In this document: positions 1 to 64,000 of the stretch, in pieces
Layout of the letters: every line of letters starts with the position of its first letter
Numbering within the stretch: position 1 is the first letter of the stretch
Assembly: GCA_934277545.1 (NCBI GenBank)
Contig: CAKQUG010000005.1
Span: forward strand, 33,588-97,587
Source: an uncultured Alphaproteobacteria bacterium
GTDB lineage: Bacteria; Pseudomonadota; Alphaproteobacteria; RF32; CAG-239
DNA length: 64,000 nt
Reading direction: 5' to 3'
The notes under the pieces: model-generated
The model's database searches: none
Told to the model about the DNA's origin: nothing
What the model saw: only the letters and a program-made list of their open reading frames with translations
Position numbers and translations under genes: made by a program

Positions 1-357
1 CAAATTTTCACCAGCTCTTTACGACGCTCCTCGCTCAACGGAGGAATCGGAATACGAATCAGCTGACCGTCTGACATTGGGTTCAAGCCTAAATCACTTT
101 CGCGCAAGGCTTTTTCAACGCTTTTTGCCAAGCCTTTATCCCAAACGCTGACCGACAGCGTACGCGCGTCCGGTACACCGACGGTGCCGACCTGACTAAT
201 CGGGGTCATACTGCCATAGGCTTCAACCAGCACGCCGTCAAGCAGGCTGGCGTGAGCACGGCCGGCGCGAAGTCCGGCAAAATCCGTTTTCAGCGCATCT
301 AAACTTTTTTCCATACGACCCAAGGTTTCAGTTTTAATTTTTTCAAAATCAGACATT
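1..357 (-). CDS. frr: Ribosome recycling factor, N-terminal part; the gene runs off the left edge of the window. Start codon at 357-355.
   Basis: Reverse translation from 357 gives [67 protein letters not shown], typical RRF. It lies immediately downstream of pyrH, the conserved pyrH-frr order. Confidence 0.85.
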
Positions 358-371
358 TTTACCTCTTTATT

Positions 372-1082
372 TTATTTAATTATTGTACACTTTGCCAGAC
401 CGCAAACAGCCTCGACAATCGAATTTTTTCCTTTTTGCGCAAACACCATAATCGGAATATTATTTTCCGCCGCCATAGTGATTGCAGTCATATCCATAAC
501 TTTAAGTTTTTTAGCTTCAACTTCGGCAAAACTAACAGTTTCATAACGTTTAGCATCAGGATTGCTTCTCGGGTCGGAATCATACACACCGTCAACCTGC
601 GTTGCTTTCATAATTACATCACAGTGCATTTCCGCCGCACGTAAAGCCGCACCTGAATCCGTGGTAAAATACGGGTTGCCGGTACCGGCGGCAAAAATAA
701 CCACCCGACCTTTATCCAAAGATTTCATTGCCTCGCGAAAACTATAAGTTTCGCATACTTGCGGCATTACCAAACCCGAATAAATTTCCACAGGACAGCC
801 GGCACGCTCAATAGCGGTTTTCATTACCAGCGCATTCATCAGGGTTGCCATCATACCTACCTGGTCAGCGACGCTTCTGTCCATTCCTTCACTGGCGTTT
901 TTAGCACCACGGAAAAAATTTCCGCCGCCGATAACCAGACAAATCTGCACACCGAGCTCACGCACTTTAGCAACTTCTTCAGCCAATGCGGCGGCTATTC
1001 CGGCATCAACACCAAAGCCTTTATCCCCCATCAAGCCTTCGCCCGAAAGTTTGAGCAATATTCTTTTATAAACAGGTTTCAT
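372..1082 (-). CDS. pyrH: UMP kinase
   Basis: 236-aa ORF reading MKPVYKRILLKLSGEGL...IGGGNFFRG...AAGTGNPYFTTDSGAALRA, the uridylate kinase signature. Precedes frr. Confidence 0.93.
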   Translation of the reverse strand: MKPVYKRILLKLSGEGLMGDKGFGVDAGIAAALAEEVAKVRELGVQICLVIGGGNFFRGAKNASEGMDRSVADQVGMMATLMNALVMKTAIERAGCPVEIYSGLVMPQVCETYSFREAMKSLDKGRVVIFAAGTGNPYFTTDSGAALRAAEMHCDVIMKATQVDGVYDSDPRSNPDAKRYETVSFAEVEAKKLKVMDMTAITMAAENNIPIMVFAQKGKNSIVEAVCGLAKCTIIK

Positions 1083-1240
1083 TTTCTCACCTTATACTAA
1101 TCTGATTGTATGTTACGCATTTTACCGCCGTTGTCATCAATATTTTACACGTTTTCAGCAGAATTTTTTTAAACAATAAAATAGGGTTGAAAATTTTACA
1201 TTTTCTGTTAATGATAGAAAAAATTTCAAACAGGAGAAAG

Positions 1241-1882
1241 ATGATGACTTTATATATGTTTTTATGCGCAATCGGCGGCTATTTGGCCGGGTCAATACCG
1301 TTCGGACTGGTTTTGTGCTTTATGGCCGGCTACGGAGATATCCGCAAAATCGGATCCGGCAATATCGGCGCCACCAACGTTTTGCGCACCGGAAACAAAA
1401 CTTTAGCTTTGTTAACCGTGCTACTGGACGCGTTCAAAGCAGGTTTGGCCGCCTATGCAGCTTATCATCTTTTGCCGGAAACACCGTTTTCTTTTGCCGA
1501 CACAAACACAACATTAAACGTGTTCGGCTCTTTGCTGGCAGGCTCATTCGGCGTTATCGGACATAACTTTCCGGTTTGGCTCAAATTCAAAGGCGGAAAA
1601 GGCGTAGCCTCGGCATTCGGTCTTATTCTAATGACACAATGGCAGGTAGCTTTAATTGCTCTGGCGGTTTGGTTGGTAATGGCTTTTACTTTTCGTTATT
1701 CATCACTTGCCGCATTGACAGCGGCTGCCTCAATACCGGTAGTGGCATTTTTTATGTGCCCTCCCGTTTATGCCGCTTTTTACACAATAATTGCCTTACT
1801 TGTAATTGTGCGCCACCACGCCAATATTGCCCGCTTATTGAACGGCACGGAAAGCAAAATCAGCTTAAAGAAAAAGGCTTAA
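1241..1882 (+). CDS. plsY: Glycerol-3-phosphate acyltransferase PlsY
   Basis: Start chosen at ATG 1241, after GGAGAAAG at 1232-1239. Translation MMTLYMFLCAIGGYLAGSIPFGLVL..GSGNIGATNVLRTG matches the PlsY motif and the protein is polytopic. The listed ORF from 1106 begins in upstream non-coding sequence. Confidence 0.88.
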   Translation: MMTLYMFLCAIGGYLAGSIPFGLVLCFMAGYGDIRKIGSGNIGATNVLRTGNKTLALLTVLLDAFKAGLAAYAAYHLLPETPFSFADTNTTLNVFGSLLAGSFGVIGHNFPVWLKFKGGKGVASAFGLILMTQWQVALIALAVWLVMAFTFRYSSLAALTAAASIPVVAFFMCPPVYAAFYTIIALLVIVRHHANIARLLNGTESKISLKKKA

Positions 1883-1885
1883 AAC

Positions 1886-3007
1886 GTGGTTGACAGCGAG
1901 CTTTTAAATATTTTGCGCATGATGCTGACCGAGGGAATCGGTCCGATTACATTCTATAAATATATGCAGACTTACAACAGTTTGGATAAGGTTTTGAGTG
2001 CAGTTACGCAAAAGAAAAAGCTCTGTCCTCCGGCGCTTGCCGAAAAAGAACTTGAACGGGCGGCGGCACTCGGAGTTAAACTGATTGCCTATACAAGCAC
2101 CGCTTACCCCGAATCGTTAAAGCAGTTAAACGACGCTCCGCCGATATTATACGCTTTAGGCAACACCGATTTATTAAACTATCCTCTGAGCATGGCGATT
2201 GTAGGCGCCCGCAACGCCTCAATCAACGGCCGCAAAATAGCCTCGCGAATCGCCTATGATTTGACAGAAAACGATGTTTTAGTGGTTTCCGGCATGGCTC
2301 GCGGCATAGACAGCGCCGCCCATAAAGGCGCTTTATATGCCAAAGAAAAGCACGGACCGACAATAGCCGTTTTGGGTACCGGTGTTGATGTGGTTTATCC
2401 GTCGGAAAATAAAGATTTGTACAAGAACATTGCCGAACAAGGCTTGATTATTTCAGAACTTCCGTTCGGCACAGCGGCGCAGATTTCTACTTTTCCGCGG
2501 CGGAATCGAATTATTTCCGCCCTTTCCGCCGGAACTTTGGTGGTGGAAGCAAGCATGCACTCCGGTTCGCTGATTACGGCAAAATGCGCACTGGAACAAG
2601 GGAAAGATATTTTCGCCGTTCCCGGCTCTCCGCTGGAAAATCGTTCACAGGCACCGAATCTCTTAATTAAAGAAGGAGCTGTTTTAACAGAAAACGCCGA
2701 CGACATACTTAATGTATTAAGTATAAGTCAAAACCGGCAAATAAAAAACACCCAACTGAGTTTGAAGCCTCTTGACAAAGCGGAAAATCGTGTAAATATT
2801 TCTGACATTAAAATTGCTGAGCCGCAATCGGAAAAAGAAGACAAAGTTTCTTTAATCGAACTTATCTCTTTTGAAGGTGTGGATATAGATGAGCTATTGC
2901 GTTCCAGCGGTTTAACGCAAGCCGACTTTTTTTCGCAGCTCTTGGATTTGGAGTTTAGCGGGAAAATAGAACGGCAGGCCGGCAACCGGGTGGCGCGCTT
3001 AAAATAA
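1886..3007 (+). CDS. dprA: DNA processing protein DprA (Smf)
   Basis: 373 aa with a GTG start. The N-terminus has L..L.TEGIGPITF and the core has GMARGIDSAAHKGAL plus a Rossmann-like fold and a C-terminal extension. The dprA-topA adjacency is conserved. Confidence 0.88.
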   Translation: MVDSELLNILRMMLTEGIGPITFYKYMQTYNSLDKVLSAVTQKKKLCPPALAEKELERAAALGVKLIAYTSTAYPESLKQLNDAPPILYALGNTDLLNYPLSMAIVGARNASINGRKIASRIAYDLTENDVLVVSGMARGIDSAAHKGALYAKEKHGPTIAVLGTGVDVVYPSENKDLYKNIAEQGLIISELPFGTAAQISTFPRRNRIISALSAGTLVVEASMHSGSLITAKCALEQGKDIFAVPGSPLENRSQAPNLLIKEGAVLTENADDILNVLSISQNRQIKNTQLSLKPLDKAENRVNISDIKIAEPQSEKEDKVSLIELISFEGVDIDELLRSSGLTQADFFSQLLDLEFSGKIERQAGNRVARLK

Positions 3008-3020
3008 GGTATAAAATAAA

Positions 3021-5483
3021 ATGAAGTTAGTTGTTGTAGAATCTCCGGCAAAAGCCAAAACAATCAATAAGTATCTGGGTTCAGACTATAAAGTTTTGGC
3101 CAGCTATGGACATATCCGAGATTTGCCCAGCAAAGACGGCTCTGTAGACCCGGACAATGACTTTGCCATGACTTGGGAGTTCAGTCCCGTGGGCAAAAAG
3201 CACCTCAACGATATTATCGCTGCGCTTAAAGACTGCGACACACTTATTCTCGCATCCGACCCGGATAGAGAAGGAGAAGCTATTGCTTGGCATATTCTGG
3301 AAGAACTGAAAGAAAAGAAAAAACTCAACGGCAAAAAAATTGAGCGCGTGGTTTTCCACGAAATTACAAAATCAGCCGTCAAGGAAGGTATTGAAAACCC
3401 GCGGGAAATAGACCAGGATTTAGTCAGCGCCTATATGGCTCGCCGTGCTTTGGATTACTTGGTGGGTTTCAATTTATCACCGATTTTATGGCGTAAACTT
3501 CCGGGCTCTAAATCGGCAGGACGCGTACAATCTGTAGCTCTGCGTTTGATTTGTGACCGTGAAAATGAAATTGATAAATTTAAGCCGGAAGAATATTGGA
3601 CTATTGATGTTAATGTTTTGACTGCGCAAAAAGCGGAAATGTTAACCCATTTAATTAACTTAGACGGCAAAAAATTAGACAAGTTTACAATTAACAGCGA
3701 AGAAAAGGCCCTTGCCGCCAAAACTAAAATAGAAGCTCAAAATTTTGCAATTTCAAACGTTGAACGCAAAAAAGCCAGCCGCTATCCGGCTCCGCCGTTT
3801 ACCACATCCACCTTGCAGCAGGAAGCCGCTCGCAAGCTGCGTTTTTCTGCTAAAAAAACCATGCAGGTGGCGCAAAAACTTTATGAAGCCGGTATTATCA
3901 CTTATATGCGTACCGATGCCGTAAACCTTTCTAAAGAAGCCATAAAAGCCTGCCGCAAAGCTATTGAAAAGTATTTTGGTGCAAGTTATTTGCCAAAGAC
4001 CGCAAAAGAATATAAAAACAAAACCAAAAACGCACAGGAAGCACACGAGGCCATTCGTCCGTCCGATGTGATGAACACTCCGAAAAAAATGGAACAGAAA
4101 CTGGACAGCGATGCCCATAAACTTTATGAACTGATTTGGAAACGCACGGTTGCCTGCCAGATGAATCCGGCAATTTTAGACCGCGTTGTGGTTGACGCCA
4201 AATCGGCTGACGGCAAAATTTTGCTACGCGCCAACGGACAAGTGATTCAATTTGACGGTTTCTTAAAACTTTATCAAGAAAGCAAAGACGATTCCGATGA
4301 TGACGACGAAAACACCATTTTGCCAAATGTGGAGCCGGGTGAATCCGTTGAAAAAAAGGAAATTAAACCAACCCAGCATTTTACCACGCCGCCGCCGAGA
4401 TTTACGGAAGCAAGTTTGGTTAAAAAGCTGGAAGAACTTGGTATCGGACGACCGTCAACTTATGCCAACATTATTGCCGTTTTGCAGGAACGTAAATATG
4501 TAAAAGTGGAAAAACTGCGTTTTATTCCGGAAGACCGCGGCCGAATTGTTACCGTATTTTTGGAAAACTTTTTCAAAAAATATGTTGAATATGACTTTAC
4601 GGCGCAAATGGAAGAATTTTTGGATGATGTTTCTGCCGGTGCCATGCAATGGAAAAAACTGCTGGCCGGATTTTGGGCTAAGTTTATCAAAAACATAGAC
4701 GAAGTTAAACCGCTGCAGCTGACCGAAGTGATTAACAAAGTTGACGAAGCGCTTTCCGCCCATCTGTTTCCGCCGCGTGAAGACGGTTCCGACCCGAGAA
4801 TTTGCCCGAAATGCGGCAAAGGACGCTTAAGCATAAAGTTCGGCAAGTTCGGCGCCTTTTTAGGTTGTTCAAACTACCCGGAATGTTCGTACACTAAGCC
4901 TTTGACCGACACTAAGGAAGAAGAGGAAGAAGCCGCCAATGCCAGCGCACAAAAACTTGCCAGTGGCGAAGATAAAATTTTGTGTCAGATGAACGAACAA
5001 AATGTTTATTTGCGCAAAGGACCATACGGCTACTATGTTCAGCTCGGCGATGCCTCCGGCAATACAGAAAAGCCAAAACGCTGTTCGCTGCCTAAGTTTG
5101 TGAAACCGGAAGAATTATCAGCCGAGCAAGCGCAAATTCTGCTTTCTCTGCCTCGTGATTTGGGCAACGGAATAGAAGTAAATATCGGCAAATTCGGACA
5201 ATATATTAAGCAAGGCACAAAATCAAAATCTTTGAGCGGCGAAGATAATATATTTAACATTACGGCAGAGCGCGCCGAAGAGCTTTTGAAAAACGCCGTG
5301 GCCAAGCCTGAACCAGCGATTTTAGCTCAGCATCCGACTACAAAAGAAAATATTACCTTAAATAAAGGACGCTATGGTATGTATTTGAAATGCGGCAAAA
5401 ATAATTACGCCATTCCAAAAGGTTATGCCCCGAGTTCACTGACCGCCGAAGAGGCAATACAGATTGTAACCGCAAAAAAATAG
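3021..5483 (+). CDS. topA: DNA topoisomerase I
   Basis: 820 aa. The TOPRIM N-terminus reads MKLVVVESPAKAKTINKYLG, the catalytic region contains GIITYMRTD, and C-terminal zinc-ribbon motifs (CPKCGKG...CSNYPEC) are present. Confidence 0.95.
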   Translation: MKLVVVESPAKAKTINKYLGSDYKVLASYGHIRDLPSKDGSVDPDNDFAMTWEFSPVGKKHLNDIIAALKDCDTLILASDPDREGEAIAWHILEELKEKKKLNGKKIERVVFHEITKSAVKEGIENPREIDQDLVSAYMARRALDYLVGFNLSPILWRKLPGSKSAGRVQSVALRLICDRENEIDKFKPEEYWTIDVNVLTAQKAEMLTHLINLDGKKLDKFTINSEEKALAAKTKIEAQNFAISNVERKKASRYPAPPFTTSTLQQEAARKLRFSAKKTMQVAQKLYEAGIITYMRTDAVNLSKEAIKACRKAIEKYFGASYLPKTAKEYKNKTKNAQEAHEAIRPSDVMNTPKKMEQKLDSDAHKLYELIWKRTVACQMNPAILDRVVVDAKSADGKILLRANGQVIQFDGFLKLYQESKDDSDDDDENTILPNVEPGESVEKKEIKPTQHFTTPPPRFTEASLVKKLEELGIGRPSTYANIIAVLQERKYVKVEKLRFIPEDRGRIVTVFLENFFKKYVEYDFTAQMEEFLDDVSAGAMQWKKLLAGFWAKFIKNIDEVKPLQLTEVINKVDEALSAHLFPPREDGSDPRICPKCGKGRLSIKFGKFGAFLGCSNYPECSYTKPLTDTKEEEEEAANASAQKLASGEDKILCQMNEQNVYLRKGPYGYYVQLGDASGNTEKPKRCSLPKFVKPEELSAEQAQILLSLPRDLGNGIEVNIGKFGQYIKQGTKSKSLSGEDNIFNITAERAEELLKNAVAKPEPAILAQHPTTKENITLNKGRYGMYLKCGKNNYAIPKGYAPSSLTAEEAIQIVTAKK

Positions 5484-5574
5484 CGTATTTTTAGAGGATT
5501 GCTGACAAATTTGCTTGCAAAATTGATTATAAACAGTTATACCTTTGACAAATATTGAAAAAAATGAGGTTTTA

Positions 5575-5796
5575 ATGAGTAAAGAAGAATTGTTGGAATT
5601 AACCGGCGAAGTTATTGAAAAACTGCCAAACGCCATGTTTCGCGTCCGTTTGGAAAACGGTGTGGAGATTTTGGCGCATACTGCAGGAAAAATGCGTAAG
5701 TTCCGTATCCGCGTTATGGTCGGCGACAAAGTTGATATTGAAATGACGCCGTACGACCTGACTAAAGGGCGCATTACTTTCCGCCATAAAGATTAA
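5575..5796 (+). CDS. infA: Translation initiation factor IF-1
   Basis: 73 aa, [73 protein letters not shown], an S1-like fold. The RBS TGAGG lies upstream of ATG 5575. The listed ORF from 5545 is an in-frame upstream extension. Confidence 0.9.
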
Positions 5797-5826
5797 GAAA
5801 GAAGCCGGCACGGCTTCTTTTTTTAT
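5797..5826 (+). terminator. Rho-independent terminator after infA
   Basis: Hairpin aagaagccg-gca-cggcttctt followed by TTTTTTT. Confidence 0.75.
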
Positions 5827-5850
5827 GTCTTTAGATGCTGATTATCCGTA

Positions 5851-5888
5851 AACAAAAATCCTCAACCGCAAGATTGAGGATTTTTTAC
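5851..5888 (-). terminator. Rho-independent terminator of the autotransporter gene; usable from either strand
   Basis: Hairpin atcctcaa-ccgcaag-attgaggat with an A-run on its 5' side and a T-run on its 3' side. It lies 15-50 nt beyond the minus-strand stop at 5903. Confidence 0.7.
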
Positions 5889-5902
5889 TGAAAGTAAACT
5901 CA

Positions 5903-8900
5903 TTACCACTTGTAGCGGATATTTCCACCGACACCCCAAGCACTGTAGCTTGAACCGAAGGTATAGTTACCGAACGCTCCGAGCGAGAAGTTTTTAACAA
6001 TTTCAGCGTCGGCGCCGACTTCAATACGTCCCAAAGTTTCGTTTTCAATGGTCTTGTCAAACGTCGTATCGTTAACTTTGACATTGCCGCCGTTGGCGAT
6101 AGTCTGAATTACCGACGGTTTAATATAACCGGTTGTCGGCAGCTGGCGTTCATTGTTAAACTGATATTCATATTTAATACCGGCTTCAAGTTCTATATCG
6201 TGAATGGTATCAAAACTTACTTCCTTGCCGGTTGAATCTTTGATGTCATCAAATTTGATATAGTCATAAGTAGCCTTAATTGATGGAGTCAAAACCGAAC
6301 GCTGCGAGGTTTTAATATCATAGCCGATTTCAGCCTGCGCGCCTAAATTCAGTCCGTCGGTTGAAGCGCTGACGCCGTTGTCAGCCTTTATATCAGCACT
6401 TTGCATACCTCCGTAAACCGCGCCGCTCATAAACAGGTCGCCGAAATATTGACGATAGTAAGCACCGCCTAAAACGCTGGTAATATCCAATTCACTGCCA
6501 TAGTTGGAAAGAATATCACCCTCGCCTTTGCCGCTGTTTTCATAAGTGCCGTCGCGGTAAGAACCGAAGATTCCGAACTGGCTGGAAATGTTGAACTGGT
6601 GGTCATAGCCAAAGTCAACTCCGTACATTTTAACATCGGTTTCAACCGGCTTGTCAAACGTGCCGGAACGATATACCGGAGTAGCCCAAACGCTGTCTTT
6701 ACCGCCCATATCACGGAAGTTGCAGACTTTGTAGTTGCATTCATCACGATAGCAGTTGCAGCTGCCTTTATCCAAACGTCCGACATTAAACAGCAGCGAA
6801 CGGCTTTGTTCAATCGCCGAACGAGGCAAATCAATATAGGCGATAACCTCGGGGCTCAAAAACTTAGTGCGATAGAAATACCAGTCGTTAACCATTCCGT
6901 TTTCATCATGGCCGATACCGATTTCATAAATATTGCTGCTGGCTTTGGAAACAAACGTATAATCAGCCAAAGACTGCTCGGCTTGAGTTTGCGCAAAATA
7001 AATACGGTCATCAATACCCAGTTTCAAGTTTGTCGCATTGTCAAACGCAATATTGGTGGTTCCGTAAATCTTATCGTTTACAATAATGCGATCGGCCTTC
7101 AAGTTCGGATTATCCACATCAATGCGGATAGTACCGTTTTCGCTTTGCACCGTGTTGATGGAAAAGTCTGTCAGCACACCGTCGCCTAAATTCAGCAGGC
7201 CGGCATTTTTAAGAGTATTTGCCAAATTTTTGCTGGCAGTACCGTCGTTTGCCTTGTAGTTAATTGTTGAACCGCTGAAAATATCAAAATTGTTATTAGT
7301 CAGGCTATCGCCGTCATCCAAGTTCAGATAAGAGCCGGAATTAAGATTTACCACCGTGTTTTTAAGATTGAGCGTCGGCTCGTAATCTATGTATCCGGTT
7401 TTGCCGATATTTAATTGCGTGTTGGCAATATTATAGACACCGGTGCCGGCAAAAGTCGAGTTAAGAATAATTTGCGACTGCGAACTGTTTACCGCTTGCG
7501 GCAAAACCGCGCTGCCAACCGACATTGTGCCCAAAATCAAATTCGGAGAATCGCCGGTAATGGTAATTGTGCCAAGGTTATAAACATCATCCGCCGTAGT
7601 GTTGAACACCAGCTTCGCCGTGTCGGACAAAGTAAAATTCATATCTCCGGCCGTTTCATTATAAATGGCTCCGCCCAAACCGCCGGTTGCGCTGTTGCCG
7701 TCAAAAGTCAAAGACGTGTCTTTTTTCAGGCCGGCATTAAACACAGCATGACCGGAATTATATACCGCGCCGCCTTTTGCCGCTTTGTTAGCGCTGAAAT
7801 TTATGCTTGCCGTATTGGTTACATTATTGGTTTGCAAAGTGATTTTGCCCAAGTTATAAATCGCTCCGCCGTTTTCTCCGGCTGCGTTGCGCGCAAACTG
7901 CACAGTTCCGTTATTGCCGACCGCCAATTCAATGTTGCCAAACTCATAAGTTCCGGAGGTTTGGTCTAAGTTACCGGCGTTTGCCCAAGCACCACCGTTA
8001 ACTCCGGCCGTGTTATCGCTGAAAGTAAGCTCATAACCGTCCGAAACCTTAAAAGTCATACCGTCTTCATCGGCATAGTTATACATTACACCGCCGTATT
8101 TGTTTGCTTTGTTTCCGCTGAAAGCAATATTTCCGCCGGTAGCATTCACGGTTAAACGGGAAATTTCACCGTCCGGGTTGTTAGTGCCGTTTCCGCTTGC
8201 CGAATTTGCCAAAGCACCACCCAAATCGGCTTCATTTTGTTTGAATAGTATCGTATGTCCGTTTTCGGCAAAAATATCCAGCTGTCCCAAATTATCATTG
8301 GTTATGGCGCCGCCGATACCTGATCCCGACGCGGATAAAGCCTTGTTGCCGGATAATTCTATATCGGCGTTGCGAGCAATAAGCTGCAAGCGGCTTACAT
8401 GTCCGGAATTATTTTCGCCTTGAGCCCGGTTATAAATGGCACCGCCTTCTGCCCCAACTCCAGGATTGGCAGAAGCGCTGATAACCTGGTTGTTTTTAAA
8501 TGAACTGTCAATAATTTCGCTGAGCGGAGAAGTATTTTCGCCGGCTGCCGTAGCATTGGCAAACGCACCGCCGTAAGACACTCCGGTTTGCGATTCCGCA
8601 CGGGCGTAGTTGTTTTCAAACGTGGCTCCGCTGATGGTTATTTTTCCTTCATTATAGACAGCGCCGCCATAAACATTGTTGGTGTCGTTAACGGCATAGT
8701 TGTTGCTGAAAGTCGCACCACTGACCGAAGCGACACCGGTCAAACCATTGCCCAACGCACCGCCTTTAACCACGACACTGCCGTTAGCATGGTTGCCGTC
8801 AAAGACCAATCCGCCGTCGGTTGCTGTTAAAGTTCCGTCATTATAAAAAGCACCGCCGAACACGCCGGTATTTGTTGTTGTGCCGACGCCTTGCAGGCTG

Positions 8901-10186
8901 TTGTCGGAAAACAAAGTGTTGCCGGTAAGGGTATAGGAACCGCCCTGTGCGTTATAAACGGCGCCACCGTATGCGGTTGCAGCTTCGGCATAGTTATTGC
9001 TGAAATTATTTTCATCGGCGGTATAAGTACCGCTGTTGGAAACCGCGCCGCCTTTTGCCGTGGAGGTTGCTTTGCTGTAATTGTTTGCGAAAACACTGCC
9101 GGAAACAGAAATAACGCCGTTATTATAAACAGCGCCACCCTCGCCCAATTCGTCGCCGGCCACATAGTTGCCGCTAAAGTTGGTACTTCCATTGTTGGTT
9201 ATGGTAAAATTGCCGGTAACGCCGTTTTCAATTCCGTTATAAACCGCTCCGCCCTGAGCTGTTGTTCCTTTGGCAAAGTTAGATTTAAAGACATCATTTT
9301 CCGAAATGAACGTGCTGCTGTTATAAACTGCGCCGCCCATAGCTTTTTCGGTAGTCTTTCCCACAAACTGCGTTAAAAAAGCGTTGGTAGAAGAAGTTTC
9401 GTTTGCTGCATAATTGCCGACATATTGGTTGTTTTTAGACAGCAAATAGCCTTTATCCGTATTATCCAAAGCAAAGTTAGAAACCGCACCGCCGGAAATT
9501 GTTTTTTCGCCCATTACATAGTTTTTAACAAATTTGCTGTTGCTGATAACATTATCCTGATTATTGCTGTAATTGGCAATCGCACCGGACGTAATCATTC
9601 CGGTCGGATTATTGGCGCTGGCACTATTGTTTTCAAAAGTGGTGTTTGTTATTTTTATAAGTGGCTGAGTTCCGATTTCATCTTCATCGCCAACCGCAAA
9701 AACACCGCCGCCGACCTGATTCATTAAAGCGCGGGTATTGTGCTTGTTAGAGATGATAACGCCGCCGGTTACTTCCGTAATTTGTCCGGTACCAAAATCA
9801 TATTTGTAACCGGTATAAACATTGCCGTTATCAAATATCCAAGCGCCGGCCTTAAACTGAGCCGGGTCGGAACCTTCCGAAAACAATTCCTGCGTGTAGT
9901 TTCTGTCAATATACAAAGTGCCGATAGACTGCTTGTTGGCTCCGGTATCGGTACTGATGGTGGTTCCCATATAATCTTTGAGATAACCGATAGTAGTTTG
10001 ACCTTTAGAATCCAAATTCCCCGAATTACTGGCATTGGCAGTCTGGTTCGGTGTCCAATCGTCGGCAACAGCCGGAGCTGCCGCCATAAAGAAAGCAGCC
10101 GCCAAATTCAGCAACAAGCATTTTTTCAAAACACTGCGGTATTGCGCATTTAACAAACCTAAAGTATGACTATGTGCCTTCATCAT
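5903..10186 (-). CDS. Very large autotransporter (type Va) outer-membrane protein with a Pmp-like repetitive passenger domain
   Basis: 1427 aa. The extended signal peptide is MMKAHSHTLGLLNAQYRSVLKKCLLLNLAAAFFMAAAPAVA. The passenger carries dozens of GGAVYN / GGAI(Y/T)N and F(x)xN tetrapeptide repeats (Pmp-type). The C-terminal roughly 300 aa look like a beta-barrel translocator and end ...GNIRYKW with an aromatic last residue. The RBS AGGAGA precedes ATG 10186. Confidence 0.85.
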   Translation of the reverse strand: MMKAHSHTLGLLNAQYRSVLKKCLLLNLAAAFFMAAAPAVADDWTPNQTANASNSGNLDSKGQTTIGYLKDYMGTTISTDTGANKQSIGTLYIDRNYTQELFSEGSDPAQFKAGAWIFDNGNVYTGYKYDFGTGQITEVTGGVIISNKHNTRALMNQVGGGVFAVGDEDEIGTQPLIKITNTTFENNSASANNPTGMITSGAIANYSNNQDNVISNSKFVKNYVMGEKTISGGAVSNFALDNTDKGYLLSKNNQYVGNYAANETSSTNAFLTQFVGKTTEKAMGGAVYNSSTFISENDVFKSNFAKGTTAQGGAVYNGIENGVTGNFTITNNGSTNFSGNYVAGDELGEGGAVYNNGVISVSGSVFANNYSKATSTAKGGAVSNSGTYTADENNFSNNYAEAATAYGGAVYNAQGGSYTLTGNTLFSDNSLQGVGTTTNTGVFGGAFYNDGTLTATDGGLVFDGNHANGSVVVKGGALGNGLTGVASVSGATFSNNYAVNDTNNVYGGAVYNEGKITISGATFENNYARAESQTGVSYGGAFANATAAGENTSPLSEIIDSSFKNNQVISASANPGVGAEGGAIYNRAQGENNSGHVSRLQLIARNADIELSGNKALSASGSGIGGAITNDNLGQLDIFAENGHTILFKQNEADLGGALANSASGNGTNNPDGEISRLTVNATGGNIAFSGNKANKYGGVMYNYADEDGMTFKVSDGYELTFSDNTAGVNGGAWANAGNLDQTSGTYEFGNIELAVGNNGTVQFARNAAGENGGAIYNLGKITLQTNNVTNTASINFSANKAAKGGAVYNSGHAVFNAGLKKDTSLTFDGNSATGGLGGAIYNETAGDMNFTLSDTAKLVFNTTADDVYNLGTITITGDSPNLILGTMSVGSAVLPQAVNSSQSQIILNSTFAGTGVYNIANTQLNIGKTGYIDYEPTLNLKNTVVNLNSGSYLNLDDGDSLTNNNFDIFSGSTINYKANDGTASKNLANTLKNAGLLNLGDGVLTDFSINTVQSENGTIRIDVDNPNLKADRIIVNDKIYGTTNIAFDNATNLKLGIDDRIYFAQTQAEQSLADYTFVSKASSNIYEIGIGHDENGMVNDWYFYRTKFLSPEVIAYIDLPRSAIEQSRSLLFNVGRLDKGSCNCYRDECNYKVCNFRDMGGKDSVWATPVYRSGTFDKPVETDVKMYGVDFGYDHQFNISSQFGIFGSYRDGTYENSGKGEGDILSNYGSELDITSVLGGAYYRQYFGDLFMSGAVYGGMQSADIKADNGVSASTDGLNLGAQAEIGYDIKTSQRSVLTPSIKATYDYIKFDDIKDSTGKEVSFDTIHDIELEAGIKYEYQFNNERQLPTTGYIKPSVIQTIANGGNVKVNDTTFDKTIENETLGRIEVGADAEIVKNFSLGAFGNYTFGSSYSAWGVGGNIRYKW

Positions 10187-10261
10187 AAAATATCTCCTAT
10201 AAATTTGCCTTATGCTAACGCAAATTTATTAAGAAATATCTAAAACCTTAGGCTGTTTTTA

Positions 10262-11320
10262 CTAATTTGCGATATAAACAACCTGATTAAACACGTTTTC
10301 CAAAAAGAACAGGCTGATAAAGCAAATTGTCATGGAAATTACCGGCGCGGCAACCCAGCCGACCATAATTTTACCGACAATCGTCCAGTTTATACCGCGT
10401 CCGCCTTTTAAAAGCCCCAAACCGACAATCGCGCCGATAACCGCCTGAGTGCTGGAAACCGGAACCAGCGGCAATGACGGCAGCGAATGCGCCTCCAGCC
10501 AATTATGCAAAGTTACAGATGAAAACAGCAACAAAACAATGGCTTGCGACAGCACGACAATCCAGGCGGTTATCGGTGTCATTTTCATTAGGTTATTGCC
10601 AACCGTCATAATGATTTTTTTAGAATAAGTCAAAATTCCGACACTGACCGCCACCGCGCCTAAAAAGAACAGTACCTGTTCCGGCGTAAAGGTGGCTAAA
10701 CTGCCGATTTTCAACGGCTTAAACGGACAAGATTCCACAAACATTCCAACCGCGTTGGCAATATTGTTGGCGCCCAAAGCATAGGCGCTGATTGCCGCCG
10801 TAACCACCAAGCCGATACGGGTGATTTGATCTTGCATAAGCAGGTGAATGTGCGAATATTTCAGAATTCGCTTAAAAATAAAATACAAAATTACCGCTAC
10901 CACACCGGAAAGCATAGGACATACCGTCCAAGTAGAGCAAATGCGCGCCAAAGTTTCCAAATCTGTCGGCTTGCCGGCGTAAAGGTTCCAGCCGATAATA
11001 GCTCCGACCACCGCCTGCGACGAAGACACGCTTAAACCGGTGCGCGCCATGGAATAAACCGCCAAAGCCGCCGACAGCGCCACCATAAAAGCACCGGCCA
11101 AAGCGTTAACAGATCCCAAACTTCCCAAAGTTTTACTGGTTCCGGCACCTCCGTACACCGCACCCAAAATTACGAAAAAACTGGATATTAAAGCAATGGT
11201 CATAAAGCGCACCATTTTGGAACCGACAGCCGTTCCGAAAATGTTTGAAGCGTCGTTTGCCCCCAAAGACCAGCCCAAAAACAAACCGCTGCTTAAATAA
11301 AATAAATAGCTGATGTCCAT
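10262..11320 (-). CDS. pit: Inorganic phosphate transporter, PiT family
   Basis: 352 aa and polytopic, with two PHO4 signatures: GANDASNIFGTAVGS and GANNIANAVGMF. Confidence 0.88.
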   Translation of the reverse strand: MDISYLFYLSSGLFLGWSLGANDASNIFGTAVGSKMVRFMTIALISSFFVILGAVYGGAGTSKTLGSLGSVNALAGAFMVALSAALAVYSMARTGLSVSSSQAVVGAIIGWNLYAGKPTDLETLARICSTWTVCPMLSGVVAVILYFIFKRILKYSHIHLLMQDQITRIGLVVTAAISAYALGANNIANAVGMFVESCPFKPLKIGSLATFTPEQVLFFLGAVAVSVGILTYSKKIIMTVGNNLMKMTPITAWIVVLSQAIVLLLFSSVTLHNWLEAHSLPSLPLVPVSSTQAVIGAIVGLGLLKGGRGINWTIVGKIMVGWVAAPVISMTICFISLFFLENVFNQVVYIAN

Positions 11321-11979
11321 TAGATGTCTCGCTTAATTGTGAAAATCAACAACGCATCTATGCAGTCTTCAGCTTTATCCGCCACATCGGCAACTTCGCC
11401 GATTAACATATTAAGCTGAATTTTGTGCGCCAGTTCCATATCGGAAGCGAACACGTTTTCTTTTAAACGGGCACTGGTTTTATCGCTTTCATGCTCTAAA
11501 AAATATACTTTTTGCGAATAGTCGCGCACCGTTACAAAATCACGGAAAAAAGCCCGCGAAGAAATCGCCATATTTTCAGCGCAATCGGAAACCTGTTGCA
11601 CCAGCAGCTTAAAATCGTCCTGATATTGTTCCGGTATATCCGGCTGTTCAATATAAAATTTGTGCGCAACTTCATCCAATTCGTTAATAACTTTATCAAT
11701 ATTTTCAACCATTTGCAGTACATCGGCTCGCAAATCCGGAATTAAATTCTGCGCATACAGACTGCTCTCTATTTCACGACGCAAATCATCTGCCTGAGAT
11801 TCAATGTTTTTAATTTTTTTGCTGGCACGGCGATATGACAAGCTGCGTTTTTCTTTCAAAAAAATAGCAAACGCCTCTTTAAAATACATGGCGCATTCAA
11901 TAACTTTGTCGTGCATTAAATCTATTTTATGTTCCAGTTCCCTTGTACCGGAAAACAATGAAATTTTAACATTAAACAT
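11320..11979 (-). CDS. DUF47 / PhoU-like phosphate-transport regulator, the usual PiT partner
   Basis: 219-aa helical protein directly upstream of pit. Its stop overlaps the pit start by 1 nt, which suggests translational coupling. The size and gene context match the TIGR00153/DUF47 proteins that pair with PiT. Confidence 0.7.
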   Translation of the reverse strand: MFNVKISLFSGTRELEHKIDLMHDKVIECAMYFKEAFAIFLKEKRSLSYRRASKKIKNIESQADDLRREIESSLYAQNLIPDLRADVLQMVENIDKVINELDEVAHKFYIEQPDIPEQYQDDFKLLVQQVSDCAENMAISSRAFFRDFVTVRDYSQKVYFLEHESDKTSARLKENVFASDMELAHKIQLNMLIGEVADVADKAEDCIDALLIFTIKRDI

Positions 11980-12142
11980 TTTTATCTCCCTTAAATATAA
12001 TTTTTCTTTGTACTAACAAAAAGCAAGGTTGTCCACACTTATTTTTTATTTGCAAAACTATTTTTGCCCTTGCAAATTTCAGAAATTTCAGCTATTTTTG
12101 AAAATGATTTGAACGTTAATTATTTTATAAGGACATATCAAT

Positions 12143-12877
12143 ATGAAAAATTTTTCAATAATTCTTTCTACCGTTGCCGTTATTTTGGCAGCAGCCTCTT
12201 TGGTTTGCAGCCTCAAATGCAAAACAGCAAACACCGAAGCTGCTCCGGCCGTAAACGTTGAAGAAGCTCTTAAAGCCAACCCGAAAATGGTTGTTGACGC
12301 TTTGCAGGCTTATCAAATTCAACAACAAGAAGAACAAAGAAAAGCCGCTGAAGAAGCATTGAGCAAATACGTTCCGGAAATCAACTCTTCTGCCAACGCT
12401 CCGTTTGTCGGCCCGGAAGACGCTAAAGTAACCGTTGTGGAATTTTTTGACTTTTCTTGCCACTACTGCAAACAATTAGCTCCGGCTTTAGAAGAAGTTA
12501 TGGCTAAAAACACTGATGTTAAATTTGTGTTCAAACCATTGTCTTTTGTTGACCCGCAAAATTCTCATTATCAGGCTCAGGCCGGTTTGGCAGTTTATAA
12601 ACAGGGCAAATTTGCTGACTTTTACAAAGCTGTAATGGCTGCAGAAGGCAGAGTTACAAAAGACACTGTTGACGGTATTGCCAGAGGTTTAAATATTGAC
12701 TTTGATAAATATAAAGCCGATGTGGAATCCGCTGAAGTTAACGGCGATTTGGATGAAATTTCCAGCCTGGCTCAAAAAATTCAGGTTAACGGCGTTCCGA
12801 CAGTTATCGTTAACGGCAAACATGTTCAAACAATGCGCGCTGAAGAATTGCAAGCCGCTATTGATGAGGCAAAATAA
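12143..12877 (+). CDS. dsbA: DsbA-family thiol:disulfide oxidoreductase; periplasmic, signal peptide present
   Basis: 244 aa with an N-terminal signal peptide. The thioredoxin-fold active site is FFDFSCHYCKQLAP (CxxC), and the cis-Pro loop reads GVPTVIVNGK. Confidence 0.8.
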   Translation: MKNFSIILSTVAVILAAASLVCSLKCKTANTEAAPAVNVEEALKANPKMVVDALQAYQIQQQEEQRKAAEEALSKYVPEINSSANAPFVGPEDAKVTVVEFFDFSCHYCKQLAPALEEVMAKNTDVKFVFKPLSFVDPQNSHYQAQAGLAVYKQGKFADFYKAVMAAEGRVTKDTVDGIARGLNIDFDKYKADVESAEVNGDLDEISSLAQKIQVNGVPTVIVNGKHVQTMRAEELQAAIDEAK

Positions 12878-12904
12878 TTTTGCACTGTCATAAAAAATTT
12901 TAAA

Positions 12905-12937
12905 AAGAGCAGTCTGAACGGACTGTTCTTTTTTTAT
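12905..12937 (+). terminator. Rho-independent terminator after dsbA
   Basis: Hairpin agagcagtc-tgaacg-gactgttct followed by TTTTTTT. Confidence 0.8.
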
Positions 12938-13020
12938 ATGCAGATAAATTTTGCTTTAGTATTTGACTTAATAAAACAAATGGCTTAAATATAGTGGTGT
13001 GTTAAATTTATGGATTATGA

Positions 13021-13986
13021 TTGATGACCGATACTGCTGCCGTGGCTATTTCTGTGATTATTCCGATTTATAACGTGGAAAAATTTTTACCGCGCTGTTT
13101 AGACAGTGTCGTCAATCAAACATTTTCAAATATAGAAATTATTTGCGTGAACGACGGATCCACGGATAAAAGCGGAGAAATTTTGGCCAAATTTGCAGCA
13201 AATGACCAACGTTTTTTAGTTATCACACAAGAAAACCAGGGACTTTCCGCTTCTCGAAACAACGGGCTGGAAGTTGCCAGCGGTAACTATGTTTTTTTCT
13301 TGGACGCTGACGACTATTTACATAAACAGGCTTTGGAAATTTTTTATAAAACCGCGCAAAAGTCAGAATGTCCGATTGTGATTTCAAAAAAATTCTGCCG
13401 TGTCGGCAAAGACGCTTTGAACATGCAGACGTATAATTCAGATGCGGTTCCATTTAAAATCTGCAATAACCCGCTGAATGATTTGTATAAATACCGTTTG
13501 GTTTCGGCTGTGGTTTGGAATAAATTATACCGCACAAACGCTTTAAAAAGATTCCGTTTTATTGAAGGAATTTACTATGAAGACTGGCCTTTTACCGCCT
13601 GTGTATTTTCCAGCATTGAGCGCTTTGCTTTAATTGATGAAAAACTTTATATGTATAATACAACTTCGCCGTCAATAGTCCGCAGTTCATTTTCCATAAA
13701 AAAAATTCATGATTATATTCGAGGAATCCGCCATGTTTATAACTATTTCATGGCAAAAAACAAAAAAGAACAATGGATGGTCGTTCGTAAAAAACGCATT
13801 AGCCTTTCTCTCAAAATGGCGCTTTCAAAAATTTCTAAAAGCAAAGAAAATAAAAACGAACTTGAATCTTATTTCAAACAAGAATATCAAAAACTGGCAG
13901 ATGAAGACATTATATCTTTTGCCGACTTAACGCTTAAAAGTAAAATTCGGTTACTGCGCTTGCTGTGGCATCAAAGAAACAGATAG
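13021..13986 (+). CDS. Family 2 glycosyltransferase
   Basis: ISVIIPIYNVEKFLPRCLDSVVNQTFSNIEIICVNDGSTDKSGEIL...FFLDADDYL is the GT-A DxD architecture. The candidate promoter TTGACT-N17-TAAATA lies at about 12961-12989. Confidence 0.85.
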   Translation: MMTDTAAVAISVIIPIYNVEKFLPRCLDSVVNQTFSNIEIICVNDGSTDKSGEILAKFAANDQRFLVITQENQGLSASRNNGLEVASGNYVFFLDADDYLHKQALEIFYKTAQKSECPIVISKKFCRVGKDALNMQTYNSDAVPFKICNNPLNDLYKYRLVSAVVWNKLYRTNALKRFRFIEGIYYEDWPFTACVFSSIERFALIDEKLYMYNTTSPSIVRSSFSIKKIHDYIRGIRHVYNYFMAKNKKEQWMVVRKKRISLSLKMALSKISKSKENKNELESYFKQEYQKLADEDIISFADLTLKSKIRLLRLLWHQRNR

Positions 13987-14745
13987 TCAATGTTTCAAAT
14001 AAAATAAATCATACATTTTAGCAAAAATTATATTGGTATAAACAAATATTACCGTGCTTACGGTATAATGAAACCATTCCTGCAAATGAAAAACGCGATC
14101 GATTTCCAGTCCCAAAGCCTCGGGATACAGCAGCGCCGCCGAAATCATCACAAACGCCACATAATTGCCGCGGGTTTTGTTGCCGGCTTTACGGAAAGAA
14201 GCGTTATGCCCGCGCAATGAGGAAATCCACGCCAGATACGGCTTGCAAATCAAGTGCGGAGCTAATAACGACATAATGCCGTAAACTACCAAAATATCAA
14301 CAAAAGACGTTCCTATATCCTGAGTGTCCGACAAATTTTCGATTGCTGCCGTATAGCGCTCATAATAGTCCAAATATACATCATTAAAGCCTAAGAAAAG
14401 CGGCAGCATAGGCAACAGAGCCAATCCCATTATAACCACAAACATCAAAACCAACGCCTTGGACGACGGCGCCATGCTGCCCAACAGGGTTTTGCTCAAA
14501 ATATAGGGCTTAAGATGATAGTAGTAGCGATAAAAAGCGCACCAAAAAATATAATAAGTAACAGCCCAAACTAAACTCAGCGGGTTCGACAAACCGCCGT
14601 CTATGGATTTAAAAGTCAGCATATACGCCATATTGACAACAAAAACACAAAGTGTAAAAAGTCGATTTTCGGCAATATAGCGGTTAGCCTCGCGAAAAAT
14701 AGCGCTGACATACATAGTGATTTTCGGGTTTTCCTTCGGTGTCAT
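13987..14745 (-). CDS. Hypothetical polytopic inner-membrane protein
   Basis: About 250 aa, strongly hydrophobic, rich in Y, F and W (YYIFWCAFYRYYYHL...). Start set at the internal Met (MTPKEN...) so it does not overlap the upstream regulator. The longest ORF extends to 14799. Confidence 0.5.
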   Translation of the reverse strand: MTPKENPKITMYVSAIFREANRYIAENRLFTLCVFVVNMAYMLTFKSIDGGLSNPLSLVWAVTYYIFWCAFYRYYYHLKPYILSKTLLGSMAPSSKALVLMFVVIMGLALLPMLPLFLGFNDVYLDYYERYTAAIENLSDTQDIGTSFVDILVVYGIMSLLAPHLICKPYLAWISSLRGHNASFRKAGNKTRGNYVAFVMISAALLYPEALGLEIDRVFHLQEWFHYTVSTVIFVYTNIIFAKMYDLFYLKH

Positions 14746-14746
14746 T

Positions 14747-15364
14747 TTAGGCATTGCAATCATCCTGCAACAGCATGTAACCTCCGTTATCCGTAACAAT
14801 CAAACGGCGCCCGCCGTTTTGCTCAACCTTTTGGCGCAGCCGATAAATGTGCGTTTCAATCGTGTGCGTCGTAACATCTTCGCTATATTTCCAAACATTC
14901 AGCTGTAAATCGGTCTTAGAAACATAAGTGCCTTGAGTTTTATACAGATATTTCAAAATGCTCACTTCTTTTTCGGTCAGTTTGGTTACCGAACCGCTCG
15001 ACAAATCGGCAATTTCACGCAAATTAGGACGCAACTCGTAACCGTTAAAAGTTAAATAGCCGTCCTCGGAATTGTCCAGGTTATTATTCGCCGCACGCAA
15101 AACATCAAGAAAATTCATCAAAGCAAACGGCTTTTTAACATAAATATTCAGCCGGTCATCCGCTTTGCTATCCGCTGAGAGAAAAATCAGAGGAACGGAC
15201 GGATATTTTTTTCGCAAATCGGCACACAGCTCTTCATTTTCATCTACCAGCATCAAGTCCGGAGCCGTTTCAACAAATGAAAAATCCGGAGCAAAACGCA
15301 GCATCTGCGCTTTTAAATCTTCGGCAAAATCGACATTATCAGAAACAAACAAAATATGCGACAT
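14747..15364 (-). CDS. OmpR/PhoB-family response regulator with a divergent receiver and no adjacent kinase
   Basis: 205 aa. The C-terminal winged-helix Trans_reg_C domain is readable (LTEKEVSILKYLYKTQGTYVSKTDLQLNVWKYS...TIETHIYRLRQKV). The N-terminal roughly 100 aa resemble a receiver (LMLVDEN, PLIFLSA, YVKKPF) but carry SDN in place of the usual acidic pair. Confidence 0.65.
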   Translation of the reverse strand: MSHILFVSDNVDFAEDLKAQMLRFAPDFSFVETAPDLMLVDENEELCADLRKKYPSVPLIFLSADSKADDRLNIYVKKPFALMNFLDVLRAANNNLDNSEDGYLTFNGYELRPNLREIADLSSGSVTKLTEKEVSILKYLYKTQGTYVSKTDLQLNVWKYSEDVTTHTIETHIYRLRQKVEQNGGRRLIVTDNGGYMLLQDDCNA

Positions 15365-15369
15365 AACTG

Positions 15370-16479
15370 TTAAAACTCCACTTCCAAACCGCTGATAAAA
15401 GCATAGCCGCGGTTATTTTCTTCCACCGTTTGTCCACCTGTGTATTCAGCATAAGCCGCAGCCAAATACAAAGACACATATTTATGTACAGCAATTTTAT
15501 TCGCCCATGTTACGATTTTATCTTTATTATCCGTTTTATCTGCAGATGAAGCAAAATAGGAAATACCCGTGGTCAGCGGCCCGAATTCGTAACTTAAACC
15601 GACATTATACGCCTGCCCGCTGCGGTATCCGTCAAAATAATACGGCAAACCGGTAACATCATTCAAAGCATAATCGCCGGAAGAGGTAAAGGATTTACGA
15701 TAGGAACCGCCCAAAGTCCAGCCTTTACGATAAACACTCAAACCGGCGGAAACTTCCTGATTATTCTTGCGGTTATAAGCATAGCCGAGCGAGCTTTCAA
15801 TTTCCCACGAACCTAATTCATGATGATTGTATAATCCGGCGGCATAAGACGAGCGACTGTCATAGCGGCTGTGTTTGTTGATCAAACCGGCTGCGGAATA
15901 GCTGTCCGGCGTGTAAGAAACCGCCAGCTTGGTACGATAAAATTCCGGCGTAACATAACTGATTTTCGGTGCGTCGGCGTCGGTATTCAAATAGGTGGAA
16001 TTAAGTGTCCGATAAGAAGCCGTACGACTGTGGCGCTGCCAATTCGGATTAGCGATAAAATCTGTTATCGGCGAATTATTTACACGAAAAGCGCCGACTT
16101 TAGGCGCGCCGACACCAAGTTGATAGGCAGCGTTATAAATTTGTCCCAAACTTAGTTCGCCATAGGCAGACTCTAAAGTGCCATAAATATTTTCGCCCCA
16201 TTTTCCCTGATTGTAGTCTTCCACCTCTTTACCGCCGGCAGCCTGCAAATCAAGCCCCAGTTTAATTGAAGTTTCGTCATCAAAGCGATAGCCGGCAGAT
16301 GTATAAACTTCCGCAGTTGCCGGAGTATGACTATGCGTATAGCGCGGACGATATTTTTCAGCATAATCGCCATAACCGTAAAAAGAATTGCCGACACCGG
16401 AAACATCATAAAAAAACTCTCCGGCGCAAACCGGCGACGCCATCAGAAAAAAAGCAACAACCAACAGATTTTTTTTCAT
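15370..16479 (-). CDS. Outer-membrane beta-barrel porin (putative)
   Basis: 369 aa. Signal peptide MKKNLLVVAFFLMASPVCA. Composition is rich in Y, G and S with alternating amphipathic strands, and the C-terminus ...GLEVEF ends in Phe. Confidence 0.6.
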   Translation of the reverse strand: MKKNLLVVAFFLMASPVCAGEFFYDVSGVGNSFYGYGDYAEKYRPRYTHSHTPATAEVYTSAGYRFDDETSIKLGLDLQAAGGKEVEDYNQGKWGENIYGTLESAYGELSLGQIYNAAYQLGVGAPKVGAFRVNNSPITDFIANPNWQRHSRTASYRTLNSTYLNTDADAPKISYVTPEFYRTKLAVSYTPDSYSAAGLINKHSRYDSRSSYAAGLYNHHELGSWEIESSLGYAYNRKNNQEVSAGLSVYRKGWTLGGSYRKSFTSSGDYALNDVTGLPYYFDGYRSGQAYNVGLSYEFGPLTTGISYFASSADKTDNKDKIVTWANKIAVHKYVSLYLAAAYAEYTGGQTVEENNRGYAFISGLEVEF

Positions 16480-16664
16480 TTTATATCCTTAATATTTATT
16501 TTTAATTTATGAATACTCACACTTTATGTCAATAAAAAATCATATTTTTATACTTTTTTAAAAATAAGTCTGTTTATAAATAAAAAAATAGTGCTTTTAA
16601 AATTTGTTTTCCTATATATAATAGTAGACAGTTTAAAAGATTTAAGATTTAAAGAAAGGATACA

Positions 16665-18197
16665 TTGATGCAAAGACCGGTTATGTTACTTATTTTGGAC
16701 GGCTGGGGATATAGAAGCACAACAACCAAAGACAACGCCATTGAAATGGGCGAAACTCCGAATTGGCATGAATTGTTGAAAACTTGTCCACACTGCTTTG
16801 TGGAAACTTCAGGCTTAGATGTCGGCTTGCCGGAAGGGCAAATGGGAAACTCTGAAGTGGGGCACATGAACCTTGGCGCAGGCCGTGTGGTTATGCAAGA
16901 TTTACCAAAAATCGACCAAGCCGTTAAAGAACACACTTTGGAAAAGAACCCGGTTGTGGCTGATTTAATCAACACCTTGAAAGCCAACGGTAAAACCTGT
17001 CATGTTATGGGTTTGATGTCTCCGGGCGGCGTTCACTCTCATCAGGAACATATTGTCGCTTTATGCGAAATTCTTAACCGCAACGGCATTAAAGTTGACG
17101 TGCACGCCTTTTTAGACGGGCGCGACACTCCGCCGACCTCAGCAGAAGGATTTTTAGCCGATTTCAACAACTCGATTAAAAATATGCCGTTGGTTAAACT
17201 GGCAACGTTATCCGGACGTTTTTACGCCATGGACAGAGATAAACGCTGGGATAGAGTTGAGTTAGCTTATAACAACATTGTTTCCGCCAACGGCAAACGC
17301 TATACCTCCGCCGCGGAAGCAATAAAGGCTTCTTATGCTGCCGGTGTCAACGATGAATTCGTCGTTCCGTGTGTTATCGGCGATTATCAAGGCGCAAACG
17401 ACGGCGATGCTTTCTTAATGGCAAACTTCCGCGCCGACCGCGCCCGTGAAATTACTTATGCTTTGGGTGATGATAAATTTGAAGGCTTTGTCCGCCATAA
17501 AATCGTTAAATTCTCTGCTTGCGTCGGCATGGCCGAATATTCGGTTGACCATAACCGTTTTATGAAAACCATTTTTGCACCGGAACAGCTCAAAAACATT
17601 TACGGCGAAGTCGTTTCAGAACACGGAATGACTCAGCTGCGCATTGCCGAAACCGAAAAATACGCCCATGTTACGTTTTTCTTTAACGGCGGTGAAGAGC
17701 GCATGTTCAAAGGCGAAGAGCGCATTTTAATTAACAGTCCGAAAGTCGCAACATACGATTTGAAGCCGGAAATGAGCGTGTATGAAGTAACCGACGCTTT
17801 GGTAAATGCTATTGAAAGCAAAAAATTTGACACAATTATCTGCAACTTTGCCAACGGCGATATGGTGGGACACACAGGTATTATGTCGGCGGCTTTGCAG
17901 GCTGTTGCGGCTGTAGACAAGTCTTTGGGACGCGTTATGAAAGCTATTAAAGACGTTGACGGCGTTTTGTTTGTAACCGCCGACCACGGCAATGTGGAAA
18001 AAATGGTTGATGAAAAAACCGGACAACCATACACCGCGCACACCGTGGGCAAAGTTCAAGCCGTTTTATATAACGCACCGGCAGATGTAAAAGGTATGGA
18101 AGACGGTAGATTAGCTGACGTTTCTCCTACTCTGCTTGACTTGCTGGGCTTGGAAAAACCTGCCGATATGACCGGTCATTCTTTGTTGAAAAAATAA
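16665..18197 (+). CDS. gpmI: 2,3-bisphosphoglycerate-independent phosphoglycerate mutase
   Basis: 510 aa. LILDGWGYR...SEVGHMNLGAGRVV...TADHGN is the iPGM signature. Confidence 0.93.
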   Translation: MMQRPVMLLILDGWGYRSTTTKDNAIEMGETPNWHELLKTCPHCFVETSGLDVGLPEGQMGNSEVGHMNLGAGRVVMQDLPKIDQAVKEHTLEKNPVVADLINTLKANGKTCHVMGLMSPGGVHSHQEHIVALCEILNRNGIKVDVHAFLDGRDTPPTSAEGFLADFNNSIKNMPLVKLATLSGRFYAMDRDKRWDRVELAYNNIVSANGKRYTSAAEAIKASYAAGVNDEFVVPCVIGDYQGANDGDAFLMANFRADRAREITYALGDDKFEGFVRHKIVKFSACVGMAEYSVDHNRFMKTIFAPEQLKNIYGEVVSEHGMTQLRIAETEKYAHVTFFFNGGEERMFKGEERILINSPKVATYDLKPEMSVYEVTDALVNAIESKKFDTIICNFANGDMVGHTGIMSAALQAVAAVDKSLGRVMKAIKDVDGVLFVTADHGNVEKMVDEKTGQPYTAHTVGKVQAVLYNAPADVKGMEDGRLADVSPTLLDLLGLEKPADMTGHSLLKK

Positions 18198-18216
18198 AAG
18201 AACGGACTTTAGTATT

Positions 18217-19458
18217 GTGCAAAAAACATTTTTAATTTTGACTTTAATTTTATCAGCGGCCGCCGGAGAGTATGTAAACACTGCTTCGGCAGCCGGTGTT
18301 TCCGCGTCGGAAGTAGCCAAGGTGGAAGCCGAGGCCAAGCGTGTTTCCAAAGAACATCAGGAAATGGAACAAAAAGCCAATAAACTTAAAGAAGAACTTA
18401 AAAATGTTAATCAAAAACTGATTGCCGCCGCCAAAAAAATTCAAAACGGCGAAGATGAAGTGCGCAAAAAGCAAGAAGAACTTGCCGTTTTACAAAAAAA
18501 GCTCAGCGAATCCGAAGAAAAGTTTAATTCGGAAAACGATATGTTGATAGAAACCCTGGCGGCGCTGCAGAATTTGGCTCTGCGCCCGTCCGAAGCCGTG
18601 CTGGTTCAGCCGCTGTCGCCGGTTGAAGTTATGCGCAGCAGCATTTTGCTGCGCGGCAGCGTGCACTCTTTGGAAAGCCGCGCCAGTTCCATCCGCAAAA
18701 GCATAGAAGACATCAGCAATCAAAAAGAACAAATCGCCCTGCGTCTGCAAGATTTGGAAAAAGACAATAAAAAACTGGCGCGGCAGCAAGATGATATGAA
18801 AAAATTATCGCAGCAAAAAAACGCCATGTACAGTCAAATTTCCAGCAAAAGCGAAGAAGCGAAAAAGAAAGCCGATTTATTGGCAAGCCAAGCGCATAAC
18901 CTGCGGGATTTGTTGGAAAAACTGGAAAAGCAAAAAGAAATCAGCCGCCGGCAAATGGCTGAAAAAGCTCGGATAGCCAGAGAACAAGAGCTGAAAAGAA
19001 TCCATAAAGACAGCCATGGTTTAGAGGCTATTGAGGAAATGGACAACTCCGCCGCACCAACTGCTATTGCCTCCGGTTTCAGTAAAGCTAAAGGACGCTT
19101 GTCGCGCCCTGCCCGCGGTCCGATTGTTACGGCGTTTCATACCGAATTGTCTAAAGGCGTATATTCCAACGGCATAGACATTAAAACCGCCGCCAAAGCG
19201 CAAGTTATTGCTCCATACGACGGTAATGTGATTTATGCCGGGCCATTTAAAAACTTTGCAAATTTGGTAATTATCGACCATGGCGACGGCTACACCTCGC
19301 TTTTAAGCGGTTTGGGCGAAACAGATACCGAGGTCGGGCAAATGCTGCTGGCCGGCGAACCGGTGGGCACGATGCCTGCCGACGCCAACAGCAAACTGCA
19401 TATTGAAATTCGCAAAAACAACCATCCTGTCGACCCGAATGTTTGGATAAAAAAATAA
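18217..19458 (+). CDS. envC: EnvC-like murein hydrolase activator: coiled-coil plus M23/LytM domain
   Basis: 413 aa. Signal peptide, then a long coiled-coil region rich in E, K and Q, then a C-terminal M23 domain (DGNVIYAGPFKNFANLVIIDHGDGYTSL). The conserved gpmI-envC-ctpA context supports the call. Confidence 0.82.
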   Translation: MQKTFLILTLILSAAAGEYVNTASAAGVSASEVAKVEAEAKRVSKEHQEMEQKANKLKEELKNVNQKLIAAAKKIQNGEDEVRKKQEELAVLQKKLSESEEKFNSENDMLIETLAALQNLALRPSEAVLVQPLSPVEVMRSSILLRGSVHSLESRASSIRKSIEDISNQKEQIALRLQDLEKDNKKLARQQDDMKKLSQQKNAMYSQISSKSEEAKKKADLLASQAHNLRDLLEKLEKQKEISRRQMAEKARIAREQELKRIHKDSHGLEAIEEMDNSAAPTAIASGFSKAKGRLSRPARGPIVTAFHTELSKGVYSNGIDIKTAAKAQVIAPYDGNVIYAGPFKNFANLVIIDHGDGYTSLLSGLGETDTEVGQMLLAGEPVGTMPADANSKLHIEIRKNNHPVDPNVWIKK

Positions 19459-19476
19459 AATAATGAGGAAAATAAC

Positions 19477-20814
19477 ATGTTAAAAAAATCGTTGATTGTT
19501 TACACCTTGATTTTGAGTTTAATTACGAGCTGCGCTACCGCTAAAAATAAGACAGAGCAAGAAGAACAGGTTAACACCTATGAACTTCTTAATTTGTTCG
19601 GCGAAGTTATGGAGCGCACAAAAATGACTTATGTGGAAGAAGTCAGCGACCAAAAACTGATTGAAGCGGCAATAAACGGAATGCTGTCTTCTTTAGATCC
19701 TCACTCCAGCTATTTAACCGCCAAAGACTTTAAATATATGTCAGAACAAACCAAAGGGAAATTCGGCGGCTTGGGTATTCAAATTACCACCGACAACGGT
19801 TTGGTGAAGGTTATTTCGCCGATTGACGACACTCCGGCGGCCAAAGCAGGTATTAAAGCCGGCGATTACATTACCGAAGTTGATGGCAAAACGGTTATTG
19901 GGCAAACTCTTGATGAAGTTGTGGATAAACTCCGCGGCAAAGTCGGATCAAAAGTAAAAGTAACAATTAAACGAGCTAACAAAAAACCGTTTACGGTTAC
20001 GCTCCGCCGCGCCGAAATTAAAGTAGACGCCGTTAAAAGCGCCCTGAAAAATGATGATATTTTATACATCCGCATTTCTTCGTTTAATGAAGATTTAAGT
20101 AAAAATGTGGAAAAAGAAGTTAACAACGCGCAAAAGAAACTCAAGAACAAACTTGCCGGAATTGTATTGGACTTGCGTAATAATCCGGGCGGACTTTTGG
20201 AACAAGCCGTAAATGTTTCTGACCTGTTTTTGGAACAGGGAGAAATAGTTTCAACCCGTTCACGCAATGTTGAAGATACAATTAAATATTCCGCCTCTGC
20301 CGGAGAAATCGCAAAAGGGTTACCTATTGTGGTAATTATTAACGAAGGTTCAGCCTCAGCAGCGGAAATTTTAGCAGGTGCGCTGCAAGACCATCACCGC
20401 GCTGTAATTATCGGCGAAAAATCTTTTGGCAAAGGTTCGGTGCAAACTTTGTCCCCGCTTCCGAACGGCGGCGGTATGCGCTTAACCACGGCACGCTATT
20501 ACACACCGTCGGGACGCTCTATTCAAGCCAAAGGAATTGAGCCGGATATTGAAGTAAAATTAGCAAAAGTTGAAGAAGTTGAAGACACCGGCTGGAACAT
20601 CAGCGAAGCCGACTTAAAAGGTGCACTGAAAAACGAACAGGCCGACAAGAAAAAAACCGATAATAAAAATTCAGACAAACTTTCTGATGAAGATAAAAAA
20701 GACTATCAACTTATCCGAGCTTTGGATTTAGTTAAGGCTTTGTATTTGTATGGGCAAAACGACAATAAAAATGTTTTAAATTTGTCAGAACCGGTGAAAA
20801 AAGGCAAAAAATAA
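19477..20814 (+). CDS. ctpA: Carboxyl-terminal processing protease (S41)
   Basis: 445 aa. Signal peptide, a PDZ domain (GGLGIQITTDNGLVKVISPIDDTPAAKAGIKAGDYI) and the S41 catalytic region (GSASAAEILAGALQD...FGKGSVQT). Confidence 0.9.
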   Translation: MLKKSLIVYTLILSLITSCATAKNKTEQEEQVNTYELLNLFGEVMERTKMTYVEEVSDQKLIEAAINGMLSSLDPHSSYLTAKDFKYMSEQTKGKFGGLGIQITTDNGLVKVISPIDDTPAAKAGIKAGDYITEVDGKTVIGQTLDEVVDKLRGKVGSKVKVTIKRANKKPFTVTLRRAEIKVDAVKSALKNDDILYIRISSFNEDLSKNVEKEVNNAQKKLKNKLAGIVLDLRNNPGGLLEQAVNVSDLFLEQGEIVSTRSRNVEDTIKYSASAGEIAKGLPIVVIINEGSASAAEILAGALQDHHRAVIIGEKSFGKGSVQTLSPLPNGGGMRLTTARYYTPSGRSIQAKGIEPDIEVKLAKVEEVEDTGWNISEADLKGALKNEQADKKKTDNKNSDKLSDEDKKDYQLIRALDLVKALYLYGQNDNKNVLNLSEPVKKGKK

Positions 20815-21290
20815 TGACAGAATGGTTCAGACGCAACGCCGGAATAGTTGTTTTCAGAGCAGATAAAAAGGTTTTACTCTGCCAGCGTAATGATATGGCC
20901 GATTCCTGGCAATTTCCGCAAGGCGGTATTGAAGAAGGAGAAACACCGGAACAAGCAGCGACGCGTGAATTAAAGGAAGAAACGTCTTTAGCCGGATTAA
21001 AACAAATTAAAACATTAAGCGAAGCGGCGCGCTATCATTTTCCGCCGGAAGTAATCGCACAAATGCAAAAGCGAGGCTTTAACAACGCAGGGCAAGACAT
21101 GTATTGGTCGCTGTTTTATTTTGACGGACAAGATTCCGCCATTAACCTGCAAACCGCAGAGCCGGAATTTAAAGCATTTAAATGGGGTACTTTAGAAGAA
21201 GCTGTCGCGCTTGCCGTGGAGTTTAAAAAGCCTGCCTACGAAAAAATGTATCAGGCTTTTAAACCGCTGATTGACAATTATCAAGCCTAA
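20814..21290 (+). CDS. rppH: RNA pyrophosphohydrolase (Nudix)
   Basis: 158 aa. Nudix box GGIEEGETPEQAATRELKEETSL. The start overlaps the ctpA stop (ATGA). Confidence 0.85.
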   Translation: MTEWFRRNAGIVVFRADKKVLLCQRNDMADSWQFPQGGIEEGETPEQAATRELKEETSLAGLKQIKTLSEAARYHFPPEVIAQMQKRGFNNAGQDMYWSLFYFDGQDSAINLQTAEPEFKAFKWGTLEEAVALAVEFKKPAYEKMYQAFKPLIDNYQA

Positions 21291-22000
21291 TCGGCTTTTA
21301 GAAAAATATAAAAAGTTCCGGTTCCTCCTTCTTTAGCAGCAAGCCGACAGGTTTCATTAACCTGTGCCATGGTAGAGGTTTTAAAATTTGCCCGATACCA
21401 AAGATTTTGCCAATTACTGCCGTTCCACTTGTCGGAATCTTTACTGGAAAAAGCCACATTGTTAATTTCCTGCGGAATTTCTTTTGCCACCAGAAAAATG
21501 TTACGACAATAATCCTGCGCCGACAAAGAAAGCCTATCGGTTCCGGCTTTTACGCGTATTCCCATTAAATATTGATACTGCATATAATATGAACCGTCTT
21601 CCCGACGGATTTTTGCTGCCCCATAATTGAAATAAATCATATTATTATCTAAATCATAAAGGTAGTTATTTTTAAAGGTAAAGCCTTCAGGAACAGCTCC
21701 GACAGCGTTAAAAATAGAGGTAATATCGACATTATCTTTTTTCAGTCCGGCTATTAAGTTTGGCTTGAGAGATATAGCATTGGCGATAAGAGAGGCAAGC
21801 GCATGTCTTTGTAAATTTGAATGCCACATCAGCATGGCTTTACTATAACCGGCAATTCCGCCAACGGAAAGCACACCGATAATCGCCAGCACTCCAAGCA
21901 TTTCTATCATACTTCTACCAACCTCGCTCCCCGAGGGTAAGGTCGAGGCGCAAGCCTCGGGTGAAAGGTATTTAAAAACATTATTCAAATTCTTACACAT
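21287..22000 (-). CDS. Type IV pilin/pseudopilin-like protein with an unusually long leader peptide
   Basis: 237 aa. The class III signal is ...SEVG|RSMIEMLGVLAIIGVLSVGGIAGY: a cleavage-site Gly, Glu at +5, and a hydrophobic N-terminal helix. It is preceded by a leader of about 28 residues (MCKNLNNVFKYLSPEACASTLPSGSEVG). The RBS GGAG lies about 10 nt upstream. Confidence 0.7.
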   Translation of the reverse strand: MCKNLNNVFKYLSPEACASTLPSGSEVGRSMIEMLGVLAIIGVLSVGGIAGYSKAMLMWHSNLQRHALASLIANAISLKPNLIAGLKKDNVDITSIFNAVGAVPEGFTFKNNYLYDLDNNMIYFNYGAAKIRREDGSYYMQYQYLMGIRVKAGTDRLSLSAQDYCRNIFLVAKEIPQEINNVAFSSKDSDKWNGSNWQNLWYRANFKTSTMAQVNETCRLAAKEGGTGTFYIFLKAD

Positions 22001-22065
22001 ATTTCTAATTTCTAACTCCGTTTAATTTGTTACCTAAAACAAAACCCGCTAAAAGCGGGCGGATG

Positions 22066-22093
22066 TTGACAAACCGTGAAATATATGTATAAA
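22066..22093 (+). promoter_or_regulatory. Near-consensus sigma70-type promoter facing truA
   Basis: TTGACA (22066-22071), a 16-nt spacer, then TATAAA (22088-22093). Confidence 0.5.
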
Positions 22094-22345
22094 ACGGCTC
22101 GGCTTATTTGGCACATAGCCTTATTTAGCCGACATCCATCCCCCAGAACAGAAGTCGGCATACAATTATTTAAGTCGCTTATGCTCAAAGCGACTACATA
22201 TATTTCAAAGGGTTGTCACGCCCTGACAAGCTCTCACTTATCTGTCTTAATGTTAGCTGTAGTTTTATAAAAAGTAAAGCTGATTTTTGTTTGACTTTTA
22301 AACTTCCCTCGCCTAAGCTGGAAAAAATTTTAAAAAGGGTTGAAA

Positions 22346-23086
22346 ATGCGTTATAAAATTACGGTGGAATATGAGGGAACTCACTTGGTTGGCTGGCAAA
22401 AACAAAAAGACGGCGCCAGTGCGCAAGAATTTTTGGAAAAAGCTATTTTAGGCTTTTCACACCAAGCAACCGAAGTATTCGGCGCCGGGCGCACCGACGC
22501 CGGTGTTCACGCTTTGGCGCAAGTGGCGCATTTTGACTTAAATCTGGATTTAAGCGAATATAAAATAATGGAAAGTCTGAACGCTTTGCTGCGCGAGTTG
22601 CAAGCGCCGGTCAGCGTGTTGCAGGCAGAAAAAGTGTCTGACGATTTTCACGCCCGTTTTTCCGCGGTCGGACGCGGCTATATTTATCGAATTTTAAACC
22701 GCCGCGGTCCCAGTCCTTTGCTAATGGACAGAGTATGGCGCGTACCATATCCGCTGGATATTGAAGCTATGCGACAAGGCGCTAAATATTTGCTGGGATA
22801 CCATGATTTCAGTTCATTCCGCGGAGCCGGCTGTCAGGCGAAAAGTCCGGTAAAAACTTTAGATAAACTTGATATAGAACGCAACGGAGATGAAATTATT
22901 TTTACCGTGGAGGCACGCTCGTTTATTTATCATCAGGTGCGCAATATGGTCGGTACCTTGAAAGAAGTCGGCAACGGACGCCTTAAACCGGAAGACGTCA
23001 AAACCATTTTAGAGGCTTGCGACCGCACTAAAGCCGGTATCAGCGCCCCCGCCTGCGGATTATATTTGAATAAAGTTATGTACTGA
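22346..23086 (+). CDS. truA: tRNA pseudouridine(38-40) synthase
   Basis: MRYKITVEYEGTHLVGWQKQ...GAGRTDAGVHALAQVAHFD; the catalytic Asp lies in RTDAGVHA. ATG 22346 is preferred over the TTG at 22340. Confidence 0.92.
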   Translation: MRYKITVEYEGTHLVGWQKQKDGASAQEFLEKAILGFSHQATEVFGAGRTDAGVHALAQVAHFDLNLDLSEYKIMESLNALLRELQAPVSVLQAEKVSDDFHARFSAVGRGYIYRILNRRGPSPLLMDRVWRVPYPLDIEAMRQGAKYLLGYHDFSSFRGAGCQAKSPVKTLDKLDIERNGDEIIFTVEARSFIYHQVRNMVGTLKEVGNGRLKPEDVKTILEACDRTKAGISAPACGLYLNKVMY

Positions 23087-23180
23087 CCTGATAAAATTAA
23101 GCCTTGCAGAAAAGCAACAAAACTCTTGTACTGTACGCATATTTCCGTTAGTCTAGTGCCAACAGAAGGATTGTAAAAAA

Positions 23181-23828
23181 ATGATTGCTAAATTACGCGG
23201 GCTGATTGACACAATCGGCGATGATTATTGCATTATAGATGTGAACGGCGTGGGCTATCTCGTTTCCGCCTCGTCTAAAACTCTTGGTAAATTGGCTCAG
23301 GGACAGGAAGCCACACTTTTGACCGAAATGGTAGTGCGTGAAGACAGCCTTTCGCTGTTTGGTTTTGCCGACGCTTGGGAAAAAGAATGGTTTACGACTC
23401 TTACAAAAGTTCAGGGAGTCGGCGCTAAAGTTTGTTTGAGCATTCTCTCGGTTTTAACTCCGGCGCAACTTTCTCAAGCTATCAGCGCGCAAGATAAAAC
23501 ATCATTTTGTCGCGCTTCCGGCGTGGGGCCAAAACTTGCCGCCCGCATAGTAACCGAACTCAAAGATAAAATCGTTACAATTCCGGTCGGAATTTCCGGC
23601 ACCAATGCTGATGAAGTTATAGAGGGCTCTCCGGCGGCTCAGGTTGTTTTGCCTAAAGACGCCGATTATTCTAAAAGCGAAGATGTTATTTCGGCTTTGG
23701 TTAATCTGGGCTATCAACGTTTGGAGGCTTATCGCGCCGTATCTAAAGCTGTGGCAGAAAATCCTGACGCCAATGTGCCGACGCTTATCCGACTTGCCTT
23801 AAAAGAATTTGCTCAAAAGGAATTTTAG
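23181..23828 (+). CDS. ruvA: Holliday junction helicase subunit RuvA
   Basis: 215 aa. MIAKLRGLIDTIGDDYCIIDVNGVGYLV...LTKVQGVGAKVCLSIL with HhH motifs. Confidence 0.93.
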   Translation: MIAKLRGLIDTIGDDYCIIDVNGVGYLVSASSKTLGKLAQGQEATLLTEMVVREDSLSLFGFADAWEKEWFTTLTKVQGVGAKVCLSILSVLTPAQLSQAISAQDKTSFCRASGVGPKLAARIVTELKDKIVTIPVGISGTNADEVIEGSPAAQVVLPKDADYSKSEDVISALVNLGYQRLEAYRAVSKAVAENPDANVPTLIRLALKEFAQKEF

Positions 23829-23831
23829 ACC

Positions 23832-24887
23832 ATGAAAGATGATACGCGAATCGTTAGCCCGCAAGCCCAAGCCGAAGATGAACAAATCGGCAACAATCCG
23901 GTTAGTCTGCGTCCGACAAGTTTGGACGACTTTGTGGGACAGCGTGATGTTTGCGACAATTTGAAAGTGTTTATAGCCGCTGCCAAACAACGCGGAGAAG
24001 CGCTTGACCATGTGTTGTTATTCGGTCCTCCGGGACTTGGCAAAACCACGCTTTCTTCTATTGTAGCCAAAGAACTGGGCGTAGGTTTCCGCGCCACTTC
24101 GGCACCGATGATTTCTAAATCCGGCGATTTAGCGGCGATTTTGACTAATCTGGAACGCAACGACGTGTTGTTTATTGATGAAATCCACCGCTTAAATCCG
24201 GCTATTGAAGAAGTCTTATATTCAGCAATGGAAGATTTTCAGCTGGACTTGATTATCGGCGAAGGACCTTCCGCCCGCTCGGTGCGCATAGACCTACAAC
24301 CTTTCACATTGGTTGGCGCCACCACTCGTTCCGGCTTGCTTTCCACCCCGTTGCGTGAACGTTTTGGCATCCCTTTGCGCTTAGATTTTTATTCGCATGA
24401 AGACTTAAAAAAAATCGTGCAGCGTAACGCAAAACTTTTAAACATAGAAATTTCAGAAGACGGAGCTATGGAAATTGCCAAACGTTCGCGCGGAACACCA
24501 CGTATCGCCGGACGCTTGTTGCGCCGCGTGCGCGACTTTGGTGCGGTTTCAGCCCAAAAAATTATAGACTCGCGTATTTCCGACTTAGCTTTGAAACGCC
24601 TGGATGTTGATGACTTTGGGCTTGACGCTTTTGACCGCCGCTATTTGAATTGCATTGTCAAAAACTACGGCGGAGGTCCGGTCGGAGCCGATACTTTGGC
24701 GGCCGCTCTTTCGGAAGAACGCGACACTATTGAAGAAGTTGTGGAGCCGTTTTTGCTGAAACTCGGATTTCTACAGCGCACACCGCGTGGGCGTATTATC
24801 TCACAGCTCGGGTATCGTTATTTAGGCGTCAATATGCCGGCAAAACAAACCAAACAGTATGAACTTTTGGAAACTTTGGAGGATTAG
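23832..24887 (+). CDS. ruvB: Holliday junction helicase subunit RuvB
   Basis: 351 aa. AAA+ Walker [10 protein letters not shown], Walker [10 protein letters not shown], and the RuvB C-terminal winged helix. Confidence 0.95.
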
Positions 24888-24890
24888 ACA

Positions 24891-25334
24891 ATGTTTGAAA
24901 ATACACTCCCTGCTTTGGGACAAATAGAAAACAAAATTTTCGCTTATCCGGTGCGTGTTTATTATGAAGATACCGATGCCGGCGGAATTGTTTATTATGC
25001 CAATTACCTAAAGTTTGCCGAACGCGCTCGCACAGAGTTTATTCGCACATTGGGAGTTAATCAGGAAAAAAATCTGGAAGTCGGGCAGACCGGATTTGTA
25101 GTTCGCTCCTGCAATATTGACTATATTGCCTCGGCTCGTTTAGATGATGCGTTGGTTGTTACCTGCAAAATTTTAGAAGTCGGCGGCGCCAGTTTGCGTG
25201 TGTTGCAAGAAATTTACCGCGGCGACACACTACTGACAAAAATTGAAGTAAAACTCATTCACATGAGTTTAGCTTTAAAAAGACCGGTTAGAATTGACGC
25301 AGATTTAAGCGCTAAAATCAAAGAATTGCTTTAA
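24891..25334 (+). CDS. ybgC: Tol-Pal-associated acyl-CoA thioesterase YbgC (4HBT fold)
   Basis: 147 aa. YPVRVYYEDTDAGGIVYYANYLKF hotdog-fold motif. It directly follows ruvB, as in other proteobacteria. Confidence 0.85.
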   Translation: MFENTLPALGQIENKIFAYPVRVYYEDTDAGGIVYYANYLKFAERARTEFIRTLGVNQEKNLEVGQTGFVVRSCNIDYIASARLDDALVVTCKILEVGGASLRVLQEIYRGDTLLTKIEVKLIHMSLALKRPVRIDADLSAKIKELL

Positions 25335-26053
25335 TCCATACTCACGCCATAATGGTGTTCGCCAAATTTACGCACTTCGTCTTGCGGAGTAAATAAAAAG
25401 TAATAATAACGAATATTTGAAGCTGCTTGAGTTGTGTTTTTTTGGCGGAGACGCTTCCAAATTTCCTGCTTGTGATTCCATTGGTTGTAAGAGCGGCTTC
25501 CTTTAACTGCAACTTTCTGCATAGCCATCCATGTTGTGTCAATATAATAAGTATAACCGTTAATATTTACGGCATTCCAAGCATGACCGGTTCCAAGTTG
25601 CCGAGGATTATATATTTGCTGCAACCGTTTGGTTTTTACAACAAAACCTGAAACAATTCTAACTCCCCGTATTCCGGCATATAACGACATTTCTTGAAAC
25701 AACATGGCAAAATCGCCGCAAATACCTGTTCTCGCCTTAAAAACATCATAATGGTATTTCTTATTTTTTAAATTCGGCACCTTGTCAAATTTGTAGCTGT
25801 CATAGGCGATATGGGTTGCTATCCAGTAGGCAATCGCCTGCATTTTTTCTATTTTATTATCAAACGGTTTAGCCAGATAAACAGCAAGTGAACGAGGATT
25901 TTCAGAAACATATTGCGGAGCGTTCTTAGCATATCGCAAAATTTGTTGTTGACGAATACTGCTTTGTTTGATAAGCGGCTGTTCTTTGGCAAAAACCGGA
26001 GACACAGCAAAAAAAAGAACTGTTACAAACCACCAAAGTTTCTTCATTTTCAT
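25331..26053 (-). CDS. Secreted transglutaminase-like cysteine peptidase superfamily protein
   Basis: 240 aa. Signal peptide MKMKKLWWFVTVLFFAVSPVFA. Cys-His-Asp triad candidates: GICGDFAML, GHAWNAV, YYIDTTW. Confidence 0.65.
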   Translation of the reverse strand: MKMKKLWWFVTVLFFAVSPVFAKEQPLIKQSSIRQQQILRYAKNAPQYVSENPRSLAVYLAKPFDNKIEKMQAIAYWIATHIAYDSYKFDKVPNLKNKKYHYDVFKARTGICGDFAMLFQEMSLYAGIRGVRIVSGFVVKTKRLQQIYNPRQLGTGHAWNAVNINGYTYYIDTTWMAMQKVAVKGSRSYNQWNHKQEIWKRLRQKNTTQAASNIRYYYFLFTPQDEVRKFGEHHYGVSMD

Positions 26054-27579
26054 CCCTGTTTGGTCAGTTCAGGCTTAATTGCCGTAAATATGTAGCCGTA
26101 AACAGGACTTTCAGCCTCGTTTCGCAGAATGTGGCGTTCGCAGTTTATAATTTTTAAACCGGTGCTTTTCAGAGCTTTTTCCACATAATTCGGATTATGC
26201 ACAAAACGACCGCTCGGAGCCATAAAGAAATCATCGTCATTGTAATGATTTTCGGTTACCGAAAAAAAGAACATTCCGTTCGGTGTTAATGATTTTGAAA
26301 CTCTGACAAAAACTTTTGTTAAATCTCCAAAATAAGTAAGCACATCAGACGCAATAATTACATGAAAATAATACTCGGTTGTTTCCATATAATGACAAAT
26401 ATCATCGCACAAAAGTTGAGCATAAATTTTTTTTGCCCGCGCCACCTCAAGCATTTTTTCAGACAAATCAACCCCGATAAGCCCTTTACGAGAAGCAAAC
26501 TTTTTCATTTTTTCACCGCACAAGCCTGTGCCGCAACCAAGGTCTAAGATGTGATAACCTTTAAAAACCGAAGTTTTAAGATGTTTAGCCGCCTCATTTT
26601 CAATTAAAGCCGGAGCCTGATAGTCTAATGACTTCAACGTATCATCAAAATCTTGGGCAAACGAATCAAACGTAGCCTTAATAAAATGACTATCGGAATT
26701 TAAAAGCGCGTGTCCGTTTGTTAACGCACAAGCCATGTGTTGCACAATCTTATTATCCGGGAAAAAGTTAAGCCATTTAGATGCGTATTTTTTTGCTAAC
26801 TCTTCACTTTTTTCAGAATAACACTCATAAAGCAGATAACCAAAATTCAAATTTACATCATCGGTTTGTTCGGGGGCTGTCTTTACATATTTCCAGGCAA
26901 AAACAATGCAATTTTCCCAATCATTTAGATTACGGTAAGTTTCACTTAAAGCATTTAAAACCTCTCGATTATGCTCATCTAATTCATAGGCCCGTAAATA
27001 TTTATCTATGGCTTTTTCATATTTCTGCATAGCGGCGAGAGCATTACCGGAAATCATGTTGGCAACCACGCTTGACGGATGCCGTTCTAAAGATTTTTTT
27101 GCAAATTCCAACGCTAAAACATACTTACCCAACGAATAGTAGGTGTTGGCAAGGTTAATCATGGCAATATAACTGTTATTGTTCTGCTCGTACATTTTTT
27201 GATAATAAGTAAGAGCGTCTTCATAATTGCCACGGCAAAAAGCGATGTTTGCCAAATTTTGCCAAGCAGTCATATTATTTGGATTTAGATTAAGAGCTTT
27301 ATTGGCAAAATCCGATGATTTATCATATTCGCCAATTTCATAATTTATGGTAGAAAGATTTAACAGCGCCGCTTCAGAGCTTTTATTCAATTTCAAAGCA
27401 TGTGTATAAAATTCAATTGCTTTTTCTTTATCACCAAGCGAATCATAACAGTTACCGCAAGCAATCGCATATTTTTCCACCTTTGGATTACCTTGTAACA
27501 AAAGTTGGTAAATTTCCAAAGCTCTTTGAAATTGTTTCTCGCCAAATAAAACCGAAGCCTGATGCTCTAAATTTTCCAC
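26050..27579 (-). CDS. TPR-repeat protein fused to a class I SAM-dependent methyltransferase (COG4976-like)
   Basis: 509 aa. The N-terminal roughly 270 aa are TPR repeats (AIEFYTHALKLN..., ALTYYQKMYEQN...). The C-terminal domain carries methyltransferase motif I, ILDLGCGTGLCG. The stop overlaps the start of the downstream gene by 4 nt. Confidence 0.75.
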   Translation of the reverse strand: MENLEHQASVLFGEKQFQRALEIYQLLLQGNPKVEKYAIACGNCYDSLGDKEKAIEFYTHALKLNKSSEAALLNLSTINYEIGEYDKSSDFANKALNLNPNNMTAWQNLANIAFCRGNYEDALTYYQKMYEQNNNSYIAMINLANTYYSLGKYVLALEFAKKSLERHPSSVVANMISGNALAAMQKYEKAIDKYLRAYELDEHNREVLNALSETYRNLNDWENCIVFAWKYVKTAPEQTDDVNLNFGYLLYECYSEKSEELAKKYASKWLNFFPDNKIVQHMACALTNGHALLNSDSHFIKATFDSFAQDFDDTLKSLDYQAPALIENEAAKHLKTSVFKGYHILDLGCGTGLCGEKMKKFASRKGLIGVDLSEKMLEVARAKKIYAQLLCDDICHYMETTEYYFHVIIASDVLTYFGDLTKVFVRVSKSLTPNGMFFFSVTENHYNDDDFFMAPSGRFVHNPNYVEKALKSTGLKIINCERHILRNEAESPVYGYIFTAIKPELTKQG

Positions 27580-27717
27580 TGTAACCTCAATTTTTTATCA
27601 ACTGGCAGAGAGTATAACATAGGCTGACATAAAATAAAAGGAAAAATATTTACAAAAATACAAAAAAAGTATTGACTCATAAAAAAATATACTGTAATAA
27701 CGTAGTGTAATTTTTAT

Positions 27718-27804
27718 GGGGTTGTGGCGGAATTGGTAGACGCGCCAGACTCAAAATCTGGTGGCAGCAATGTCTTGAGAGTTCGATTCTCTCCGGCCCT
27801 ACCA
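27718..27804 (+). tRNA. tRNA-Leu (anticodon CAA), class II with a long variable arm
   Basis: 87 nt. D-arm GCGGAATTGGTAGACGC. Anticodon stem-loop CCAGA-CTCAAAA-TCTGG gives anticodon CAA. T-arm GAGAG-TTCGATT-CTCTC, followed by the 3' acceptor strand CGGCCCT, discriminator A and an encoded CCA. The acceptor stem GGGGTTG/CGGCCCT needs three G-U pairs. Confidence 0.8.
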
Positions 27805-27810
27805 TAAAAC

Positions 27811-27850
27811 TAAAAACACTCATTCGAAAGAATGGGTGTTTTTTTGTTTT
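27811..27850 (+). terminator. Rho-independent terminator after tRNA-Leu
   Basis: Hairpin aacactcattc-gaaa-gaatgggtgtt followed by TTTTTTTGTTTT. Confidence 0.75.
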
Positions 27851-27988
27851 AAAGCCGGAAGAAGCGAACTCGATAAGAGAGTTCGAAGCGGATAGCCGGC
27901 AAAACCGAGCAATTGCGATGGTTGAGCCGTTGCGACGCGAAAGGCACTGCTCGCAGCAAACTTGTTTGCAAGAGTAGGAATATAACAA

Positions 27989-28050
27989 GCTCTCCGGCCC
28001 TACCATAAAATTAACACACTCATTCGCAAGAATGGGTGTGTTTTCGTTTT
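27989..28050 (+). repeat. Imperfect direct repeat of the tRNA-Leu 3' end plus terminator (second copy)
   Basis: ctctccggccctaccataaaa at 27990-28010 is identical to 27789-27809, the T-arm 3' half, acceptor strand and CCA. It is followed by a diverged copy of the terminator hairpin (acactcattcgcaagaatgggtgtgttttcgtttt versus acactcattcgaaagaatgggtgtttttttgtttt). Confidence 0.85.
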
Positions 28051-28154
28051 AAACGACTTTGTAAAACAACCGTTTCATTCGGAATGTTTTATAATTTAAT
28101 GCCCTACATTTTCGTTTTTGCCACTTAAATAGTTTTTGTCTTTTAGCAACACCT

Positions 28155-29087
28155 TTACCGTAAAAACTTTATAACCTCCAGGGCGGCTTTGGCGCCGGAG
28201 CCGGCGGCGATTACAGCTTGATGATGTTCCGGTTCGCAAACATCACCTGCCGCGAACACTCCTTTTATATTGGTAGAACAGCCGTTTGCGCCTGTAACTA
28301 TATATCCTCCCGAGGTCAAATTAAGATAATTACGGAATAACTCTGTATTCGGATGATGCCCTATTGCCACAAATAAGCCAACCACATACAGTGTTTTTCG
28401 CATATCTGTTTTAACGTTGCGAATTTTTAATCCGGTAACCGAAAGCGGCTCATCTGTTCCTAAAACTTCTTCAATCACATTGTTCCAAACCAACACAATT
28501 TTACGATTTTGCAATATGCGTTGTTGCAAAACAGAATCTGCTCGCAGCGAATGACGTCTATGAATTAAATATACCTTATCCGTAAACGCCGATAAATAAA
28601 GCGCTTCTTCCGCCGCTGTGTTACCGCCGCCCACCACAGCCACTTCTTTTCCGCGATAGAAAAAGCCGTCGCAAGTGGCGCAAGACGAAACTCCGTGCCC
28701 CATATATTTTTGCTCACTCGGTAACCCCAGCCAATTTACCGATGAACCTGTCGCCACGATTATAGCTTTAGACTGATAAGAATTTCCGCCGATGGAACTG
28801 CAAGTAAACGGATGGTCAAAAAAATCGACTTCCGATATAATATCATCAACCATGGCTACACCGCGCGCCTCGGCCTGCCGGCGCATTTTTTCCATTAGTT
28901 CAAAACCCGCCAATGTTTCAACAAATCCGGGGTAATTATCAACTTCGCTTGATAAAATGAGCTGTCCTCCTTTTTGATTTCCGGCAACTATTAAAGCCTT
29001 AAGCCCTGCTCTAGCCGCATAAATTCCGGCCGTATACCCCGCAGGTCCCGACCCGATAATTAAAACGTCCGCTTTATATTCAGCCAT
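28155..29087 (-). CDS. trxB: Thioredoxin reductase
   Basis: 310 aa. FAD site IIGSGPAGYTAG, redox-active CATCDGFFY, NADPH site VVGGGNTA. Confidence 0.93.
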   Translation of the reverse strand: MAEYKADVLIIGSGPAGYTAGIYAARAGLKALIVAGNQKGGQLILSSEVDNYPGFVETLAGFELMEKMRRQAEARGVAMVDDIISEVDFFDHPFTCSSIGGNSYQSKAIIVATGSSVNWLGLPSEQKYMGHGVSSCATCDGFFYRGKEVAVVGGGNTAAEEALYLSAFTDKVYLIHRRHSLRADSVLQQRILQNRKIVLVWNNVIEEVLGTDEPLSVTGLKIRNVKTDMRKTLYVVGLFVAIGHHPNTELFRNYLNLTSGGYIVTGANGCSTNIKGVFAAGDVCEPEHHQAVIAAGSGAKAALEVIKFLR

Positions 29088-29217
29088 ATTTTCTCCTTTT
29101 TTCTAATTAAATAAGCCCATTTTCTAATTTTACAATGCTGTTAATTTTTGTCCAAAAACAGACTGGACTTTTTTAAAAATCCGCTTTATAATATAATAAA
29201 TTTAAAAGGTGTTGTTA

Positions 29218-31034
29218 AAATGAAAAAAGAATATGAAGATTTTTTGCTAAGCGAATATAAAAACAGTAATTTTGAACCGTTTAAAATTTCTTTGGGAAAA
29301 TATGATTTTTTTGTTCCTGTTGCGTATGCGACCGGCAACTATGATTACAGCGCTTTTGAACAAGCACTTTTCAGTCAATACCTTAAAAATCAAGCTGCCG
29401 AAATTGCAAAATACAGCAAAGACGGCGTACGAAAAATTCCGACTTTACGTTTTAAGGACAGGATTATAGTCAAACCTTACAGCTTGAGAAATTTGCAAGA
29501 TGATGAAGCTAAATTGAAAGTTGTAGAAAATATTTATGCCCGCTATAAAAAAGCGGTTCGTCTGACAATGCTGTTAAACAATGCCAACCCTGACAACTCC
29601 TTAAAAATCAGAGTAGACACAGATAATATGAAAAGGCTGAATAAAGCCTATAATCAATATCTGGCACAAAAATTCAAAGACAAAGCGCTGGTTTCCGCGG
29701 CAAAAATGAGTGATTTTACCAAGCAGGGCGGAACTATTCTTTATAACACTTTCAAAGTGTTAACCGCTCCAGTTTTCAAAAACATGAGCGATAAATATTT
29801 AAAACGCCTTGAACACATCAAAAAAATTTTTGAGAAAAATCATAAAAGAATTGGGGCTGTTTTGGGTGCCGCCACATTATGCGCTTTTTTATCGCTTAGT
29901 GTTTATAAATGCGCGAATCCTAAAAAAGAACGTAAATCCGACATTATTGAAGCGGGGATTGCGCCCGATAAAACATTAAAAAACATATCTGACGCCGTAA
30001 TTTATTATAAGCACGCAGCAAAAAAAAATAACACCTCCAAAGCAAAACAAAATACCGCTGCTAAAACTATCGGCTTTGAAACTCTGGACGAAAACGTACA
30101 AGAAGCGTTAACCGCTCAGGGTTTGGGCAAAGATCAATTAAACGATGTGCAAAAGCACAATTTAGCCGCCTTTATAAATACGCAGCAGGATTTCAGAACT
30201 TTTGTAGCGTTTGCCGAAAATTTTCATTCCGCCACCTACGATGACAATAAAGGATTTTTAACAATCGGTTACGGCTGCACAAATTATTTGGATGAAAAAG
30301 GAAATCCGCTGGAAAAACGCGGAATTAAAGGCAAAATGTCGGCTTTTGTGCAAAAAGGTCAATACATCACGCAACGACAGGCCATGCAACAGGTTGACAG
30401 AGCCTCTTATTTTTATCTGCTACCGAAAATTTTAAAAAATGTAAAAGTAAAGCTGAACAATACCAAAATGTTTGTAACCAAAAACTTTGCTTTTGTAGCC
30501 AATAACGAATTCGGAGATTCGGAATTTGTAAAAGCCTTAAATGAAAATAAACCAAACAACCATTTAAGCCGCTGTTTGGCACTGTGGAAAGTCGACGCCG
30601 GAATTTCCAAAAGGTTTTTTGTTCTGCACATGATTTTGAACAATTACATTACTGCGGATGAAATAAAAACTTTTAAACCAGCCGGATGCTATAATTTGCA
30701 GATTGACCAGTGCTTGGTTTGCCATAAAAATCCAGACGGTTCAACTAAAATGAAAAAAACTCCGGTGGTAACTACTGAAATTAAAAACGGAAAAAAGAAA
30801 AAAATAAGACGCTTTAAAAACCGCCCGGTGTATAAAATACAAAACGGTATGCCACAATTTTATTGCAAACAACAAGCTATAGATGAAGCAGTCGCTTTAA
30901 TGAAAGCCGAACCTGATGAAAAGTGCGTGGCGCAAATTGTACCTTTGGAAAAGAAACAAACAAAATACCTGAGCGAAAACACCCCTAAAGTAAACCTCGT
31001 GAAGGTTAAACAAAACAAAAATGCTCGCAGCTGA
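29218..31034 (+). CDS. Membrane-anchored protein with a GH24 (T4/lambda-type) lysozyme domain and an unknown N-terminal domain
   Basis: About 605 aa from ATG 29218, after AAGGTG. One central transmembrane helix (IGAVLGAATLCAFLSLSVY). Downstream of it lies the GH24 catalytic motif FAENFHSATYDDNKGFLTIGYGCT, which aligns to T4 lysozyme E11/D20/T26 ([21 protein letters not shown]), and then QQVD...RCLALW as in T4L. The C-terminal tail is very basic and rich in Cys. The N-terminal roughly 230 aa have no recognizable family. Confidence 0.7.
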
Positions 31035-31113
31035 CAAAAAAAACACTTGCTTTTATTATGAAATGTTTTAGAGTGGTTTCCGCTGATATAAAAATTTTTA
31101 AGGAGAATAAAAT

Positions 31114-31353
31114 ATGCCTTCAGTAGTAAATAACAACTGTGTTAAATGCGGCACTTGCGCCTCGGTTTGCCCTGTAAGCGCTTTTCATGTTAGCGATGAA
31201 CAGTATGTTGTAGACCCGGATACCTGCATTGACTGCGGCGTTTGCATTTCCGAATGCCCGCAAAGCGCTATTTGCAGTGATGCCGAAGCTGACGAAGCTG
31301 CTATAAAATTCAACGCCGAACAGGCTAAAGTTTGCCCAAACGCAAATGACTGA
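31114..31353 (+). CDS. 2[4Fe-4S] ferredoxin
   Basis: 79 aa with two CxxCxxCxxxCP motifs: CVKCGTCASVCP and CIDCGVCISECP. Confidence 0.88.
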   Translation: MPSVVNNNCVKCGTCASVCPVSAFHVSDEQYVVDPDTCIDCGVCISECPQSAICSDAEADEAAIKFNAEQAKVCPNAND

Positions 31354-31375
31354 TTTGTTTAGCAAATAGGCTTTA

Positions 31376-31405
31376 GCTCAGGAGTTTGGCTCCTGAGTTT
31401 TTTTG
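31376..31405 (+). terminator. Rho-independent terminator after the ferredoxin gene
   Basis: Hairpin gctcaggag-tttgg-ctcctgag followed by TTTTTTTT. Confidence 0.8.
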
Positions 31406-31425
31406 TATAACAAGGAAAATAAAAT

Positions 31426-32175
31426 ATGCTGCCGCCCTATACTTCCGATTATCTTTTAGACAAGAAAGTTAAAATTTTTCAGCCTGTTGACGGTTACCGC
31501 GCTTCAACCGACGCCGTATTACTGGCAGCTTTTACGACAAGTTTTAAAAATGGAAAAATTTTGGATGTCGGCTCGGGAACCGGTGCGGTATCACTGTGTT
31601 TGGCAAAACGTTTTGAAAATAACGATATTGATATTTTGGGCTTGGAACTTCAGCCGGAATTAGCGGAATTGTCTACATTCAGCGCCAGAGAAAACGGCTT
31701 TGACAGCCTGCATTACCAAAACGCCGATATTCGTTTGGGAACAAAAGAAAACAACCTTGTTCCCTGCTCGTTTGACGCCGTGGTTACAAACCCTCCGTAC
31801 AGCGAACATGACTTACCGTCTCCCAACAAAAGCAAAGCGGCTGCCCATAACCACAGCGGCTTTGACTTACGGCAATGGCTTGAGTTCTGCCTGAAAATGA
31901 CAAAGCCGTTTGGTAAAATATATATGGTTAACCGCGCCGAAGCGCTGCCGCAAATATGCAGCATTCTATACGGCAAAGCCGGTAATCTTCAAATTTTACC
32001 GGTTTATTCAAAAGAAGGGCAAACCGCAAAACGAGTTTTAGTCTCGGCGCAAAAAGACTCCAAAGCACCGTGCCGCCTTCTGCCTCCGTTTATCACACAT
32101 TCAGAAAGCGGCGCCTACAGCGAAGCGGCGCAAAAAATTTTACGCTCCGGCTTGGGCTTTGAGGACATTATTTAA
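31426..32175 (+). CDS. N6-adenine-type SAM methyltransferase, TrmN6/YfiC-like (tRNA m6A37)
   Basis: 249 aa. Motif I ILDVGSGTGAVSL and the N6-adenine motif VVTNPPY. Confidence 0.65.
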   Translation: MLPPYTSDYLLDKKVKIFQPVDGYRASTDAVLLAAFTTSFKNGKILDVGSGTGAVSLCLAKRFENNDIDILGLELQPELAELSTFSARENGFDSLHYQNADIRLGTKENNLVPCSFDAVVTNPPYSEHDLPSPNKSKAAAHNHSGFDLRQWLEFCLKMTKPFGKIYMVNRAEALPQICSILYGKAGNLQILPVYSKEGQTAKRVLVSAQKDSKAPCRLLPPFITHSESGAYSEAAQKILRSGLGFEDII

Positions 32176-32236
32176 GATAGTCTTTACTTTTTAAAGCTAA
32201 AGTATTATTATAACGGCTAACAGAAAGGCTTTTTTT

Positions 32237-33313
32237 ATGTTTAAATATCTTTTGTTTGTATTTTCTCTTTGCTATGCTTTTACGGCAAAAGCCGATGTGA
32301 GCGAATTTGTGTTTCCCGAATATTTAGATGATGAAGCCTATGAGCAGTGCTATAAACTAACTCATAACAGCGATGAGTGCGCCAAAGAAGAAAGCCAACG
32401 CATTTTGCGAGACATAAAAATTTCATATAAAAATTTGCTGGCCGACAGCAGATTAAACGATTGGAACGGCTCTGTAGATAAAAATAAAGATATGCTGCGC
32501 GATATGTATGAAAGCTGGACGGCTTACCGCAACCGCGTCTGCTCGCTGAATGTTCCGGTCTCAAAATATATTGCGCCGTTGGTAGACCCGAAAATTTCTT
32601 GCACCTTATATCAAAACTTTATGCAAAAAGATTATTTAGGAAATATCCTGCATAATCTAAACATAAAAAATCCGCGTAACCCATATCCCGAAAGACTGAT
32701 TAACGCCGACGGAGGCAACAGATATTTGGAAGTAGATCACGATGCTGAATATAAATCATGCGTTGCCGAAAAAAAGCCGCAGGATGAATGTCTTAAGGCA
32801 GAAATCGAGCGCACAACAAAATATATTAAAGATGATTTAGCCACTATTTTAACCATTCCGACCATTGCAAAATGGAACAACGGTCCGGATATTAAAAACG
32901 GCAATATCCGCGATATGTTTGATAGCTGGGTAGCATACCGCAACCGCGTTTGCTCGCTGAACGCCTATGTGCAAAAAATTGCGAATCCGCAAAAACCGGT
33001 GTCTTTTGATTACTGCATACAATATTATAATGAAAACTTTGCCGCTTTGCTGGATTTATATTTGAAAAACGCCAACTCCGTTTTGGATGAAGATATGTAT
33101 GGCACAGACAACGAACCGGAAGAAGGCGGCGCGGAAGAAGGCCGTTCCATAACTCCGCTGAAACGCCGCATTGTTACCGACTTGGATAATTCGGTTGTCT
33201 CCACCGCCACAGAAGATGAAGACGGCGAAGCAGCTCTGCAGGCCGAAACAGTAAGTGCCCCGGAAACCACTGATAAACGCGGCAGACAGTTGCCTTCTTG
33301 GGCGACAAGATAA
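32237..33313 (+). CDS. Secreted protein with two tandem DUF1311 (LprI-like lysozyme inhibitor N-terminal domain) repeats and an acidic tail
   Basis: 358 aa. Signal peptide MFKYLLFVFSLCYAFTAKA. Two units of about 137 aa each carry the pattern C..(x)..C ... W.AYRNRVCSLN ... C (ESWTAYRNRVCSLN and DSWVAYRNRVCSLN). The duplication is visible at the DNA level: 32501-32560 versus 32912-32972. The C-terminal roughly 80 aa are acidic. Confidence 0.6.
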   Translation: MFKYLLFVFSLCYAFTAKADVSEFVFPEYLDDEAYEQCYKLTHNSDECAKEESQRILRDIKISYKNLLADSRLNDWNGSVDKNKDMLRDMYESWTAYRNRVCSLNVPVSKYIAPLVDPKISCTLYQNFMQKDYLGNILHNLNIKNPRNPYPERLINADGGNRYLEVDHDAEYKSCVAEKKPQDECLKAEIERTTKYIKDDLATILTIPTIAKWNNGPDIKNGNIRDMFDSWVAYRNRVCSLNAYVQKIANPQKPVSFDYCIQYYNENFAALLDLYLKNANSVLDEDMYGTDNEPEEGGAEEGRSITPLKRRIVTDLDNSVVSTATEDEDGEAALQAETVSAPETTDKRGRQLPSWATR

Positions 33314-33434
33314 TCTTCATTTAATAAGTTTTTAATAAATATACATACCTGTATGTATAAAAAAAATATTGAAGTTTTTTGATTTTGTTTTATACATACC
33401 ATTTGGTATAATATAATTCAAAGGTGTATCCGCA

Positions 33435-34070
33435 ATGCGCAGAACAAAAGAAGATGCTGAACAAACCAGGCAGGCGATATTAGAATCGGCTATGGATATT
33501 TTTTATGAAAAAGGCTACTCTAAAACCACTTTTGATGAAATAGCCAAACGCATAAATTTAACTAAAGGCGCAGTTTATTGGTATTTTCGCAACAAGCCGG
33601 ATATTGTCGCGGCACTAATCAACGAATTTGTGCAAAAACATATTAAGCGACTTGAAGATTTTCGTAATGGAAAAAAAGAAGAAGATTTGAATGTTTTGGC
33701 AGATATGATGCTGCTTGCTTATCATTACATGAAAGAGAATCCGCTGGAATACAAGTTTATCTTTTTTATTACCTGTCAAATGGAATGGAGTGAAGCTATT
33801 TTGGTGAAAATCCGCCCTTTGGTGGAAAAGACCAAAGTAGTTTCCCGTAAAATTATGATTGACACGTTATGCGAGCTTAAAGAAAATAAAAAAATAAGAG
33901 CCGATGTTGATGTTGAAAGTATTACGGAAATTTTGCAAGCTCTTTGGATGGGGCTTTTAGAAAACTATTTGGCAAAACGGATGACTTTGGATTTTGAAAA
34001 AACAGTCAGACAAGGATTTAATTTAATTTTTAACAGTATAAAAACGGAAGGTGTAAACAATGAAAATTAG
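33435..34070 (+). CDS. TetR/AcrR-family transcriptional repressor
   Basis: 211 aa. The N-terminal HTH is ILESAMDIFYEKGYSKTTFDEIAKRINLTKGAVYWYF. It sits immediately upstream of the RND efflux genes. Confidence 0.88.
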   Translation: MRRTKEDAEQTRQAILESAMDIFYEKGYSKTTFDEIAKRINLTKGAVYWYFRNKPDIVAALINEFVQKHIKRLEDFRNGKKEEDLNVLADMMLLAYHYMKENPLEYKFIFFITCQMEWSEAILVKIRPLVEKTKVVSRKIMIDTLCELKENKKIRADVDVESITEILQALWMGLLENYLAKRMTLDFEKTVRQGFNLIFNSIKTEGVNNEN

Positions 34071-35235
34071 TTCTCCAAACATTAAAGGAGCTGTTGTTAG
34101 AATTGCAATCTTATTGGTTTGCATTTCTATCGGCTGGTATTTAAAAGGTCGTTTATCTCCATCTGCTCAAGGAATGGGCTATGGCATGGGTGAAGTTTAT
34201 GTTTTGGCGCAAAAAAGCGAAACAAAAGATATTACGTCCGCCCAAACCAAAATTTCGTATGTTGAAACAATTAACGAAGTAAACATTTTGCCGCAAGTTA
34301 CCGGCACGGTGGAAAAGGTATTGTTTCAAGAAGGAAAGTTTGTAAACGAAGGCGATGTTTTGTTTGAAATAGACCCTTCAAAATATCAGGCCGCCTATGA
34401 TTTGGCTAAGGCTCGTTTGGACAGCGCCAAAGCAAATTTGGTACGCGCTGAACGCGACTATAATCGTCAAGTGAAATTAAGCCGTGAAAAATTTGCCTCT
34501 AAAGCAACTTTTGATTCGTCAGAAAGCACTTATTTACAAGCTAAAGCCGCAGTTGAAGAAGCTCAAGCCAACTTAGATGTCGCTAAAATTGATTTGGATA
34601 ATACAAAAGTAACAGCGCCAATCAGCGGACGTATCGGTAAAGCCTTGGTAACTAAAGGTAACTATGTTGTTGCCTCTAATCAGGTATTGGCAAAAATCGT
34701 GCAAATCAGCCCGATGAGAATTTCCTTTTCTTTGACCGATAAAGAAGTTCTACAAGTAAAAAAATTGGGACACAAGGCTGAAGATTTAACCGCCCGCATC
34801 ACTTTGGCTGACGGAGAGGTTATTGATGAAAAAGTTGTCGACAAATTCTTAAACAATGAAATCAACTCGGCCACTGCCACTGTTTCTATTTTTGTTGATG
34901 TAGACAATTCCGACCAAAAATTGATTCCGGGCAACTATGTTCAGTCGGCTATTTTGACCGGTAAACCGACATATTCTGTTGTGGTTCCGCAATCTGCTTT
35001 GAACTACGACACAGACGGAGCTTTTGTTTATATTGCTAAAATTGATGAAAGTAAGAGCAAAGAAAACGACTTGCATGGTGTGGCAGAACAAAGACGCGTT
35101 GTTTTGGGCGACCCGATTAACGAAAACGAACAAATCATTATCAATGGTTTGAACGAAGGCGAAATGATTGTGGTTTCCGGCACTGTAAAAATTCAAAACA
35201 ATTCTCCGATTAAAATTGGCGTTTTAGAGAAATAA
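34060..35235 (+). CDS. RND efflux periplasmic adaptor (membrane fusion protein, AcrA/MexA-like)
   Basis: 391 aa. An N-terminal anchor, coiled-coil hairpin and lipoyl/beta-barrel domains (VTAPISGRIGKALVTKGNYV). Confidence 0.88.
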   Translation: MKISSPNIKGAVVRIAILLVCISIGWYLKGRLSPSAQGMGYGMGEVYVLAQKSETKDITSAQTKISYVETINEVNILPQVTGTVEKVLFQEGKFVNEGDVLFEIDPSKYQAAYDLAKARLDSAKANLVRAERDYNRQVKLSREKFASKATFDSSESTYLQAKAAVEEAQANLDVAKIDLDNTKVTAPISGRIGKALVTKGNYVVASNQVLAKIVQISPMRISFSLTDKEVLQVKKLGHKAEDLTARITLADGEVIDEKVVDKFLNNEINSATATVSIFVDVDNSDQKLIPGNYVQSAILTGKPTYSVVVPQSALNYDTDGAFVYIAKIDESKSKENDLHGVAEQRRVVLGDPINENEQIIINGLNEGEMIVVSGTVKIQNNSPIKIGVLEK

Positions 35236-35253
35236 AAATAGGATAAAAGAAAA

Positions 35254-38200
35254 ATGTTTTCTAAGTTTTTTATTGAAAGACCTCGTTTTGCCGTAGTAAT
35301 CGCTATTGTTATGGCGTTGGCGGGCTTGGTTTCCGTATTTACGATGCCTATCGGCATGTATCCGGAGATTGCACCTCCGGAAATTCGCGTATCAACCGTA
35401 TACGTCGGCGCCAGTGCCGAAACTGTGGCTAAAAACGTTGGTATTCCGCTGGAAAAGAACATTAACGGTATTGAAAATATGCTGTATATGTCGTCTTCTT
35501 CTTATAACTCCGGTGCTTATCAGCTTTCTATTGCCTTTGAAACCGGTACAGACCCTGATTTGGACCAAGTAAAAGTGCAAAACCGCGTACAGCAGGCTTT
35601 AAGCTCTTTGCCGTCTGAAGTGCAAACCTATGGTGTAACCGTGGAACGCCGTTCTTCAGATATTTTGGCGTTTATGCAAGTAACATCTCCTAAAGGAACA
35701 TACGACAGTAACTACTTAAACAACTATGTTGAAAATAATATTAAAATTGCTTTGAGCCGTGCATACGGTGTGGGCGAAGTTAATATTATGGGTTCGGCAA
35801 CAAGTATGCGTGTATGGATTGACGCTGACAAAGTGGCCGCTTTAAACATTCCGATTTCGGCCATTAAAGCCGCCATTACCAGCCAAAACGTTCAACCTTC
35901 TTTAGGTTCTATCGGTTCGGCTCCGGGGGACGGCAAACAGGTTTTGGTATATTCATTGGAAACTCAAGGCCGTTTGAACGACCCGAAAGATTTTGAAAAT
36001 ATCATTGTGCGCACGGCCGAAGAAGGCGGATTGGTTCGCCTGAAAGATATTGCCCGCGTAGAACTGGGTTCGGAAGACTATTTGATGAACTCAACCGTTG
36101 ACGGACAGCCGGCTGTGTCTATTATGATTAACAAATCATCTGGCGCCAATTCCATTAACGCCATGAAAGCCGTTCGCGCTGAACTGGCTAAATTGGAACG
36201 TTTTTATCCGGAAGATTTGGAAGTAAAAATCTTTAAAGATACGACCGAATTCATTTCTGCCTCTATTGAAGAAGTGTTCTTCACATTGTTTTTGACATTC
36301 TTGTTGGTGGTTTTGGTTTGCTACGTCTTTTTACAAGACTGGCGCGCAACTTTGGTGCCGTCAATAGCTATTCCGGTGTCTATTTTAGCCACTTTTGCCA
36401 TGATGAAAACTCTGGGATTTAACTTAAACATTTTGACCTTGTTCGGTTTGGTGCTGGCTATTGGTCTGGTGGTTGATGATGCCATCGTGGTGGTGGAACG
36501 TACACTAGCCCTGATGCAAGAAGAAAAACTGAAAGCCAAAGAGGCGGCCATAAAAGCAATGAGCCAGGTTTCCAGCGCCGTTGTAGCCACAACTTTGGTA
36601 TTGCTGGCAATTTTCGTACCAATCGCCTTCATGGGCGGTATTACCGGTAAGATTTATCAGCAATTTGCTATTACCATTGCCTTTGCCGTGGGTTTTTCTG
36701 CAGTAAACGCATTGACTCTGTCTCCGGCGCTGTCGGCAACATTTTTACGTCCGTTTGAACAAAAGGAAACAGGATTTTTGGGCTGGTTTAATCGTTTCAT
36801 TCAAGGAACAACCAATAAATATCTGGTTGCGGTCGGCTATATCGGACGAAAAGTAAGTGTGATTGTGTTTATGCTGTTGATTTTGTTTGCATTAAACGCT
36901 TTCTTTATCAAAATTACTCCGACATCATTTCTGCCTGACGAAGACCAAGGCATTATCATGGTGAACGTTCAATTACCTGAAGGTGCTTCAAATGTCAGAA
37001 CCAAGGCTGTAAATGAAAAAATGCTGGCCGCCATCAAAGATCATCCGGCGATTGAATCCGTGATGACAATGGAAGGTTTCAGCATTATGGCCGGTCAGGG
37101 CGAGAACGTGGGCTTTGCCGTTATTTCCTTGAAAAATTGGGCTGAACGTAAAGGCGATGATATGTATTCAACCAATGTTTTGCGCAACCTGATGGCAAGA
37201 GTTTCAAACTTTTCGGAAGCAAAGATTCAAATGTTTGAAATGCCGGCTATTCCGGGACTTGGTTCAACCAATGCTATGGACTTCAAAATTCAGGCGGTTG
37301 ATAATACAGATATGAAAGACTTGGAAAAAACGGTAAATGCGTTTACCCGTCAAGCGATGGCTTTGCCGCAAATTTCATTGGCTTATTCAACCTTTAACGC
37401 GCAAACACCGCACGCTTATATTGAAATTGACCGTGAAAAAGCCGAATCTTTGGGGGTTGCCGTGGGTAATATTTACAGCACGTTGCAAACCTATATAGGT
37501 TCTTCACATATCAATGATATTAACATCGGCACCCAGGTTAACAAAGTTAAAATCCAAGCTGATTGGAAATACCGTAAAGACCTTGACAGCTTGAACAAAA
37601 TCTATGTTCAAAGTGATAAAGGAGAAATGGTACCGCTGGGAAGTTTGATTAAGATGAAGACTGTTCTGCTGCCGCGTGGTATTGACCGTTATAACCAATA
37701 TCCGGCTGCAACCGTAAACGCAGTTGCCGCCAGCGGTTACAGTTCAGGTGAAGCTATGCAGGCTTTGGAAGATTTAGCCACCAAGACTTTGCCAAAAGGA
37801 TATACATACGCTTGGTCGGGTACCAGCTTACAAGAAAAAAACAACCAAGGACAAATTTTCTACATCATCGCATTTGCCGCTTTGTTTGCATATTTGTTCA
37901 TGGTGGCACAATATGAAAGCTGGATGATTCCGCTGGCCGTTATGCTGTCTGTTTTAACGGCTATGCTCGGCGCCACCTGCGGTTTGTTTGTAACCAATAT
38001 GTCATTGAGTATTTATGCCCAACTAGGTTTGGTGCTGCTGGTTGGTTTGGCCGCTAAAAACGCAATTTTGGTGGTAGAATTTGCCCGTGAGGCTCACCTG
38101 AAAGGCAAATCAATTTTGACATCGGCTTTGTATGGTACGCGTGAACGTTTCCGCGCCGTGCTGATGACCGCCTGCACATTTATTTTGGGTGTAGCTCCGT

Positions 38201-38379
38201 TGGTATGGGCTACAGGCGCATCGGCAGGAAGCCGTGTGGCTGTGGGCGTACCGGTGTTTACGGGTATGGTTGTCGGTACATTAGCCGGTTTGGTATTCAT
38301 TCCGTTAATGTATATCTTAATCCAAACCATTACCGACCGCAAAAAAGTGAAAGGTAAAAATGCAAAATCTAAGGATTAA
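35254..38379 (+). CDS. RND multidrug efflux permease (AcrB/MexB-like, HAE1)
   Basis: 1041 aa with 12 transmembrane helices and two large periplasmic loops. MFSKFFIERPRFAVVIAIVMALAG; the conserved TM4 region reads GLVVDDAIVVVE. Confidence 0.93.
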   Translation: MFSKFFIERPRFAVVIAIVMALAGLVSVFTMPIGMYPEIAPPEIRVSTVYVGASAETVAKNVGIPLEKNINGIENMLYMSSSSYNSGAYQLSIAFETGTDPDLDQVKVQNRVQQALSSLPSEVQTYGVTVERRSSDILAFMQVTSPKGTYDSNYLNNYVENNIKIALSRAYGVGEVNIMGSATSMRVWIDADKVAALNIPISAIKAAITSQNVQPSLGSIGSAPGDGKQVLVYSLETQGRLNDPKDFENIIVRTAEEGGLVRLKDIARVELGSEDYLMNSTVDGQPAVSIMINKSSGANSINAMKAVRAELAKLERFYPEDLEVKIFKDTTEFISASIEEVFFTLFLTFLLVVLVCYVFLQDWRATLVPSIAIPVSILATFAMMKTLGFNLNILTLFGLVLAIGLVVDDAIVVVERTLALMQEEKLKAKEAAIKAMSQVSSAVVATTLVLLAIFVPIAFMGGITGKIYQQFAITIAFAVGFSAVNALTLSPALSATFLRPFEQKETGFLGWFNRFIQGTTNKYLVAVGYIGRKVSVIVFMLLILFALNAFFIKITPTSFLPDEDQGIIMVNVQLPEGASNVRTKAVNEKMLAAIKDHPAIESVMTMEGFSIMAGQGENVGFAVISLKNWAERKGDDMYSTNVLRNLMARVSNFSEAKIQMFEMPAIPGLGSTNAMDFKIQAVDNTDMKDLEKTVNAFTRQAMALPQISLAYSTFNAQTPHAYIEIDREKAESLGVAVGNIYSTLQTYIGSSHINDINIGTQVNKVKIQADWKYRKDLDSLNKIYVQSDKGEMVPLGSLIKMKTVLLPRGIDRYNQYPAATVNAVAASGYSSGEAMQALEDLATKTLPKGYTYAWSGTSLQEKNNQGQIFYIIAFAALFAYLFMVAQYESWMIPLAVMLSVLTAMLGATCGLFVTNMSLSIYAQLGLVLLVGLAAKNAILVVEFAREAHLKGKSILTSALYGTRERFRAVLMTACTFILGVAPLVWATGASAGSRVAVGVPVFTGMVVGTLAGLVFIPLMYILIQTITDRKKVKGKNAKSKD

Positions 38380-39643
38380 AGCAGCACAAGCACTGCAATC
38401 CGTCTTAGAAGACAAAGTCTTTTTCGGAGAACTTAAAAAGCAATTCTCCGAAAAGGATTTGCCTTTCGTCAATATGCTGATTTTAACCGCTCTGCGGCGT
38501 TATACGGCGCTGCAGGCGGTTTTACGTTCATTTTTAAGCAAAAAAATTCCCAACAAACACCGTTTTGCCGAATATTTGCTTATTTTGGCCGAATGTGAAT
38601 TATTATTTATGCAAACCGCGCCTTATGCCGTGATTAACGAAACAGTGGCAAACATCCGCAAAACAACCGACCGTTTTTTAGGCGGGCTGGCAAACGCGGT
38701 TCTGCGCAAAATTTTGGCGCAAAAAGAAAAACTTTTGCTTCAAATAGCAAACGCCAATCCCCTGCCCGACGGTTTTAAGCAAATTATTGCTGACTATTCC
38801 GAACAGGAACAAGCTGGTGTTGCGCAGAGTGTGTTTGTGTTACCGCCGCTGGATATTACAGTAAAAGAAAATCCGGAAAAATGGGCTGAAGAGCTTAAGG
38901 CTGATTTATTGCCGAACGGTTCGCTCCGACTGTATAACAATCCGAAAGTTCCGGCCTTAAAAGGTTATAACGAAGGCGCTTGGTGGGTGCAGGACGTTGC
39001 CGCAAGTTTGCCGGTGCAGACTCTGCCGAAAGATTTACATGGGTTAAAGGTTTTGGATTTATGCGCCGCTCCCGGCGGAAAAACCGCTCAGCTGGCCGCC
39101 TGCGGGGCACAGGTTACGGCGATTGATATTTCCGCCGAACGTTTGGAAACTTTAAAGCAAAATATGAAACGCCTTGGTTTTGAAAACATCAAGACCATTG
39201 CCTCCGACGCTTTAGAATTTTTACGGCACAACACAGAACAATTCGATATTATTCTGCTGGACGCGCCTTGTTCGGCAACCGGAACTTTCCGCCGTCATCC
39301 CGAAGTGCTGTATCTCAAAACCAAAGAAGACGTTGCTGTGCAAGCCGCTTTGCAAAAACAACTGCTTGACGCGTGTAAAAATGCTTTGAAGTTTGGCGGG
39401 ACTTTGGTTTACAGCACCTGTTCAATAGCTAAAAGTGAAGGGGAAAAACAAATTGAAACCTTTATAAAGGAACATTCCGAATTTCAAATTTCACCGATTA
39501 GCCTTGACCAAATATCCGCATTCGGCAAATGGAACAACTCGACGATTACTCCGCAAGGCTATATCCGCACACTGCCGTTTTATGAAGCTGATAAAAACGG
39601 GATGGATTCATTTTTTATTTGCAAATTGAAAAGAATAATTTAA
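38360..39643 (+). CDS. rsmB: RsmB/Sun-family 16S rRNA m5C methyltransferase
   Basis: 427 aa. An N-terminal NusB-like domain, then motifs DLCAAPGGKT, ILLDAPCSATGTFRRHPE and LVYSTCS. The start overlaps the 3' end of the RND permease gene by 20 nt. Confidence 0.8.
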   Translation: MQNLRIKAAQALQSVLEDKVFFGELKKQFSEKDLPFVNMLILTALRRYTALQAVLRSFLSKKIPNKHRFAEYLLILAECELLFMQTAPYAVINETVANIRKTTDRFLGGLANAVLRKILAQKEKLLLQIANANPLPDGFKQIIADYSEQEQAGVAQSVFVLPPLDITVKENPEKWAEELKADLLPNGSLRLYNNPKVPALKGYNEGAWWVQDVAASLPVQTLPKDLHGLKVLDLCAAPGGKTAQLAACGAQVTAIDISAERLETLKQNMKRLGFENIKTIASDALEFLRHNTEQFDIILLDAPCSATGTFRRHPEVLYLKTKEDVAVQAALQKQLLDACKNALKFGGTLVYSTCSIAKSEGEKQIETFIKEHSEFQISPISLDQISAFGKWNNSTITPQGYIRTLPFYEADKNGMDSFFICKLKRII

Positions 39644-39685
39644 CAAATTACGTTTATAATAGCCTCAAGTTAAAGGAGATTTTAA

Positions 39686-40828
39686 ATGTTAAATGCCGGT
39701 ATATTTATATTTGCGTTGTTGATTTTTGTCGGTTTGGCAGCCATGCTGATTGTTTTTACCCCCATTGCCAATAAATATATGCAAACGCTGACTGTAACTC
39801 CGGCGATGTTGCCTTTCAGCTATATTTTCGGCTTTTACGCCGTCGGTTCGATTTTAATTTATTATTTTTTTCCGCTTAATGATTTTATAGAACCGCTGAC
39901 GGCGAATCGCTTTTTTATTCCATTGCTTTTGGCGGCGGTTATTTTTATATCTTCCATGTTCTTTGACAATTCAATTTTTATACCGATTGTTATTGCCTGC
40001 GTGGCGGTTACTGTTTTTTTACAGCCGCTGGGCAGCGGATTTCCTTATTCCGCTTTACCGCTTTGGGCGGCACGGCTTTTGTTAATTGCCTTTTTCTCAA
40101 TATTCTGCATTTTTTACGGTGTGCTGAATTTTTTGCCGCACACCATGATAATTTCAGCAATTCTAACTTTATCCGGTCTGGCTTTGCTGCCGTTTTTTTC
40201 GGCGGCTCCTTTTTATTTTCTGCTAAGTTCGGCTTTGTTAATCGGTACCCTCGCCGGTTATTTATGCGTTAACCTGAACACGGTAAAAGTTCCTTTTGAC
40301 AGCGGTTCGTCCTGCGCTTTGGCTTATTTATTGAGTAACCTGATTTTGCAAGACAGCGGGGAATACAGCTTTAGTTCCTGCATTATTTTTACCGCGTTTT
40401 TCTGGAGTGAATTTGCTTTTGCTTTATGGAATAAATTTGTAATTGTTAAATCCGGCGCCTTATATGAAAACACAAACTGCGCCTTGGCCGCTCAAAAATA
40501 TAATTTGCGCTTTTTAACCATCAATGTTGCCAAAATCTGCGGAGTAAGCCTGTTAATCGGCTGTTTCCAGCTGTTTGCCGTCAATCAATATTCGCTGATA
40601 ATAATTTGTTTGGCTATAACAGGCTGGCTGAGTCATACCATGCTGCACCCGTTTAATTCCGACTTAAAAACAATCAATGCTGAGTTTGTGGCAGATTTCA
40701 AGCAAAATCTGGCTAATATTCATAATGACCTGAAATCTTTGCAGCAGCCTGATTTGCCTAAAAAAAACAAGCAGCCTAAAAAAGCCGCTAAACGTAAATC
40801 ACCGCGCAGCACACGCAAGGAATCGTAA
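39686..40828 (+). CDS. Hypothetical polytopic membrane protein with a basic C-terminal tail
   Basis: 380 aa with about 10 predicted transmembrane helices and a C-terminus LPKKNKQPKKAAKRKSPRSTRKES. No recognizable family. Confidence 0.5.
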   Translation: MLNAGIFIFALLIFVGLAAMLIVFTPIANKYMQTLTVTPAMLPFSYIFGFYAVGSILIYYFFPLNDFIEPLTANRFFIPLLLAAVIFISSMFFDNSIFIPIVIACVAVTVFLQPLGSGFPYSALPLWAARLLLIAFFSIFCIFYGVLNFLPHTMIISAILTLSGLALLPFFSAAPFYFLLSSALLIGTLAGYLCVNLNTVKVPFDSGSSCALAYLLSNLILQDSGEYSFSSCIIFTAFFWSEFAFALWNKFVIVKSGALYENTNCALAAQKYNLRFLTINVAKICGVSLLIGCFQLFAVNQYSLIIICLAITGWLSHTMLHPFNSDLKTINAEFVADFKQNLANIHNDLKSLQQPDLPKKNKQPKKAAKRKSPRSTRKES

Positions 40829-40831
40829 AAT

Positions 40832-42169
40832 ATGTCATTTTCGCCGAATTTATTAAATATACGCAGCCTGCTGGGTTCTGAAAAAAAGCCTGATAAAAAT
40901 GGCTTGTTTCGGGTTACGGTTGTGGCGTTTGAAGACAAGTGCAGTCTGAACTGCGGTCTGCGCTTTGCCGAGCTTTTGAAAAAAAGCAATTTATTTGACA
41001 TAACTTTTTTTAACGAACCTTTTGCCAAAGGATTTTTAAACCTGCAAAGCCGCAATTTTTTTGACTTTATTGACCGCGGCAATAAAATTTTGAGCTCAAC
41101 ACAAGCCGATATTGTGATTTGGGGCTATGAAGACGACGGCAAAATCCGCCTTAATTTTCAGGTTGCCAACCAATATGCCATTCCGGGCAGCCTATCTTTT
41201 TCATTGCTGGACAGCTTATTTATTCCTTTAAACTATTTAACCGACACCGCGAATTTTTCCGAATCGCTGCTGCTCTTAATTTATGGAATAATCGTGGCGG
41301 CGATAAATCCGGTTACAAACGCACAAAAACAAAAACGTCCGCAAATTCTGCAAGAGCTTATCGCCCTGCTATCCGCCGATAAATCACCCAAAGACATATC
41401 TAAAGAATTTATGCCTTACATTATGAATTTATTGGGTAAAATTTACTTGTGCAACGCTTGCGCCAACTTAACCGAAAAAGACATTGAAATTATTCATAAT
41501 CTGTTTGAATTAGCGCTCAAAAATAAGCAATACATCAGGCTGCCCATTTATTACGGCTGTATTTATAACAATTTCGGACAGCTGTATGAAGCGGCTTTCC
41601 GGCAAAGCAGAATGGGAAACATCAGCTATTTGAAACAAGCCATTTCCAACTATCAATCGGCGCAAAAAAATCTGAACCGCAACTATCCTTATGATTTTGG
41701 GCTGATTGCTTATCATTTGGCGCAGCTTTATTTTGAATATTGGAAGCACACCGCCGATTTACAGGCTTTGCGCGACGCCGTATCAAAACTCCGCGAAGCT
41801 GAAAAAGTGTATTCTTTGGCACAGTTTCCGGAATCCTGGTGTCAAATTGAAGGACTTTTGGGCAATTACATTACCTCTCTCGGTCTGCAAACCAAAAGCA
41901 ACGAGCTGATGCAACTGGCGATAGAAGCCTATAAAAGCCAGCAGAAAATTTACACTCAAAACAACGCTCCGGCTGTTTGGGCAGAAATTCAAGAAAAAAT
42001 CGGCAATATTTTTTATTTGCTGGGCAAACAAAATGATGATGACAAACTAATGGAAGAAGCCCGCAACTATTTTAATTCCGCACTGGAAATATATAATGAG
42101 CTGAATCTGAAACACGGCGTTAAAAACGTGGAACGCGCCTTATTAAAAATCAGAAATTATTTGGGCTGA
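40832..42169 (+). CDS. Hypothetical protein with a TPR-like helical C-terminal region
   Basis: 445 aa. Begins 4 nt after the upstream membrane protein, so it is operonic. No motif recognized. Confidence 0.45.
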   Translation: MSFSPNLLNIRSLLGSEKKPDKNGLFRVTVVAFEDKCSLNCGLRFAELLKKSNLFDITFFNEPFAKGFLNLQSRNFFDFIDRGNKILSSTQADIVIWGYEDDGKIRLNFQVANQYAIPGSLSFSLLDSLFIPLNYLTDTANFSESLLLLIYGIIVAAINPVTNAQKQKRPQILQELIALLSADKSPKDISKEFMPYIMNLLGKIYLCNACANLTEKDIEIIHNLFELALKNKQYIRLPIYYGCIYNNFGQLYEAAFRQSRMGNISYLKQAISNYQSAQKNLNRNYPYDFGLIAYHLAQLYFEYWKHTADLQALRDAVSKLREAEKVYSLAQFPESWCQIEGLLGNYITSLGLQTKSNELMQLAIEAYKSQQKIYTQNNAPAVWAEIQEKIGNIFYLLGKQNDDDKLMEEARNYFNSALEIYNELNLKHGVKNVERALLKIRNYLG

Positions 42170-42221
42170 CCTTGATTTTTTGCCGGCAAGGCTTATCTCC
42201 CGACTTTGAAGGAGATTTATA

Positions 42222-42824
42222 ATGACACATTGCATAGAACAAGACAGTTTAACCCGCCGCCGCTCAATTTACGCGCTCGGGCACACCAGAATTGTTACGG
42301 ATTTTTGTTTGGAAGACACCTTAAAAGACTGCTTAAAAAATTGCCCGACTCCGTTTAACGCACAATCGGCAAGATTAGTTTTACTTTTAAATCAACAACA
42401 TACAAATTTTTGGAAATTAGTGCTGCAAAAAGTTTTGGCAGTTACTCCGCTTGGCAAAAAAGACAGCACAGCGCAAAAAATAAACTCTTTTGCCGCGGCG
42501 TACGGAACAATTTTGTTTTTTGAAGATTTAAGTGTTTTAGAACAGCTGCAAAAAGACTTTCCGCTTTATCAAAAAAATATGCACAACTGGACTTTTGAAG
42601 CCAACGGCATGTTACAATATATGGTTTGGCAGGCCTTGGCAGAAAATGAAATCGGCGCATCCTTGCAGCATTACAATGAATTGATTGAAGAAGATGTCAA
42701 AAAAATGCTCGGTTTGCCGGACAGTTGGAAAATTTTGGCGCAAATGCCGTTTGGCAGTATAGAAAAAACACCGGCAGAAAAAACTTTTTTACCATTGGAA
42801 AACCGCTTCAAAATTTTCAAATAG
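42222..42824 (+). CDS. Nitroreductase-family NAD(P)H-dependent oxidoreductase
   Basis: 200 aa. The N-terminus RRRSIYALGHTRIV resembles the nitroreductase RRS(I/V)R motif; the size is right. Confidence 0.55.
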   Translation: MTHCIEQDSLTRRRSIYALGHTRIVTDFCLEDTLKDCLKNCPTPFNAQSARLVLLLNQQHTNFWKLVLQKVLAVTPLGKKDSTAQKINSFAAAYGTILFFEDLSVLEQLQKDFPLYQKNMHNWTFEANGMLQYMVWQALAENEIGASLQHYNELIEEDVKKMLGLPDSWKILAQMPFGSIEKTPAEKTFLPLENRFKIFK

Positions 42825-43406
42825 CTACCGATGATTCAGTTTTAAACCGAGTTGGTTAGAAAATTCGGCAAGACCTTTTTTGAAAAGTACGCCGATTAAA
42901 TCGGCTACCAAATCAATATTGGCTTCCAGATTGGCTTTATCAGCTTTGGAAAAGCCGGAAAGGACATGACTGACAATGCTATCGGCGTCTCGGTTCTGCG
43001 GATGTCCGATACCAATGCGAATCCGGTTATAATTAGGGGTAATGCAAGAATCTATACTTTTTAAGCCGTTATGTCCGCCGGCGCCTCCGCCTAGTTTGGC
43101 TTTTATTTTGTCAGTCGGCAAATCCATATCGTCATGGATAACCACAATATTCTGCGGTAAAATTTTATAAAAGTTAGCCGCTTTAACAACGCTGTTGCCG
43201 GAAAGATTCATAAATGTCTGCGGTTTCAGCAAATATACTTTTTCGCCATCAATGTTTCCTTCGGCAATCAGACCGTCAAATTTAGAGCGAAACGGTGAAA
43301 AATTATAGCGGCGATGAAGCTCATCAGCCGCCATAAATCCAACATTATGGCGGGTAGCCGCATATTCCGTTCCCGGATTACCTAAACCAACCACCAAAAA
43401 CATCAT
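42825..43406 (-). CDS. pth: Peptidyl-tRNA hydrolase
   Basis: 193 aa. MMFLVVGLGNPGTEYAATRHNVGF...HDDMDLP...GGHNGLKS. Confidence 0.93.
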   Translation of the reverse strand: MMFLVVGLGNPGTEYAATRHNVGFMAADELHRRYNFSPFRSKFDGLIAEGNIDGEKVYLLKPQTFMNLSGNSVVKAANFYKILPQNIVVIHDDMDLPTDKIKAKLGGGAGGHNGLKSIDSCITPNYNRIRIGIGHPQNRDADSIVSHVLSGFSKADKANLEANIDLVADLIGVLFKKGLAEFSNQLGLKLNHR

Positions 43407-43412
43407 TACACC

Positions 43413-43703
43413 TTATTTACGCATAAAATCAACGTGAATAGGCTTGTCAGAAACCGGATGGAATTGAACGTCTTGGCAAACAGTCTTAACTTTTTTGCCT
43501 TCAACATCAACAACGATTTCAGATTTGTAGAAATCTCTCAAATCAAGGGCTTTTTCCAATTCTACAGGGTCAAGGCTGATTAAAACAGCATCTTTTTTAC
43601 CACCATAAATAACGGCAGGAACACGGCCCTCACGACGACATGCACGAGCTGCCCCCTTACCTGCTTTTTCACGCTTTTTTGCATTAAAAGTAACTTCTGT
43701 CAT
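43413..43703 (-). CDS. rplY: 50S ribosomal protein L25 (short form)
   Basis: 96 aa. MTEVTFNAKKREKAGKGAARACRREGRVPAVIYGG. The rplY-pth pair is conserved. Confidence 0.85.
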   Translation of the reverse strand: MTEVTFNAKKREKAGKGAARACRREGRVPAVIYGGKKDAVLISLDPVELEKALDLRDFYKSEIVVDVEGKKVKTVCQDVQFHPVSDKPIHVDFMRK

Positions 43704-43862
43704 TTTTATATCCTTTATTTTAAATTCAATTTAACCGACGGCCTCCAGGGGTGCCGTCAGTAACGGCTTTGTACAACAAAAAAGTCAAAGATTCAAGCCT
43801 TTTTAATAAAATTTTATGATTTTTTTGTTATCTTCCTTTCTAGTAAATTTACGGAGGTTTCT

Positions 43863-44576
43863 ATGTTATACATTTTAACAGGTTTTGTATTCGGCTGTTT
43901 AATTCCCTATTTGGCACGTCGTCTCGGCAAGTTGATGCCGGCAACCATGGGCTATATTCTGCTCAAAATTTTTATCCCTCAGCACTATATGCCGTGGAGC
44001 AAACTGAAAAATGATTTTGAATATATGCAATTATTCAAAAGATATATGATGAGAAGTTTGGGCTGGGGTATTTTTTGCGCCGCCGTTACATATTTATTTG
44101 CCGTAAATTTTGACCCGTATTACACCGGCTGGTACATTGCTTTTTTATGGATTATGCTGCTGCTTGTGGAAATTGACAAGCGCTTTATGCTGCTGCCTGA
44201 TGTTTTGACTTTACCACTATTGGTGCTGGGTTTCGGCTATGCGACAATTAACGGCGTGTGGCTGGACACGATTGACCCGCAGCTTATAAGCAATGCACAA
44301 AACAGTTTTATGGGTGCCTGCGCCGGATATTTAATGCCGGTTGTCGCCAGTATGTTTTTAGTTTGGAAATACCCGGACGCATTCGGCGGCGGCGACATTA
44401 AACTTTTGGCGGCTATCGGCGCTTGGGTCGGCTTGGGACCTATTTCCTACATTTTGCTCGGTTCCTGCATTTTGTTTGCTCTCGGCTGCTTAATCAAAAA
44501 GCAAAGAGTCGGTCCGTTCGGTCCTTCCATTGTCTACGCCACTCTGCTGGTTTGCATTTTCTTGTTCGGAATCTAG
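43863..44576 (+). CDS. Type IV prepilin peptidase (A24 family)
   Basis: 237 aa and polytopic. Both catalytic Asp motifs are present: EIDKRFMLLPD and GGGDIKLLAAIGAWVG. No N-terminal Cys-rich Zn module. Confidence 0.8.
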   Translation: MLYILTGFVFGCLIPYLARRLGKLMPATMGYILLKIFIPQHYMPWSKLKNDFEYMQLFKRYMMRSLGWGIFCAAVTYLFAVNFDPYYTGWYIAFLWIMLLLVEIDKRFMLLPDVLTLPLLVLGFGYATINGVWLDTIDPQLISNAQNSFMGACAGYLMPVVASMFLVWKYPDAFGGGDIKLLAAIGAWVGLGPISYILLGSCILFALGCLIKKQRVGPFGPSIVYATLLVCIFLFGI

Positions 44577-44595
44577 CAAAAATCAGGTGATTGCA

Positions 44596-46419
44596 ATGAC
44601 TGATCAAACAAAAATAATCTTGAAACATAATATAGAATTATCTTTATCGTCAAATGCGCCCGCAACAGATGTAGCAGCGTTGATTTGTGATTTTTTCGCA
44701 AATTATTATAAAGATGATGATGACCGCCAATACGCGCTATTAATATTTAATGAAATTTATAAAAAATATAGTAAAGATGAATTACCTGCTATTTTTTTTA
44801 GTGAGTTTGTAAGACTTTATGTCAATATTCTGCGTGAAAATTCATCAATGATGTCACCAGATACTATTGATTTTATCTGCTCTAATATAATTGACTTTGC
44901 AGATATTGCTATCAAAAAAAATCCTAAAAGCAATGTACCTTATCTTTATCTTGCCAGATTTTATAATTTAAACATCAACTCAAAACTGCTTAACGAGCTG
45001 GATACAAAAAAATTAACTAAACAATATTTTCTTAAAGCTATTAACCTTGGCAGTAAAAATGCTGTAAAAGAATACAATTCTTTTTTGAACACTCTTAGCG
45101 CCGCAACATCTTTTGATTTTCTAAACGTGAATATAAACCTAAACAAAATTGTTGATGCCCTCTTAAACAATATTGATAAAGACCGTTTTTCATTATTGCT
45201 TTATGGACCTGAAGGCAGCGGTAAAAGTATATTTGCTCAGCATTTGATAGGAAAAATAAAAGATTTTTACAATCAACACAATTTAACTTTCAAAATTGTA
45301 AAATTATCTCCGTTTAACTTTGATGAGAATTTTAAAAATATATCAGAAACAACTACTTTGATACAAATAGACGATAATTTCGGAATTGCTCTAAAAGATA
45401 TAAAACACTGCTATTTACTGCTTAATAAAATAAAAAAACAAACCAACAATATCATTGTTTCCATAAACTCTCTGGATAATCTGCCCAAAGATTTTATTTC
45501 TAATTTTTTGTTTAAGATAAAATTCAATTATATGAATCAAGAACAAGAAGAAGCCGCTTATGAGCTATTTTTCAACAACAAAGCCCCTGAAGAGTTAAAA
45601 TCTATAAGCGGAATGGTTATCAGTGATTTTAACCGTATTCAAAAAACTTGTTCTGTTCTAAATATAAATAAAAATGCCGATATTCTTAATATGATAAAAG
45701 ATGAAATGTTTTTCAAATTTGGCAATAACAACTACAACAAGCCGATTATTCAGTTTGATTCTAAAATGATAAATTGCGATACAGATGTTGAAGTTTTGAT
45801 TGAAAAACTGAAATATTATGACCCGAAATATCCGTTTTCGATTTTAGTTTATGGTCCGCCGGGAACTGGTAAAAGTTATTTTTTGCGTTATTTAGCTCAA
45901 AACATTGGTATTTCAACCGTTGAAAAGAAACCAGCAGAGATGTTTTCTAAATATCAAGGACAACCGGCAAAAGAAGTTTTAAATATCTTTAAAGAAGCTC
46001 AAGACAAAAATGCCATGCTTATTATTGATGAAATAGAAGGCATTATTTCTGAACGCGGCAAAGATTCCGGCGAAAATAAATGGAAAAGCGATATGACAAA
46101 CTCCTTTTTATCTTCATTAGAAAGTTGCACCGTACCGTTTGCCGGCACCTCAAACCATTTAAAATTTGTTGACAAGGCCATTTTACGGCGGTTTGTCTTT
46201 AAACTGCATTTTGATTATTTAACTACAATGCAGGCAATTTATGCCTTTGAAAAAATATTTGGTTTAATTGCACCATATGAAAAAATATCAAAATTAAAGC
46301 ATCTAACCAGCGGTGATTTTTCTATAGTTAAACGAAAAGCTCTGATTTTGGGCTGCATAAACGACGCAGAAAAATTGTGTGATATGCTAAACGATGAAAT
46401 AGCTAAAAAAGAATTATAA
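44596..46419 (+). CDS. Tandem AAA+ ATPase with an N-terminal helical (Sel1/TPR-like) region; strongly AT-shifted composition
   Basis: About 607 aa from ATG 44596, after AGGTGA. The first, degenerate ATPase module has LLLYGPEGSGKS and hhhhDD (LIQIDD). The second is a classical AAA module: ILVYGPPGTGKSYFLRYLA (Walker A), MLIIDEIEGI (Walker B) and ILRRF (second region of homology). The listed ORF from 44530 is an upstream extension that overlaps the peptidase gene. Confidence 0.75.
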   Translation: MTDQTKIILKHNIELSLSSNAPATDVAALICDFFANYYKDDDDRQYALLIFNEIYKKYSKDELPAIFFSEFVRLYVNILRENSSMMSPDTIDFICSNIIDFADIAIKKNPKSNVPYLYLARFYNLNINSKLLNELDTKKLTKQYFLKAINLGSKNAVKEYNSFLNTLSAATSFDFLNVNINLNKIVDALLNNIDKDRFSLLLYGPEGSGKSIFAQHLIGKIKDFYNQHNLTFKIVKLSPFNFDENFKNISETTTLIQIDDNFGIALKDIKHCYLLLNKIKKQTNNIIVSINSLDNLPKDFISNFLFKIKFNYMNQEQEEAAYELFFNNKAPEELKSISGMVISDFNRIQKTCSVLNINKNADILNMIKDEMFFKFGNNNYNKPIIQFDSKMINCDTDVEVLIEKLKYYDPKYPFSILVYGPPGTGKSYFLRYLAQNIGISTVEKKPAEMFSKYQGQPAKEVLNIFKEAQDKNAMLIIDEIEGIISERGKDSGENKWKSDMTNSFLSSLESCTVPFAGTSNHLKFVDKAILRRFVFKLHFDYLTTMQAIYAFEKIFGLIAPYEKISKLKHLTSGDFSIVKRKALILGCINDAEKLCDMLNDEIAKKEL

Positions 46420-46436
46420 TTTTAAGGTTTGATATC

Positions 46437-46465
46437 TTGACATTGCATTTTGCAAACACTAACTA
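46437..46465 (+). promoter_or_regulatory. Candidate groESL promoter
   Basis: TTGACA-N17-TAACTA. No CIRCE inverted repeat (TTAGCACTC-N9-GAGTGCTAA) is present. Confidence 0.4.
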
Positions 46466-46506
46466 AACAAGTAGTTGAATAAAACTAATTGTTTAGGAGT
46501 ATTGAA

Positions 46507-46794
46507 ATGAACATCAAACCATTACACGATAAAGTTTTAATCAAGCGTGTAGATGAAGAAACAAAAACTGCCGGCGGAATCATTATTCCTGACACGGCAA
46601 AAGAAAAACCGTCTGAAGGCGTTGTTGAAGCTGTGGGCAACGGCCGTGTTGCTCCTGACGGAAAAATTATCGCTTTGTCCGTAAAAGCCGGCGACCGTGT
46701 GTTGTTTGGCAAATGGGCAGGCACAGAGATTAAGGTTAACGGCGAATCTCGTTTGATTGTTAACGAATCTGATATTTTAGCTATTATTGAATAA
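46507..46794 (+). CDS. groES: Co-chaperonin GroES
   Basis: 95 aa. [29 protein letters not shown]. The RBS GGAG precedes it. The listed ORF from 46489 is an upstream extension. Confidence 0.95.
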
Positions 46795-46808
46795 TCTGCG
46801 AAAGGTAA

Positions 46809-48455
<1,647 letters not shown>

Positions 48456-48473
48456 TAACAATTTTGGTTATAC

Positions 48474-48513
48474 GCTCCCTGTTTTGATTACTTCAAAGCA
48501 GGGAGTTTTTTTT
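48474..48513 (+). terminator. Rho-independent terminator after groEL
   Basis: Hairpin ctccctg...cagggag followed by TTTTTTTT. Confidence 0.8.
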
Positions 48514-48730
48514 ATATTTGGCACAATATGTTTCAGGCGGTTTGAATTAGAATTAACAAAAATAGAGAAAAGAATGATAAAATATGCTTAACCTAAAGAC
48601 GTTACACAAAATTAACAACGCCGAAAGTAAAATTATAAATTACCGCTAAGTATATAGCGGTAATTTACTGAAATTTGAACACATCTGAAAGTAAAGAAGC
48701 CGCTTTTTCAAGCGGCTTGCTGTTATTTTA

Positions 48731-51154
48731 TTATTGTTGCGTTTCACCTTTTTTGAGAGCATAGAACTGATTTTCTTGTGCCACTTTTTCGCCGGAGTGA
48801 ACCACTATCTGCGGGAACGGAATTTCTATTCCCTCGTCAATAAAGCGTTTGTTGATGGCAAAACGCAAATCGCTCGGCACAATCCAACCTTTCCAAATAT
48901 CATTGGTATAGCAACGCAGTTCAAAGTTCAAACTGCTGTCGGCAAAATCTTTGAACAACACATAAGGCGCCGGATTTTTCATAACATATTTATGAGCAAG
49001 CGCACATTCCAACAAAATTTTACGCACTTTTTCCACATCCGAACCATAAGCCACCCCAACGGAAATGCTTTGGCGCGAGATATTGTCGCCGTGGGTCAAA
49101 TTTACGATAGAGCTGGAAAGCAAAGTCGCGTTAGGCACAATCACGCTGGTGCGGTTAAAACTTTCCATTTCGGTTGAACGAATGTTGATTTGCTTAATTT
49201 TACCTTCCGTACCGTTCATAATTACCCAATCGCCCACCTTAAACGGACGCTCAAACAAAATGATGACACCTGAAACAAGGTTCTTAATTACGTCCTGCAA
49301 ACCAAAACCGATACCTACCGACAAAGCACCGGCGATGAATGCGAGGTTAGTTAAATCTACACCGACGGCGATAATGGCCAGTAAGCACGAGATTATAAAC
49401 CCGACGAAGCTGATACCTGAAATTAAAGAGTGCTTAATGCCGTCGTCAATATCCATATTGTTAAAGACATTGGTAGCTAAATGTTTTTTAATCAGCTTAA
49501 CCACGGTTAAAGACACAAAGAACACCAAAATACCAAAGGCAATGGCAATAAGTGAAATTTGCACGCCGCCGATTTTGAAACCGAATAACAGTTTTTTACC
49601 CATTTGCAGCATAAAATCGCCCGGTAAACCCCACAGATTAAGCAAAGTGAAAATAAAGGTTAAAACCAAAATAGGATTTATAAAAGAGGTTATCCAAAAT
49701 TCTATTTTGCTGACATTGCGTTTAGTTACTTTTATAGATTTCATCCACGGGCTAGCGAGCACCAAACGCTTTAATATATCAATAAAGGCATGGCGGAATA
49801 ATTCAAAAATACCGAATATAACCATGGATAAAATCAGATTGCGTAAAATAAATGAAGAAAGCTCAGGGTAACCGATTAAAGACAAACCGAATGCTGTTGC
49901 TAACAACAAATTACTGGCAACCATAATTTTAAAACCGCTGTCCAAGGAATCGTGATCTTCTTCGTTTTCTTCGATATCTTCAGCTGTAATTCCTTTCATC
50001 TCACGATAAGAATCTACAGCAATTTTAATTATCCATATCAGGAAAAATGCTTTAACCGCACATGAAATCATCGTCAAAAAGTGTATGGTATCAATGGAAT
50101 ATTTTGCTTTTTGAGCAACAGTAACCTGTATAAGAGCAATGGCGTTGCATATAATAAACAAGAATATCACTCTGGTAAAGCGCAGAGCTTGGTCGTTTGG
50201 AATGTTAAACAATCGCCATTGCGGATGATTCGGCGCAAAAGTAACACGAGAAATAGTTGCCTCGATAATCGCCAAAAAAGAGGCAAAACCGCTTATCATC
50301 AAAACATGTCCCAACAGACTGTCTCCAAAAATTTTAGTGCTGACCATCCAAATCATGCAGGCGCCGACAAAGGCATCCGGAATCAAACCTCGAGCAATAG
50401 CGACAGCTATGGCGGCAACAATTTTACGGCTGAAATGCGGCAATTCAATGTCGTCTTTATATCCCCAGTGCGTTAAAATGTATTTACGCAGAATAATAGC
50501 GACAGCTAACGCGGCAATCAAAATCAGCGCCATGGAAACAATGCTCAAAATTGTGTAACTGCGGTCTTCGGCCGGTATTCCCTGATACCAGTCAACCGGC
50601 GATTTGGTAATATTCCAAAAGAAAATGGCATATAATTTCAAGCTGTTAAAGAAGACCATAGGGTTAATCAAGGCGGACTGTTTGGTGATTAAATCTCCGT
50701 AAACACGTTTGCTGCGAGCATTCAAAACCTGAGCGGTCAAGTCTTCTATTTTAACAATCAGTAAATCCGCTTCTTTCAGCACACGGTCTTCGGCGGTTAG
50801 CTGTTTAGTCAAGTCAGCACGCTGTCTGGTTATTACCTTGTCTTCTGTAGCGCCTTCTTTAGGTTCTCCAAGGGCATCAAGCTGTTTTTGGATATATTTT
50901 ATATCCTTGTCTAAATCTTTGCGGGTACCGCTGATTTGTGCTTCTTGTTCGCTTAAATAACTGACATAACTGTTTATGTTATCTTCAGTTAAATTTTCTT
51001 TTTTCAACTCATTGTCAATTTGTTCCAGTTTTTTATTTATCTTATTAAAATCTATGGAATTTTTAGAATCCGCACCGTCAGCGGCTTGCAGATTACCGGC
51101 CAGTAATACAATGGTAAAAAAAGCAATAAAAACAGCTTTAAAAAGTTTAGCCAT
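48731..51154 (-). CDS. MscK/KefA-like mechanosensitive channel (large MscS family)
   Basis: 807 aa. Signal peptide, a periplasmic coiled-coil N-terminal domain, about 11 transmembrane helices, and the C-terminal MscS domain (GDWVIMNGTEGKIKQINIRSTEME...). A terminator hairpin aagccgct-ttttcaa-gcggctt lies just downstream at about 48695-48722. Confidence 0.85.
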   Translation of the reverse strand: MAKLFKAVFIAFFTIVLLAGNLQAADGADSKNSIDFNKINKKLEQIDNELKKENLTEDNINSYVSYLSEQEAQISGTRKDLDKDIKYIQKQLDALGEPKEGATEDKVITRQRADLTKQLTAEDRVLKEADLLIVKIEDLTAQVLNARSKRVYGDLITKQSALINPMVFFNSLKLYAIFFWNITKSPVDWYQGIPAEDRSYTILSIVSMALILIAALAVAIILRKYILTHWGYKDDIELPHFSRKIVAAIAVAIARGLIPDAFVGACMIWMVSTKIFGDSLLGHVLMISGFASFLAIIEATISRVTFAPNHPQWRLFNIPNDQALRFTRVIFLFIICNAIALIQVTVAQKAKYSIDTIHFLTMISCAVKAFFLIWIIKIAVDSYREMKGITAEDIEENEEDHDSLDSGFKIMVASNLLLATAFGLSLIGYPELSSFILRNLILSMVIFGIFELFRHAFIDILKRLVLASPWMKSIKVTKRNVSKIEFWITSFINPILVLTFIFTLLNLWGLPGDFMLQMGKKLLFGFKIGGVQISLIAIAFGILVFFVSLTVVKLIKKHLATNVFNNMDIDDGIKHSLISGISFVGFIISCLLAIIAVGVDLTNLAFIAGALSVGIGFGLQDVIKNLVSGVIILFERPFKVGDWVIMNGTEGKIKQINIRSTEMESFNRTSVIVPNATLLSSSIVNLTHGDNISRQSISVGVAYGSDVEKVRKILLECALAHKYVMKNPAPYVLFKDFADSSLNFELRCYTNDIWKGWIVPSDLRFAINKRFIDEGIEIPFPQIVVHSGEKVAQENQFYALKKGETQQ

Positions 51155-51163
51155 GGATTTTTC

Positions 51164-52168
51164 CTATTTTTTTAACAAAATTTTCAAAATGTTATAAGCG
51201 TTTTGAGCGGTACCGGCGCGCAAATCATCGGCCACGCACCAAAAACTGAAACCGTTTTCAACTGAAATGTCCTGACGCAAGCGGCTGATGTAAATATCGC
51301 TTTCGCCCTGAACATCGTTAATTGAAACATAGCCGCAGTCAACGTGTTTATCAAAAACCACCACGCCTTTGGTATCACGCATAAGGTTGCGAATCTGGTC
51401 TATATCCACATCATCGGCACATTCAACATTAACAAATTCGCCAATACCGATAAAAGCAGGAACAACGGCGCAATTAGCGTGTACTTTTATATTTCCGCCT
51501 AAAATTTTTTTAATTTCAACATTCGCTGCCCACTCATATTTTGTTTCATCGCCTATAAATTCGCCAACTTGCGGCAAAACGTTAAAGGCAATTTGTTTAT
51601 GAAAGATTTTTTCATCATCAACAATAGGTTCGTTCATAAAAATTTTACGAGTTTGTGCAAAAAGCTCATCCATCGCCTCACGGCCATAAATGGAGGCAGA
51701 CATATAAGTGTTAATCACAAAACGTTTAATTTTATGATTTGCCGCAACTTTTTGCAAAGGCAACATAATTTGCGTTACTTGCGGTGACGGAACGGCAATA
51801 ATTCCTTTTTTGGCATCGGAAATTTTTTCATCATTCAAGCCGGCAATAATTAACGGAACATCCGAATCGGCTGAATGAGCCATAGAACAATCTATTACCA
51901 TAACTTTTTTGGACGAAGCATGAGGAATGTAACGTTTGGCAACTTCTTCAGAAGTAGCAAACACCGCGATTTTAACTGATGAAAAATCAAAATCGTCTAA
52001 ATTCCAAACATCCATATCAACATCTTCGCCGTATGAAACCTGAGTACCGAGCGGACTGTTTGTATCTACCGCAAAAATACTGTCGGCAGATATGCCGTTT
52101 TCTTCCAAAATATTTAATATTTCACGACCTAAACTATTATTTACACCAACAATGGCAATTTTATTCAT
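51164..52168 (-). CDS. Aspartate-semialdehyde dehydrogenase family protein (short Asd type) in which the catalytic residues appear substituted
   Basis: 334 aa. Clear blockwise similarity to the short Asd type is visible by eye: HKQIAFNVLPQVGEF, FVINTYMSASIYGREAMDELFAQT and ENGFSFWCVADDLRAGTAQNAYNI. Where Asd has GATGxVG, this protein has GVNNSLG. Where Asd has the catalytic NPNCSTIQ, this protein has VPSPQVTQ, so the Cys is absent. Where Asd has QTGHSES, this protein has FIGIGEF, so the His is absent. Confidence 0.6.
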   Translation of the reverse strand: MNKIAIVGVNNSLGREILNILEENGISADSIFAVDTNSPLGTQVSYGEDVDMDVWNLDDFDFSSVKIAVFATSEEVAKRYIPHASSKKVMVIDCSMAHSADSDVPLIIAGLNDEKISDAKKGIIAVPSPQVTQIMLPLQKVAANHKIKRFVINTYMSASIYGREAMDELFAQTRKIFMNEPIVDDEKIFHKQIAFNVLPQVGEFIGDETKYEWAANVEIKKILGGNIKVHANCAVVPAFIGIGEFVNVECADDVDIDQIRNLMRDTKGVVVFDKHVDCGYVSINDVQGESDIYISRLRQDISVENGFSFWCVADDLRAGTAQNAYNILKILLKK

Positions 52169-52262
52169 AATGAGCCTCTTAAAAAAAACTTTTATTCATG
52201 CCCGTATGATAAAACAAAAATGTTTACAAATAAATAAAATTTACTCTAAAAAATATAAAATA

Positions 52263-53678
52263 TCAGCGTTCAACAGACTTTTGCAATGAAGATAAAGCTG
52301 TTAAACCTTTTTGTTGAGTTTGAGTAATGGTGTTGCCCTCTTTTTTTACCGGTTCATTTATAGCCGCTGAAATACGTCCGCTTAGTTGCAGCATTTTTTT
52401 AGGATTTGACAGTGCTTTAGCCAATGTTTTTTGATCTTTTTTCTGCGACCCCGGCAAAGCATCGCTTATTTGCTTACCCTCATCCAAACTGAATCCTGTT
52501 CTTTCTTTAGTTATTTTATTTGCCTCAATCATAAAATTTTCTGAAAGTTGAAAATCTTCTTTAGGCAGATACTGAGAAAGTTTACCAACTTTTATACCGA
52601 GTTTTTGTATTTCCGGATTTTGATCAAAAGAATCAAACATTTTGTCTTTGCGTTGAGAATAGTCCTGCTCATTTCCAATTAACAAACCGGCAGCATTTAC
52701 GTCATTTGATAAAGAAACTCGTCTCATAGTTGAAGGAACTTGTTCTTTCATATAAATTTCCAGATAATTTTCCTTCCACATTTTTATTGTACCATTTACC
52801 ATAAGCTCTTTTGCTTCATGACTATCTGGATTAAGGCCTCCGGCGATTGCTTCTTTGTAAAACGAAAACTCTCCACCCAATACATCAAATTCTTTAAGTG
52901 CTTCTTCTTTAGATGCTCCCGCAGATAAAGATTCTTTATATTTATGATTTGCAACAACCAGCTCAGCCACATTTGCCGAACATTCATCCCAACAATTTAA
53001 CTTTCCATATTCTACGGCATTCAAGCCCGGTGCATACGCATTATTTAAATCATTTATTTTATGTTGATTTTCGTGAGTTATAAAACTAATTTCTTCTGAA
53101 GGTGTCGCGGTAAAACGGTTATATTTTTCTATAATTTGCTGCGCTTGTTCAGGAGTATAATTTTTACTTTCTTTCAATTCATTAAGTTCTTCTGGTGTTA
53201 AATTAAACGAATTTATTATAATATTTTTTTCAGTAGATGAATATCCTCCCACTGTAACGCCACCCTTCTCATTAATATCGTCTAAAAAAGATTCCAAATC
53301 TTTTTTGTGCGTTCCGTCTTTTTCAGCATTGTTAAATGCTTGTTGCTGTTCTTTGCTATATTCTTTTTTAGCTGTTTTAGTAGAAGCCTGCATATTCTTG
53401 TCACATACCGCATTATCAACAATCGTATATTGTTCTCCATTTTCTCTGACAAATTCAAACGCTTTGCCATTTTCTAAAGAAATTACAAGGGTATTACTTT
53501 TTCCTTTTTGGTAGTCTTTAACTCTTTGTAATGCCTCTTTCTTTCGTGCATCTATTTGCTCTTTAGTATAGCTTTGTGCTTGAGCGGCTGTCGGAGATGC
53601 CAACACTAATGCTAAACTAAGCGTTGTACATTTAGATTTCAAAAACTTATTCATCGATTCAAGCGACATTACATCCAC
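52263..53678 (-). CDS. Hypothetical secreted protein with an HExxH motif (possible zinc metallopeptidase)
   Basis: 471 aa. Signal peptide (MNKFLKSKCTTLSLALVLASPTAAQA); the true start may be one of the internal Met codons at 53672 or 53654. The single HExxH motif is FITHENQHKIN. The protein is Lys/Glu-rich with no other recognizable domain. Confidence 0.45.
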   Translation of the reverse strand: MDVMSLESMNKFLKSKCTTLSLALVLASPTAAQAQSYTKEQIDARKKEALQRVKDYQKGKSNTLVISLENGKAFEFVRENGEQYTIVDNAVCDKNMQASTKTAKKEYSKEQQQAFNNAEKDGTHKKDLESFLDDINEKGGVTVGGYSSTEKNIIINSFNLTPEELNELKESKNYTPEQAQQIIEKYNRFTATPSEEISFITHENQHKINDLNNAYAPGLNAVEYGKLNCWDECSANVAELVVANHKYKESLSAGASKEEALKEFDVLGGEFSFYKEAIAGGLNPDSHEAKELMVNGTIKMWKENYLEIYMKEQVPSTMRRVSLSNDVNAAGLLIGNEQDYSQRKDKMFDSFDQNPEIQKLGIKVGKLSQYLPKEDFQLSENFMIEANKITKERTGFSLDEGKQISDALPGSQKKDQKTLAKALSNPKKMLQLSGRISAAINEPVKKEGNTITQTQQKGLTALSSLQKSVER

Positions 53679-53744
53679 CCTTTTAATATGCTATTAAGTA
53701 AGTATAACAGATTTATAAACTTTATGCAATCAGTTATAAATCAT

Positions 53745-53783
53745 AAAACGCAAAAACAGCACTCGTTTTCACGAGTGCTGTTA
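53745..53783 (-). terminator. Rho-independent terminator for the 53804-54277 gene
   Basis: Hairpin aacagcactcg-ttttc-acgagtgctgtt with an A-run on the plus strand, which is a T-run for the minus-strand transcript. Confidence 0.7.
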
Positions 53784-53803
53784 AAAATTTGCTTAGAAGC
53801 TGA

Positions 53804-54277
53804 TTAGAAATCCATGTCTTCAGTACCAGCCTCACTGTCGCAAACGGCAGCTACCACTTCCAGGCTGAGCGGGGAAAGACGCTTGCGTGGCTTGCGAGGA
53901 GCAACTGATAACGCTTGATAACGCTTGAAGCCGTTGACCGTGTCCTTAAGTCCATAGGTTACCCCCTTGATGCGGAAATTGCCGAGAACCTCAGTCTCCG
54001 AAGCAATAACCGACGAGTCGACAATCTTGGCAGAACCTGTCTGGATATCCACGATAGCGTTGAGGTTCTTTGAATGCTTGATGAACGCGTAGAACGGCAC
54101 AGAGGCATTCTTCTTGAACATCGGCACGCGCAGTACGATTTTTACCATCTGGGGCTGAGCTTCGCACGAAGAAAGGTCCACGAGATTAGGATTCTTCTTG
54201 TTAAAATCTTCAAAAGCCTTGTTAGCCTTGATGTTAGCAACCATAGTGTTCAACTTCTTTTCAGCAATAGTACTCAT
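53804..54277 (-). CDS. Hypothetical 157-aa protein with GC-shifted composition (probable horizontal acquisition)
   Basis: MSTIAEKKLNTMVANIKANKAFEDF...KRYQALSVAPRKPRKRLSPLSLEVVAAVCDSEAGTEDMDF. This ORF is visibly GC-richer (about high 40s %) than the surrounding roughly 40% and uses different codons (GAC, CTC, CGC, AAC). It has its own AT-rich promoter region (54278-54370) and its own terminator. Confidence 0.55.
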   Translation of the reverse strand: MSTIAEKKLNTMVANIKANKAFEDFNKKNPNLVDLSSCEAQPQMVKIVLRVPMFKKNASVPFYAFIKHSKNLNAIVDIQTGSAKIVDSSVIASETEVLGNFRIKGVTYGLKDTVNGFKRYQALSVAPRKPRKRLSPLSLEVVAAVCDSEAGTEDMDF

Positions 54278-54370
54278 AGTAATAATATTTAAAACGTTAA
54301 TAATAAATTCAATACCAATTTATATAGCATATCTTTTTGGCAAAAGCAAGCATAATTTGTCAAAAAATAT

Positions 54371-55993
54371 TTATTTTTTACATTTTTTCGTCAAATCAAG
54401 TGATTGCGCATATTCATCAGCGCTTATTCCGCCTATTCCCAGCAAAGTATGAAAAACATTATCGTGTGAAACGTTTTCTTTTTCGATAGATTTCAGACAT
54501 TGTTTGTCCAAATTAAGTGTTTTTAATACCGAATCGGTTGACCACATAAAAAACGGAACGTGTTTTTGCTCTTTCGGCGCAATAACGTACGGTGCGGAAT
54601 GTAAATAAACATTATATTCTCCCAATGATTCCCCATGGTCTGAAACATAGAACAGCACGCTGTTATATTGTGTGTATTGAGTTTGCAATAAACTTATTAT
54701 GTCTGCCAAATTTTGGGAGGTATAAAGAATGGTATTGTCATACGTATTTACAATTTCTTCGGTAGTGCACATATTCAGTTTTTCGGTGTTGCAAACAGGT
54801 GCGAATCGGGTAAATTCTTGCGGGTAACGCTTATAATATGTAGGTCCGTGGCTTCCGGCTTGGTGCATAACCAAAACCGTATTTTGAGCCGGTTCAGACA
54901 GTTGTGTTTTCATTTCATCGGTTAAAACAGTATCAAAACAAGTACCGGCGCCGCTCTGACAAGGACGATATGTTTCTACTCGGGTGCAGACACCTTTGCA
55001 ATCACTGTTATTTTCAAGCCAAACTACACGCCAATTATTCTTTTTAAAAATATCAAGTACATTTTCGGTATAATTCAAGCTGCCGTTATCATATTCTGTT
55101 CTGCTATCCTTAGAAAACATACATGGCACGGAAACAGCTGTTGAGGTGCCGCATGACGTCGTATTTTCAAAATTTATGATATTATCGGAATAAGGCATTA
55201 AAGGATTGTTTGTACCGCGCTCATAACCGTTTAATGAAAAATTTGCGGCGCGGGCAGTTTCTCCGACCACAAAAACAATCAACATAGGTTTGTCGTTGTT
55301 CCAATATTTTGTAAAATGCGAATCCAAACCGATAGGTGTAAATTCATGGTTAGCACGCATATTGTGTTTGACGGTAGAACTTACGGCGCCGATATAGTTT
55401 ACGGGAATAAGCAAATATTTAACAGGTTTATTGTTGCGTATAAATTGTGCAACGTCTTTGCTATTCGGGACAATAATCGCGGCAAATATCAATAAAAACA
55501 GAGCAAACAAACCACCGCGCTGTTTTAGTATGCTTGCTTCCGTAAAATTAACACGACTTATAATAAACGCAGGTATTCCGCCTAAAAGCAAAATATAAGC
55601 AAGCAATGTAAAGTTCAGTAATTCCGCGGTCTCATGCAGATTTGTTTGCAAAACGTTGCGCAACATTTCTTCATCAACGGCAACGTGATAATTTTTTACA
55701 AAATAAAAAACACCGCTGTTTATTAACAAAAAAATCACAGATAACGGTTTAACCGTCCATTTCCAAAAAAGCAACAAGCTGCAAACGGTTAATAGTATCC
55801 AAAGCACAAAAAATGCGCCTATTGTAAACATTGTACTTTGGCTTAAATCATATATTTTTTCAAAAAACACACAATTAAAAGCAAGCAAAGTGTACAGCAT
55901 ATAAAAAATGCCGTACACTTCAATATTCAGAGAAAATGAGCGGAATAACTGCGGTTTAGCCATAAAAATTCGCCCTTTTTCACTGTTAAGCAA
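54371..55993 (-). CDS. eptA: Lipid A phosphoethanolamine transferase (EptA/MCR family)
   Basis: 540 aa. Five N-terminal transmembrane helices and a periplasmic sulfatase-fold domain with [17 protein letters not shown] and [11 protein letters not shown]. The start is probably the internal MAKPQ (55963); the longest ORF overlaps the alaS stop. Confidence 0.85.
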
Positions 55994-58610
55994 TCATTGT
56001 TTTGATTTTTGAAATTGCATCGTTGATTTTGGCCACGTCCGAACCGCCGGCCTGAGCCATATCCGGACGTCCGCCGCCGCCCTGTCCGCCAACCACGGCA
56101 GAGGCTGCGCGCACAAAATCAACAGCATTATATTTTGCTGTCAAATCTTTGCTTACACCGACCACAACCGATGCTTTGTCATCTTTATCAGAACAAAGAA
56201 CAACAATACCAGAACCAAGATTTTGCATGATGTCATCAACAAAGGCTTTCAATTCTTTCGGGTGCGCACCGGATACCAACTTACCGACAAATTTCACGCC
56301 GTTAACAGTTTCGATTTCATCAGAAGATGATTTTCCGCCGGCCAAAGCTTTTTTGAGATTAAAGATTTCTTGCTCTTGTTTTTTGCGTTCTTCCAGCAAA
56401 CTGTTGATACGAGCTTCCAAATCATTCAGATTGGTTTTTAAGGTTGCGGCAACATGATGCAATTTGTTTTCGGTTTCACGCACATAAGAATCCGCGCCAA
56501 CGCCGGTCAAACATTCCAAACGACGTACGCCGGCGGCAACAGCAGACTCGCCGACAATATGGAAATAACCGATGTTTCCGGTAGAGCATACATGAGTGCC
56601 GCCGCAAAGCTCACGGGAGAACGGATTGTTTTCGTCGCCCATTGTTACCACGCGCACATCGTCGCCGTATTTTTCATCAAACAAAGCCATGGCGCCGAGT
56701 TTTACAGCCTCTTCTTTGTTCATGATAACGGTTGTAACCGGCAAATCATTACGGATTTGTTCGTTGACAATATCTTCTACCTGACGCAGTTGTTCGGCAG
56801 TAATTTGCTTTGGATGAGAAACGTCAAAACGCATTCTGTCGGCTTCCACCATGGAACCTTTTTGCGCAACGTGGTCGCCCAAAATCATTTTAAGGGCTTT
56901 ATGTGCCAAGTGGGTTACCGAGTGGTTGGCACAAATACGTTTGCGGTTTTCCTCATCAACTTCAAAGTTAGCGCAAGTGCCGATTTTAACCGAGCCTTTT
57001 TCCAATTCGCAGACATGAACAAAAATCTTGTCCAACTTGCGTTTAGTATCAACAACTTTTGCCGTAAAATCTTTGGAAACAATCAAACCGGTGTCGCCGA
57101 CTTGACCGCCGCATTCACCATAAAACGGTGTTTGATTGGCCACAAGTTCAAATTTACCTGAAGTAACTTCATTGACTTCTTTATTATCTTGGATTAAGGC
57201 TACAATTTCGCCATCAGATTTTGTAACATTGTAACCTAAAAATTCAGTCGGATTTACCTTATCTTCTACGGAATACCAAACTTTTTCCACCGCGGTATCG
57301 CCGGAACCGGCCCAGTTTTTGCGAGCTTCTTCTTTTTGGCGAGCCATGCAAGCGTCAAAACCGTCAACATCAACTTCAATATTTTTGTTTTTCAAAGCAT
57401 CTTGTGTTAAATCCAACGGGAAACCGTAAGTATCATAAAGTTTGAACGCTGTTTCACCATTCAGTTTATCACCGCGTCCGAGATGAGAGATTTCTTCATC
57501 AAGAAGTTTTAAGCCTTTATCCAAAGTGCGTCCAAAACGTTCTTCTTCTATTTTAATAGTTTCACTAATCAGATTTTCGCGGGCGTAAAGTTCAGGATAA
57601 GCGTCGCCCATTTCTTTTTGCAAAGTCGGCAACAGTTTGTAAATCATCGGGTCTTTTACGCCGAGCATATAAGCATGACGCATAGCGCGACGCATAATAC
57701 GGCGCAAAACATAGCCGCGTCCTTCATTAGACGGCAAAACTCCGTCGGCAATCAAAAAGCAGATTGAGCGCAAGTGGTCGGCTATCACATTATGAGAGGC
57801 TTTTAACGGGCCGTCGGGGTCGGTATTGGCCATATCGGCAATGGCTTTGATAATGTGTTGAAACATATCGGTGTCAAAGTTGGAATGTACGCCTTGCAAA
57901 ATAGCGGCAATACGTTCCAACCCCATACCTGTATCAATACCGGGGCGCTTTAAATTTATGCGAGAACCATCAGCCAAATCTTCAAATTGGTCAAACACCA
58001 AATTCCAAATTTCAATAAAGCGGTCGCCGTCTTCTTCAGGTGTTCCTGGCAGTCCGCCCCAAACTTCCGGACCGTGGTCGTAAAAAATTTCGGAGCAAGG
58101 GCCGCAAGGACCGGTGTCGCCCATTTGCCAAAAGTTATCTTTGGTGCTGATGCGGATAATTCTGTCATCAGACAGTCCGGAAACTTTTTTCCACAAATTA
58201 TAAGCGTCTTCATCGTTGTAATAAATAGTAACTGCCAGCTTATCTTTCGGCAAACCGAAATCCTTAGTCAGCAATTCCCAGGCAAACGGAATGGCACCTT
58301 CTTTGAAATAATCGCCGAAAGAAAAGTTGCCCAGCATTTCAAAAAACGTGTGGTGGCGTACATCATAACCGACGCTGTCCAAGTCATTATGTTTACCGCC
58401 GGCGCGCACGCTTTTTTGCGCGGTGGTCGCTCGTGTGTAATCGCGGGTTTCATTGCCGGCCAGCACATTTTTAAATTGCACCATACCGGAGTTTGTAAAC
58501 ATCAATGTCGGGTCATTATCCGGAACAAGGGATGATGACGGAACAACTTTATGACCGTTCTTGGCAAAATAGTCCAAAAAGGTTTTGCGGATTTGATTTA
58601 CACTAGTCAT
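55986..58610 (-). CDS. alaS: Alanyl-tRNA synthetase
   Basis: 874 aa. [30 protein letters not shown]...FTNSGM, the editing domain HSVTHL...CGGTH, and the C-terminal DHHA1 domain. Confidence 0.96.
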
Positions 58611-58719
58611 TGTACGTCCCTAAAAAAAAGTTTTAACTAAATTTCATTTTGTCGGGGCTAAACTAGCGCAAACTTATAAGGTTGTCTAGCAGAATCTTAA
58701 GTGATTTTTCAAAAATATA

Positions 58720-59211
58720 TCAAAAAATGTAGGCACTTCCGTTCAAATCAAATATTCCCCAATTTAAATAGGTGGCAAACAGCAACCAAAATAAATAAGG
58801 AATCAGCAAATAAGCCGCGGTTTTACGGATATGATAAAAATAATCAATCAACAACACGGTAATAAAATCGAGCAGCCCCAAAATAAAAAATCCGGCTAAA
58901 AACATTCCGCAGTAAAAGAAAACGTAAGTCCAGATAATTTGCAGCAGCATATTGAGCCAAAAAATCGGTAAAGCCGCTTTTATTTTGACTTTATCTTTTG
59001 TATTAAGAACTAAAGTTAAAGAAACCGTCAACAATGCGTATAAAACACTCCAAACGAGCGGAAATACATTATTTTGAGGTGTTAACGCCGGCAAGTATAT
59101 TTGCTGATAAAAAGTGTTTAGACCAAAATCATTTAAATAGCCGCATAATCCCGCCGTAACACCGACCGCAAGGAAAGCGTATAAAAAATTGACATATTTG
59201 TTTTGAAACAT
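58720..59211 (-). CDS. tspO: TspO/MBR tryptophan-rich sensory protein
   Basis: 163 aa with five transmembrane helices and a W/Y-rich sequence: PLVWSVLYALLTVS, WLNMLLQIIWTYVFF, LLIPYLFWLLFATYLNWGI. Confidence 0.85.
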   Translation of the reverse strand: MFQNKYVNFLYAFLAVGVTAGLCGYLNDFGLNTFYQQIYLPALTPQNNVFPLVWSVLYALLTVSLTLVLNTKDKVKIKAALPIFWLNMLLQIIWTYVFFYCGMFLAGFFILGLLDFITVLLIDYFYHIRKTAAYLLIPYLFWLLFATYLNWGIFDLNGSAYIF

Positions 59212-59359
59212 CTGTCTTCTCCTGCCTTAGAAGTAAGCCGCAATTCAAAAATTTCAAGTATTGAAAACTTTTTCTTTTTTGTCATATTTTTCATTTGCAT
59301 TTTGTCAAAAAGTGTGTATCATAAGATATAACTTTTAAATAATATACGGAGTAACGACC

Positions 59360-61231
59360 ATGGCTAAAGCAGAAGAAGGCACAAAGATTGATTTTTTGGG
59401 CGGTAATAACGAGTCAAGAATCGGCGGCAACAGTCTGTTAATTGAACACACCGAAGAGGGCGAAGGCGTTAAAAGGGTTATGATTGACCTGGGCGCTTTA
59501 TTTCCACCTGAATGGACCGGATTAGATTCCATTATTCCGGATGTCCGCACGTATTTGGGAAAAGAAAGCGAACCGGCGGAAAAACCTTTGGACGCCATGT
59601 TTATTTCTCACTGCCACGAAGACCATATCGGCGGTTTGGTGCATTTAGCCCGTGCCGGTTATAAATTTCCGGAAATTTACACCAGTTCCTACACCAAAGA
59701 ACTTTTAAAAACAGCTTTCAAAGAAGGGCATGTATCGGTTGAAAATCAGCCGGAAATTAAAACGGTCAGCGAAGGTCAAACTATTGATGTTGCCGACAAT
59801 GTTCATGTCAGCCCGTTTAACGTTTCTCACTCCACCGTCGGCGCCATGGGTTTCCATATTCTGACAACCGTCCGCGGACGCGTCAGCGCCGGAATAATCG
59901 ACCCTGGCGATTATCGCATGGGAGAATCTAAAGTAGGCCCTGGTTTTGAAGAAGATAAATTTAAGGAGTTTTTGAAAGATAAACCGGTTACACATGTTTT
60001 GCTCGATTCCACTTCAAGCGACAGCACCGACGAATATTTAGTAGACTTTGACCACGCAGTTGAAAACACTCTGGAACAAGTAAAAAAACACCCTGAAAAA
60101 CAAGTTATCTCAGCAGTTATTTCTCGCAGTATTCAAAACATGGCAATTGATTTGGAAGCGGCTAAGCAATCTAACCGTAAAGTTTTTATTGACGGATATT
60201 GGGCCAAACTGGCGTTTCTGGCAATGCAACGCAGCGGCATACATGATTATGATGATGTTGTGTATAAAAGCGAAGATTTGAAAAACGCCAACGCTAAGGC
60301 TTATTTGGCTAAATATGACCGCGGCGAACGCTATATTATTCCAAGCGGCGCTTTTGCCGAATCTAAAAAAGGCATGAAATCTGGACTATATAAAATGTCA
60401 GAACAGCAAAAAGTTATGCTGGATAAAAACGGCAAAGTGAAAGGCAACAGCAAAGGCGAAGCCGGACACCCTGACTTTACGGTTGACTCTATGACTTTGA
60501 TTCTTGCCCGTCAGCGCTGTATCGAGTCCATTAACGGTAAACAAGTTCGCGCCATGTATAATCGTTTGGCGGCTCTGGGCGCAACCATAATTGAAAATCG
60601 TTCCGGCAACAACACCGGCAAATTTGAAACTGCTTTAATGCAACGCACCGGACATGCCGTCCGTTCGGAAACCAAGAAATTTATTGAACTGATTGTAAAC
60701 AATCGTAAAAACGGCAGCAAGTTGGTATTTATCCCGATTCACGGCGATGTTCATCAGCTGGCAAACACTGCGAAAGTTGTGAGAGAAGCCGGCGGCGAAC
60801 CTTCTATTTGCCACAACGCCGATGAAATTAAAGTTTGGGCCGGCGGCACGAAAAAACTGGAACAAAAACCGATAGAAGAACAACGCTGGATTGCCGTACA
60901 GGGCGAAACATTAAACGGCTATGCAGGAGGAGCAAGCCAATACACCTATACTTTGGTGGACAAAGATTTCAGCAAAGTTGCAGATTTGCAGGTTGTTCGT
61001 GAAGAGGCGACTCCGGCAGTTGCCAGAGATTACGCTTCAAGAGCATTGGCTCAAGCCCGCGATGATGAAGACAACTACTATGTTCCGTCTCGTAAAGAAA
61101 TTCATGCGCAAAAAGAAAAACTCTCACGCAAGAAAAAGAAAGAACTTGTCCGTAAAGCGGCTAAGGCGGCCGGACTTATTGATGAAAAAGGTCTGCCAAT
61201 CGGTTTGAAAAAAGGCAGTTACGACAGATAG
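59360..61231 (+). CDS. rnj: Ribonuclease J (metallo-beta-lactamase / beta-CASP)
   Basis: 623 aa. The HxHxDH motif is FISHCHEDHIGGL, followed by a beta-CASP region and a C-terminal Lys-rich tail. Confidence 0.85.
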   Translation: MAKAEEGTKIDFLGGNNESRIGGNSLLIEHTEEGEGVKRVMIDLGALFPPEWTGLDSIIPDVRTYLGKESEPAEKPLDAMFISHCHEDHIGGLVHLARAGYKFPEIYTSSYTKELLKTAFKEGHVSVENQPEIKTVSEGQTIDVADNVHVSPFNVSHSTVGAMGFHILTTVRGRVSAGIIDPGDYRMGESKVGPGFEEDKFKEFLKDKPVTHVLLDSTSSDSTDEYLVDFDHAVENTLEQVKKHPEKQVISAVISRSIQNMAIDLEAAKQSNRKVFIDGYWAKLAFLAMQRSGIHDYDDVVYKSEDLKNANAKAYLAKYDRGERYIIPSGAFAESKKGMKSGLYKMSEQQKVMLDKNGKVKGNSKGEAGHPDFTVDSMTLILARQRCIESINGKQVRAMYNRLAALGATIIENRSGNNTGKFETALMQRTGHAVRSETKKFIELIVNNRKNGSKLVFIPIHGDVHQLANTAKVVREAGGEPSICHNADEIKVWAGGTKKLEQKPIEEQRWIAVQGETLNGYAGGASQYTYTLVDKDFSKVADLQVVREEATPAVARDYASRALAQARDDEDNYYVPSRKEIHAQKEKLSRKKKKELVRKAAKAAGLIDEKGLPIGLKKGSYDR

Positions 61232-61248
61232 TTTTTATATGTGATATA

Positions 61249-61290
61249 TTTTACCCCCGAGTCTTGTATGAAACTCGGGGGTAAATTTTA
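61249..61290. terminator. Bidirectional rho-independent terminator between rnj and the convergent small gene
   Basis: A 13-bp stem tttacccccgagt / actcgggggtaaa with T-rich or A-rich flanks on both sides. Confidence 0.8.
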
Positions 61291-61294
61291 GCAT

Positions 61295-61690
61295 TTATTC
61301 GACAATCAGCCAATAAATGAAATACACAAATTGCACGAAAATTGCCGCAAACAAAAAAACAACGGCAAATTTTGCTTCAAACTTTTTAAGTTTGGCATCG
61401 CGTTTTTTTCTCACCTCAACCAAACCGGACAAAGCCACAATAGTTGCAGAGACATTGCAAAACCAAAAAGATGACCACGCTATCATATAGAATTCCGGGT
61501 CGCTAAAAGAAAACAGCTCTACGACAAACATTGTAAGCAACAATAAAACGGTACAAAGCATACAGCCGTAATAAAGTATTTGACAACGTTTGGGCGCTCT
61601 TAATTCCGGCGATTCAGCACATCCGCTGGCAACAATAAGAAAATACACTGATAACAGCGGAACTAAAATAAATAAGTTTTCCATAATCAA
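61295..61690 (-). CDS. Hypothetical small membrane protein (4 transmembrane helices)
   Basis: 131 aa and hydrophobic. No motif recognized. Confidence 0.45.
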   Translation of the reverse strand: MIMENLFILVPLLSVYFLIVASGCAESPELRAPKRCQILYYGCMLCTVLLLLTMFVVELFSFSDPEFYMIAWSSFWFCNVSATIVALSGLVEVRKKRDAKLKKFEAKFAVVFLFAAIFVQFVYFIYWLIVE

Positions 61691-61779
61691 TAATTTTAAG
61701 ACAAAACAAAATAATACATTTAATGTTAAAAATGTAAGACAAAATCAATATTTTGTCAAGCAATATAAAAAGCGAAGTT

Positions 61780-63588
61780 TCAGTTTTGCGCGGCTTTCTG
61801 CAATTTTTTTATAACCTCGGGATTTGTCAGCGGTAAAACCGTATTATGAACAACACCGGTATCTATTTTTTTCTGCACTTTTTCTTTATTCAAAACATTT
61901 TCATCTTCTTTCAAAACAAGAGCATGCTGCCACTGATAAACCGCTTCGTTTTTGCGCCCGACGAACCAATAGGCATCGCCCAAATGGTCGCAAATTACGG
62001 CGTTTTCGGGGTTAATATCCGCTGCCTGTTCCAAAAAATATACGGCTCTGTCATATTGTCCGGTTCTAAAAAACGCCCAGCCCAAACTGTCTATAATATG
62101 CCCTTCGTACGGATAATTGCGGTAAGCCTCCAAAATCATCTGCACCGCATTGTCGATATTTGTGTTATTGTCCAAATATATATACCCTAAATAGTTCATT
62201 ACATTCGGGTTGCGACCGCTCAATTCCGCCGCTTTATTTAAATATTCAATCGCTTTGTCATAGTCATTTTCCTGATAATAAAGAGCACCCAGCGCATAAT
62301 AAATCGACCAGCTGGTTTTATCAGGATTTTGCTGAGCCTCCAAGGCTTGATGATATAATCTCAACGCCTCTTTAGTTTGCTTAAGCTCGCGCTCAATATC
62401 GGCTAAATTACTCAAAAGCATAGCATTATCTGGGTATTCTTTTAACAATTCGCGCAAATATTTTTCGGCGCCTTTATAGTCCTTTTGAGCGTTAAGGTTT
62501 TCAACAACCTTCAGCCGCGCCAAATAATAAGAAGACGCATTTTTGCGGTTAATTTGTCCGTAAATGCGGTTTGCATCGGTATAAAAACCCATATTTTCAT
62601 AGACATTAGCCAAAGCGAATTTTGTAACTTCATAGTCAGGATTCAAATAAACCGAAGCGGCTAAATAAACTTGCGCCAGTTCAGGAAAATTTTCCGTGCG
62701 GTACATGGTTCCCAAATTAAACATTATTTCGGCAAAACCTTTTTGCGGCGTATCGATTATGGCTGGGCATGAAGAATTCGTGTTGTCAATTTTCTGACGC
62801 AGACTTTCCATTAACAAAGCCATGGCGCCGCTTTCTTTATAATGATTAAAAATCTGCTCGGCCACATTCTTTTGATTATGACGAATATAAAAATTAAGCA
62901 TTACATCCAGCAAACGATAGTTAATTTCTTCGGAATGTAATTTCAGAAACTTTCTATAAGTTTCATCTGCTTTTTTATAGTTGCCGGAATAATCATAAAT
63001 CATTCCGGTGTGCATCAAAGTCAAAACCTCAAACCCTTTGACTTTAATTTTATTCAATGAAGCAATCGCCGCCTGTTCCTGATGCTCTCCGGCAAAAGAC
63101 CAAGCGTCAAACAGCGGACGCACAACTTTTTTATAGAAAGGGTCGCGATCAAACTCCGTAATTTCTTTACGCACTTTGGCGTATTTGCCTTCTTTAAAAT
63201 CCTTGGTCGCAACAATAAGAACCGGGAGCAAAGATTTGTTGCCGTTTTCTATATTTTTCTCCGCATAAGCAGCAGCTTCGTCAAAATTTCCCAAATACAG
63301 CATAACACTGGAAATTGCGTTAACGGCATTTTGATTTTGCGGTGATTTTTCCAAAACTATTTTATAATACGCAGCAGCGTTTTCATAATCGCGCCGAATA
63401 AAAGCGACATGCGCAGCCATGGCCGCGCCGTATAAGGAATCGGAACCGGAAAAAGACGTTTTACTTTCATTATCTGTCTTCCGCGATTGTTTCAAAGTTC
63501 CAAAATCAAACACATTTTGCGAACAAGCCAAAACGGCGGCGGACAATAAAATAACAGCGCAAACAGTTTTTTTCATAACATCTCTCAT
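61780..63588 (-). CDS. TPR-repeat lipoprotein
   Basis: About 598 aa. The probable start is MKKTVCAVILLSAAVLAC|SQN (lipobox, 63576). Multiple TPR units run throughout (AAAYYKIVLEKSPQN, ALRLYHQALEAQQN, AIEYLNKAAEL...). Confidence 0.75.
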   Translation of the reverse strand: MRDVMKKTVCAVILLSAAVLACSQNVFDFGTLKQSRKTDNESKTSFSGSDSLYGAAMAAHVAFIRRDYENAAAYYKIVLEKSPQNQNAVNAISSVMLYLGNFDEAAAYAEKNIENGNKSLLPVLIVATKDFKEGKYAKVRKEITEFDRDPFYKKVVRPLFDAWSFAGEHQEQAAIASLNKIKVKGFEVLTLMHTGMIYDYSGNYKKADETYRKFLKLHSEEINYRLLDVMLNFYIRHNQKNVAEQIFNHYKESGAMALLMESLRQKIDNTNSSCPAIIDTPQKGFAEIMFNLGTMYRTENFPELAQVYLAASVYLNPDYEVTKFALANVYENMGFYTDANRIYGQINRKNASSYYLARLKVVENLNAQKDYKGAEKYLRELLKEYPDNAMLLSNLADIERELKQTKEALRLYHQALEAQQNPDKTSWSIYYALGALYYQENDYDKAIEYLNKAAELSGRNPNVMNYLGYIYLDNNTNIDNAVQMILEAYRNYPYEGHIIDSLGWAFFRTGQYDRAVYFLEQAADINPENAVICDHLGDAYWFVGRKNEAVYQWQHALVLKEDENVLNKEKVQKKIDTGVVHNTVLPLTNPEVIKKLQKAAQN

Positions 63589-63713
63589 AACTTTTTACCC
63601 TAATGCACAATCAATCTGTATAATATATAAAATTTATTAGCAATGTGTAAAGAGTCTTTATCATATTGCAAAAAATGTATTTTAGGATATGATTAGCGGT
63701 AACGGATAAAAAA

Positions 63714-64000
63714 ATGGAAGATTTAGAAGAAATATTGCGTTGGTATATGCTGGGCGGAGTTGATGAAATCTGCGCCGCCGAACCGTTTAACGCTTTAACA
63801 AAACCGGCTCCGGCCGTTTCCAAAGCGGAAGCACCGGCGCCAAGCGCATTTGCACAGTCTTCCGCACCGCAGCGCCCGGCCACTACTCTGCTGGCGCAAA
63901 GCAGCAACAGCGCCTGCATAAACGCCCGCGAAACTTGCGCGGCCGCTCAATCTTTGAACGAGCTTAAAAACGCTATGGAAAAATTTGAAGGTTGTTCGCT
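63714..64000 (+). CDS. Family-4 uracil-DNA glycosylase, N-terminal part; the gene runs off the right edge of the window
   Basis: MEDLEEILRWYMLGGVDEICAAEPFNAL... then a low-complexity Ala/Pro/Ser linker, then ...SLNELKNAMEKFEGCS. This resembles the alpha-proteobacterial UDG N-terminus (WY..GVDE ... tLeeLr..f.gC.L). Confidence 0.55.
   Translation, partial: MEDLEEILRWYMLGGVDEICAAEPFNALTKPAPAVSKAEAPAPSAFAQSSAPQRPATTLLAQSSNSACINARETCAAAQSLNELKNAMEKFEGCS

What the first reader, a model, noticed from the sequence alone, without database searches (positions are those of the whole stretch)
27718..28050. tRNA-Leu(CAA) with its 3' end and terminator duplicated about 200 bp downstream (integration scar or decayed attL/attR)
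The last 16 nt of the tRNA (CTCTCCGGCCCTACCA), plus ATAAAA and the following terminator hairpin, recur as an imperfect direct repeat about 62 bp long. The first copy is 27789-27850 and the second 27989-28050. They flank a 138-bp non-coding segment that contains a further T-arm-like fragment (GAGAGTTCGAAGC) inside nested inverted repeats (GCCGG...GCGAACTC-gataaga-GAGTTCG...GCCGGC). Duplication of a tRNA 3' end is the classic footprint of tyrosine-integrase-mediated insertion of an island or prophage. Here the intervening DNA is tiny, which suggests an element that excised or decayed, or a tandem pseudo-tRNA. The flanking genes (the lysozyme-domain gene and the DUF1311 gene) are the kind of cargo that travels with such elements.
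Basis: seen in the sequence. Interest (0 to 1): 0.55.

Follow-up and report, generated by a model that had tools for sequence, protein, structure and literature searches.

The report
Gene-less 201-bp insert in tRNA-Leu
A tRNA-Leu gene of an uncultured gut alphaproteobacterium carries a 201-bp gene-less insert flanked by copies of the tRNA's last 16 bases; it looks like the stripped-down remnant of an integrating element, and it is absent, single or tandemly repeated in related species.

Summary
tRNA-Leu(CAA) is at 27718-27804. Its last 16 nt plus a terminator (27789-27853) recur at 27990-28053, at 59/65 identity. A 136-nt, GC-rich, ORF-less core (27854-27989) lies between the copies.

Comparison with relatives shows a discrete 201-bp module: terminator T1, core and 16-mer.
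- The closest relative, L035, lacks it. There the tRNA is followed directly by the copy-2-type terminator.
- L055 has the same module in front of a degenerate 16-mer and an unrelated terminator. That terminator directly follows the tRNA in L045, which lacks the module.
- L036 has 2.5 tandem units.
- The core is 136/136 identical between the window and L036, whose adjacent gene is only 82% identical. Two conspecific contigs differ at 4-5 sites.

No integrase or distal att copy was found anywhere in the 64-kb window. The neighbouring genes are conserved core genes, not cargo.

[quoted passage not shown] It supplies the tRNA's 3' end and terminator, and its copy number changes by recombination between its repeats.

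The core may fold as an RNA (z -3.96), but no compensatory changes or promoter were found.

This is a variant of a known kind, of moderate interest.

The parts
27672..27700 (+). Promoter-like site of the tRNA gene: TTGACT, 17-nt spacer, TAATAA
   Evidence: Read by eye. The scan does not list it, because that scan requires a T at position 6 of the second hexamer. The TTGAC motif at this position recurs in L035, L036, L038 and L039. This is an inference only.
27718..27804 (+). tRNA-Leu(CAA), intact, 87 nt. Its last 16 nt belong to the left repeat.
   Evidence: ARAGORN. Rfam RF00005 at 55.3 bits. 100% identical in L035, L036, L054, L055 and L039.
27789..27804 (+). att-like repeat, copy 1: CTCTCCGGCCCTACCA (3' strand of the T stem, 3' strand of the acceptor stem, then ACCA)
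27805..27853 (+). Terminator T1, carried by the module (hairpin 27812-27843 plus T-run)
   Evidence: A T1-type terminator always accompanies the core: in L036, L038, L054, L055, L059 and L063. Genomes without the core have other terminators.
27854..27989 (+). 136-nt core of the module. GC is 51% against 41% for the window. It has no conserved ORF.
   Evidence: 136/136 identical to L036, 135/136 to L054 and 129/136 to L055. The + strand folds with z -3.96 and the - strand with z -1.88. The 19-codon ORF at 27915-27974 loses its ATG in L055.
27854..27900 (+). Left palindrome of the core: an inverted copy of the tRNA T-arm/acceptor (GCCGGAAGAAGCGAACTC), the 7-nt spacer GATAAGA, then a direct T-arm-like copy (GAGTTCGAAGCGGATAGCCGGC)
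   Evidence: I7, D10. (p about 0.001 for the inverted copy and about 0.04 for the direct copy).
27990..28005 (+). att-like repeat, copy 2: the displaced copy of the tRNA's 3' end
   Evidence: In L055 the corresponding copy is degenerate, CTCTCCGCCCCTGCCA.
28006..28053 (+). Terminator T2, the presumed native terminator of the tRNA (hairpin 28013-28042 plus T-run)
   Evidence: It matches the terminator that directly follows the tRNA in L035 at 45/49, against 43/49 for T1 versus L035, and shares the ACAC/GTGT signature.

Best explanation
The locus holds a 201-bp, gene-less insertion module made of terminator T1 (49 nt), a core (136 nt) and the 16-nt tRNA 3' end. It sits in the 3' end of tRNA-Leu(CAA).

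As with elements integrated by tyrosine integrases at tRNA 3' ends, the module supplies the last bases and the terminator of the working tRNA. The original 16 nt and the original terminator (T2) are displaced downstream.

[quoted passage not shown] Any site-specific movement would need an integrase supplied in trans.

Once the module is in place, its repeats of about 65 bp allow homologous recombination to delete it or amplify it in tandem.

What is shown: the module's boundaries, its presence or absence and copy-number variation among relatives, its high conservation, and the absence of any integrase in the window.

What is inferred: that integrase-mediated insertion created it, and that it can still move.
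For: 1. Intact tRNA plus direct repeats of its 3' end.

2. Unoccupied sites in two different native contexts.
- L035 (neighbouring TPR-methyltransferase 97% aa) has the tRNA followed directly by a T2-type terminator.
- L055 has the same T1 + core ahead of a degenerate 16-mer and an unrelated terminator, T4, with its flank.
- That T4 and flank follow the tRNA directly in L045 (BLAST E 9e-12).

3. T1 is seen only together with the core. Genomes without the core have different terminators.

4. Copy number varies:
- 0 copies in L035, L039 and L045.
- 1 copy in the window, in all 10 places shown of 22 conspecific contigs, and in L055.
- 2.5 tandem units of 201 bp at 99% identity in L036.
- L054 ends inside a second T1.

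5. The pattern of identity is not vertical descent.
- The core is 136/136 identical between the window and L036, while the adjacent gene is 82% and the promoter spacer 91% identical.
- Conspecific L059 and L063 differ at 4-5 core sites.
- L059 carries a T1/T2 chimeric second terminator.

6. A 528-aa PF00589 integrase gene lies directly downstream of the same tRNA in the relative L051/L066.
Against: - No integrase was found anywhere in the 64-kb window.
- No larger element sharing the core or its junction turned up in viral contigs, phage records or plasmid records.
- The L051/L066 integrase locus shows no second att copy within 10 kb and no similarity to the core.
- Within the species the module looks fixed.
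- The palindrome built from T-arm copies could equally be a template-switching product.
- The high conservation and the fold signal suggest a function beyond that of a scar.
Confidence: 0.55

Rival explanations
1. The module has a local origin and no integrase was ever involved. Replication slippage or template switching at the tRNA's T-arm and terminator produced a duplication of the 3' end plus a new palindromic spacer. The module then spread between species by homologous recombination, or by homology-facilitated illegitimate recombination, anchored on the perfectly conserved tRNA.
For: - The left end of the core is an inverted copy plus a direct copy of the tRNA T-arm/acceptor.
- T1 and T2 are 43/49 identical.
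- No integrase and no parent element were found.
- Recombination tracts are evident at the locus in L059 and L063.
- The window encodes DprA, a pilin-like protein and a prepilin peptidase, so natural transformation is conceivable.
Against: - The right-hand homology in the L055/L045 context is only about 16 nt. The terminator there is unrelated to T1.
- The boundaries are identical in two different native contexts, which fits site-specific insertion better.
- About 90 nt of the core have no significant similarity to the tRNA.
Confidence: 0.25
2. The core is a functional small RNA. It would be read from the tRNA promoter by terminator read-through, or from a weak promoter of its own. It would end in a copy of the tRNA's 3' end (…CCCUACCA) ahead of a terminator. 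Selection on this RNA would explain the conservation. This is compatible with either origin.
For: - GC is 51% against 41% for the window.
- The + strand folds with z -3.96 and the - strand with z -1.88.
- Of 12 variable columns in 5 distinct copies, 9 are unpaired and 2 are G-U-compatible.
- The two C-to-T changes in the truncated L038 copy keep the hairpin as G.U pairs on the + strand only.
- Every unit is followed by a terminator.
Against: - No pair changes on both sides, so there is no covariation signal.
- No Rfam family matches.
- No convincing promoter lies between T1 and the core (and reading).
- The closest relative, L035, does without the module.
- The variable columns are few, and four of them sit together in one loop.
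Confidence: 0.25
3. The second copy is a decayed tandem duplicate of the whole tRNA-Leu gene, that is, a pseudo-tRNA.
For: There are short similarities to the variable arm (CTGGTGGCAGCAA against CTGCTCGCAGCAA, D8) and to the T-arm (D10).
Against: - ARAGORN and Rfam find no second tRNA-like gene.
- The core's similarity to the 5' part of the tRNA is only marginally above shuffles, apart from the T-arm 10-mer (p about 0.04).
- The core is 136 nt where the corresponding part of the tRNA is 71 nt.
- The core is highly conserved rather than decaying.
Confidence: 0.05

Closest known systems
CIME (cis-mobilizable element) and tandem accretion at tRNA genes, as defined for streptococcal ICE/IME systems (PMC5704250)
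   Same: It is flanked by attL-like and attR-like repeats that include the 3' end of the target tRNA gene. It has no integration or transfer genes. Tandem arrangements occur at the same att site.
   Different: At 201 bp it is tiny and has no gene remnants. No related ICE, IME or prophage was found. Mobilisation in cis or in trans is untested. The host is a gut alphaproteobacterium. The core is conserved as if under selection.
Partial-tRNA remnants in tRNA-linked genomic islands, for example tycheposon islands of Prochlorococcus (bioRxiv 10.1101/2020.12.28.424599)
   Same: Partial tRNA copies mark successive integrations next to a full-length tRNA. Degenerate remnants and tandem-repeat junctions are seen.
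   Different: In those islands the remnants lie among kilobases of cargo and integrase fragments. Here there is no cargo at all, and the downstream genes are core genes.
Integration of P4-family elements at leuX, the E. coli tRNA-Leu(CAA) gene (from my own knowledge: Pierson and Kahn 1987; Williams 2002 on sublocations within tRNA genes)
   Same: The target is a tRNA of the same anticodon, attacked at its 3' end. The element carries a replacement 3' end, so the tRNA stays intact.
   Different: P4-type elements encode their own integrase and many other genes. No homology to them was tested or found.
ORF-less integron cassettes (from my own knowledge)
   Same: They are small, gene-less units of a few hundred bp. 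An integrase supplied in trans inserts them at a specific site, and they can stack in tandem.
   Different: Cassettes use attC hairpins and IntI at attI, not a tRNA gene. No integron integrase or attC was seen here.

Membership tests
tRNA-integrated element (prophage, genomic island, ICE) | Direct repeats of the tRNA's 3' end flank the inserted DNA, and the tRNA is intact at one end | tested here: met
tRNA-integrated element (prophage, genomic island, ICE) | An unoccupied site exists in related genomes | tested here: met
   L035. L045 serves as the comparator for L055.
tRNA-integrated element (prophage, genomic island, ICE) | The element encodes an integrase (tyrosine or serine recombinase) | tested here: not met
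   The 136-nt core has no conserved ORF. Pfam scans of 40 ORFs found no recombinase, and no ORF of 150 aa or more anywhere in the window carries the tyrosine-recombinase motif H-x-x-R.
tRNA-integrated element (prophage, genomic island, ICE) | Variable cargo genes lie between the att copies | tested here: not met
   Only 136 nt lie between the copies. The neighbouring trxB and lysozyme-domain genes are collinear in the closer relatives (L001-L011).
CIME (cis-mobilizable element) | Retains attL and attR but lacks integration and transfer genes | tested here: met
CIME (cis-mobilizable element) | Derived by decay from an ICE, IME or prophage of the same att specificity | tested here: inconclusive
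   No related larger element in viral contigs, phage records or plasmid records. An unrelated integrase gene sits at the same tRNA in L051/L066.
CIME (cis-mobilizable element) | Excises or transfers when a cognate integrase or ICE is present | not testable with these tools
   This needs read-level junction searches or experiments.
MITE-like non-autonomous transposon | Many dispersed copies per genome, with terminal inverted repeats and a short target-site duplication | tested here: not met
   The only copy in the 64-kb window is at the tRNA. In all loci fetched it occurs only downstream of tRNA-Leu. The ends are imperfectly inverted, but the duplication is 16-65 nt.
Known structured RNA family (Rfam) | A match to a curated covariance model | tested here: not met
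   Only the tRNA reaches threshold. Nothing scores better than E 0.04 over the module.
Novel structured small RNA gene | A conserved secondary structure supported by compensatory changes, with a promoter and a terminator | tested here: inconclusive
   A stable + strand fold and tolerated substitutions, but no pair changed on both sides. A terminator is present. No promoter was found.
Tandem pseudo-tRNA | The second copy is recognisable as a (decayed) full tRNA | tested here: not met

The most novel reading that the evidence does not exclude
The 201-bp unit is a live miniature integrative element: in effect an attP with nothing attached. A tRNA-Leu-specific integrase encoded elsewhere would excise it as a circle and re-insert it in trans. 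It would spread among gut Alphaproteobacteria and stack in tandem. Its conserved core might also act as a structured RNA or DNA ending in a mimic of the tRNA's 3' end. That would make it the integrase-element counterpart of a MITE.
Probability: 0.15. Interest if true: 0.65.

Novelty: new variant of a known kind. Interest (0 to 1): 0.38.

Why it matters
Partial tRNA copies are routinely used to delimit islands and prophages. This case shows that such a footprint can bound nothing but a 136-nt conserved core. Calling the neighbouring genes cargo would have been wrong.

If the module is still mobile, it would be a very small non-autonomous passenger of tRNA-targeting integrases. It would also be a source of tandem repeats, and the repeats may be why several metagenome contigs end at or near this locus.

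If instead the core is an RNA, it would be a new tRNA-linked small RNA in a poorly known, uncultured gut lineage.

Tried and rejected
- Chance repeat: rejected.
- Assembly artefact: rejected. 22 contigs carry the identical neighbouring protein, and all 10 places shown have the same layout.
- Second tRNA, pseudo-tRNA or tmRNA: none found by ARAGORN or Rfam.
- Peptide gene in the core: the 19-codon ORF loses its start codon in L055.
- Neighbouring genes as island cargo: rejected by collinearity in relatives and by their housekeeping Pfam content.
- Distal att copy in the window: none with up to 2 mismatches.
- Integrase in the window: none (a tblastn with the L051 integrase also found nothing).
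- Parent element: exact-pattern scans of viral contigs and blastn against phage and plasmid records found nothing. Viral locus L043 merely contains a match to the tRNA's 3' end.
- attR of the L051/L066 integrase locus: none within 10 kb.
- A 19/20 match of the core inside an MscS channel gene (50701-50720): judged to be chance.
- Inversion mediated by the repeat: the 22284-28153 segment is inverted relative to L001, L002 and L015, but there is no inverted att copy at the other breakpoint.

Full report
**What is in the sequence**

ARAGORN finds a single tRNA in the window, tRNA-Leu(CAA) at 27718-27804 on the + strand. Rfam confirms it at 55.3 bits. Its last 16 nt, CTCTCCGGCCCTACCA, recur once at 27990-28005. 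Shuffles predict 0.01 matches, even with 2 mismatches allowed.

The repeat continues through ATAAAA and a terminator hairpin with a T-run. Copy 1 is 27789-27853 and copy 2 is 27990-28053. They differ by 5 mismatches and one indel.

Between the copies lie 136 nt (27854-27989). This segment has 51% GC, against 41% for the window.

The first 18 nt of the segment are a significant inverted copy of the tRNA T-arm and acceptor 3' strand (p about 0.001). The only corrections are a start that is off by one and a spacer of 136 nt rather than 138.

**Context**

The neighbours are ordinary chromosomal genes:
- A TPR-methyltransferase (26050-27579, - strand), divergent from the tRNA.
- trxB (28155-29087, - strand).
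- A lysozyme-domain protein.
- A methyltransferase.
- An LprI-domain protein.
- truA, ruvA and ruvB upstream.

Pfam scans of 40 ORFs found only housekeeping families and no recombinase. No ORF of 150 aa or more in the whole window carries the tyrosine-recombinase H-x-x-R motif.

The organism is an uncultured gut alphaproteobacterium. The closest trxB loci are MAGs, several from Hadza and Nepalese samples and mostly labelled Alphaproteobacteria. The trxB-to-LprI block is collinear in the closer of those relatives (L001-L011), so it is not cargo.

**Comparative evidence**

The tRNA-Leu(CAA)/TPR-methyltransferase pair is conserved across the clade. What follows the tRNA differs from genome to genome:

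| Locus | Relation to the window | What follows the tRNA |
|---|---|---|
| Window, and the 10 places shown of 22 conspecific contigs | Identical TPR-methyltransferase protein | T1, 136-nt core, 16-mer, T2 (one copy) |
| L035 | Methyltransferase 97% aa, the closest relative | A terminator of the copy-2 type (45/49 to T2, 43/49 to T1, shared ACAC/GTGT signature); no 136-nt segment |
| L036 | 91% aa | Two full 201-bp units and a truncated third (period 201, 2.5 copies, 99% matches) |
| L054 | Promoter region as in L036 and L037 | One full unit, then the contig ends inside a second T1 |
| L055 | Gene 81% nt | T1, core (129/136), a degenerate 16-mer (CTCTCCGCCCCTGCCA), then an unrelated terminator T4 and flank |
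| L045 | 72% aa | T4 and the same flank directly after the tRNA (E 9e-12); no module |
| L039 | 84% aa | A further unrelated terminator; no module |
| L051/L066 | 69% aa | A further unrelated terminator, then an integrase gene; no module |

T1 occurs only together with the core.

L038 and the last unit of L036 are truncations. Homology resumes further along the flank that they share with L055.

So a discrete 201-bp module (T1 of 49 nt, core of 136 nt, 16-mer) sits at the same position of the tRNA in at least two different native contexts. For each context there is a genome without the module.

**Conservation pattern**

The core is 136/136 identical between the window and L036. The adjacent gene is 82% identical and the promoter spacer 91%. 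Two conspecific contigs, L059 and L063, have the identical methyltransferase protein yet differ from the window at 4-5 core sites and at many promoter sites. L059 also has a T1/T2 chimeric second terminator.

This is not simple vertical descent. It points to horizontal exchange and recombination at the locus.

**Is it an RNA?**

- The + strand of 27851-28005 folds at -54.4 kcal/mol with z -3.96. A 10-bp helix joins the 5' end of the core (GCCGGAAGAAGC) to the GC before the 16-mer and its first 8 nt (GCUCUCCGGC).
- The - strand gives z -1.88.
- Among five distinct full-length copies, 12 columns vary. Nine are unpaired in the model, two are G-U-compatible and one breaks a pair. No pair changes on both sides, so covariation is nil.
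- No Rfam family matches.
- No credible promoter separates T1 from the core (and reading).
- A 19-codon ORF in the core loses its ATG in L055.

A structured RNA or structured DNA is possible but not shown.

**Is it mobile?**

A 528-aa PF00589 integrase gene lies directly downstream of the same tRNA in a more distant relative, L051/L066. So the site is used by integrase-bearing DNA in this clade.

That locus, however, shows no second att copy within 10 kb and no similarity to the core. Scans of viral contigs and of phage and plasmid records found no relative of the core or of its junction. Within the species the single-copy state looks fixed.

**Conclusion**

The best-supported reading is a miniature, integrase-less integrative-element remnant, similar to a CIME (definition in PMC5704250). 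It provides the tRNA's 3' end and terminator. Its repeats of about 65 bp permit deletion (as in L035), gene conversion (as in L059) and tandem amplification (as in L036). Confidence is about 0.55.

A purely local origin by slippage or template switching, followed by spread through recombination, remains a serious rival at 0.25. A functional small RNA may coexist with either origin (0.25). The pseudo-tRNA idea is disfavoured (0.05).

The closest descriptions in the literature are CIMEs with tandem accretion at tRNA genes, and the partial-tRNA remnants of tycheposon islands (bioRxiv 10.1101/2020.12.28.424599). This case differs in being only 201 bp long, free of genes, and conserved.

It is a new variant of a known kind, of moderate interest.

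Noticed in passing
window 22284-28153, compared with L001, L002 and L015: This 5.9-kb segment (truA, ruvA, ruvB, a thioesterase, a transglutaminase-like gene, the TPR-methyltransferase and tRNA-Leu with its module) is inverted relative to the three closest trxB loci. In those loci the trxB stop codon is followed 15 bp later by the truA promoter. One breakpoint lies within 100 bp of terminator T2. No inverted att copy sits at the other breakpoint.
   Followed up: partly
window 22008-22235 (+); L010 5005-5207 (-); L038 1151-1294 (-): A conserved non-coding element with several hairpins, sitting at the other inversion breakpoint. It has homologues right after trxB in L010 and downstream of tRNA-Leu in L038. 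The + strand folds with z -3.24 and the - strand with z -2.38. No Rfam match is better than E 0.3. It may be an unannotated small RNA.
   Followed up: partly
L055 14485-14620; L038 about 1300-1445 (- strand): Downstream of tRNA-Leu both loci share a promoter-like CTTGACTTTAAAGC…TACNTTTAAC. It is followed by a conserved stretch of about 80 nt that ends in a hairpin and a T-run (AACGTCCGGTGT…ACACCGGACGTTAAATTTTA). This looks like another small RNA gene.
   Followed up: no
L051 1003-2589 (= L066 8003-9589): A 528-aa tyrosine integrase (PF00589) is encoded directly downstream of tRNA-Leu(CAA) in a relative whose TPR-methyltransferase is 69% identical. An aquaporin gene and then core genes follow it. 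No second copy of the tRNA's 3' end lies within 10 kb.
   Followed up: partly
L035, L037, L040, L041, L042, L054: These six metagenome contigs end within or just beyond this tRNA or module. That is consistent with assembly breaks caused by the tandem repeat or by strain variation at the locus.
   Followed up: no
L064 and L065, positions equivalent to window 27748 and 27785: Two conspecific contigs carry G-to-A changes inside the tRNA, one of them in the T-loop (TTCGATT to TTCAATT).
   Followed up: no
between ruvA and truA: L035, L039, L040, L041, L056, L058; L015 5748-8003: An mntP gene is present between ruvA and truA in some strains and absent in the window and in others. L015 has about 2.25 kb of extra DNA at this position.
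   Followed up: no
window 21287-22000 (-): A 237-aa ORF with no Pfam hit. Read by eye, its N-terminus resembles a prepilin-type leader and helix. This short stretch (21826-21921) recurs next to trxB in L003, L004, L006 and L010.
   Followed up: no

What the first reader, a model, noticed from the sequence alone, without database searches (positions are those of the whole stretch)
29148..33313. Membrane-anchored GH24 lysozyme-domain protein near a tandem DUF1311 (LprI-like) secreted protein
The 29218-31034 ORF has an intact T4-lysozyme-type catalytic motif (FAENFHSATYDDNKGFLTIGYGCT; Glu, Asp and Thr all present). It sits behind a single transmembrane helix and is fused to an unrecognizable N-terminal domain of about 230 aa and a basic, Cys-rich C-terminal tail. 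This is not a phage endolysin or holin cassette and not the usual GH23 lytic transglycosylase. Three genes downstream on the same strand, 32237-33313 encodes a signal-peptide protein made of two tandem copies of a four-Cys W.AYRNRVC domain. I recognize that domain as DUF1311 (PF07007, described as the N-terminal domain of the mycobacterial lysozyme inhibitor LprI). The duplication is visible at DNA level (32501-32560 versus 32912-32972). A peptidoglycan hydrolase and a candidate lysozyme-inhibitor fold sitting together next to a tRNA integration scar could be a self-immunity or effector/immunity pair, or a dedicated cell-wall remodelling module. The ferredoxin and the TrmN6-like methyltransferase lie between the two genes and may be unrelated.
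Basis: partly seen in the sequence, partly recalled or inferred. Interest (0 to 1): 0.62.

Follow-up and report, generated by a model that had tools for sequence, protein, structure and literature searches.

The report
Membrane-tethered lysozyme with orphan cytoplasmic domain
The lysozyme-like gene is real and belongs to a small, undescribed family from uncultured gut Alphaproteobacteria in which a new-fold cytoplasmic domain is tethered through one membrane helix to a swappable cell-wall-cutting enzyme, but its proposed partnership with the nearby DUF1311 protein is an accident of gene order.

Summary
Observation confirmed. 29220-31034(+) encodes a 604-aa protein with a PF00959 (GH24) domain above Pfam's cut-off. 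Its Glu333/Asp342/Thr348 align with T4 lysozyme E11/D20/T26 and are invariant in 17 homologues. It has one TM helix and a ~210-aa N-terminal region. 32237-33313(+) encodes a signal-peptide protein with two tandem four-Cys DUF1311-like repeats, a borderline PF07007 hit.

The proposed lysozyme/inhibitor pairing is not supported. A conserved intrinsic terminator lies between the genes. Sister genera keep TrxB/Fdx/TrmN/DUF1311x2/TetR/RND without the lysozyme gene. More distant lysozyme homologues sit in other housekeeping contexts with no DUF1311 gene within 10 kb. PF07007 itself has never been shown to inhibit lysozyme.

The new result concerns the "unrecognizable" N-terminal domain. It folds confidently (pLDDT 92.7) and has no match in PDB or viral structure libraries. 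It occurs in only 66 clusters among 1.84 billion representatives and is always N-terminal. Across a hydrophobic segment it is fused to either a GH24 or a GH108 muramidase, always in chromosomal housekeeping contexts.

Best reading: an endogenous, inner-membrane-tethered periplasmic muramidase positioned or controlled from the cytoplasm. This is a new variant of a known kind, of moderate interest.

The parts
29164..29192 (+). sigma-70-like promoter match (TGGACT-17-TATAAT) upstream of the lysozyme gene
   Evidence: consensus match only
29220..31034 (+). gene for the 604-aa bitopic muramidase (N-domain, TM, GH24, C-terminal extension)
   Evidence: homologues all start at MKKEYE
29220..29744 (+). 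orphan-fold N-terminal domain (residues 1-175), predicted cytoplasmic
29850..29906 (+). single transmembrane helix (residues 211-229, IGAVLGAATLCAFLSLSVY)
   Evidence: Kyte-Doolittle mean 1.91, next best segment 0.89
30087..30719 (+). GH24 (T4-lysozyme-type) muramidase domain, residues 290-500, predicted periplasmic
   Evidence: PF00959; Foldseek matches to phage GH24 endolysins
30210..30278 (+). catalytic motif FAENFHSATYDDNKGFLTIGYGC (E333, D342, T348)
   Evidence: hhalign to T4L residues 9-31; invariant columns
30720..31031 (+). basic, Cys-containing C-terminal extension (long beta-hairpin plus helix, then a disordered end), specific to the TrxB-linked clade
   Evidence: pLDDT 76-92 for residues 501-575; conserved C501 and C569; no Pfam hit
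31114..31353 (+). 2x[4Fe-4S] ferredoxin FdxA, an unrelated housekeeping neighbour
31375..31399 (+). intrinsic terminator (11-bp GC-rich stem plus T-run) separating the lysozyme-fdx unit from trmN-DUF1311x2
   Evidence: conserved in 15 loci with changed stems
31426..32175 (+). TrmN/HemK-like SAM methyltransferase, an unrelated neighbour
32237..33313 (+). secreted protein with two tandem DUF1311-like four-Cys domains (DUF1311x2)
32324..32671 (+). DUF1311-like copy 1 (residues 30-145)
   Evidence: PF07007 stretch 46-104; family HMM
32738..33091 (+). DUF1311-like copy 2 (residues 168-285)
   Evidence: 36% identical to copy 1, E=4e-20; no PF07007 hit on its own
33272..33304 (+). conserved C-terminal motif DKRGRQLPSWA after an acidic disordered tail
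   Evidence: alignment of 13 orthologues
27718..27804 (+). tRNA-Leu(CAA); its 3' end plus terminator (27789-27853) is repeated at 27990-28053

Best explanation
Gene 29220-31034 encodes an endogenous, inner-membrane-tethered peptidoglycan muramidase. A ~175-residue domain of a previously undescribed fold, followed by helices, stays in the cytoplasm. One TM helix (211-229) crosses the membrane. A catalytically intact GH24 domain and a disulfide-prone C-terminal extension lie in the periplasm, where the enzyme cuts the MurNAc-GlcNAc bond of the cell's own glycan strands within reach of its ~60-residue linker. The cytoplasmic domain most likely positions or gates the enzyme through a cytoplasmic partner. 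This would be analogous in logic to MltG or FtsEX-type control, but there is no homology. The family is chromosomal, apparently vertically inherited, and restricted to uncultured, mostly gut, Alphaproteobacteria. The DUF1311x2 protein is a separate periplasmic protein that belongs to an older Fdx-TrmN-DUF1311x2-TetR-RND block. It is a neighbour by synteny only. Shown: the architecture, the catalytic triad, the distribution, the domain swap and the lack of linkage. Inferred: the topology, the activity on the cell's own wall, and the regulatory role of the N-domain.
For: The GH24 assignment and triad are shown. There is no N-terminal signal peptide and only one strong hydrophobic segment. Across 49 family members the net charge is +3.1 on the N-flank against +0.9 on the C-flank. 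Cys density is twofold higher on the C-terminal side (p=1e-4), and the conserved Cys lie only there. This fits an N-in/C-out topology. The N-domain is a confident orphan fold. It is always N-terminal, and of 49 full-length representatives 22 carry PF00959 and 15 carry PF05838 (GH108). A family HMM adds 7 more GH24-like members. Replacing one muramidase family by another behind the same module argues that muramidase activity is the selected function. Both GH24 and GH108 forms sit among housekeeping genes: TrxB/Fdx, PPDK/MFS/MdoGH, RsmI/YraN, DnaB/L28/CysRS, DnaJ, and Mla/H+-PPase/FtsK. IMG/VR holds no full-length relative, and the only PHROGs hit is the GH24 domain itself. All 30 loci from the genome scan belong to one syntenic group of gut MAGs. 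Most records are titled Alphaproteobacteria or (pro)teobacteria, and four carry evidently wrong bin labels.
Against: There is no experimental or structural evidence of topology or activity. Periplasmic T4/P22-type lysozymes are usually lethal (bioRxiv 10.1101/418723), so an unidentified restraint must exist. No conserved partner gene was found next to family members. The protein evolves much faster than its backbone: 50-57% identity against 83-99% for neighbours, which is unusual for a core wall enzyme. One subgroup has two moderately hydrophobic segments, so its topology is uncertain. One homologue (L014) is interrupted.
Confidence: 0.55

Rival explanations
1. One reading: the GH24 protein and the DUF1311x2 protein form a hydrolase/inhibitor pair, either self-immunity or effector/immunity.
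For: Both are predicted periplasmic and lie three genes apart on one strand. LprI-domain signal-peptide proteins are predicted immunity proteins next to lysozyme-like T6SS effectors in Pantoea (PMC9796082; PMC12135965). Both proteins evolve fast relative to their neighbours.
Against: A conserved terminator lies between them. DUF1311x2 keeps its place without the lysozyme gene in L042 and L043, and stands alone in L044. Lysozyme homologues elsewhere have no DUF1311 gene within 10 kb. The GH24 protein has a TM anchor and a cytoplasmic domain, with no Pfam-detected secretion-marker domain. The PF07007 domain is not a demonstrated inhibitor (PMC7933661).
Confidence: 0.06
2. A domesticated lysin used for programmed lysis, for example release of GTA-like particles, vesicles or public goods. 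The enzyme is held inactive at the membrane and the cytoplasmic domain acts as the trigger.
For: The catalytic triad is fully intact, unlike detoxified SpmX. GH24 and GH108 are typical endolysin domains, and swapping between them is phage-like modularity. There is a weak sub-threshold resemblance to the Bartonella GTA endolysin BgtA. Evolution is fast.
Against: No holin, spanin, GTA or prophage genes were seen in any of about 20 contexts. No relatives were found in IMG/VR. The position is stable within clades.
Confidence: 0.15
3. A dedicated wall-piercing enzyme for assembly of an envelope-spanning machine (flagellum, pilus or secretion system), like FlgJ, VirB1 or PrgK.
For: Membrane-anchored muramidases serve such machines (PMC11323569, listed). 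A type IV pilin-like gene lies near TrxB in L043.
Against: The gene is never found inside a machine gene cluster in the loci examined. The pilin neighbour is in a locus that lacks the lysozyme gene.
Confidence: 0.1
4. A largely non-enzymatic scaffold or polarity factor that uses a lysozyme fold for binding, as SpmX does in Caulobacterales.
For: SpmX shows that Alphaproteobacteria have co-opted a GH24 domain for localisation. The SpmX muramidase domain is among the structural matches.
Against: SpmX has D20L and T26V/I substitutions, whereas here E, D and T are invariant. The architecture is reversed: the muramidase is C-terminal, behind one TM helix. Replacement by GH108 in relatives argues for catalysis.
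Confidence: 0.07

Closest known systems
Phage GH24 endolysins (T4 lysozyme, P22 lysozyme, AbLys1; PF00959)
   Same: Same catalytic fold, and a Glu/Asp/Thr triad with identical spacing of 9 and 6 residues.
   Different: It is not in a phage or lysis cassette. It is preceded by a 210-residue cytoplasmic region and a TM helix and followed by a ~100-residue extension. It is chromosomal and clade-restricted.
SpmX of Caulobacterales (a co-opted GH24 domain)
   Same: An alphaproteobacterial, vertically inherited, membrane-bound protein built on a phage-type GH24 domain.
   Different: SpmX has the muramidase at the N-terminus, two C-terminal TM segments, and attenuating D20/T26 substitutions. Here the order is reversed, there is one TM helix, and the triad is intact.
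SAR endolysins (P1 Lyz, phage 21 R21)
   Same: A membrane-tethered GH24 enzyme with Cys residues near the active site (R21 is among the structural matches).
   Different: The SAR domain is an N-terminal weakly hydrophobic signal-anchor. Here the anchor follows a large folded cytoplasmic domain and is strongly hydrophobic.
MltG (YceG) and other bitopic housekeeping glycan-strand cleavers
   Same: They work alike: an inner-membrane single-pass protein with a periplasmic glycan-cleaving domain, and in some species a cytoplasmic N-terminal domain (established knowledge).
   Different: There is no YceG domain and no homology. The chemistry is predicted hydrolytic (GH24 or GH108), not lytic transglycosylase.
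LprI (M. tuberculosis), ScwA (Salmonella) and other PF07007 proteins
   Same: DUF1311x2 has a signal peptide and four conserved Cys per repeat. The whole protein passes the PF07007 cut-off, and about 40 of 62 homologues carry the precomputed hit.
   Different: It has two tandem copies, no MliC domain and no lipobox, plus an acidic tail with a conserved RGRQLPSWA end. ScwA modulates MltD levels rather than inhibiting lysozyme.

Membership tests
GH24 / PF00959 Phage_lysozyme | Profile match above Pfam's gathering score | tested here: met
   32.2 bits against 22.3, E=1.6e-7; 22 of 49 family representatives also hit
GH24 / PF00959 Phage_lysozyme | Catalytic Glu, Asp and Thr aligned with T4L E11/D20/T26 | tested here: met
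   hhalign places 331-353 on 9-31; E333, D342 and T348 are invariant
GH24 / PF00959 Phage_lysozyme | T4-lysozyme fold | tested here: met
   AF2 domain pLDDT about 85-95; Foldseek probability 1.0 and TMt 0.72-0.77 to P22, PHAb10 and AB5075 lysozymes
GH24 / PF00959 Phage_lysozyme | Muramidase activity | not testable with these tools
   needs an enzyme assay
PF07007 LprI / DUF1311 | Profile match above the gathering score | tested here: inconclusive
   The whole protein scores 24.0 against 22. Copy 1 alone scores 20.8 and copy 2 gives no hit. About 40 of 62 homologues carry a precomputed PF07007 hit. There is no PDB sequence match
PF07007 LprI / DUF1311 | Four conserved cysteines, secreted | tested here: met
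   Four invariant Cys per repeat; signal peptide ending AKA/DV
Bacterial lysozyme inhibitors (MliC/PliC, Ivy, PliG; LprI as characterised) | MliC (PF09864) or an equivalent inhibitory domain | tested here: not met
   No such Pfam hit at E<=0.1. The literature says the MliC domain suffices, and PF07007-only ScwA gives no protection
Effector/immunity (or toxin/self-immunity) pair | Adjacent, co-transcribed genes | tested here: not met
   Two genes and a conserved terminator lie between them
Effector/immunity (or toxin/self-immunity) pair | Linkage kept across genomes | tested here: not met
   L042, L043 and L044 have DUF1311x2 without the lysozyme gene. L015-L030 and L032 have the lysozyme homologue without DUF1311 within 10 kb. 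Genome-wide co-occurrence was not testable
Effector/immunity (or toxin/self-immunity) pair | Secretion or delivery domain on the effector | tested here: not met
   PF00959 is the only Pfam domain detected. Instead there is a TM anchor and a cytoplasmic domain
Phage or prophage lysis cassette | Holin, spanin or phage genes adjacent; relatives in viral genomes | tested here: not met
   The neighbours are housekeeping genes. One weak GH24-only hit in IMG/VR. No BFVD match for the N-domain
SpmX | N-terminal muramidase, two C-terminal TM segments, remodelled cleft (D20, T26 lost) | tested here: not met
   Reversed order, one TM helix, intact triad
SAR endolysin | N-terminal signal-anchor-release segment | tested here: not met
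   The N-terminus is a charged, folded domain, and the TM helix is at residues 211-229

The most novel reading that the evidence does not exclude
The N-domain/TM/muramidase proteins form an undescribed class of transmembrane-controlled cell-wall hydrolases. An orphan-fold cytoplasmic module couples an intracellular cue or cytoskeletal partner to a periplasmic muramidase that is interchangeably GH24 or GH108, and possibly GH23-like. This class may serve as a principal glycan-strand cleaver in an uncultured lineage of gut Alphaproteobacteria.
Probability: 0.35. Interest if true: 0.6.

Novelty: new variant of a known kind. Interest (0 to 1): 0.45.

Why it matters
Membrane-tethered peptidoglycan hydrolases must be tightly controlled, and few control modules are known. 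A fully intact T4-type lysozyme that lives permanently in the periplasm of its owner implies a restraint mechanism that has not been described. The restraint may act through the new cytoplasmic domain or through the Cys-rich tail. The same module is paired with two different muramidase families, which is a natural domain-swap experiment pointing to function. The organisms are abundant but uncultured gut Alphaproteobacteria about whose cell biology almost nothing is known. The finding is also a caution that the Pfam name 'Lysozyme inhibitor LprI' should not be read as a function.

Tried and rejected
A second word-indexed homologue search with alignment A1 found nothing new. A viral-contig scan with the N-domain alignment failed for lack of a conserved stretch. 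The A1 scan gave only one weak GH24-only hit. Foldseek against AFDB was unavailable. PDB sequence searches gave nothing for the N-domain or for DUF1311, either as a single sequence or as a profile. Rfam found only the tRNA in 27500-29250. A search for a conserved partner gene next to family members found none: the upstream small ORFs are clade-specific and have no Pfam hit. Cluster look-up gave no organism names for the GH108 variants. I considered and rejected a prophage or island origin based on the tRNA repeat. The repeat lies about 1.2 kb upstream, beyond trxB, and the lysozyme gene sits between trxB and fdx in 16 loci whatever lies upstream. Correlated divergence of the two proteins across loci was considered uninformative, because TrmN tracks the same phylogeny.


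Full report
**What is there.** The region holds four same-strand genes:
- 29220-31034, a 604-aa protein;
- 31114-31353, a 2x[4Fe-4S] ferredoxin;
- 31426-32175, a TrmN/HemK-like methyltransferase;
- 32237-33313, a 358-aa secreted protein.

Upstream lie trxB (28155-29087, minus strand) and tRNA-Leu(CAA) (27718-27804). Downstream lie a TetR regulator and an RND efflux operon. The upstream TTG at 29148 is not the start. All homologues begin at MKKEYE, which is ATG 29220, and an AAGGTG precedes it.

**The lysozyme domain.** PF00959 is hit above the gathering score: 32.2 against 22.3 bits. Profile alignment to T4 lysozyme places FAENFHSATYDDNKGFLTIGYGC (331-353) on residues 9-31. E333, D342 and T348 therefore correspond to E11, D20 and T26. 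All three are invariant in 17 homologues that go down to 29% identity. In the AF2 model, residues 285-500 are confident and match phage GH24 endolysins (P22 lysozyme TMt 0.77) and the SpmX muramidase domain.

**Topology (inferred).** The N-terminus is charged and folded, with no signal peptide. There is one strongly hydrophobic segment, residues 211-229, with a Kyte-Doolittle mean of 1.91 against 0.89 for the next best. Across 49 family members the N-flank carries net +3.1 charge against +0.9 on the C-flank. Cys is twice as dense on the C-terminal side (p=1e-4). The conserved Cys (353, 452, 490, 498, 501, 569) all lie after the TM helix. This fits a cytoplasmic N-domain and a periplasmic, disulfide-bonded muramidase plus tail.

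**The DUF1311 protein.** It has a signal peptide (…AFTAKA/DV). Two repeats are 36% identical over 112 aa (E=4e-20), each with four invariant Cys. An acidic disordered tail ends in a conserved D[KR]RGRQLPSWA. The PF07007 assignment is borderline. The whole protein scores 24.0 against a cut-off of 22, copy 1 alone scores 20.8, and copy 2 alone gives nothing. About 40 of 62 homologue clusters carry the precomputed hit. There is no MliC domain.

**Are the two genes a pair? No.**
- A strong intrinsic terminator (31375-31399) follows fdx. It is kept in all 15 related loci examined, with altered stems and loops. This shows selection for termination between the two genes.
- The block TrxB(-)/lysozyme/Fdx/TrmN/DUF1311x2/TetR/RND is syntenic in L001-L014, L031 and L034, so adjacency within that clade says nothing.
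- In the sister lineages L042 and L043 (TrxB 68% and RND pump 81% identical to the window) the block is TrxB(-)/Fdx/TrmN/DUF1311x2/TetR/RND. No lysozyme or N-domain gene lies within 7 kb. In L044, DUF1311x2 sits in an unrelated context.
- Conversely, homologues at 24-35% identity (L015-L030, L032) lie between PPDK and an MFS/MdoGH cluster, or after RsmI-YraN. No DUF1311 domain is detectable within 10 kb, even with a family HMM.
- In the literature, PF07007's 'lysozyme inhibitor' label comes from LprI, whose separate MliC domain suffices for inhibition. ScwA, a PF07007-only periplasmic protein, conferred no lysozyme resistance and instead changed MltD levels (PMC7933661).
- LprI-domain proteins as T6SS immunity proteins are predictions only, and they rest on immediate adjacency to lysozyme-like effectors (PMC9796082; PMC12135965). 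That criterion is not met here.

**Domain swap.** Of 49 full-length representatives carrying the N-domain, 22 have PF00959 and 15 have PF05838 (GH108). Four show only C-terminal TPRs by Pfam. A family-specific GH24 HMM recovers 7 more and weakly touches the TPR group. One member, P0071, has an 'ES…GLGPLQ' motif that looks like GH23 by eye; this was not tested. In most members a hydrophobic segment separates the N-domain from the enzyme. The same cytoplasmic module is therefore joined to at least two distinct muramidase families. This argues that muramidase activity at a site defined by the module is the selected function.

**Genomic setting.** All 30 loci found in 185,579 species genomes belong to one syntenic group of uncultured gut MAGs (Hadza, Nepal, Brazil, HGM and UMGS cohorts). 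Most records are titled Alphaproteobacteria or (pro)teobacteria, and four bins carry implausible labels. The GH108 forms also sit among housekeeping genes: DnaB/L28/TrpRS/CysRS, DnaJ, pyruvate kinase, and Mla/H+-PPase/FtsK on a 428-kb contig. No holin, spanin, prophage, GTA or secretion-system genes were seen. IMG/VR holds no full-length relative. No conserved partner gene was found.

**Mechanism proposed.** The protein is a bitopic inner-membrane muramidase acting on the cell's own peptidoglycan, positioned or gated from the cytoplasm by the orphan domain. It works like MltG-type tethered glycan cleavers but is not homologous to them. It contrasts with SpmX, the known alphaproteobacterial co-opted GH24 protein. 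SpmX has the reverse domain order and has lost D20 and T26 (bioRxiv 10.1101/418723).

An intact periplasmic T4/P22-type lysozyme is normally lethal. Tethering, the clade-specific basic Cys-containing tail (residues 501-575, pLDDT 76-92) or low expression must therefore restrain it. This step is inferred.

They are scored in the rival section.

**Oddities.** The lysozyme protein (50-57% identity) and DUF1311x2 (50-69%) diverge far faster than TrxB (83-93%), Fdx (91-100%) or the RND pump (97-99%) among the same genomes. Within the lysozyme protein, the GH24 domain (61-66%) and the N-domain (50-59%) are the best kept, and the linker is nearly free. Fast evolution of envelope-exposed proteins is common, but it is also what conflict-driven genes show.

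**Verdict.** The pairing interpretation is not supported. The lysozyme gene is a member of a small, undescribed family of membrane-tethered muramidases with an orphan cytoplasmic domain. That is a new variant of a known kind, of moderate interest.

Noticed in passing
window 27789-27853 and 27990-28053: The last 17 nt of tRNA-Leu(CAA) plus its downstream terminator hairpin are directly repeated 200 bp further on, at about 90% identity. This looks like an att-like remnant of an excised or decayed integrative element. In L001 and L002 the upstream TPR-methyltransferase/transglutaminase pair is inverted relative to the window.
   Followed up: partly
window 34060-38379 and L001-L014: The RND efflux proteins are 95-99% identical among GTDB species representatives whose TrxB is 83-93% and TrmN 69-90% identical. 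The efflux operon is unusually conserved, perhaps through a recent sweep or exchange among gut species, or through very strong constraint.
   Followed up: no
window 33272-33304: DUF1311x2 ends in a conserved D[KR]RGRQLPSWA motif after an acidic low-complexity tail. It looks like a short linear binding motif of unknown partner.
   Followed up: no
L014 10001-11730; L022 3525-4826: The lysozyme homologue is interrupted by a stop in the linker in L014 and truncated in L022. These may be pseudogenes or MAG assembly errors.
   Followed up: partly
L002, L003, L004, L006 (record titles): MAGs titled Bacteroidaceae, [Ruminococcus] gnavus and Eubacteriales carry loci that are syntenic with the alphaproteobacterial ones, with flanking proteins about 80-99% identical. 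The bin labels are evidently wrong.
   Followed up: no
P0071 (protein): This N-domain protein has a C-terminal part with an 'ARSESS…SSGLGPLQ' motif resembling GH23/SLT lytic transglycosylases and no Pfam hit. It may be a third enzyme family joined to the module.
   Followed up: no
P0049, P0051, P0053, P0055, P0058, P0060, P0067: This subgroup has two moderately hydrophobic segments (around residues 167 and 205-217), and some members also have C-terminal TPR repeats. Their topology may differ from that of the window protein.
   Followed up: no
window 25331-26053 (-): A signal-peptide transglutaminase-core protein lies next to a TPR-plus-methyltransferase fusion gene (26050-27579). It was not examined further.
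   Followed up: no

Follow-up and report, generated by a model that had tools for sequence, protein, structure and literature searches.

The described systems closest to the protein reported here are the tandem-module proteins Cdc48, p97 and VAT, the secretion ATPase EccA and the anti-phage ATPase IetA. In Cdc48, p97 and VAT, two tandem AAA modules follow an N-terminal domain that binds substrates or adaptors. EccA, the ATPase of ESX (type VII) secretion, has an N-terminal TPR-like domain followed by a classical/CbbX-like AAA+ ATPase, an arrangement similar to the one described below. IetA works together with a protease, and the IetAS system consists of a serine-protease toxin and an ATPase antitoxin (PMC13069673). 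The window, that is, the whole stretch of 64,000 nt analysed in this study, comes from an uncultured Alphaproteobacteria bacterium. It contains, between a type IV prepilin peptidase gene of family A24 and groES, a gene for an AAA protein with an N-terminal TPR-like domain, a degenerate first AAA module (D1) and a canonical second one (D2) (Table 1). We consider it reasonably probable that the product is a resident type II protein of the classical AAA+ group, an unfoldase that is driven by D2 and uses the TPR domain as a selector, and that its gene is exchanged as an allele cassette.

Table 1. Features of the AAA gene and its surroundings in the window
Feature	Position	Strand	Details
A24 peptidase (type IV prepilin peptidase) gene	43863..44576	+	237 aa; PF01478, E 8e-16
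Recombination tract	44574..46476		Near-identical to L027 (14 mismatches); both flanks 11-16% divergent; from the mismatch map
AAA ATPase gene	44596..46419	+	607 aa plus stop; TPR, degenerate AAA (D1), classical AAA (D2); AT-shifted
N-terminal TPR-like helical solenoid	44596..45108	+	aa 1-171, eight helices; part diverging fastest
D1, degenerate AAA module and lid	45121..45750	+	About aa 176-385; AAA alpha/beta fold in the model; Walker A GPEGSGKS, aa 204-211, nt 45205-45228; Walker B LIQIDDN, aa 255-261, nt 45358-45378
D2, canonical classical-clade AAA module and lid	45751..46416	+	About aa 386-607; PF00004; Walker A GPPGTGKS, aa 420-427, nt 45853-45876; pore loop 1 K452-Y-Q-G455 (aromatic Y453), nt 45949-45960; Walker B LIIDE, about nt 46018-46032 (LIIDEIEG, aa 475-482); ILRRF, aa 529-533; Arg fingers R531 and R532, nt 46186-46191
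Promoter- or operator-like element in the AAA-groES spacer	46436..46470	+	TTGAC.., about 15 nt, CACTAACTAA..; partial palindrome; 8 spacers compared
groES	46507..46794	+	From the translation; Cpn10 in orthologous loci
groEL	46815..48455	+	From the translation; Cpn60_TCP1 in orthologous loci
Strong terminator after groEL	48474..48506		The only one of the block

The initial annotation had described a helical N-terminal region, a degenerate first module and a classical second AAA module, and the motifs, the PF00004 match and the AF2 model all agree with this description. The AF2 monomer model of the protein (mean pLDDT 87.7) contains two five-stranded cores with lids, at aa 199-375 and 415-606. 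With two tandem modules, each made of an alpha/beta core and a helical lid, the modelled protein has the layout of a type II AAA protein. The helical-hairpin repeats of the N-terminal domain superpose on solved TPR domains. At the generic level of the fold only, the domain resembles the TPR domains of chaperone co-factors and the pilus proteins PilF and PilW. A profile of this domain gave no significant match among PDB sequences (the best was the TPR protein IFIT2, E 0.14), and the domain was present in only about 10 sequence clusters among 1.84 billion.

The two modules D1 and D2 are recognisable as products of a duplication (24% identity, E 2e-14). Only D2 exceeded the gathering threshold of PF00004 (aa 416-540, E 1e-26, 94.1 bits against a cut-off of 21.2, profile positions 1-130 of 131), which places it in the classical AAA clade, and the Pfam scan of the full protein returned no AAA match for D1. 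Scans of the whole protein with Pfam, NCBIfam and PADLOC returned only generic matches, to P-loops or to the AAA core. The Walker A and B motifs of D2, its sensor-1 residue N520, its Arg fingers and the pore-loop sequence K-Y453-Q-G are all invariant in alignments A1 and A2; K426, G455, D478, E479, N520, R531 and R532 remain invariant over 36 sequences with identity down to 18%. In D1, the Arg-finger positions read SNF and not RRF. D260 of its Walker B motif is invariant in alignment A1, and the next position, that of the catalytic Glu, is E261 in at least 90% of the orthologues and N261 in the window allele.

From its motifs and its fold, the protein would form a double-ring hexamer. The D2 ring, whose Walker A and B motifs, sensor-1 Asn and pair of Arg fingers are intact, would hydrolyse ATP and thread polypeptide substrates past the pore loop of Tyr453. 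D1 is probably a nucleotide-binding structural ring, in which the P-loop has been kept, the Arg fingers have been lost and, in the window allele, the Walker B Glu has been lost as well. The TPR-like solenoid would pick the substrate or an adaptor.

The initial annotation had noted that the ORF is far more AT-rich than its neighbours, with a shift that begins abruptly after the peptidase gene and ends before groES, and the measurements bear this out. Its GC content is 0.298 and its GC3 is 0.260, against means of 0.420 (SD 0.041) and 0.418 (SD 0.064) over the 51 ORFs of the window, among which it ranks lowest in GC (z about -2.9) and second lowest in GC3 (z about -2.5). In windows of 200 nt, GC was 0.47-0.49 in the peptidase gene, dropped to 0.26-0.30 at 44600 and had recovered to 0.445 at 46500, so that the AT shift tracks the boundaries of the ORF. 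Much of this shift resides in the amino-acid make-up of the protein: the fraction of F, Y, M, I, N and K is 0.44, the highest among 47 ORFs (mean 0.31, SD 0.046). Codon-usage distance was also tried as a sign of foreign origin and was unremarkable (rank 13 of 47).

This composition had been read as evidence of a recently acquired foreign gene, for example an AAA of effector-like or eukaryote-like character that had entered the space between the peptidase gene and groES. In favour of such an origin are the lowest GC in the window, the sharp shift at the ORF ends and the recent import of the window allele relative to its flanks (see below), but we consider it extremely improbable. The order A24 peptidase gene, AAA gene, groES and groEL was found in all of about 12 distinct related loci, with varying outer flanks, and this conserved synteny, which the initial annotation had itself named as a ground for rejection, contradicts an insertion. 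These loci come from human, pig, roe-deer and other rumen assemblies and are carried by gut or rumen alphaproteobacterial contigs. They were retrieved via the AAA gene itself, so genomes without the gene (empty sites) would escape this sampling. A metagenome scan for further loci gave 4, and the allele statistics are therefore based on about 12 distinct loci. In every one of them the AAA gene has a lower GC than its neighbours (0.31 against 0.38-0.43 in L009, 0.39 against 0.45-0.48 in L001 and 0.296 against 0.42-0.45 in L011). This indicates that the AT shift is a trait of the gene family; low GC is common to all alleles and is no mark of recent foreign origin.

The other signs of a foreign gene did not appear either. 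No integrase genes, transposase genes or repeats were found at the borders of the AAA gene, which, together with its constant position in all recovered loci, also speaks against a genomic island. Every full-length homologue is bacterial, and all close ones belong to a single uncultured gut and rumen alphaproteobacterial clade; the donor pool is made up of sister-lineage copies of this gene at this locus. The proposed affinity to katanin, spastin and Vps4 was not borne out: D2 scored 46.6 bits against Vps4B and 72-90 bits against VAT, Cdc48 and p97, and among the NCBIfam models IetA was best (73.9 bits), with CDC48 at 53.4 and CdvC at 45.5 bits. Nothing supported an effector-like role. The AAA gene is a resident, lineage-specific gene of this clade. 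What stands of the suggested horizontal origin is exchange of alleles, not insertion of a foreign gene.

Comparison of the loci showed that the AAA ORF is an allele cassette, in which deeply diverged alleles are swapped between lineages by homologous recombination that ends at the ORF ends. Between the window and locus L027, mismatches made up 0.8% of the ORF (99.2% identity) and 14.5% of the flanking genes (Fisher p = 6e-52). Relative to its flanks, the window allele is a recent import. The opposite was found between L004 and L015, with 25.2% mismatches in the ORF (about 75% identity) and 0.7% in the flanks (99.3% identity; p = 1e-84). Between L014 and L015 the ORF was again the less divergent part, with 5.4% mismatches against 16.6% in the flanks (p = 6e-21). 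The swap between L004 and L015 left the A24 gene and groES as they were, which gives no hint that particular alleles co-evolve with the neighbours. Allele replacement limited to a single cytoplasmic ATPase gene is unusual. Swapping bounded by an ORF is a pattern usually found among genes of biological conflict.

Most of the comparison loci are MAG or metagenome contigs, and the mosaics might be read as assembly chimeras of co-occurring strains, the AAA gene being merely a fast-evolving orthologue. We regard this as very improbable. Independent studies and assemblers produced the three mosaics. The alleles in common are 99.2% and 94.6% identical and hence are not the same reads assembled twice, and flanks of 80-88% identity have hardly any k-mers of 87-141 nt in common that would let an assembler change over exactly at both ends of the ORF. 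Moreover, the exact AAA protein of the window was found on 5 contigs of up to 231 kb.

Purifying selection acts on every allele (dN/dS 0.03-0.15). Divergence is uneven along the protein, and the mean identity among alleles is 54% in the TPR domain, 71% in D1 and 83% in D2. In recent allele pairs, dN/dS was 0.3-0.6 in the TPR domain and at most 0.1 in D1 and D2. Domain-wise dN/dS gave no positive selection, with values below 1 everywhere including the TPR domain, and its quicker divergence could come from weaker constraint alone. Exchange limited to the ORF, taken together with a fast-evolving recognition domain, would point to diversifying or frequency-dependent selection, and such selection in turn suggests that the target is probably variable. 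Phage or mobile-element proteins and variable surface or pilus proteins would be examples.

The AAA ORF starts with ATG, 20 nt past the stop of the peptidase gene and 6 nt downstream of an AGGTGA Shine-Dalgarno sequence, and the gap between the two genes is 13-22 nt across the loci. Both catalytic-Asp motifs of the peptidase (EIDKRFMLLPD and GGGDIKL) can be read in its translation. By this arrangement the AAA gene is most likely co-transcribed with the A24 gene in one transcript. No terminator-like site was found between the AAA stop and groES, and the only strong terminator of the block follows groEL. The conserved element in the AAA-groES spacer suggests that groESL, downstream, has its own promoter. 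This element differs from the CIRCE consensus, and neither a CIRCE operator nor a clear sigma-32 promoter was found upstream of groES. In L009 and L010 the four-gene block is bordered by type IVb pilin genes (PilS- or bundlin-like).

This neighbourhood allows a housekeeping role, in which the protein would be an accessory of proteostasis or of pili: an unfoldase for the prepilin peptidase or type IV pilins, or a quality-control factor working with GroESL, that evolves fast under weak constraint and recombines through the homology of its conserved neighbours. The tight pairing with A24, the persistence of the block despite rearranged outer flanks, the pilin genes beside it in two loci, an apparently core gene under purifying selection and the generic likeness of the TPR fold to chaperone co-factors, PilF and PilW are all consistent with it. 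We nevertheless think such a role unlikely. Classical AAA proteins are not known to take part in type IV pili, in Tad systems or in type II secretion, and a scan for class III signal-peptide motifs found no pilin gene in the window. Farther relatives that share the N-terminal domain are not linked to A24 or groES. Weak constraint also leaves unexplained why synonymous divergence is saturated in the ORF alone, against a background of 99.3% identity, and why three independent tracts all end at ORF boundaries and not at random points of the flanks.

To judge from its sequence, the window protein is the minimal, protease-less form of a rare AAA family. In longer relatives there is also a third AAA module, accompanied by either a trypsin-like protease domain at the C-terminus (P0122 and P0126) or a membrane tail anchor (P0018, P0123, P0127 and P0128). 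No relic of a lost third AAA module or trypsin-like protease was found downstream of the AAA gene in the window. Reverse-transcriptase genes adjoin P0122 and a gene for a WYL regulator adjoins P0021; distant double-AAA relatives adjoin an S41 protease gene (P0118 loci) or a WYL regulator gene. One match from Gastranaerophilales (L017) was rejected as a family member, its product consisting of MORN repeats, an FlhB-C-like domain and an AAA module. A search of the literature for AAA-trypsin fusions in defence yielded nothing specific to the family.

Another reading, which gives the role of the cassette a specific form, is that of an IetA-like immune or conflict module encoded by a single gene. 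The TPR domain would recognise a phage or mobile-element protein, the motor would unfold or dismantle it or control a protease encoded elsewhere, and negative frequency-dependent selection would act on the alleles. We regard this as possible, though somewhat doubtful. Low GC is frequent among defence genes. IetA is the best-scoring curated family for D2, both in NCBIfam (NF042959, E 1e-20, 73.9 bits) and in PADLOC (E 6e-22). In PADLOC, the trypsin-like domain of the relatives is similar to the protease domains in the models RT-Protease_XI and Avs1b, and the genes beside P0122 and P0021 also fit an immune role. Replacement bounded by the ORF, with deeply diverged alleles in a background of at least 99% identity, argues in the same direction. 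The coupling of an ATPase with a serine protease in IetAS (PMC13069673) adds a precedent. Allele swapping, combined with an IetA-like AAA core, makes the unrecognised defence function suggested in the initial annotation more plausible than before.

Several results weigh against an immune role. The match to NF042959 is far below the cut-off of 510 bits and is confined to profile positions 115-258 of 367, that is, to the generic AAA core, so the protein is not a full-length member of the family; the PADLOC IetA models likewise cover the AAA core only. The surroundings of the gene in the window are housekeeping, with no IetS-like partner or other defence gene nearby and no protease or nuclease effector gene next to it. 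Phage and plasmid collections yielded no full-length relative, only matches to the D2 core, and positive selection was not detected. The gene occurs in every recovered relative and thus looks like a core gene, which is atypical of defence genes, although all these loci were recovered via the gene itself. More speculatively, the protein may be a hitherto unrecognised single-protein immune module fixed at a core locus of the chromosome. Here a rapidly diversifying TPR sensor would be joined to an IetA- or Cdc48-like unfoldase, which would inactivate proteins of phages or mobile elements or set free a latent protease. Its alleles would be kept by frequency-dependent selection and spread among co-resident gut species by ORF-bounded recombination, and the TPR-AAA-AAA-AAA-trypsin relatives would be the self-contained, protease-armed form. 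We offer this extended version tentatively and consider it improbable.

The resident allele cassette, which we prefer, has several consequences. An abrupt shift in composition is not necessarily the sign of a foreign insertion, as a gene that is always present can be AT-shifted in every lineage. The family represents a rare, uncharacterised branch of classical AAA+ unfoldases, built as TPR-D1-D2, in some members extended by a third AAA module and in some by a trypsin-like protease or tail anchor, and its short form behaves as a hypervariable cassette in uncultured gut and rumen Alphaproteobacteria. The cassette is a testable candidate for a new kind of conflict-related ATPase and could illuminate the working of IetA-type ATPases. 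If a conflict role fails, it would indicate a novel accessory factor of proteostasis or pili.

Among known systems, Cdc48, p97 and VAT share the most with the window protein and are its best PDB matches in both sequence and fold. Against PDB sequences, D2 scored 89.6 bits with VAT and 79 bits with Cdc48, and Foldseek aligned about 510 columns of the model to p97, Cdc48 and Rix7 (E 1e-16). Besides the two tandem modules behind an N-terminal domain, the likeness includes, in D2, the Walker motifs, the aromatic pore loop KYQG, the sensor-1 Asn, the double Arg finger and the SG-D lid motif. However, the N-terminal domain of the window protein is a TPR solenoid and not a double-psi barrel domain, and its D1 is degenerate, without Arg fingers and, in the window allele, without the Walker B Glu. 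Overall identity is about 15%, the protein has only 607 aa, and its 53.4 bits with the CDC48 model TIGR01243 lie far below the cut-off of 802.65, outside the CDC48 family.

IetA differs in having a single AAA module and about 370-400 aa (from the PADLOC and NCBIfam profile lengths), with no TPR domain and no second module. The wider family shares with IetAS the theme of an AAA ATPase and a serine protease, fused in P0122 and P0126 and adjacent as S41 in the P0118 loci. The window gene itself has an A24 aspartic peptidase gene and groES as neighbours, with no IetS-like serine-protease gene beside it, and it lies in a conserved housekeeping block and not on a plasmid or in a defence island. EccA carries a single AAA module and is part of type VII secretion loci; no search gave a sequence match to it, and the window contains no type VII secretion genes. 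As an allele cassette, the locus resembles capsule and O-antigen loci and hsdS specificity genes, in which deeply diverged alleles with a GC below that of the genome occupy one chromosomal position and are exchanged by homologous recombination in conserved flanks. Those are loci of surface structures or restriction specificity, whereas the cassette of the window is a single cytoplasmic ATPase gene.

The AAA+ ATPase gene between the A24 prepilin peptidase gene and groES had been described as compositionally foreign in the initial annotation. Its low GC content was confirmed. The GC of the ORF was 0.298 and its GC3 was 0.260, while the 51 ORFs of the window averaged 0.420 (SD 0.041) and 0.418 (SD 0.064), respectively; among them, it ranked lowest in GC and second lowest in GC3. 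Measured in 200-nt windows, GC was 0.47-0.49 ahead of the ORF, fell to 0.26-0.30 where the ORF begins, 20 nt downstream of the A24 stop codon, and returned to 0.445 at groES. The AT shift extended over all three codon positions, and most of it reflects the composition of the protein, in which the fraction of F, Y, M, I, N, and K was 0.44 (rank 1 of 47 ORFs). The codon-usage distance of the ORF from the rest of the window was ordinary (rank 13 of 47). A second AT-shifted ORF, with no Pfam match, was among the most deviant ORFs of the window by codon usage.

Coordinates of the features in the window and in the comparison loci
Feature	Sequence	Position	Strand	Description
AAA ATPase gene	window	44596..46419	+	607 aa; ATG start after AGGTGA
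Mismatch-poor tract shared with L027	window	44574 to 46476		A24 stop codon to groES promoter region
Promoter/operator-like element	window	46436-46470		upstream of groES; TTGAC, ~15 nt, CACTAACTAA, partial inverted repeat
Autotransporter	window	5903-10186	-	1427 aa; Chlamydia polymorphic-membrane-protein repeats, C-terminal beta-barrel
tRNA-Leu(CAA) gene	window	27718-27804		near the phage-lysozyme ORF
Phage-lysozyme-domain ORF	window	29220-31034	+	604 aa; low GC (0.366)
Two adjacent ORFs	window	39686-42169	+	380 and 445 aa
End of collinearity with L027 and L011	window	about 48512 onward		just past the groEL terminator
MscS-type channel gene	window	48731-51154		
Second AT-shifted ORF	window	52263-53669	-	468 aa; GC 0.345; GC3 0.241 (lowest in window)
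Type IVb pilin genes	L009	3337-3903, 6434-7120		PilS- or bundlin-like
Type IVb pilin gene	L010	5550-6206		PilS- or bundlin-like
P0017	L006	9789-10563		decaying copy of the protease form
MORN-FlhB-like-AAA protein	L017	4612-6732		rumen Gastranaerophilales MAG

Full-length orthologues were confined to uncultured Alphaproteobacteria in assemblies from the human gut, the pig gut, and the rumen, that of roe deer included. Their identity was 55-59%, except for one orthologue at 92% and a cluster at 99%. The comparison loci were retrieved via the AAA gene itself, and the gene order in every recovered locus was peptidase A24, AAA gene, groES, and groEL. The outer flanks varied by locus, with L25 and pth, ExbB and ExbD, a pilin gene, or topA, infA, and L17 upstream, and an MscS-type channel gene, rpoZ and relA, thyA and folA, or a pilin gene downstream. 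The GC of the AAA gene was below that of its neighbours in all recovered loci, and likewise in the distant relatives P0017 and P0018. These results indicate that the gene occupies the same site across the clade and that the AT shift characterises the gene family as a whole. The simple horizontal acquisition proposed earlier is refuted, since the orthologues share the same position and low GC in all recovered relatives (loci retrieved via the gene); conserved position was what the initial annotation had itself named as grounds for rejecting it. The apparent core status, seen in loci found through the gene itself, and the housekeeping context speak for an accessory role of the protein in proteostasis or pilus function and against a conflict-related function. 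In one sub-lineage (L009 and L010), the four-gene block is flanked by pilin genes, directly upstream of A24 and directly downstream of the groEL gene; a pilin gene was not found within the window.

Gene-by-gene comparison across the loci showed that the history of the AAA ORF differs from that of its flanks. Between the window and the contig L027, there were 14 mismatches in 1821 nt (0.8%) in the ORF and 145 in 999 nt (14.5%) in A24 and groES (Fisher p = 6e-52). The flanks of L027 were 94-96% identical to those of L011, and its allele was 93% identical to that of L011; with both resembling L011, the window allele looks like an import from the sister lineage that L027 and L011 represent. L004 and L015 hardly differed along some 6 kb upstream or in groES (99-100% identity), but their identity decreased to 59-85% inside the ORF, with mismatches of 25.2% in the ORF and 0.7% in the flanks (p = 1e-84) and saturated synonymous divergence in the ORF. 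The L015 allele was similar to that of L014 (5.4% mismatches in the ORF and 16.6% in the flanks, p = 6e-21), and their shared tract spanned the N-terminal TPR domain, the degenerate AAA module D1, and the start of the classical module D2. Assembly chimerism is unlikely, because the three mosaics were assembled independently, the alleles that they share are close without being identical, and the flanks are too divergent to share long k-mers at both ORF ends. The data demonstrate recombinational allele exchange bounded by the AAA ORF. Horizontal movement is real at the level of alleles, but not as the acquisition of a foreign gene. Such allele swapping favours the conflict-related function.

All alleles were intact, and the dN/dS across them (0.03-0.15) indicates purifying selection. 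In the TPR domain, dN/dS in recent allele pairs was higher (0.3-0.6); the proteins of the window and L027 differ at five amino acids, all of them in this domain. The mean identity among alleles was 54% in the TPR domain, 71% in D1, and 83% in D2. No positive selection on the alleles was detected by dN/dS. The gene for this protein, composed of a TPR domain, a degenerate AAA module, and a classical AAA module, is conserved and under selection. The fast evolution of the recognition domain speaks for a conflict role, but the lack of detectable positive selection speaks against it and favours the proteostasis or pilus-related role.

The motifs quoted in the initial annotation were all found at the expected places. 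D2 is a canonical AAA domain (Pfam PF00004, aa 416-540, E 1e-26). Across 36 aligned homologues, the most distant at 18% identity, D2 showed no variation at the Walker A Lys K426, the Walker B pair D478 and E479, the sensor-1 Asn N520, the Arg fingers R531 and R532, or the pore-loop Gly G455; the pore loop was K-Y-Q-G among close orthologues. The best-scoring solved structures for D2 were VAT, Cdc48, Afg2, and p97 (72-90 bits), whereas Vps4B scored 47 bits; therefore, D2 has no special katanin/spastin/Vps4 affinity. D1 (about aa 176-385) can be recognised as a duplicate of D2, lid included (24% identity, E 2e-14). It retains GPEGSGKS and a sensor-1-like Asn, carries S-N-F in place of R-R-F at the Arg-finger positions, and in the window allele, unlike in the orthologues, has Asn in place of the Walker-B Glu. 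The protein is probably a hexameric unfoldase driven by D2, in which the D1 ring would bind nucleotide in a structural role and the TPR domain (aa 1-171) would serve for recognition. The gene belongs to an uncharacterised variant of the classical type-II AAA+ ATPases with unusual population-genetic behaviour.

The gap between the A24 and AAA genes was 13-22 nt across loci, no terminator was found before groES, and the AAA-groES spacer contained a conserved promoter- or operator-like element. From this arrangement, A24 and the AAA gene are likely transcribed together, with groESL downstream on a promoter of its own. Equivalents of the element were present in the spacers of L001, L004, L009, L011, and L014-L016, with the inverted repeat CACTAA-N8-TTAGTG in L009. 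The element differs from the CIRCE consensus; it might be a heat-shock operator or promoter peculiar to this lineage.

Elsewhere in the window, the MscS-type gene was missing from the region past groEL in L011, which indicates a rearrangement breakpoint after the groEL terminator. The adjacent 380-aa and 445-aa ORFs matched no Pfam family; the 445-aa protein was 78% identical to that of the closest relative L011 (DNA 64-80%), and the neighbouring pth and L25 genes were far less divergent. The autotransporter is a large surface protein and is compatible with a host-associated lifestyle. The phage-lysozyme ORF may be left over from a prophage or encode a cell-wall hydrolase.

The N-domain profile matched only 10 clusters among 1.84 billion cluster representatives. 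Beyond the roughly 610-aa form, the family members were 745-1105 aa long and of two types. P0122 and P0126 had a TPR-D1-AAA-AAA arrangement with a C-terminal trypsin-like protease, while P0018, P0123, P0127, and P0128 carried a degenerate third module and ended in a hydrophobic tail anchor. In P0017, the part encoding the third AAA module and the trypsin-like domain runs on in another frame and has an internal deletion relative to P0122. Among distant double-AAA proteins (18-30% identity), some had a Peptidase_S41 gene downstream (Variovorax-type loci) and others a WYL regulator gene upstream. In the Variovorax-type loci L020-L023, a Pept_S41_N-PDZ-Peptidase_S41 gene always followed the widespread double-AAA protein P0118 (about 774 aa, 311 cluster members), and the two form a conserved ATPase-protease pair that seems to be uncharacterised. 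The L017 protein combined MORN repeats, an FlhB-C-terminal-like domain, and an AAA module 36% identical to D2; it shared the AAA core, with a quite different N-terminal region.

The absence of an effector gene counts against a conflict role and favours the proteostasis or pilus-related one. For the AAA core of the protein, its longer forms, and the distant double-AAA proteins, the best curated family was the anti-phage ATPase IetA, but the match was limited to the generic AAA core (74 bits, family cut-off 510). IetAS consists of a serine-protease toxin and an ATPase antitoxin, and its defence mechanism is described as unknown (PMC13069673). The trypsin-like domains of the long relatives matched the PADLOC RT-Protease_XI and Avs1b protease domains. 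The AAA protein may descend from, or be akin to, protease-armed forms, and both the IetA-like core and the coupling of its relatives to proteases favour the conflict-related function.

What the first reader, a model, noticed from the sequence alone, without database searches (positions are those of the whole stretch)
51164..52168. Aspartate-semialdehyde dehydrogenase homolog that appears to have lost every catalytic residue (candidate pseudoenzyme)
The protein aligns block-for-block with short-type Asd. Where Asd has IAFNAIPQIDKF, this protein has IAFNVLPQVGEF. Where Asd has VIVSTYQAVSGAG, it has FVINTYMSASIYG. Where Asd has [22 protein letters not shown], it has GFSFWCVADDLRAGTAQNAYNI. The functionally essential positions, however, are replaced. 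Asd has GATGAVG in the Rossmann loop, where this protein has GVNNSLG. Asd has the active-site NPNCSTIQ, where this protein has VPSPQVTQ. Asd has the catalytic His in QTGHSES, where this protein has FIGIGEF. The ORF is full-length and in frame, so it is probably maintained for a non-catalytic or different function. A dead Asd paralog would be unusual and suggests remodelling of the DAP/lysine/methionine branch in this organism.
Basis: partly seen in the sequence, partly recalled or inferred. Interest (0 to 1): 0.55.

Follow-up and report, generated by a model that had tools for sequence, protein, structure and literature searches.

The report
Dead Asd homologue paired with mechanosensitive channel
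This gene encodes a well-conserved copy of the enzyme aspartate-semialdehyde dehydrogenase that has lost all its catalytic and cofactor-binding residues and is always encoded directly in front of a large mechanosensitive channel gene, which suggests it now works with the channel and not in amino-acid synthesis.

Summary
ORF 51164..52168 (-) is a full-length, two-domain Asd homologue. Profile and structure-based alignments place Pro at the catalytic Cys and Ile at the catalytic His. The phosphate, substrate and NADP-loop residues are also replaced. It is not a decaying gene: relatives occur in 229 species genomes, the 80 retrieved being gut or rumen MAGs, nearly all labelled Alphaproteobacteria. 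All inspected copies are intact, none has Cys or His at the catalytic positions, and dN/dS is about 0.03-0.04. In 80 of 80 genomes, and in four much more divergent lineages (35-45% identity), the gene is followed within 0-65 bp by an ~800-aa MscK/MscM-type mechanosensitive channel gene. Other neighbours are shuffled. None of 80 canonical asd loci has such a neighbour. Conservation has moved from the old active site to C-domain segments. The best reading is an Asd-derived pseudoenzyme functionally coupled to the channel, perhaps as an accessory subunit; that step is inferred and not shown. Catalytically dead Asd2/USG-type homologues have been mentioned in the literature without any function. 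I could not determine whether a canonical asd exists elsewhere in these genomes. NCBI sources name family members "aspartate-semialdehyde dehydrogenase", which is probably wrong.

The parts
51164..52168 (-). Asd-like pseudoenzyme gene (334 aa). It has the Rossmann-type N-domain and the Asd dimerisation-type C-domain, and all catalytic, substrate and cofactor residues are replaced.
48731..51154 (-). MscK/MscM-type mechanosensitive channel gene of the MscS family (807 aa), the invariant downstream partner. By inspection of the sequence (not computed) it has a signal-peptide-like N-terminus, a periplasmic coiled-coil-like region and multiple TM helices. The MscS beta and alpha-beta domains lie at residues 621-778.
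   Evidence: E. coli MscK 7uw5 E 6.6e-44; PF00924, PF21082
51155..51166 (-). Gene junction: TAG stop of the Asd-like gene (51166-51164), a 9-nt spacer, then the channel ATG at 51154. An AGGA Shine-Dalgarno-like motif (51165-51162) overlaps the stop codon.
   Evidence: The gap is -1 to 65 bp in 79/80 orthologous loci.
52175..52180 (-). AAGAGG ribosome-binding site, 6 nt upstream of the Asd-like ATG
48697..48718 (-). Terminator-like hairpin (9-bp stem, 5 GC pairs) 13 nt after the channel stop codon; the likely end of the transcription unit

Best explanation
The gene encodes a pseudoenzyme derived from short-type (Asd2/asd_B-like) alphaproteobacterial aspartate-semialdehyde dehydrogenase. It keeps the Asd fold and scaffold residues. 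It cannot form the thioester intermediate (no Cys and no His), cannot bind aspartyl phosphate (both Arg, the Glu and the Lys are gone), and almost certainly cannot bind NADP (the middle Gly of GxxGxxG and the SGAG glycine are replaced). It is co-transcribed, and probably translationally coupled, with the MscK/MscM-type mechanosensitive channel gene immediately downstream, and it acts together with that channel. The most likely form is a cytoplasmic accessory or regulatory subunit that docks through its highly conserved C-terminal domain. Shown: loss of the residues, retention of the fold, strong purifying selection, an invariant and specific gene pairing, and a shift of conservation away from the old active site. 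Inferred: co-transcription, physical association with the channel, and any effect on gating or assembly.
For: Loss of function as ASADH. Across 121 sequences the Cys position is P, A or S, and the His position is I, A, V, N, S or C. R99, N128, Q156, G160, E211, K214 and R235 are all replaced. The replacement residues at most of these positions vary within the family, so no new catalytic constraint is visible.
Maintained function: 80/80 intact ORFs. dN/dS is 0.03-0.04 at dS 0.2-1.0, as low as or lower than for the channel. The Asd fold is predicted with TM 0.82.
Coupling to the channel: an MscS-family gene lies directly downstream on the same strand in 80/80 species genomes. The same is true in independent metagenome contigs and in four divergent lineages at 35-45% identity: P0124, P0135, P0123 and P0197, the last being a successful prediction test. 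The next most frequent neighbour occurs in only 30/83 sequences. None of 80 canonical asd loci has any MscS-core gene within 5 kb, and neither do the Wolbachia locus or the leuD-leuB-asd locus (Fisher p = 5e-38). The channel's SD motif overlaps the Asd-like stop codon, and a terminator-like hairpin appears only after the channel.
Conservation shift: the family's conservation peaks at residues 166-210 and 271-315 of the C-domain (0.85-0.91), whereas canonical Asd peaks at the active-site and cofactor motifs.
Against: There is no direct evidence of a protein-protein contact: no fusion proteins were seen among the listed homologues, and no complex modelling was possible. Gene adjacency shows co-expression and not necessarily a complex. 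Only 80 of the 229 genomes with a relative were inspected. In several lineages murL and murD-like genes follow the pair, so the functional link could be to cell-envelope synthesis more broadly and not to the channel itself. Family-invariant residues such as S128, Y161, H230, N232 and C250 could in principle form a new ligand or catalytic site.
Confidence: 0.55

Rival explanations
1. A non-catalytic Asd-like protein whose role is unrelated to the channel. It might, for example, form a regulatory heterodimer with a canonical Asd or sense an aspartate-pathway metabolite. The adjacency would then be only a conserved co-expression arrangement, or a remnant of an older cell-envelope operon (asd-like - msc - murL - murD-like).
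For: The Asd dimerisation domain is the best-conserved part. murL and murD-like genes follow the pair in P0124, P0135 and P0197 and in about 12 genomes of the 62-65% subclade. P0123 lies directly after a leuB-type (PF00180) gene, as canonical asd does in L096. Another Cys-less lineage (P0129) overlaps a dapB-like gene.
Against: The pair persists across 35-94% identity while every other neighbour, including the mur genes, is lost or shuffled. All residues that bind aspartyl phosphate or ASA are gone, so sensing those metabolites is unlikely. No canonical Asd partner has been shown in these genomes.
Confidence: 0.25
2. It is still an enzyme, with a new active site and chemistry. It might act on an osmolyte or a cell-wall precursor, using the family-specific invariant residues in place of the Cys/His pair.
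For: Purifying selection is very strong. There are 33 family-invariant positions that differ from the canonical majority, including S128, Y161, H230, N232 and C250. Some members of the wider GAPDH-like superfamily work without the Cys (review text).
Against: The dinucleotide-binding loop is degenerate and variable: position 11 is N, T, E, Q, S or A and position 10 is T, M, N, A or Q. G14 is lost in P0124, P0135 and P0197, and Pfam no longer recognises the N-domain in P0135 and P0197. The residues lining the old pocket are hydrophobic and variable. No alternative cofactor motif is evident.
Confidence: 0.1
3. It is a decaying remnant of asd under relaxed selection in a reduced gut-symbiont genome, that is, an incipient pseudogene.
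For: All catalytic residues are lost. No aspartate-pathway genes were seen in the 1.55 Mb sampled around these loci.
Against: dN/dS is 0.03-0.04. The ORF is intact in 80/80 species at 61-94% identity (332-344 aa in 79 of them). It is better conserved than the neighbouring channel, it has its own strong ribosome-binding site, and the fold is retained.
Confidence: 0.02
4. The catalytic residues are present and the first reader's by-eye alignment was shifted, or the protein belongs to a different Rossmann family.
For: None found.
Against: HMMER alignments to three solved Asd structures, MAFFT alignments with 48-64 canonical sequences, and Foldseek all give the same register. No Cys or His occurs at or next to the catalytic columns in any of the 121 family members.
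Confidence: 0.01

Closest known systems
Short-type bacterial aspartate-semialdehyde dehydrogenase (Asd2 / asd_B, TIGR01296; for example V. cholerae Asd II 2qz9 and S. pneumoniae 2gyy)
   Same: It has the same two-domain fold (TM 0.82) and the same length. It shares scaffold motifs: G8, G14, D93, N112, S159, G162, E168-L169, IAFN.LP, E212, R296-x-R298-x-D300, W310 and D314. It is 31-45% identical to canonical sequences. The nearest canonical sequence with a source name is Wolbachia Asd.
   Different: It lacks the Cys nucleophile, the His base, the Asn and Gln, both Arg, the Glu and Lys, the middle Gly of GxxGxxG, and the first Gly of SGAG. It scores below the TIGR01296 cutoff (239 vs 324 bits). 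Its gene context is different.
USG-1 / Usg (E. coli b2319, P. aeruginosa homologue 2hjs): Asd-like proteins of unknown function
   Same: Both are Asd homologues without the catalytic Cys (E. coli Usg has Ser). The fold match is TM 0.80. A review describes them as non-functional with nothing further known.
   Different: E. coli Usg keeps GATGAVG and the His. usg lies in pdxB-usg-truA and is not next to a channel. The window protein scores far below the Usg-type NCBIfam cutoffs (162 and 174 bits vs 273 and 284). It is closer to the Asd2-type model, and in an NJ tree it forms its own deep clade.
Oxidoreductase-fold ancillary subunits of ion channels: KefF/KefG of KefC/KefB, and Kv-beta (aldo-keto reductase) of Kv channels. 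This is recalled from general knowledge and was not tested here.
   Same: It is a soluble protein of dehydrogenase ancestry, encoded with or bound to a channel, that is thought to modulate the channel. This is the functional analogy proposed here.
   Different: The folds and the channel families are different. KefF and Kv-beta retain cofactor binding, whereas this protein appears to have lost it. No physical interaction has been shown here.
E. coli MscK (KefA) and MscM (YjeP), the large MscS-family channels
   Same: The partner gene's C-terminal 250-360 residues align with MscK and MscM (E 6.6e-44 and 1.4e-36). By inspection of the sequence it shares the long N-terminal periplasmic region and multi-TM architecture.
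   Different: It is about 800 aa, against 1,100-1,120 aa. As far as I know and could find, no accessory protein has been described for MscK or MscM.

Membership tests
Aspartate-semialdehyde dehydrogenase (EC 1.2.1.11) | Semialdhyde_dh N-domain (PF01118) plus Semialdhyde_dhC domain (PF02774), and the Asd fold | tested here: met
   E 3.2e-15 and 2.3e-27; TM 0.82 to 2qz9
Aspartate-semialdehyde dehydrogenase (EC 1.2.1.11) | Score above the curated equivalog cutoffs | tested here: inconclusive
   NF011456 scores 262 bits, above its cutoff of 223. TIGR01296 scores 239 bits, below its cutoff of 324.2.
Aspartate-semialdehyde dehydrogenase (EC 1.2.1.11) | Catalytic Cys nucleophile in the NPNC motif | tested here: not met
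   Pro129 in the window protein; P, A or S in 121/121 family members. Canonical Asd has 100% Cys.
Aspartate-semialdehyde dehydrogenase (EC 1.2.1.11) | Catalytic His acid/base | tested here: not met
   Ile242 in the window protein; I, A, V, N, S or C in the family and never His.
Aspartate-semialdehyde dehydrogenase (EC 1.2.1.11) | Substrate and phosphate-binding residues, equivalent to H. influenzae R103, Q163, E243, K246 and R270 | tested here: not met
   R99->S (variable in the family), Q156->M, E211->Y (variable), K214->A, R235->V/F/I.
Aspartate-semialdehyde dehydrogenase (EC 1.2.1.11) | GxxGxxG NADP-binding loop and SGAG motif | tested here: not met
   GVNNSLG: the middle Gly is N, T, E, Q, S or A in the family. 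SGAG has become S-(V/I/L)-Y-G.
USG-1 / Usg family | Score above the Usg-type NCBIfam cutoffs (NF005957, NF004224) | tested here: not met
   161.8 bits vs 273, and 174 bits vs 284.
USG-1 / Usg family | Gene context next to truA (pdxB-usg-truA, or asd-usg-fimV-truA) | tested here: not met
   truA in the window lies at 22340..23086, about 28 kb away. The E. coli context is shown.
Pseudoenzyme (a catalytically inactive homologue kept by selection) | Clear homology to an active enzyme, with the essential catalytic residues absent | tested here: met
Pseudoenzyme (a catalytically inactive homologue kept by selection) | Maintained by purifying selection across species | tested here: met
   dN/dS 0.03-0.04; intact in 80/80 genomes.
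Pseudoenzyme (a catalytically inactive homologue kept by selection) | Experimentally shown lack of the ancestral activity | not testable with these tools
   This needs an enzyme assay or complementation of an asd mutant.
Accessory subunit of an MscS-family channel (proposed, not an established family) | Conserved and specific operon linkage with the channel gene | tested here: met
   80/80 genomes plus four divergent lineages, against 0/80 canonical asd loci.
Accessory subunit of an MscS-family channel (proposed, not an established family) | Physical association with the channel, or modulation of it | not testable with these tools
   No complex prediction or experiment was available.

The most novel reading that the evidence does not exclude
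An enzyme of the aspartate pathway has been converted into a dedicated cytoplasmic subunit or regulator of an MscK/MscM-type mechanosensitive channel. It would be the first accessory protein known for the MscS family, analogous to KefF or Kv-beta. It would have originated in an ancestral cell-envelope operon (asd - msc - murL - murD-like) that may couple turgor release to peptidoglycan-precursor supply.
Probability: 0.3. Interest if true: 0.75.

Novelty: new variant of a known kind. Interest (0 to 1): 0.6.

Why it matters
First, annotation. The protein passes an NCBIfam Asd equivalog cutoff, and NCBI and JGI sources name family members "aspartate-semialdehyde dehydrogenase". Metabolic reconstructions of these gut and rumen bacteria would therefore credit them with an ASADH step that this protein cannot perform. 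Relatives occur in 229 species genomes.

Second, it gives a concrete and testable lead for catalytically dead Asd/USG-type proteins, about which a 2025 review says "no more information is available". At least one large clade of them is locked to a mechanosensitive channel gene.

Third, if the protein is a channel partner, it would add a regulatory layer to MscS-family channels. As far as I know these are thought to act without dedicated subunits. It would also be a clear bacterial example of a pseudoenzyme recruited to a membrane channel.

Tried and rejected
1. Shifted alignment or a different Rossmann family: rejected.
2. Decaying pseudogene: rejected by dN/dS and the intact ORFs.
3. Membership of USG-1: rejected on NCBIfam scores, motif pattern and gene context.
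4. A second, canonical Asd near the locus: none within +-10 kb in 83 sequences.
5. Sampling for aspartate-pathway genes: E. coli ThrA/B/C, DapA/B/D/E/F, LysA and LysC were run by tblastn against 1.55 Mb of window plus loci. There were no hits except the DapB-like gene next to the unrelated Cys-less lineage P0129. The sample is too shallow to conclude absence.
6. Ectoine link (ASA-derived osmolyte clusters sometimes carry mscS): the family scans of the window returned no ectoine-related families and I saw none in the Pfam lists of neighbouring genes, but this was not tested specifically. Not pursued.
7. A unique sequence signature for the paired clade: H230-x-N232-x-A234 is invariant in the paired lineages, but a few canonical sequences also have H230 and N232 (P0128, P0193, P0253). 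It is enriched in the clade and not diagnostic.
8. Literature searches for pseudo-Asd, USG-1, RF32 metabolism and Asd+MscS operons returned nothing specific apart from one sentence in PMC12041015.
9. A fused Asd-like/channel AlphaFold run was considered and dropped. The tool returns no inter-chain error or contact information, so the result could not have been interpreted.
10. My first dN/dS script timed out. It was replaced by my own Nei-Gojobori implementation.

Full report
**1. The observation.**
The ORF at 51164..52168 (minus strand) is real. It is 334 aa with an ATG start and is preceded by an AAGAGG ribosome-binding site. Pfam assigns both Asd domains: PF01118 at E 3.2e-15 and PF02774 at E 2.3e-27.

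HMMER alignments to solved Asd structures fix the register (V. cholerae Asd II 2qz9, E 3.4e-48; S. pneumoniae 2gyy; P. gingivalis 8juo). GVNNSLG lies on GATGAVG. VPSPQVTQ lies on NPNCSTIQ, so the nucleophilic Cys is Pro129. FIGIGEF lies on the GH(A/S)E motif, so the His is Ile242.

An alignment with 48 canonical representatives extends the list. Every position that is 98-100% conserved in canonical Asd and has a catalytic, substrate-binding or cofactor-binding role is replaced: T10, G11, R99, N128, C129, Q156, G160, E211, K214, R235 and H242. The roles come from established knowledge of H. influenzae R103, N135, C136, Q163, E243, K246, R270 and H277, whose mutant structures appear. Scaffold residues are kept: G8, G14, D93, N112, S159, G162, E168, L169, IAFN.LP, E212, R296, R298, W310 and D314.

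An AlphaFold model built from 32 family sequences has pLDDT 79 and pTM 0.79. Its best structural matches are Asd II of V. cholerae (TM 0.82) and the P. aeruginosa USG-1 homologue (TM 0.80).

**2. It is a maintained family and not a one-off.**
The protein database holds at least 120 clusters at 62-90% identity. Those that carry a source name are called aspartate-semialdehyde dehydrogenase, from MAGs labelled Alphaproteobacteria bacterium. In all 121 sequences the Cys column is P, A or S and the His column is I, A, V, N, S or C.

A scan of one genome per species found relatives in 229 genomes. The 80 retrieved are human-gut, rumen, horse and chicken MAGs, nearly all titled Alphaproteobacteria, Proteobacteria or Rhodospirillaceae. 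They include 'Candidatus Scatocola faecipullorum', which NCBI places in Rhodospirillales. A sister cluster contains a protein of 'Proteobacteria bacterium CAG:495'. From memory, this is the lineage GTDB calls RF32; I did not test that.

All 80 orthologues are intact, 79 of them at 332-344 aa. My own Nei-Gojobori estimate gives dN/dS of 0.03-0.04 at dS 0.2-1.0, at least as low as for the neighbouring gene. A decaying pseudogene is excluded.

**3.
Nine nucleotides downstream on the same strand begins an 807-aa gene (48731..51154). It carries the MscS beta and alpha-beta domains (PF00924 and PF21082). Its closest solved relatives are E. coli MscK (E 6.6e-44) and MscM. The junction reads AAA-TAG-GAAAAATCC-ATG, and an AGGA motif overlaps the stop codon. 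A terminator-like hairpin follows the channel gene, and none separates the two genes.

The same arrangement is found in all 80 species genomes. The gap is -1 to 65 bp in 79 of them. It is also found on independent metagenome contigs. No other gene is a constant neighbour: the next most frequent one (a cmk-like gene) occurs in 30 of 83 sequences.

The pairing reaches far beyond this family. P0124 (41% identity) and P0135 (38%) are each directly followed by a 781-807 aa MscS-family gene that is 37-40% identical to the window's channel. The truncated ORF after P0123 (45%) matches the channel's N-terminal periplasmic domain (HMM E 2.5e-20). P0197 (35%) was checked last, as a prediction from its sequence signature, and is followed with a 4-bp overlap by a 782-aa MscS-family gene.

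Controls were negative. Wolbachia asd and a leuD-leuB-asd locus have no such neighbour. None of 80 canonical asd loci from metagenomes has an MscS-core gene within 5 kb; 52 of those loci have at least 1.5 kb of downstream sequence. Fisher's exact p is 5e-38.

**4. What the conservation pattern says.**
In canonical Asd the most conserved 15-residue blocks hold the active-site and cofactor motifs. In this family the peaks are residues 166-210 and 271-315 of the C-terminal (dimerisation-type) domain, at 0.85-0.91. The Rossmann loop and the former active-site blocks are among the least conserved. At most of the replaced positions the residues vary between family members, and those lining the former pocket are mainly hydrophobic or small. 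In the deepest paired lineages G14 is lost (P0124, P0135, P0197), and Pfam no longer detects the N-domain in P0135 and P0197.

This is what one expects when selection has moved from a catalytic pocket to an interaction surface. It argues against a new enzymatic activity that uses the old pocket or a dinucleotide cofactor.

A C-domain pattern is invariant in all paired lineages and rare in canonical Asd: H230-x-N232-x-A234, R174, N179, G279, E289 and S308. It is not exclusive to them.

**5. Evolutionary scenario (inferred).**
P0123 is an intermediate. It is paired with the channel and lies directly after a PF00180 (leuB-type) gene, in a rimM-trmD-rplS...leuB-type neighbourhood. Canonical asd has the same upstream neighbour in L096. 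P0123 still has T10, R99, N128, Q156 and E211, but it has Ser for Cys, Glu for His and Glu for the middle Gly. This suggests that an alphaproteobacterial asd acquired the channel as a downstream neighbour and then lost catalysis stepwise, either in place or after a duplication.

In P0124, P0135 and P0197, and in about a dozen genomes of the 62-65% subclade, murL and/or a murD-like ligase gene directly follow the channel, often overlapping it. The ancestral unit may therefore have been asd-like - msc - (murL) - murD-like. Only the first two genes remain universally linked.

**6. Most likely mechanism.**
The protein is a pseudoenzyme made together with the channel. The arrangement suggests co-transcription and probably translational coupling, and the protein probably acts on or with the channel. 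The most economical model is a cytoplasmic accessory or regulatory subunit, docking through the conserved C-domain. From general knowledge, precedents for oxidoreductase-fold proteins serving ion channels are KefF/KefG with KefC/KefB and Kv-beta with Kv channels.

I rate the steps separately:
- It is dead as an ASADH: about 0.95.
- It is functionally coupled to the channel: about 0.7-0.75.
- It is a physical subunit of the channel: about 0.4.

Rivals are a non-catalytic role elsewhere in cell-envelope or aspartate metabolism (0.25) and a new enzymatic activity (0.1). A remnant gene or an alignment artefact is excluded.

**7. Comparison with what is known.**
E. coli Usg has Ser at the Cys position but keeps the His and GATGAVG, and it lies in pdxB-usg-truA. 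The window protein fails the Usg-type NCBIfam cutoffs and is closer to the Asd2-type models. A crude NJ tree puts the family in its own deep clade with the other paired lineages.

Cys-less Asd-like proteins are common. Of the 133 nearest 50%-identity representatives, 61 lack the Cys and 43 lack both Cys and His. Not all of these are channel-linked. P0145 follows trmD-rplS with no channel gene. P0129 overlaps a DapB-like gene.

The only literature statement I found is one sentence in a 2025 review. [quoted passage not shown] Nothing in the library links Asd-like genes to MscS-family channels. The dead-enzyme aspect is therefore known in outline. The strict and specific pairing with a mechanosensitive channel appears to be new.

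**8. What remains open.**
I could not determine whether these genomes also carry a functional Asd. None lies within 10 kb of the locus. Ten aspartate-pathway probes found nothing in the 1.55 Mb sampled around the paired loci, which is too shallow to show absence. The family scans of the window returned housekeeping and envelope genes and no aspartate-pathway enzymes; several ORFs had no match at the thresholds used. No physical interaction with the channel was tested. The model's low confidence at residues 159-204, the most invariant segment, is unexplained. It may reflect the shallow alignment or an interface.

**9. Verdict.**
The finding is best described as an Asd-derived pseudoenzyme locked in an operon with an MscK-type channel. 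It is a new variant of a known but uncharacterised kind. It is moderately to highly interesting, directly testable, and has an immediate consequence for annotation.

Noticed in passing
L091:6001-11894, L186:2125-8047, L005:8001-12849, L059/L060/L064/L071/L073/L076: In several lineages the Asd-like/channel pair is followed directly, often with overlapping ends, by MurL (UDP-MurNAc-L-Ala-L-Glu epimerase domains) and/or a MurD-like ligase gene. This suggests an ancestral four-gene cell-envelope operon. The window's own lineage has lost this linkage: groEL lies convergent downstream.
   Followed up: partly
L093:3018-4962 and L094:530-3110 (protein P0123): This is an intermediate form. It is an Asd-like protein directly after a leuB-type (PF00180) gene, and it is followed by the N-terminus of the paired-type channel. 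It still has R99, N128, Q156 and E211, but has Cys->Ser, His->Glu and the middle Rossmann Gly->Glu.
   Followed up: partly
L097:380-1839 (protein P0129): A different Asd-like lineage without Cys or His (VPSPQAIM, FIGEGMA, with an intact GAAGMMG loop) overlaps by 4 bp a DapB-like gene (34% identity to E. coli DapB). A dead-looking Asd sitting in a DAP-pathway context is unexplained.
   Followed up: partly
window 52263-54277 (-): Two low-GC ORFs (about 35% GC) of 471 aa and 157 aa lie between eptA and the Asd-like gene. The 471-aa ORF has a signal-peptide-like N-terminus by eye. Neither has a Pfam, NCBIfam or PADLOC match. They are absent from the 90%-identical relatives (L001-L003), which have a single 168-aa ORF there. 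They are probably a lineage-specific insertion.
   Followed up: partly
window 44530-46419 (+), with 43863-44576 (+): A 629-aa protein with two P-loop regions lies in the lowest-GC part of the window (33.5%). Its second AAA domain resembles IetA of the Ietl defence system (PADLOC E 4.6e-22), but no IetS-like partner was identified. Its function is unclear.
   Followed up: partly
L011, L013, L014, L017, L078 (genome contigs records): Genome records titled Bacteroidaceae, [Ruminococcus] gnavus, Eubacteriales or Lachnospiraceae ('cleanbin' MAGs) carry loci with 62-94% protein identity to the window's Asd-like gene (93-94% in four of them), together with the channel gene. These bins are probably mislabelled or chimeric.
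   Followed up: no
window 51164-52168 (-), residues 159-204 of the protein: The most invariant segment of the family (SxYGKEAMDELFNQTRKIFMNEP...IAFNVLPQVGEF) is the part AlphaFold models with the lowest confidence (pLDDT 31-41). It could be an interface that needs a partner, or an artefact of the shallow alignment.
   Followed up: no
window 5903-10186 (-): A 1,427-aa autotransporter with a C-terminal beta-barrel domain (TIGR01414, E 4e-29). Such proteins are typical of host-associated Gram-negative bacteria.
   Followed up: no
window 51164-52168 (-), and the source names: The protein scores above the NCBIfam equivalog cutoff of NF011456 (262 vs 223 bits). NCBI and JGI sources name family members 'aspartate-semialdehyde dehydrogenase' (and 'aspartate-semialdehyde dehydrogenase 2' for the CAG:495 relative). 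This is likely a systematic mis-annotation.
   Followed up: yes
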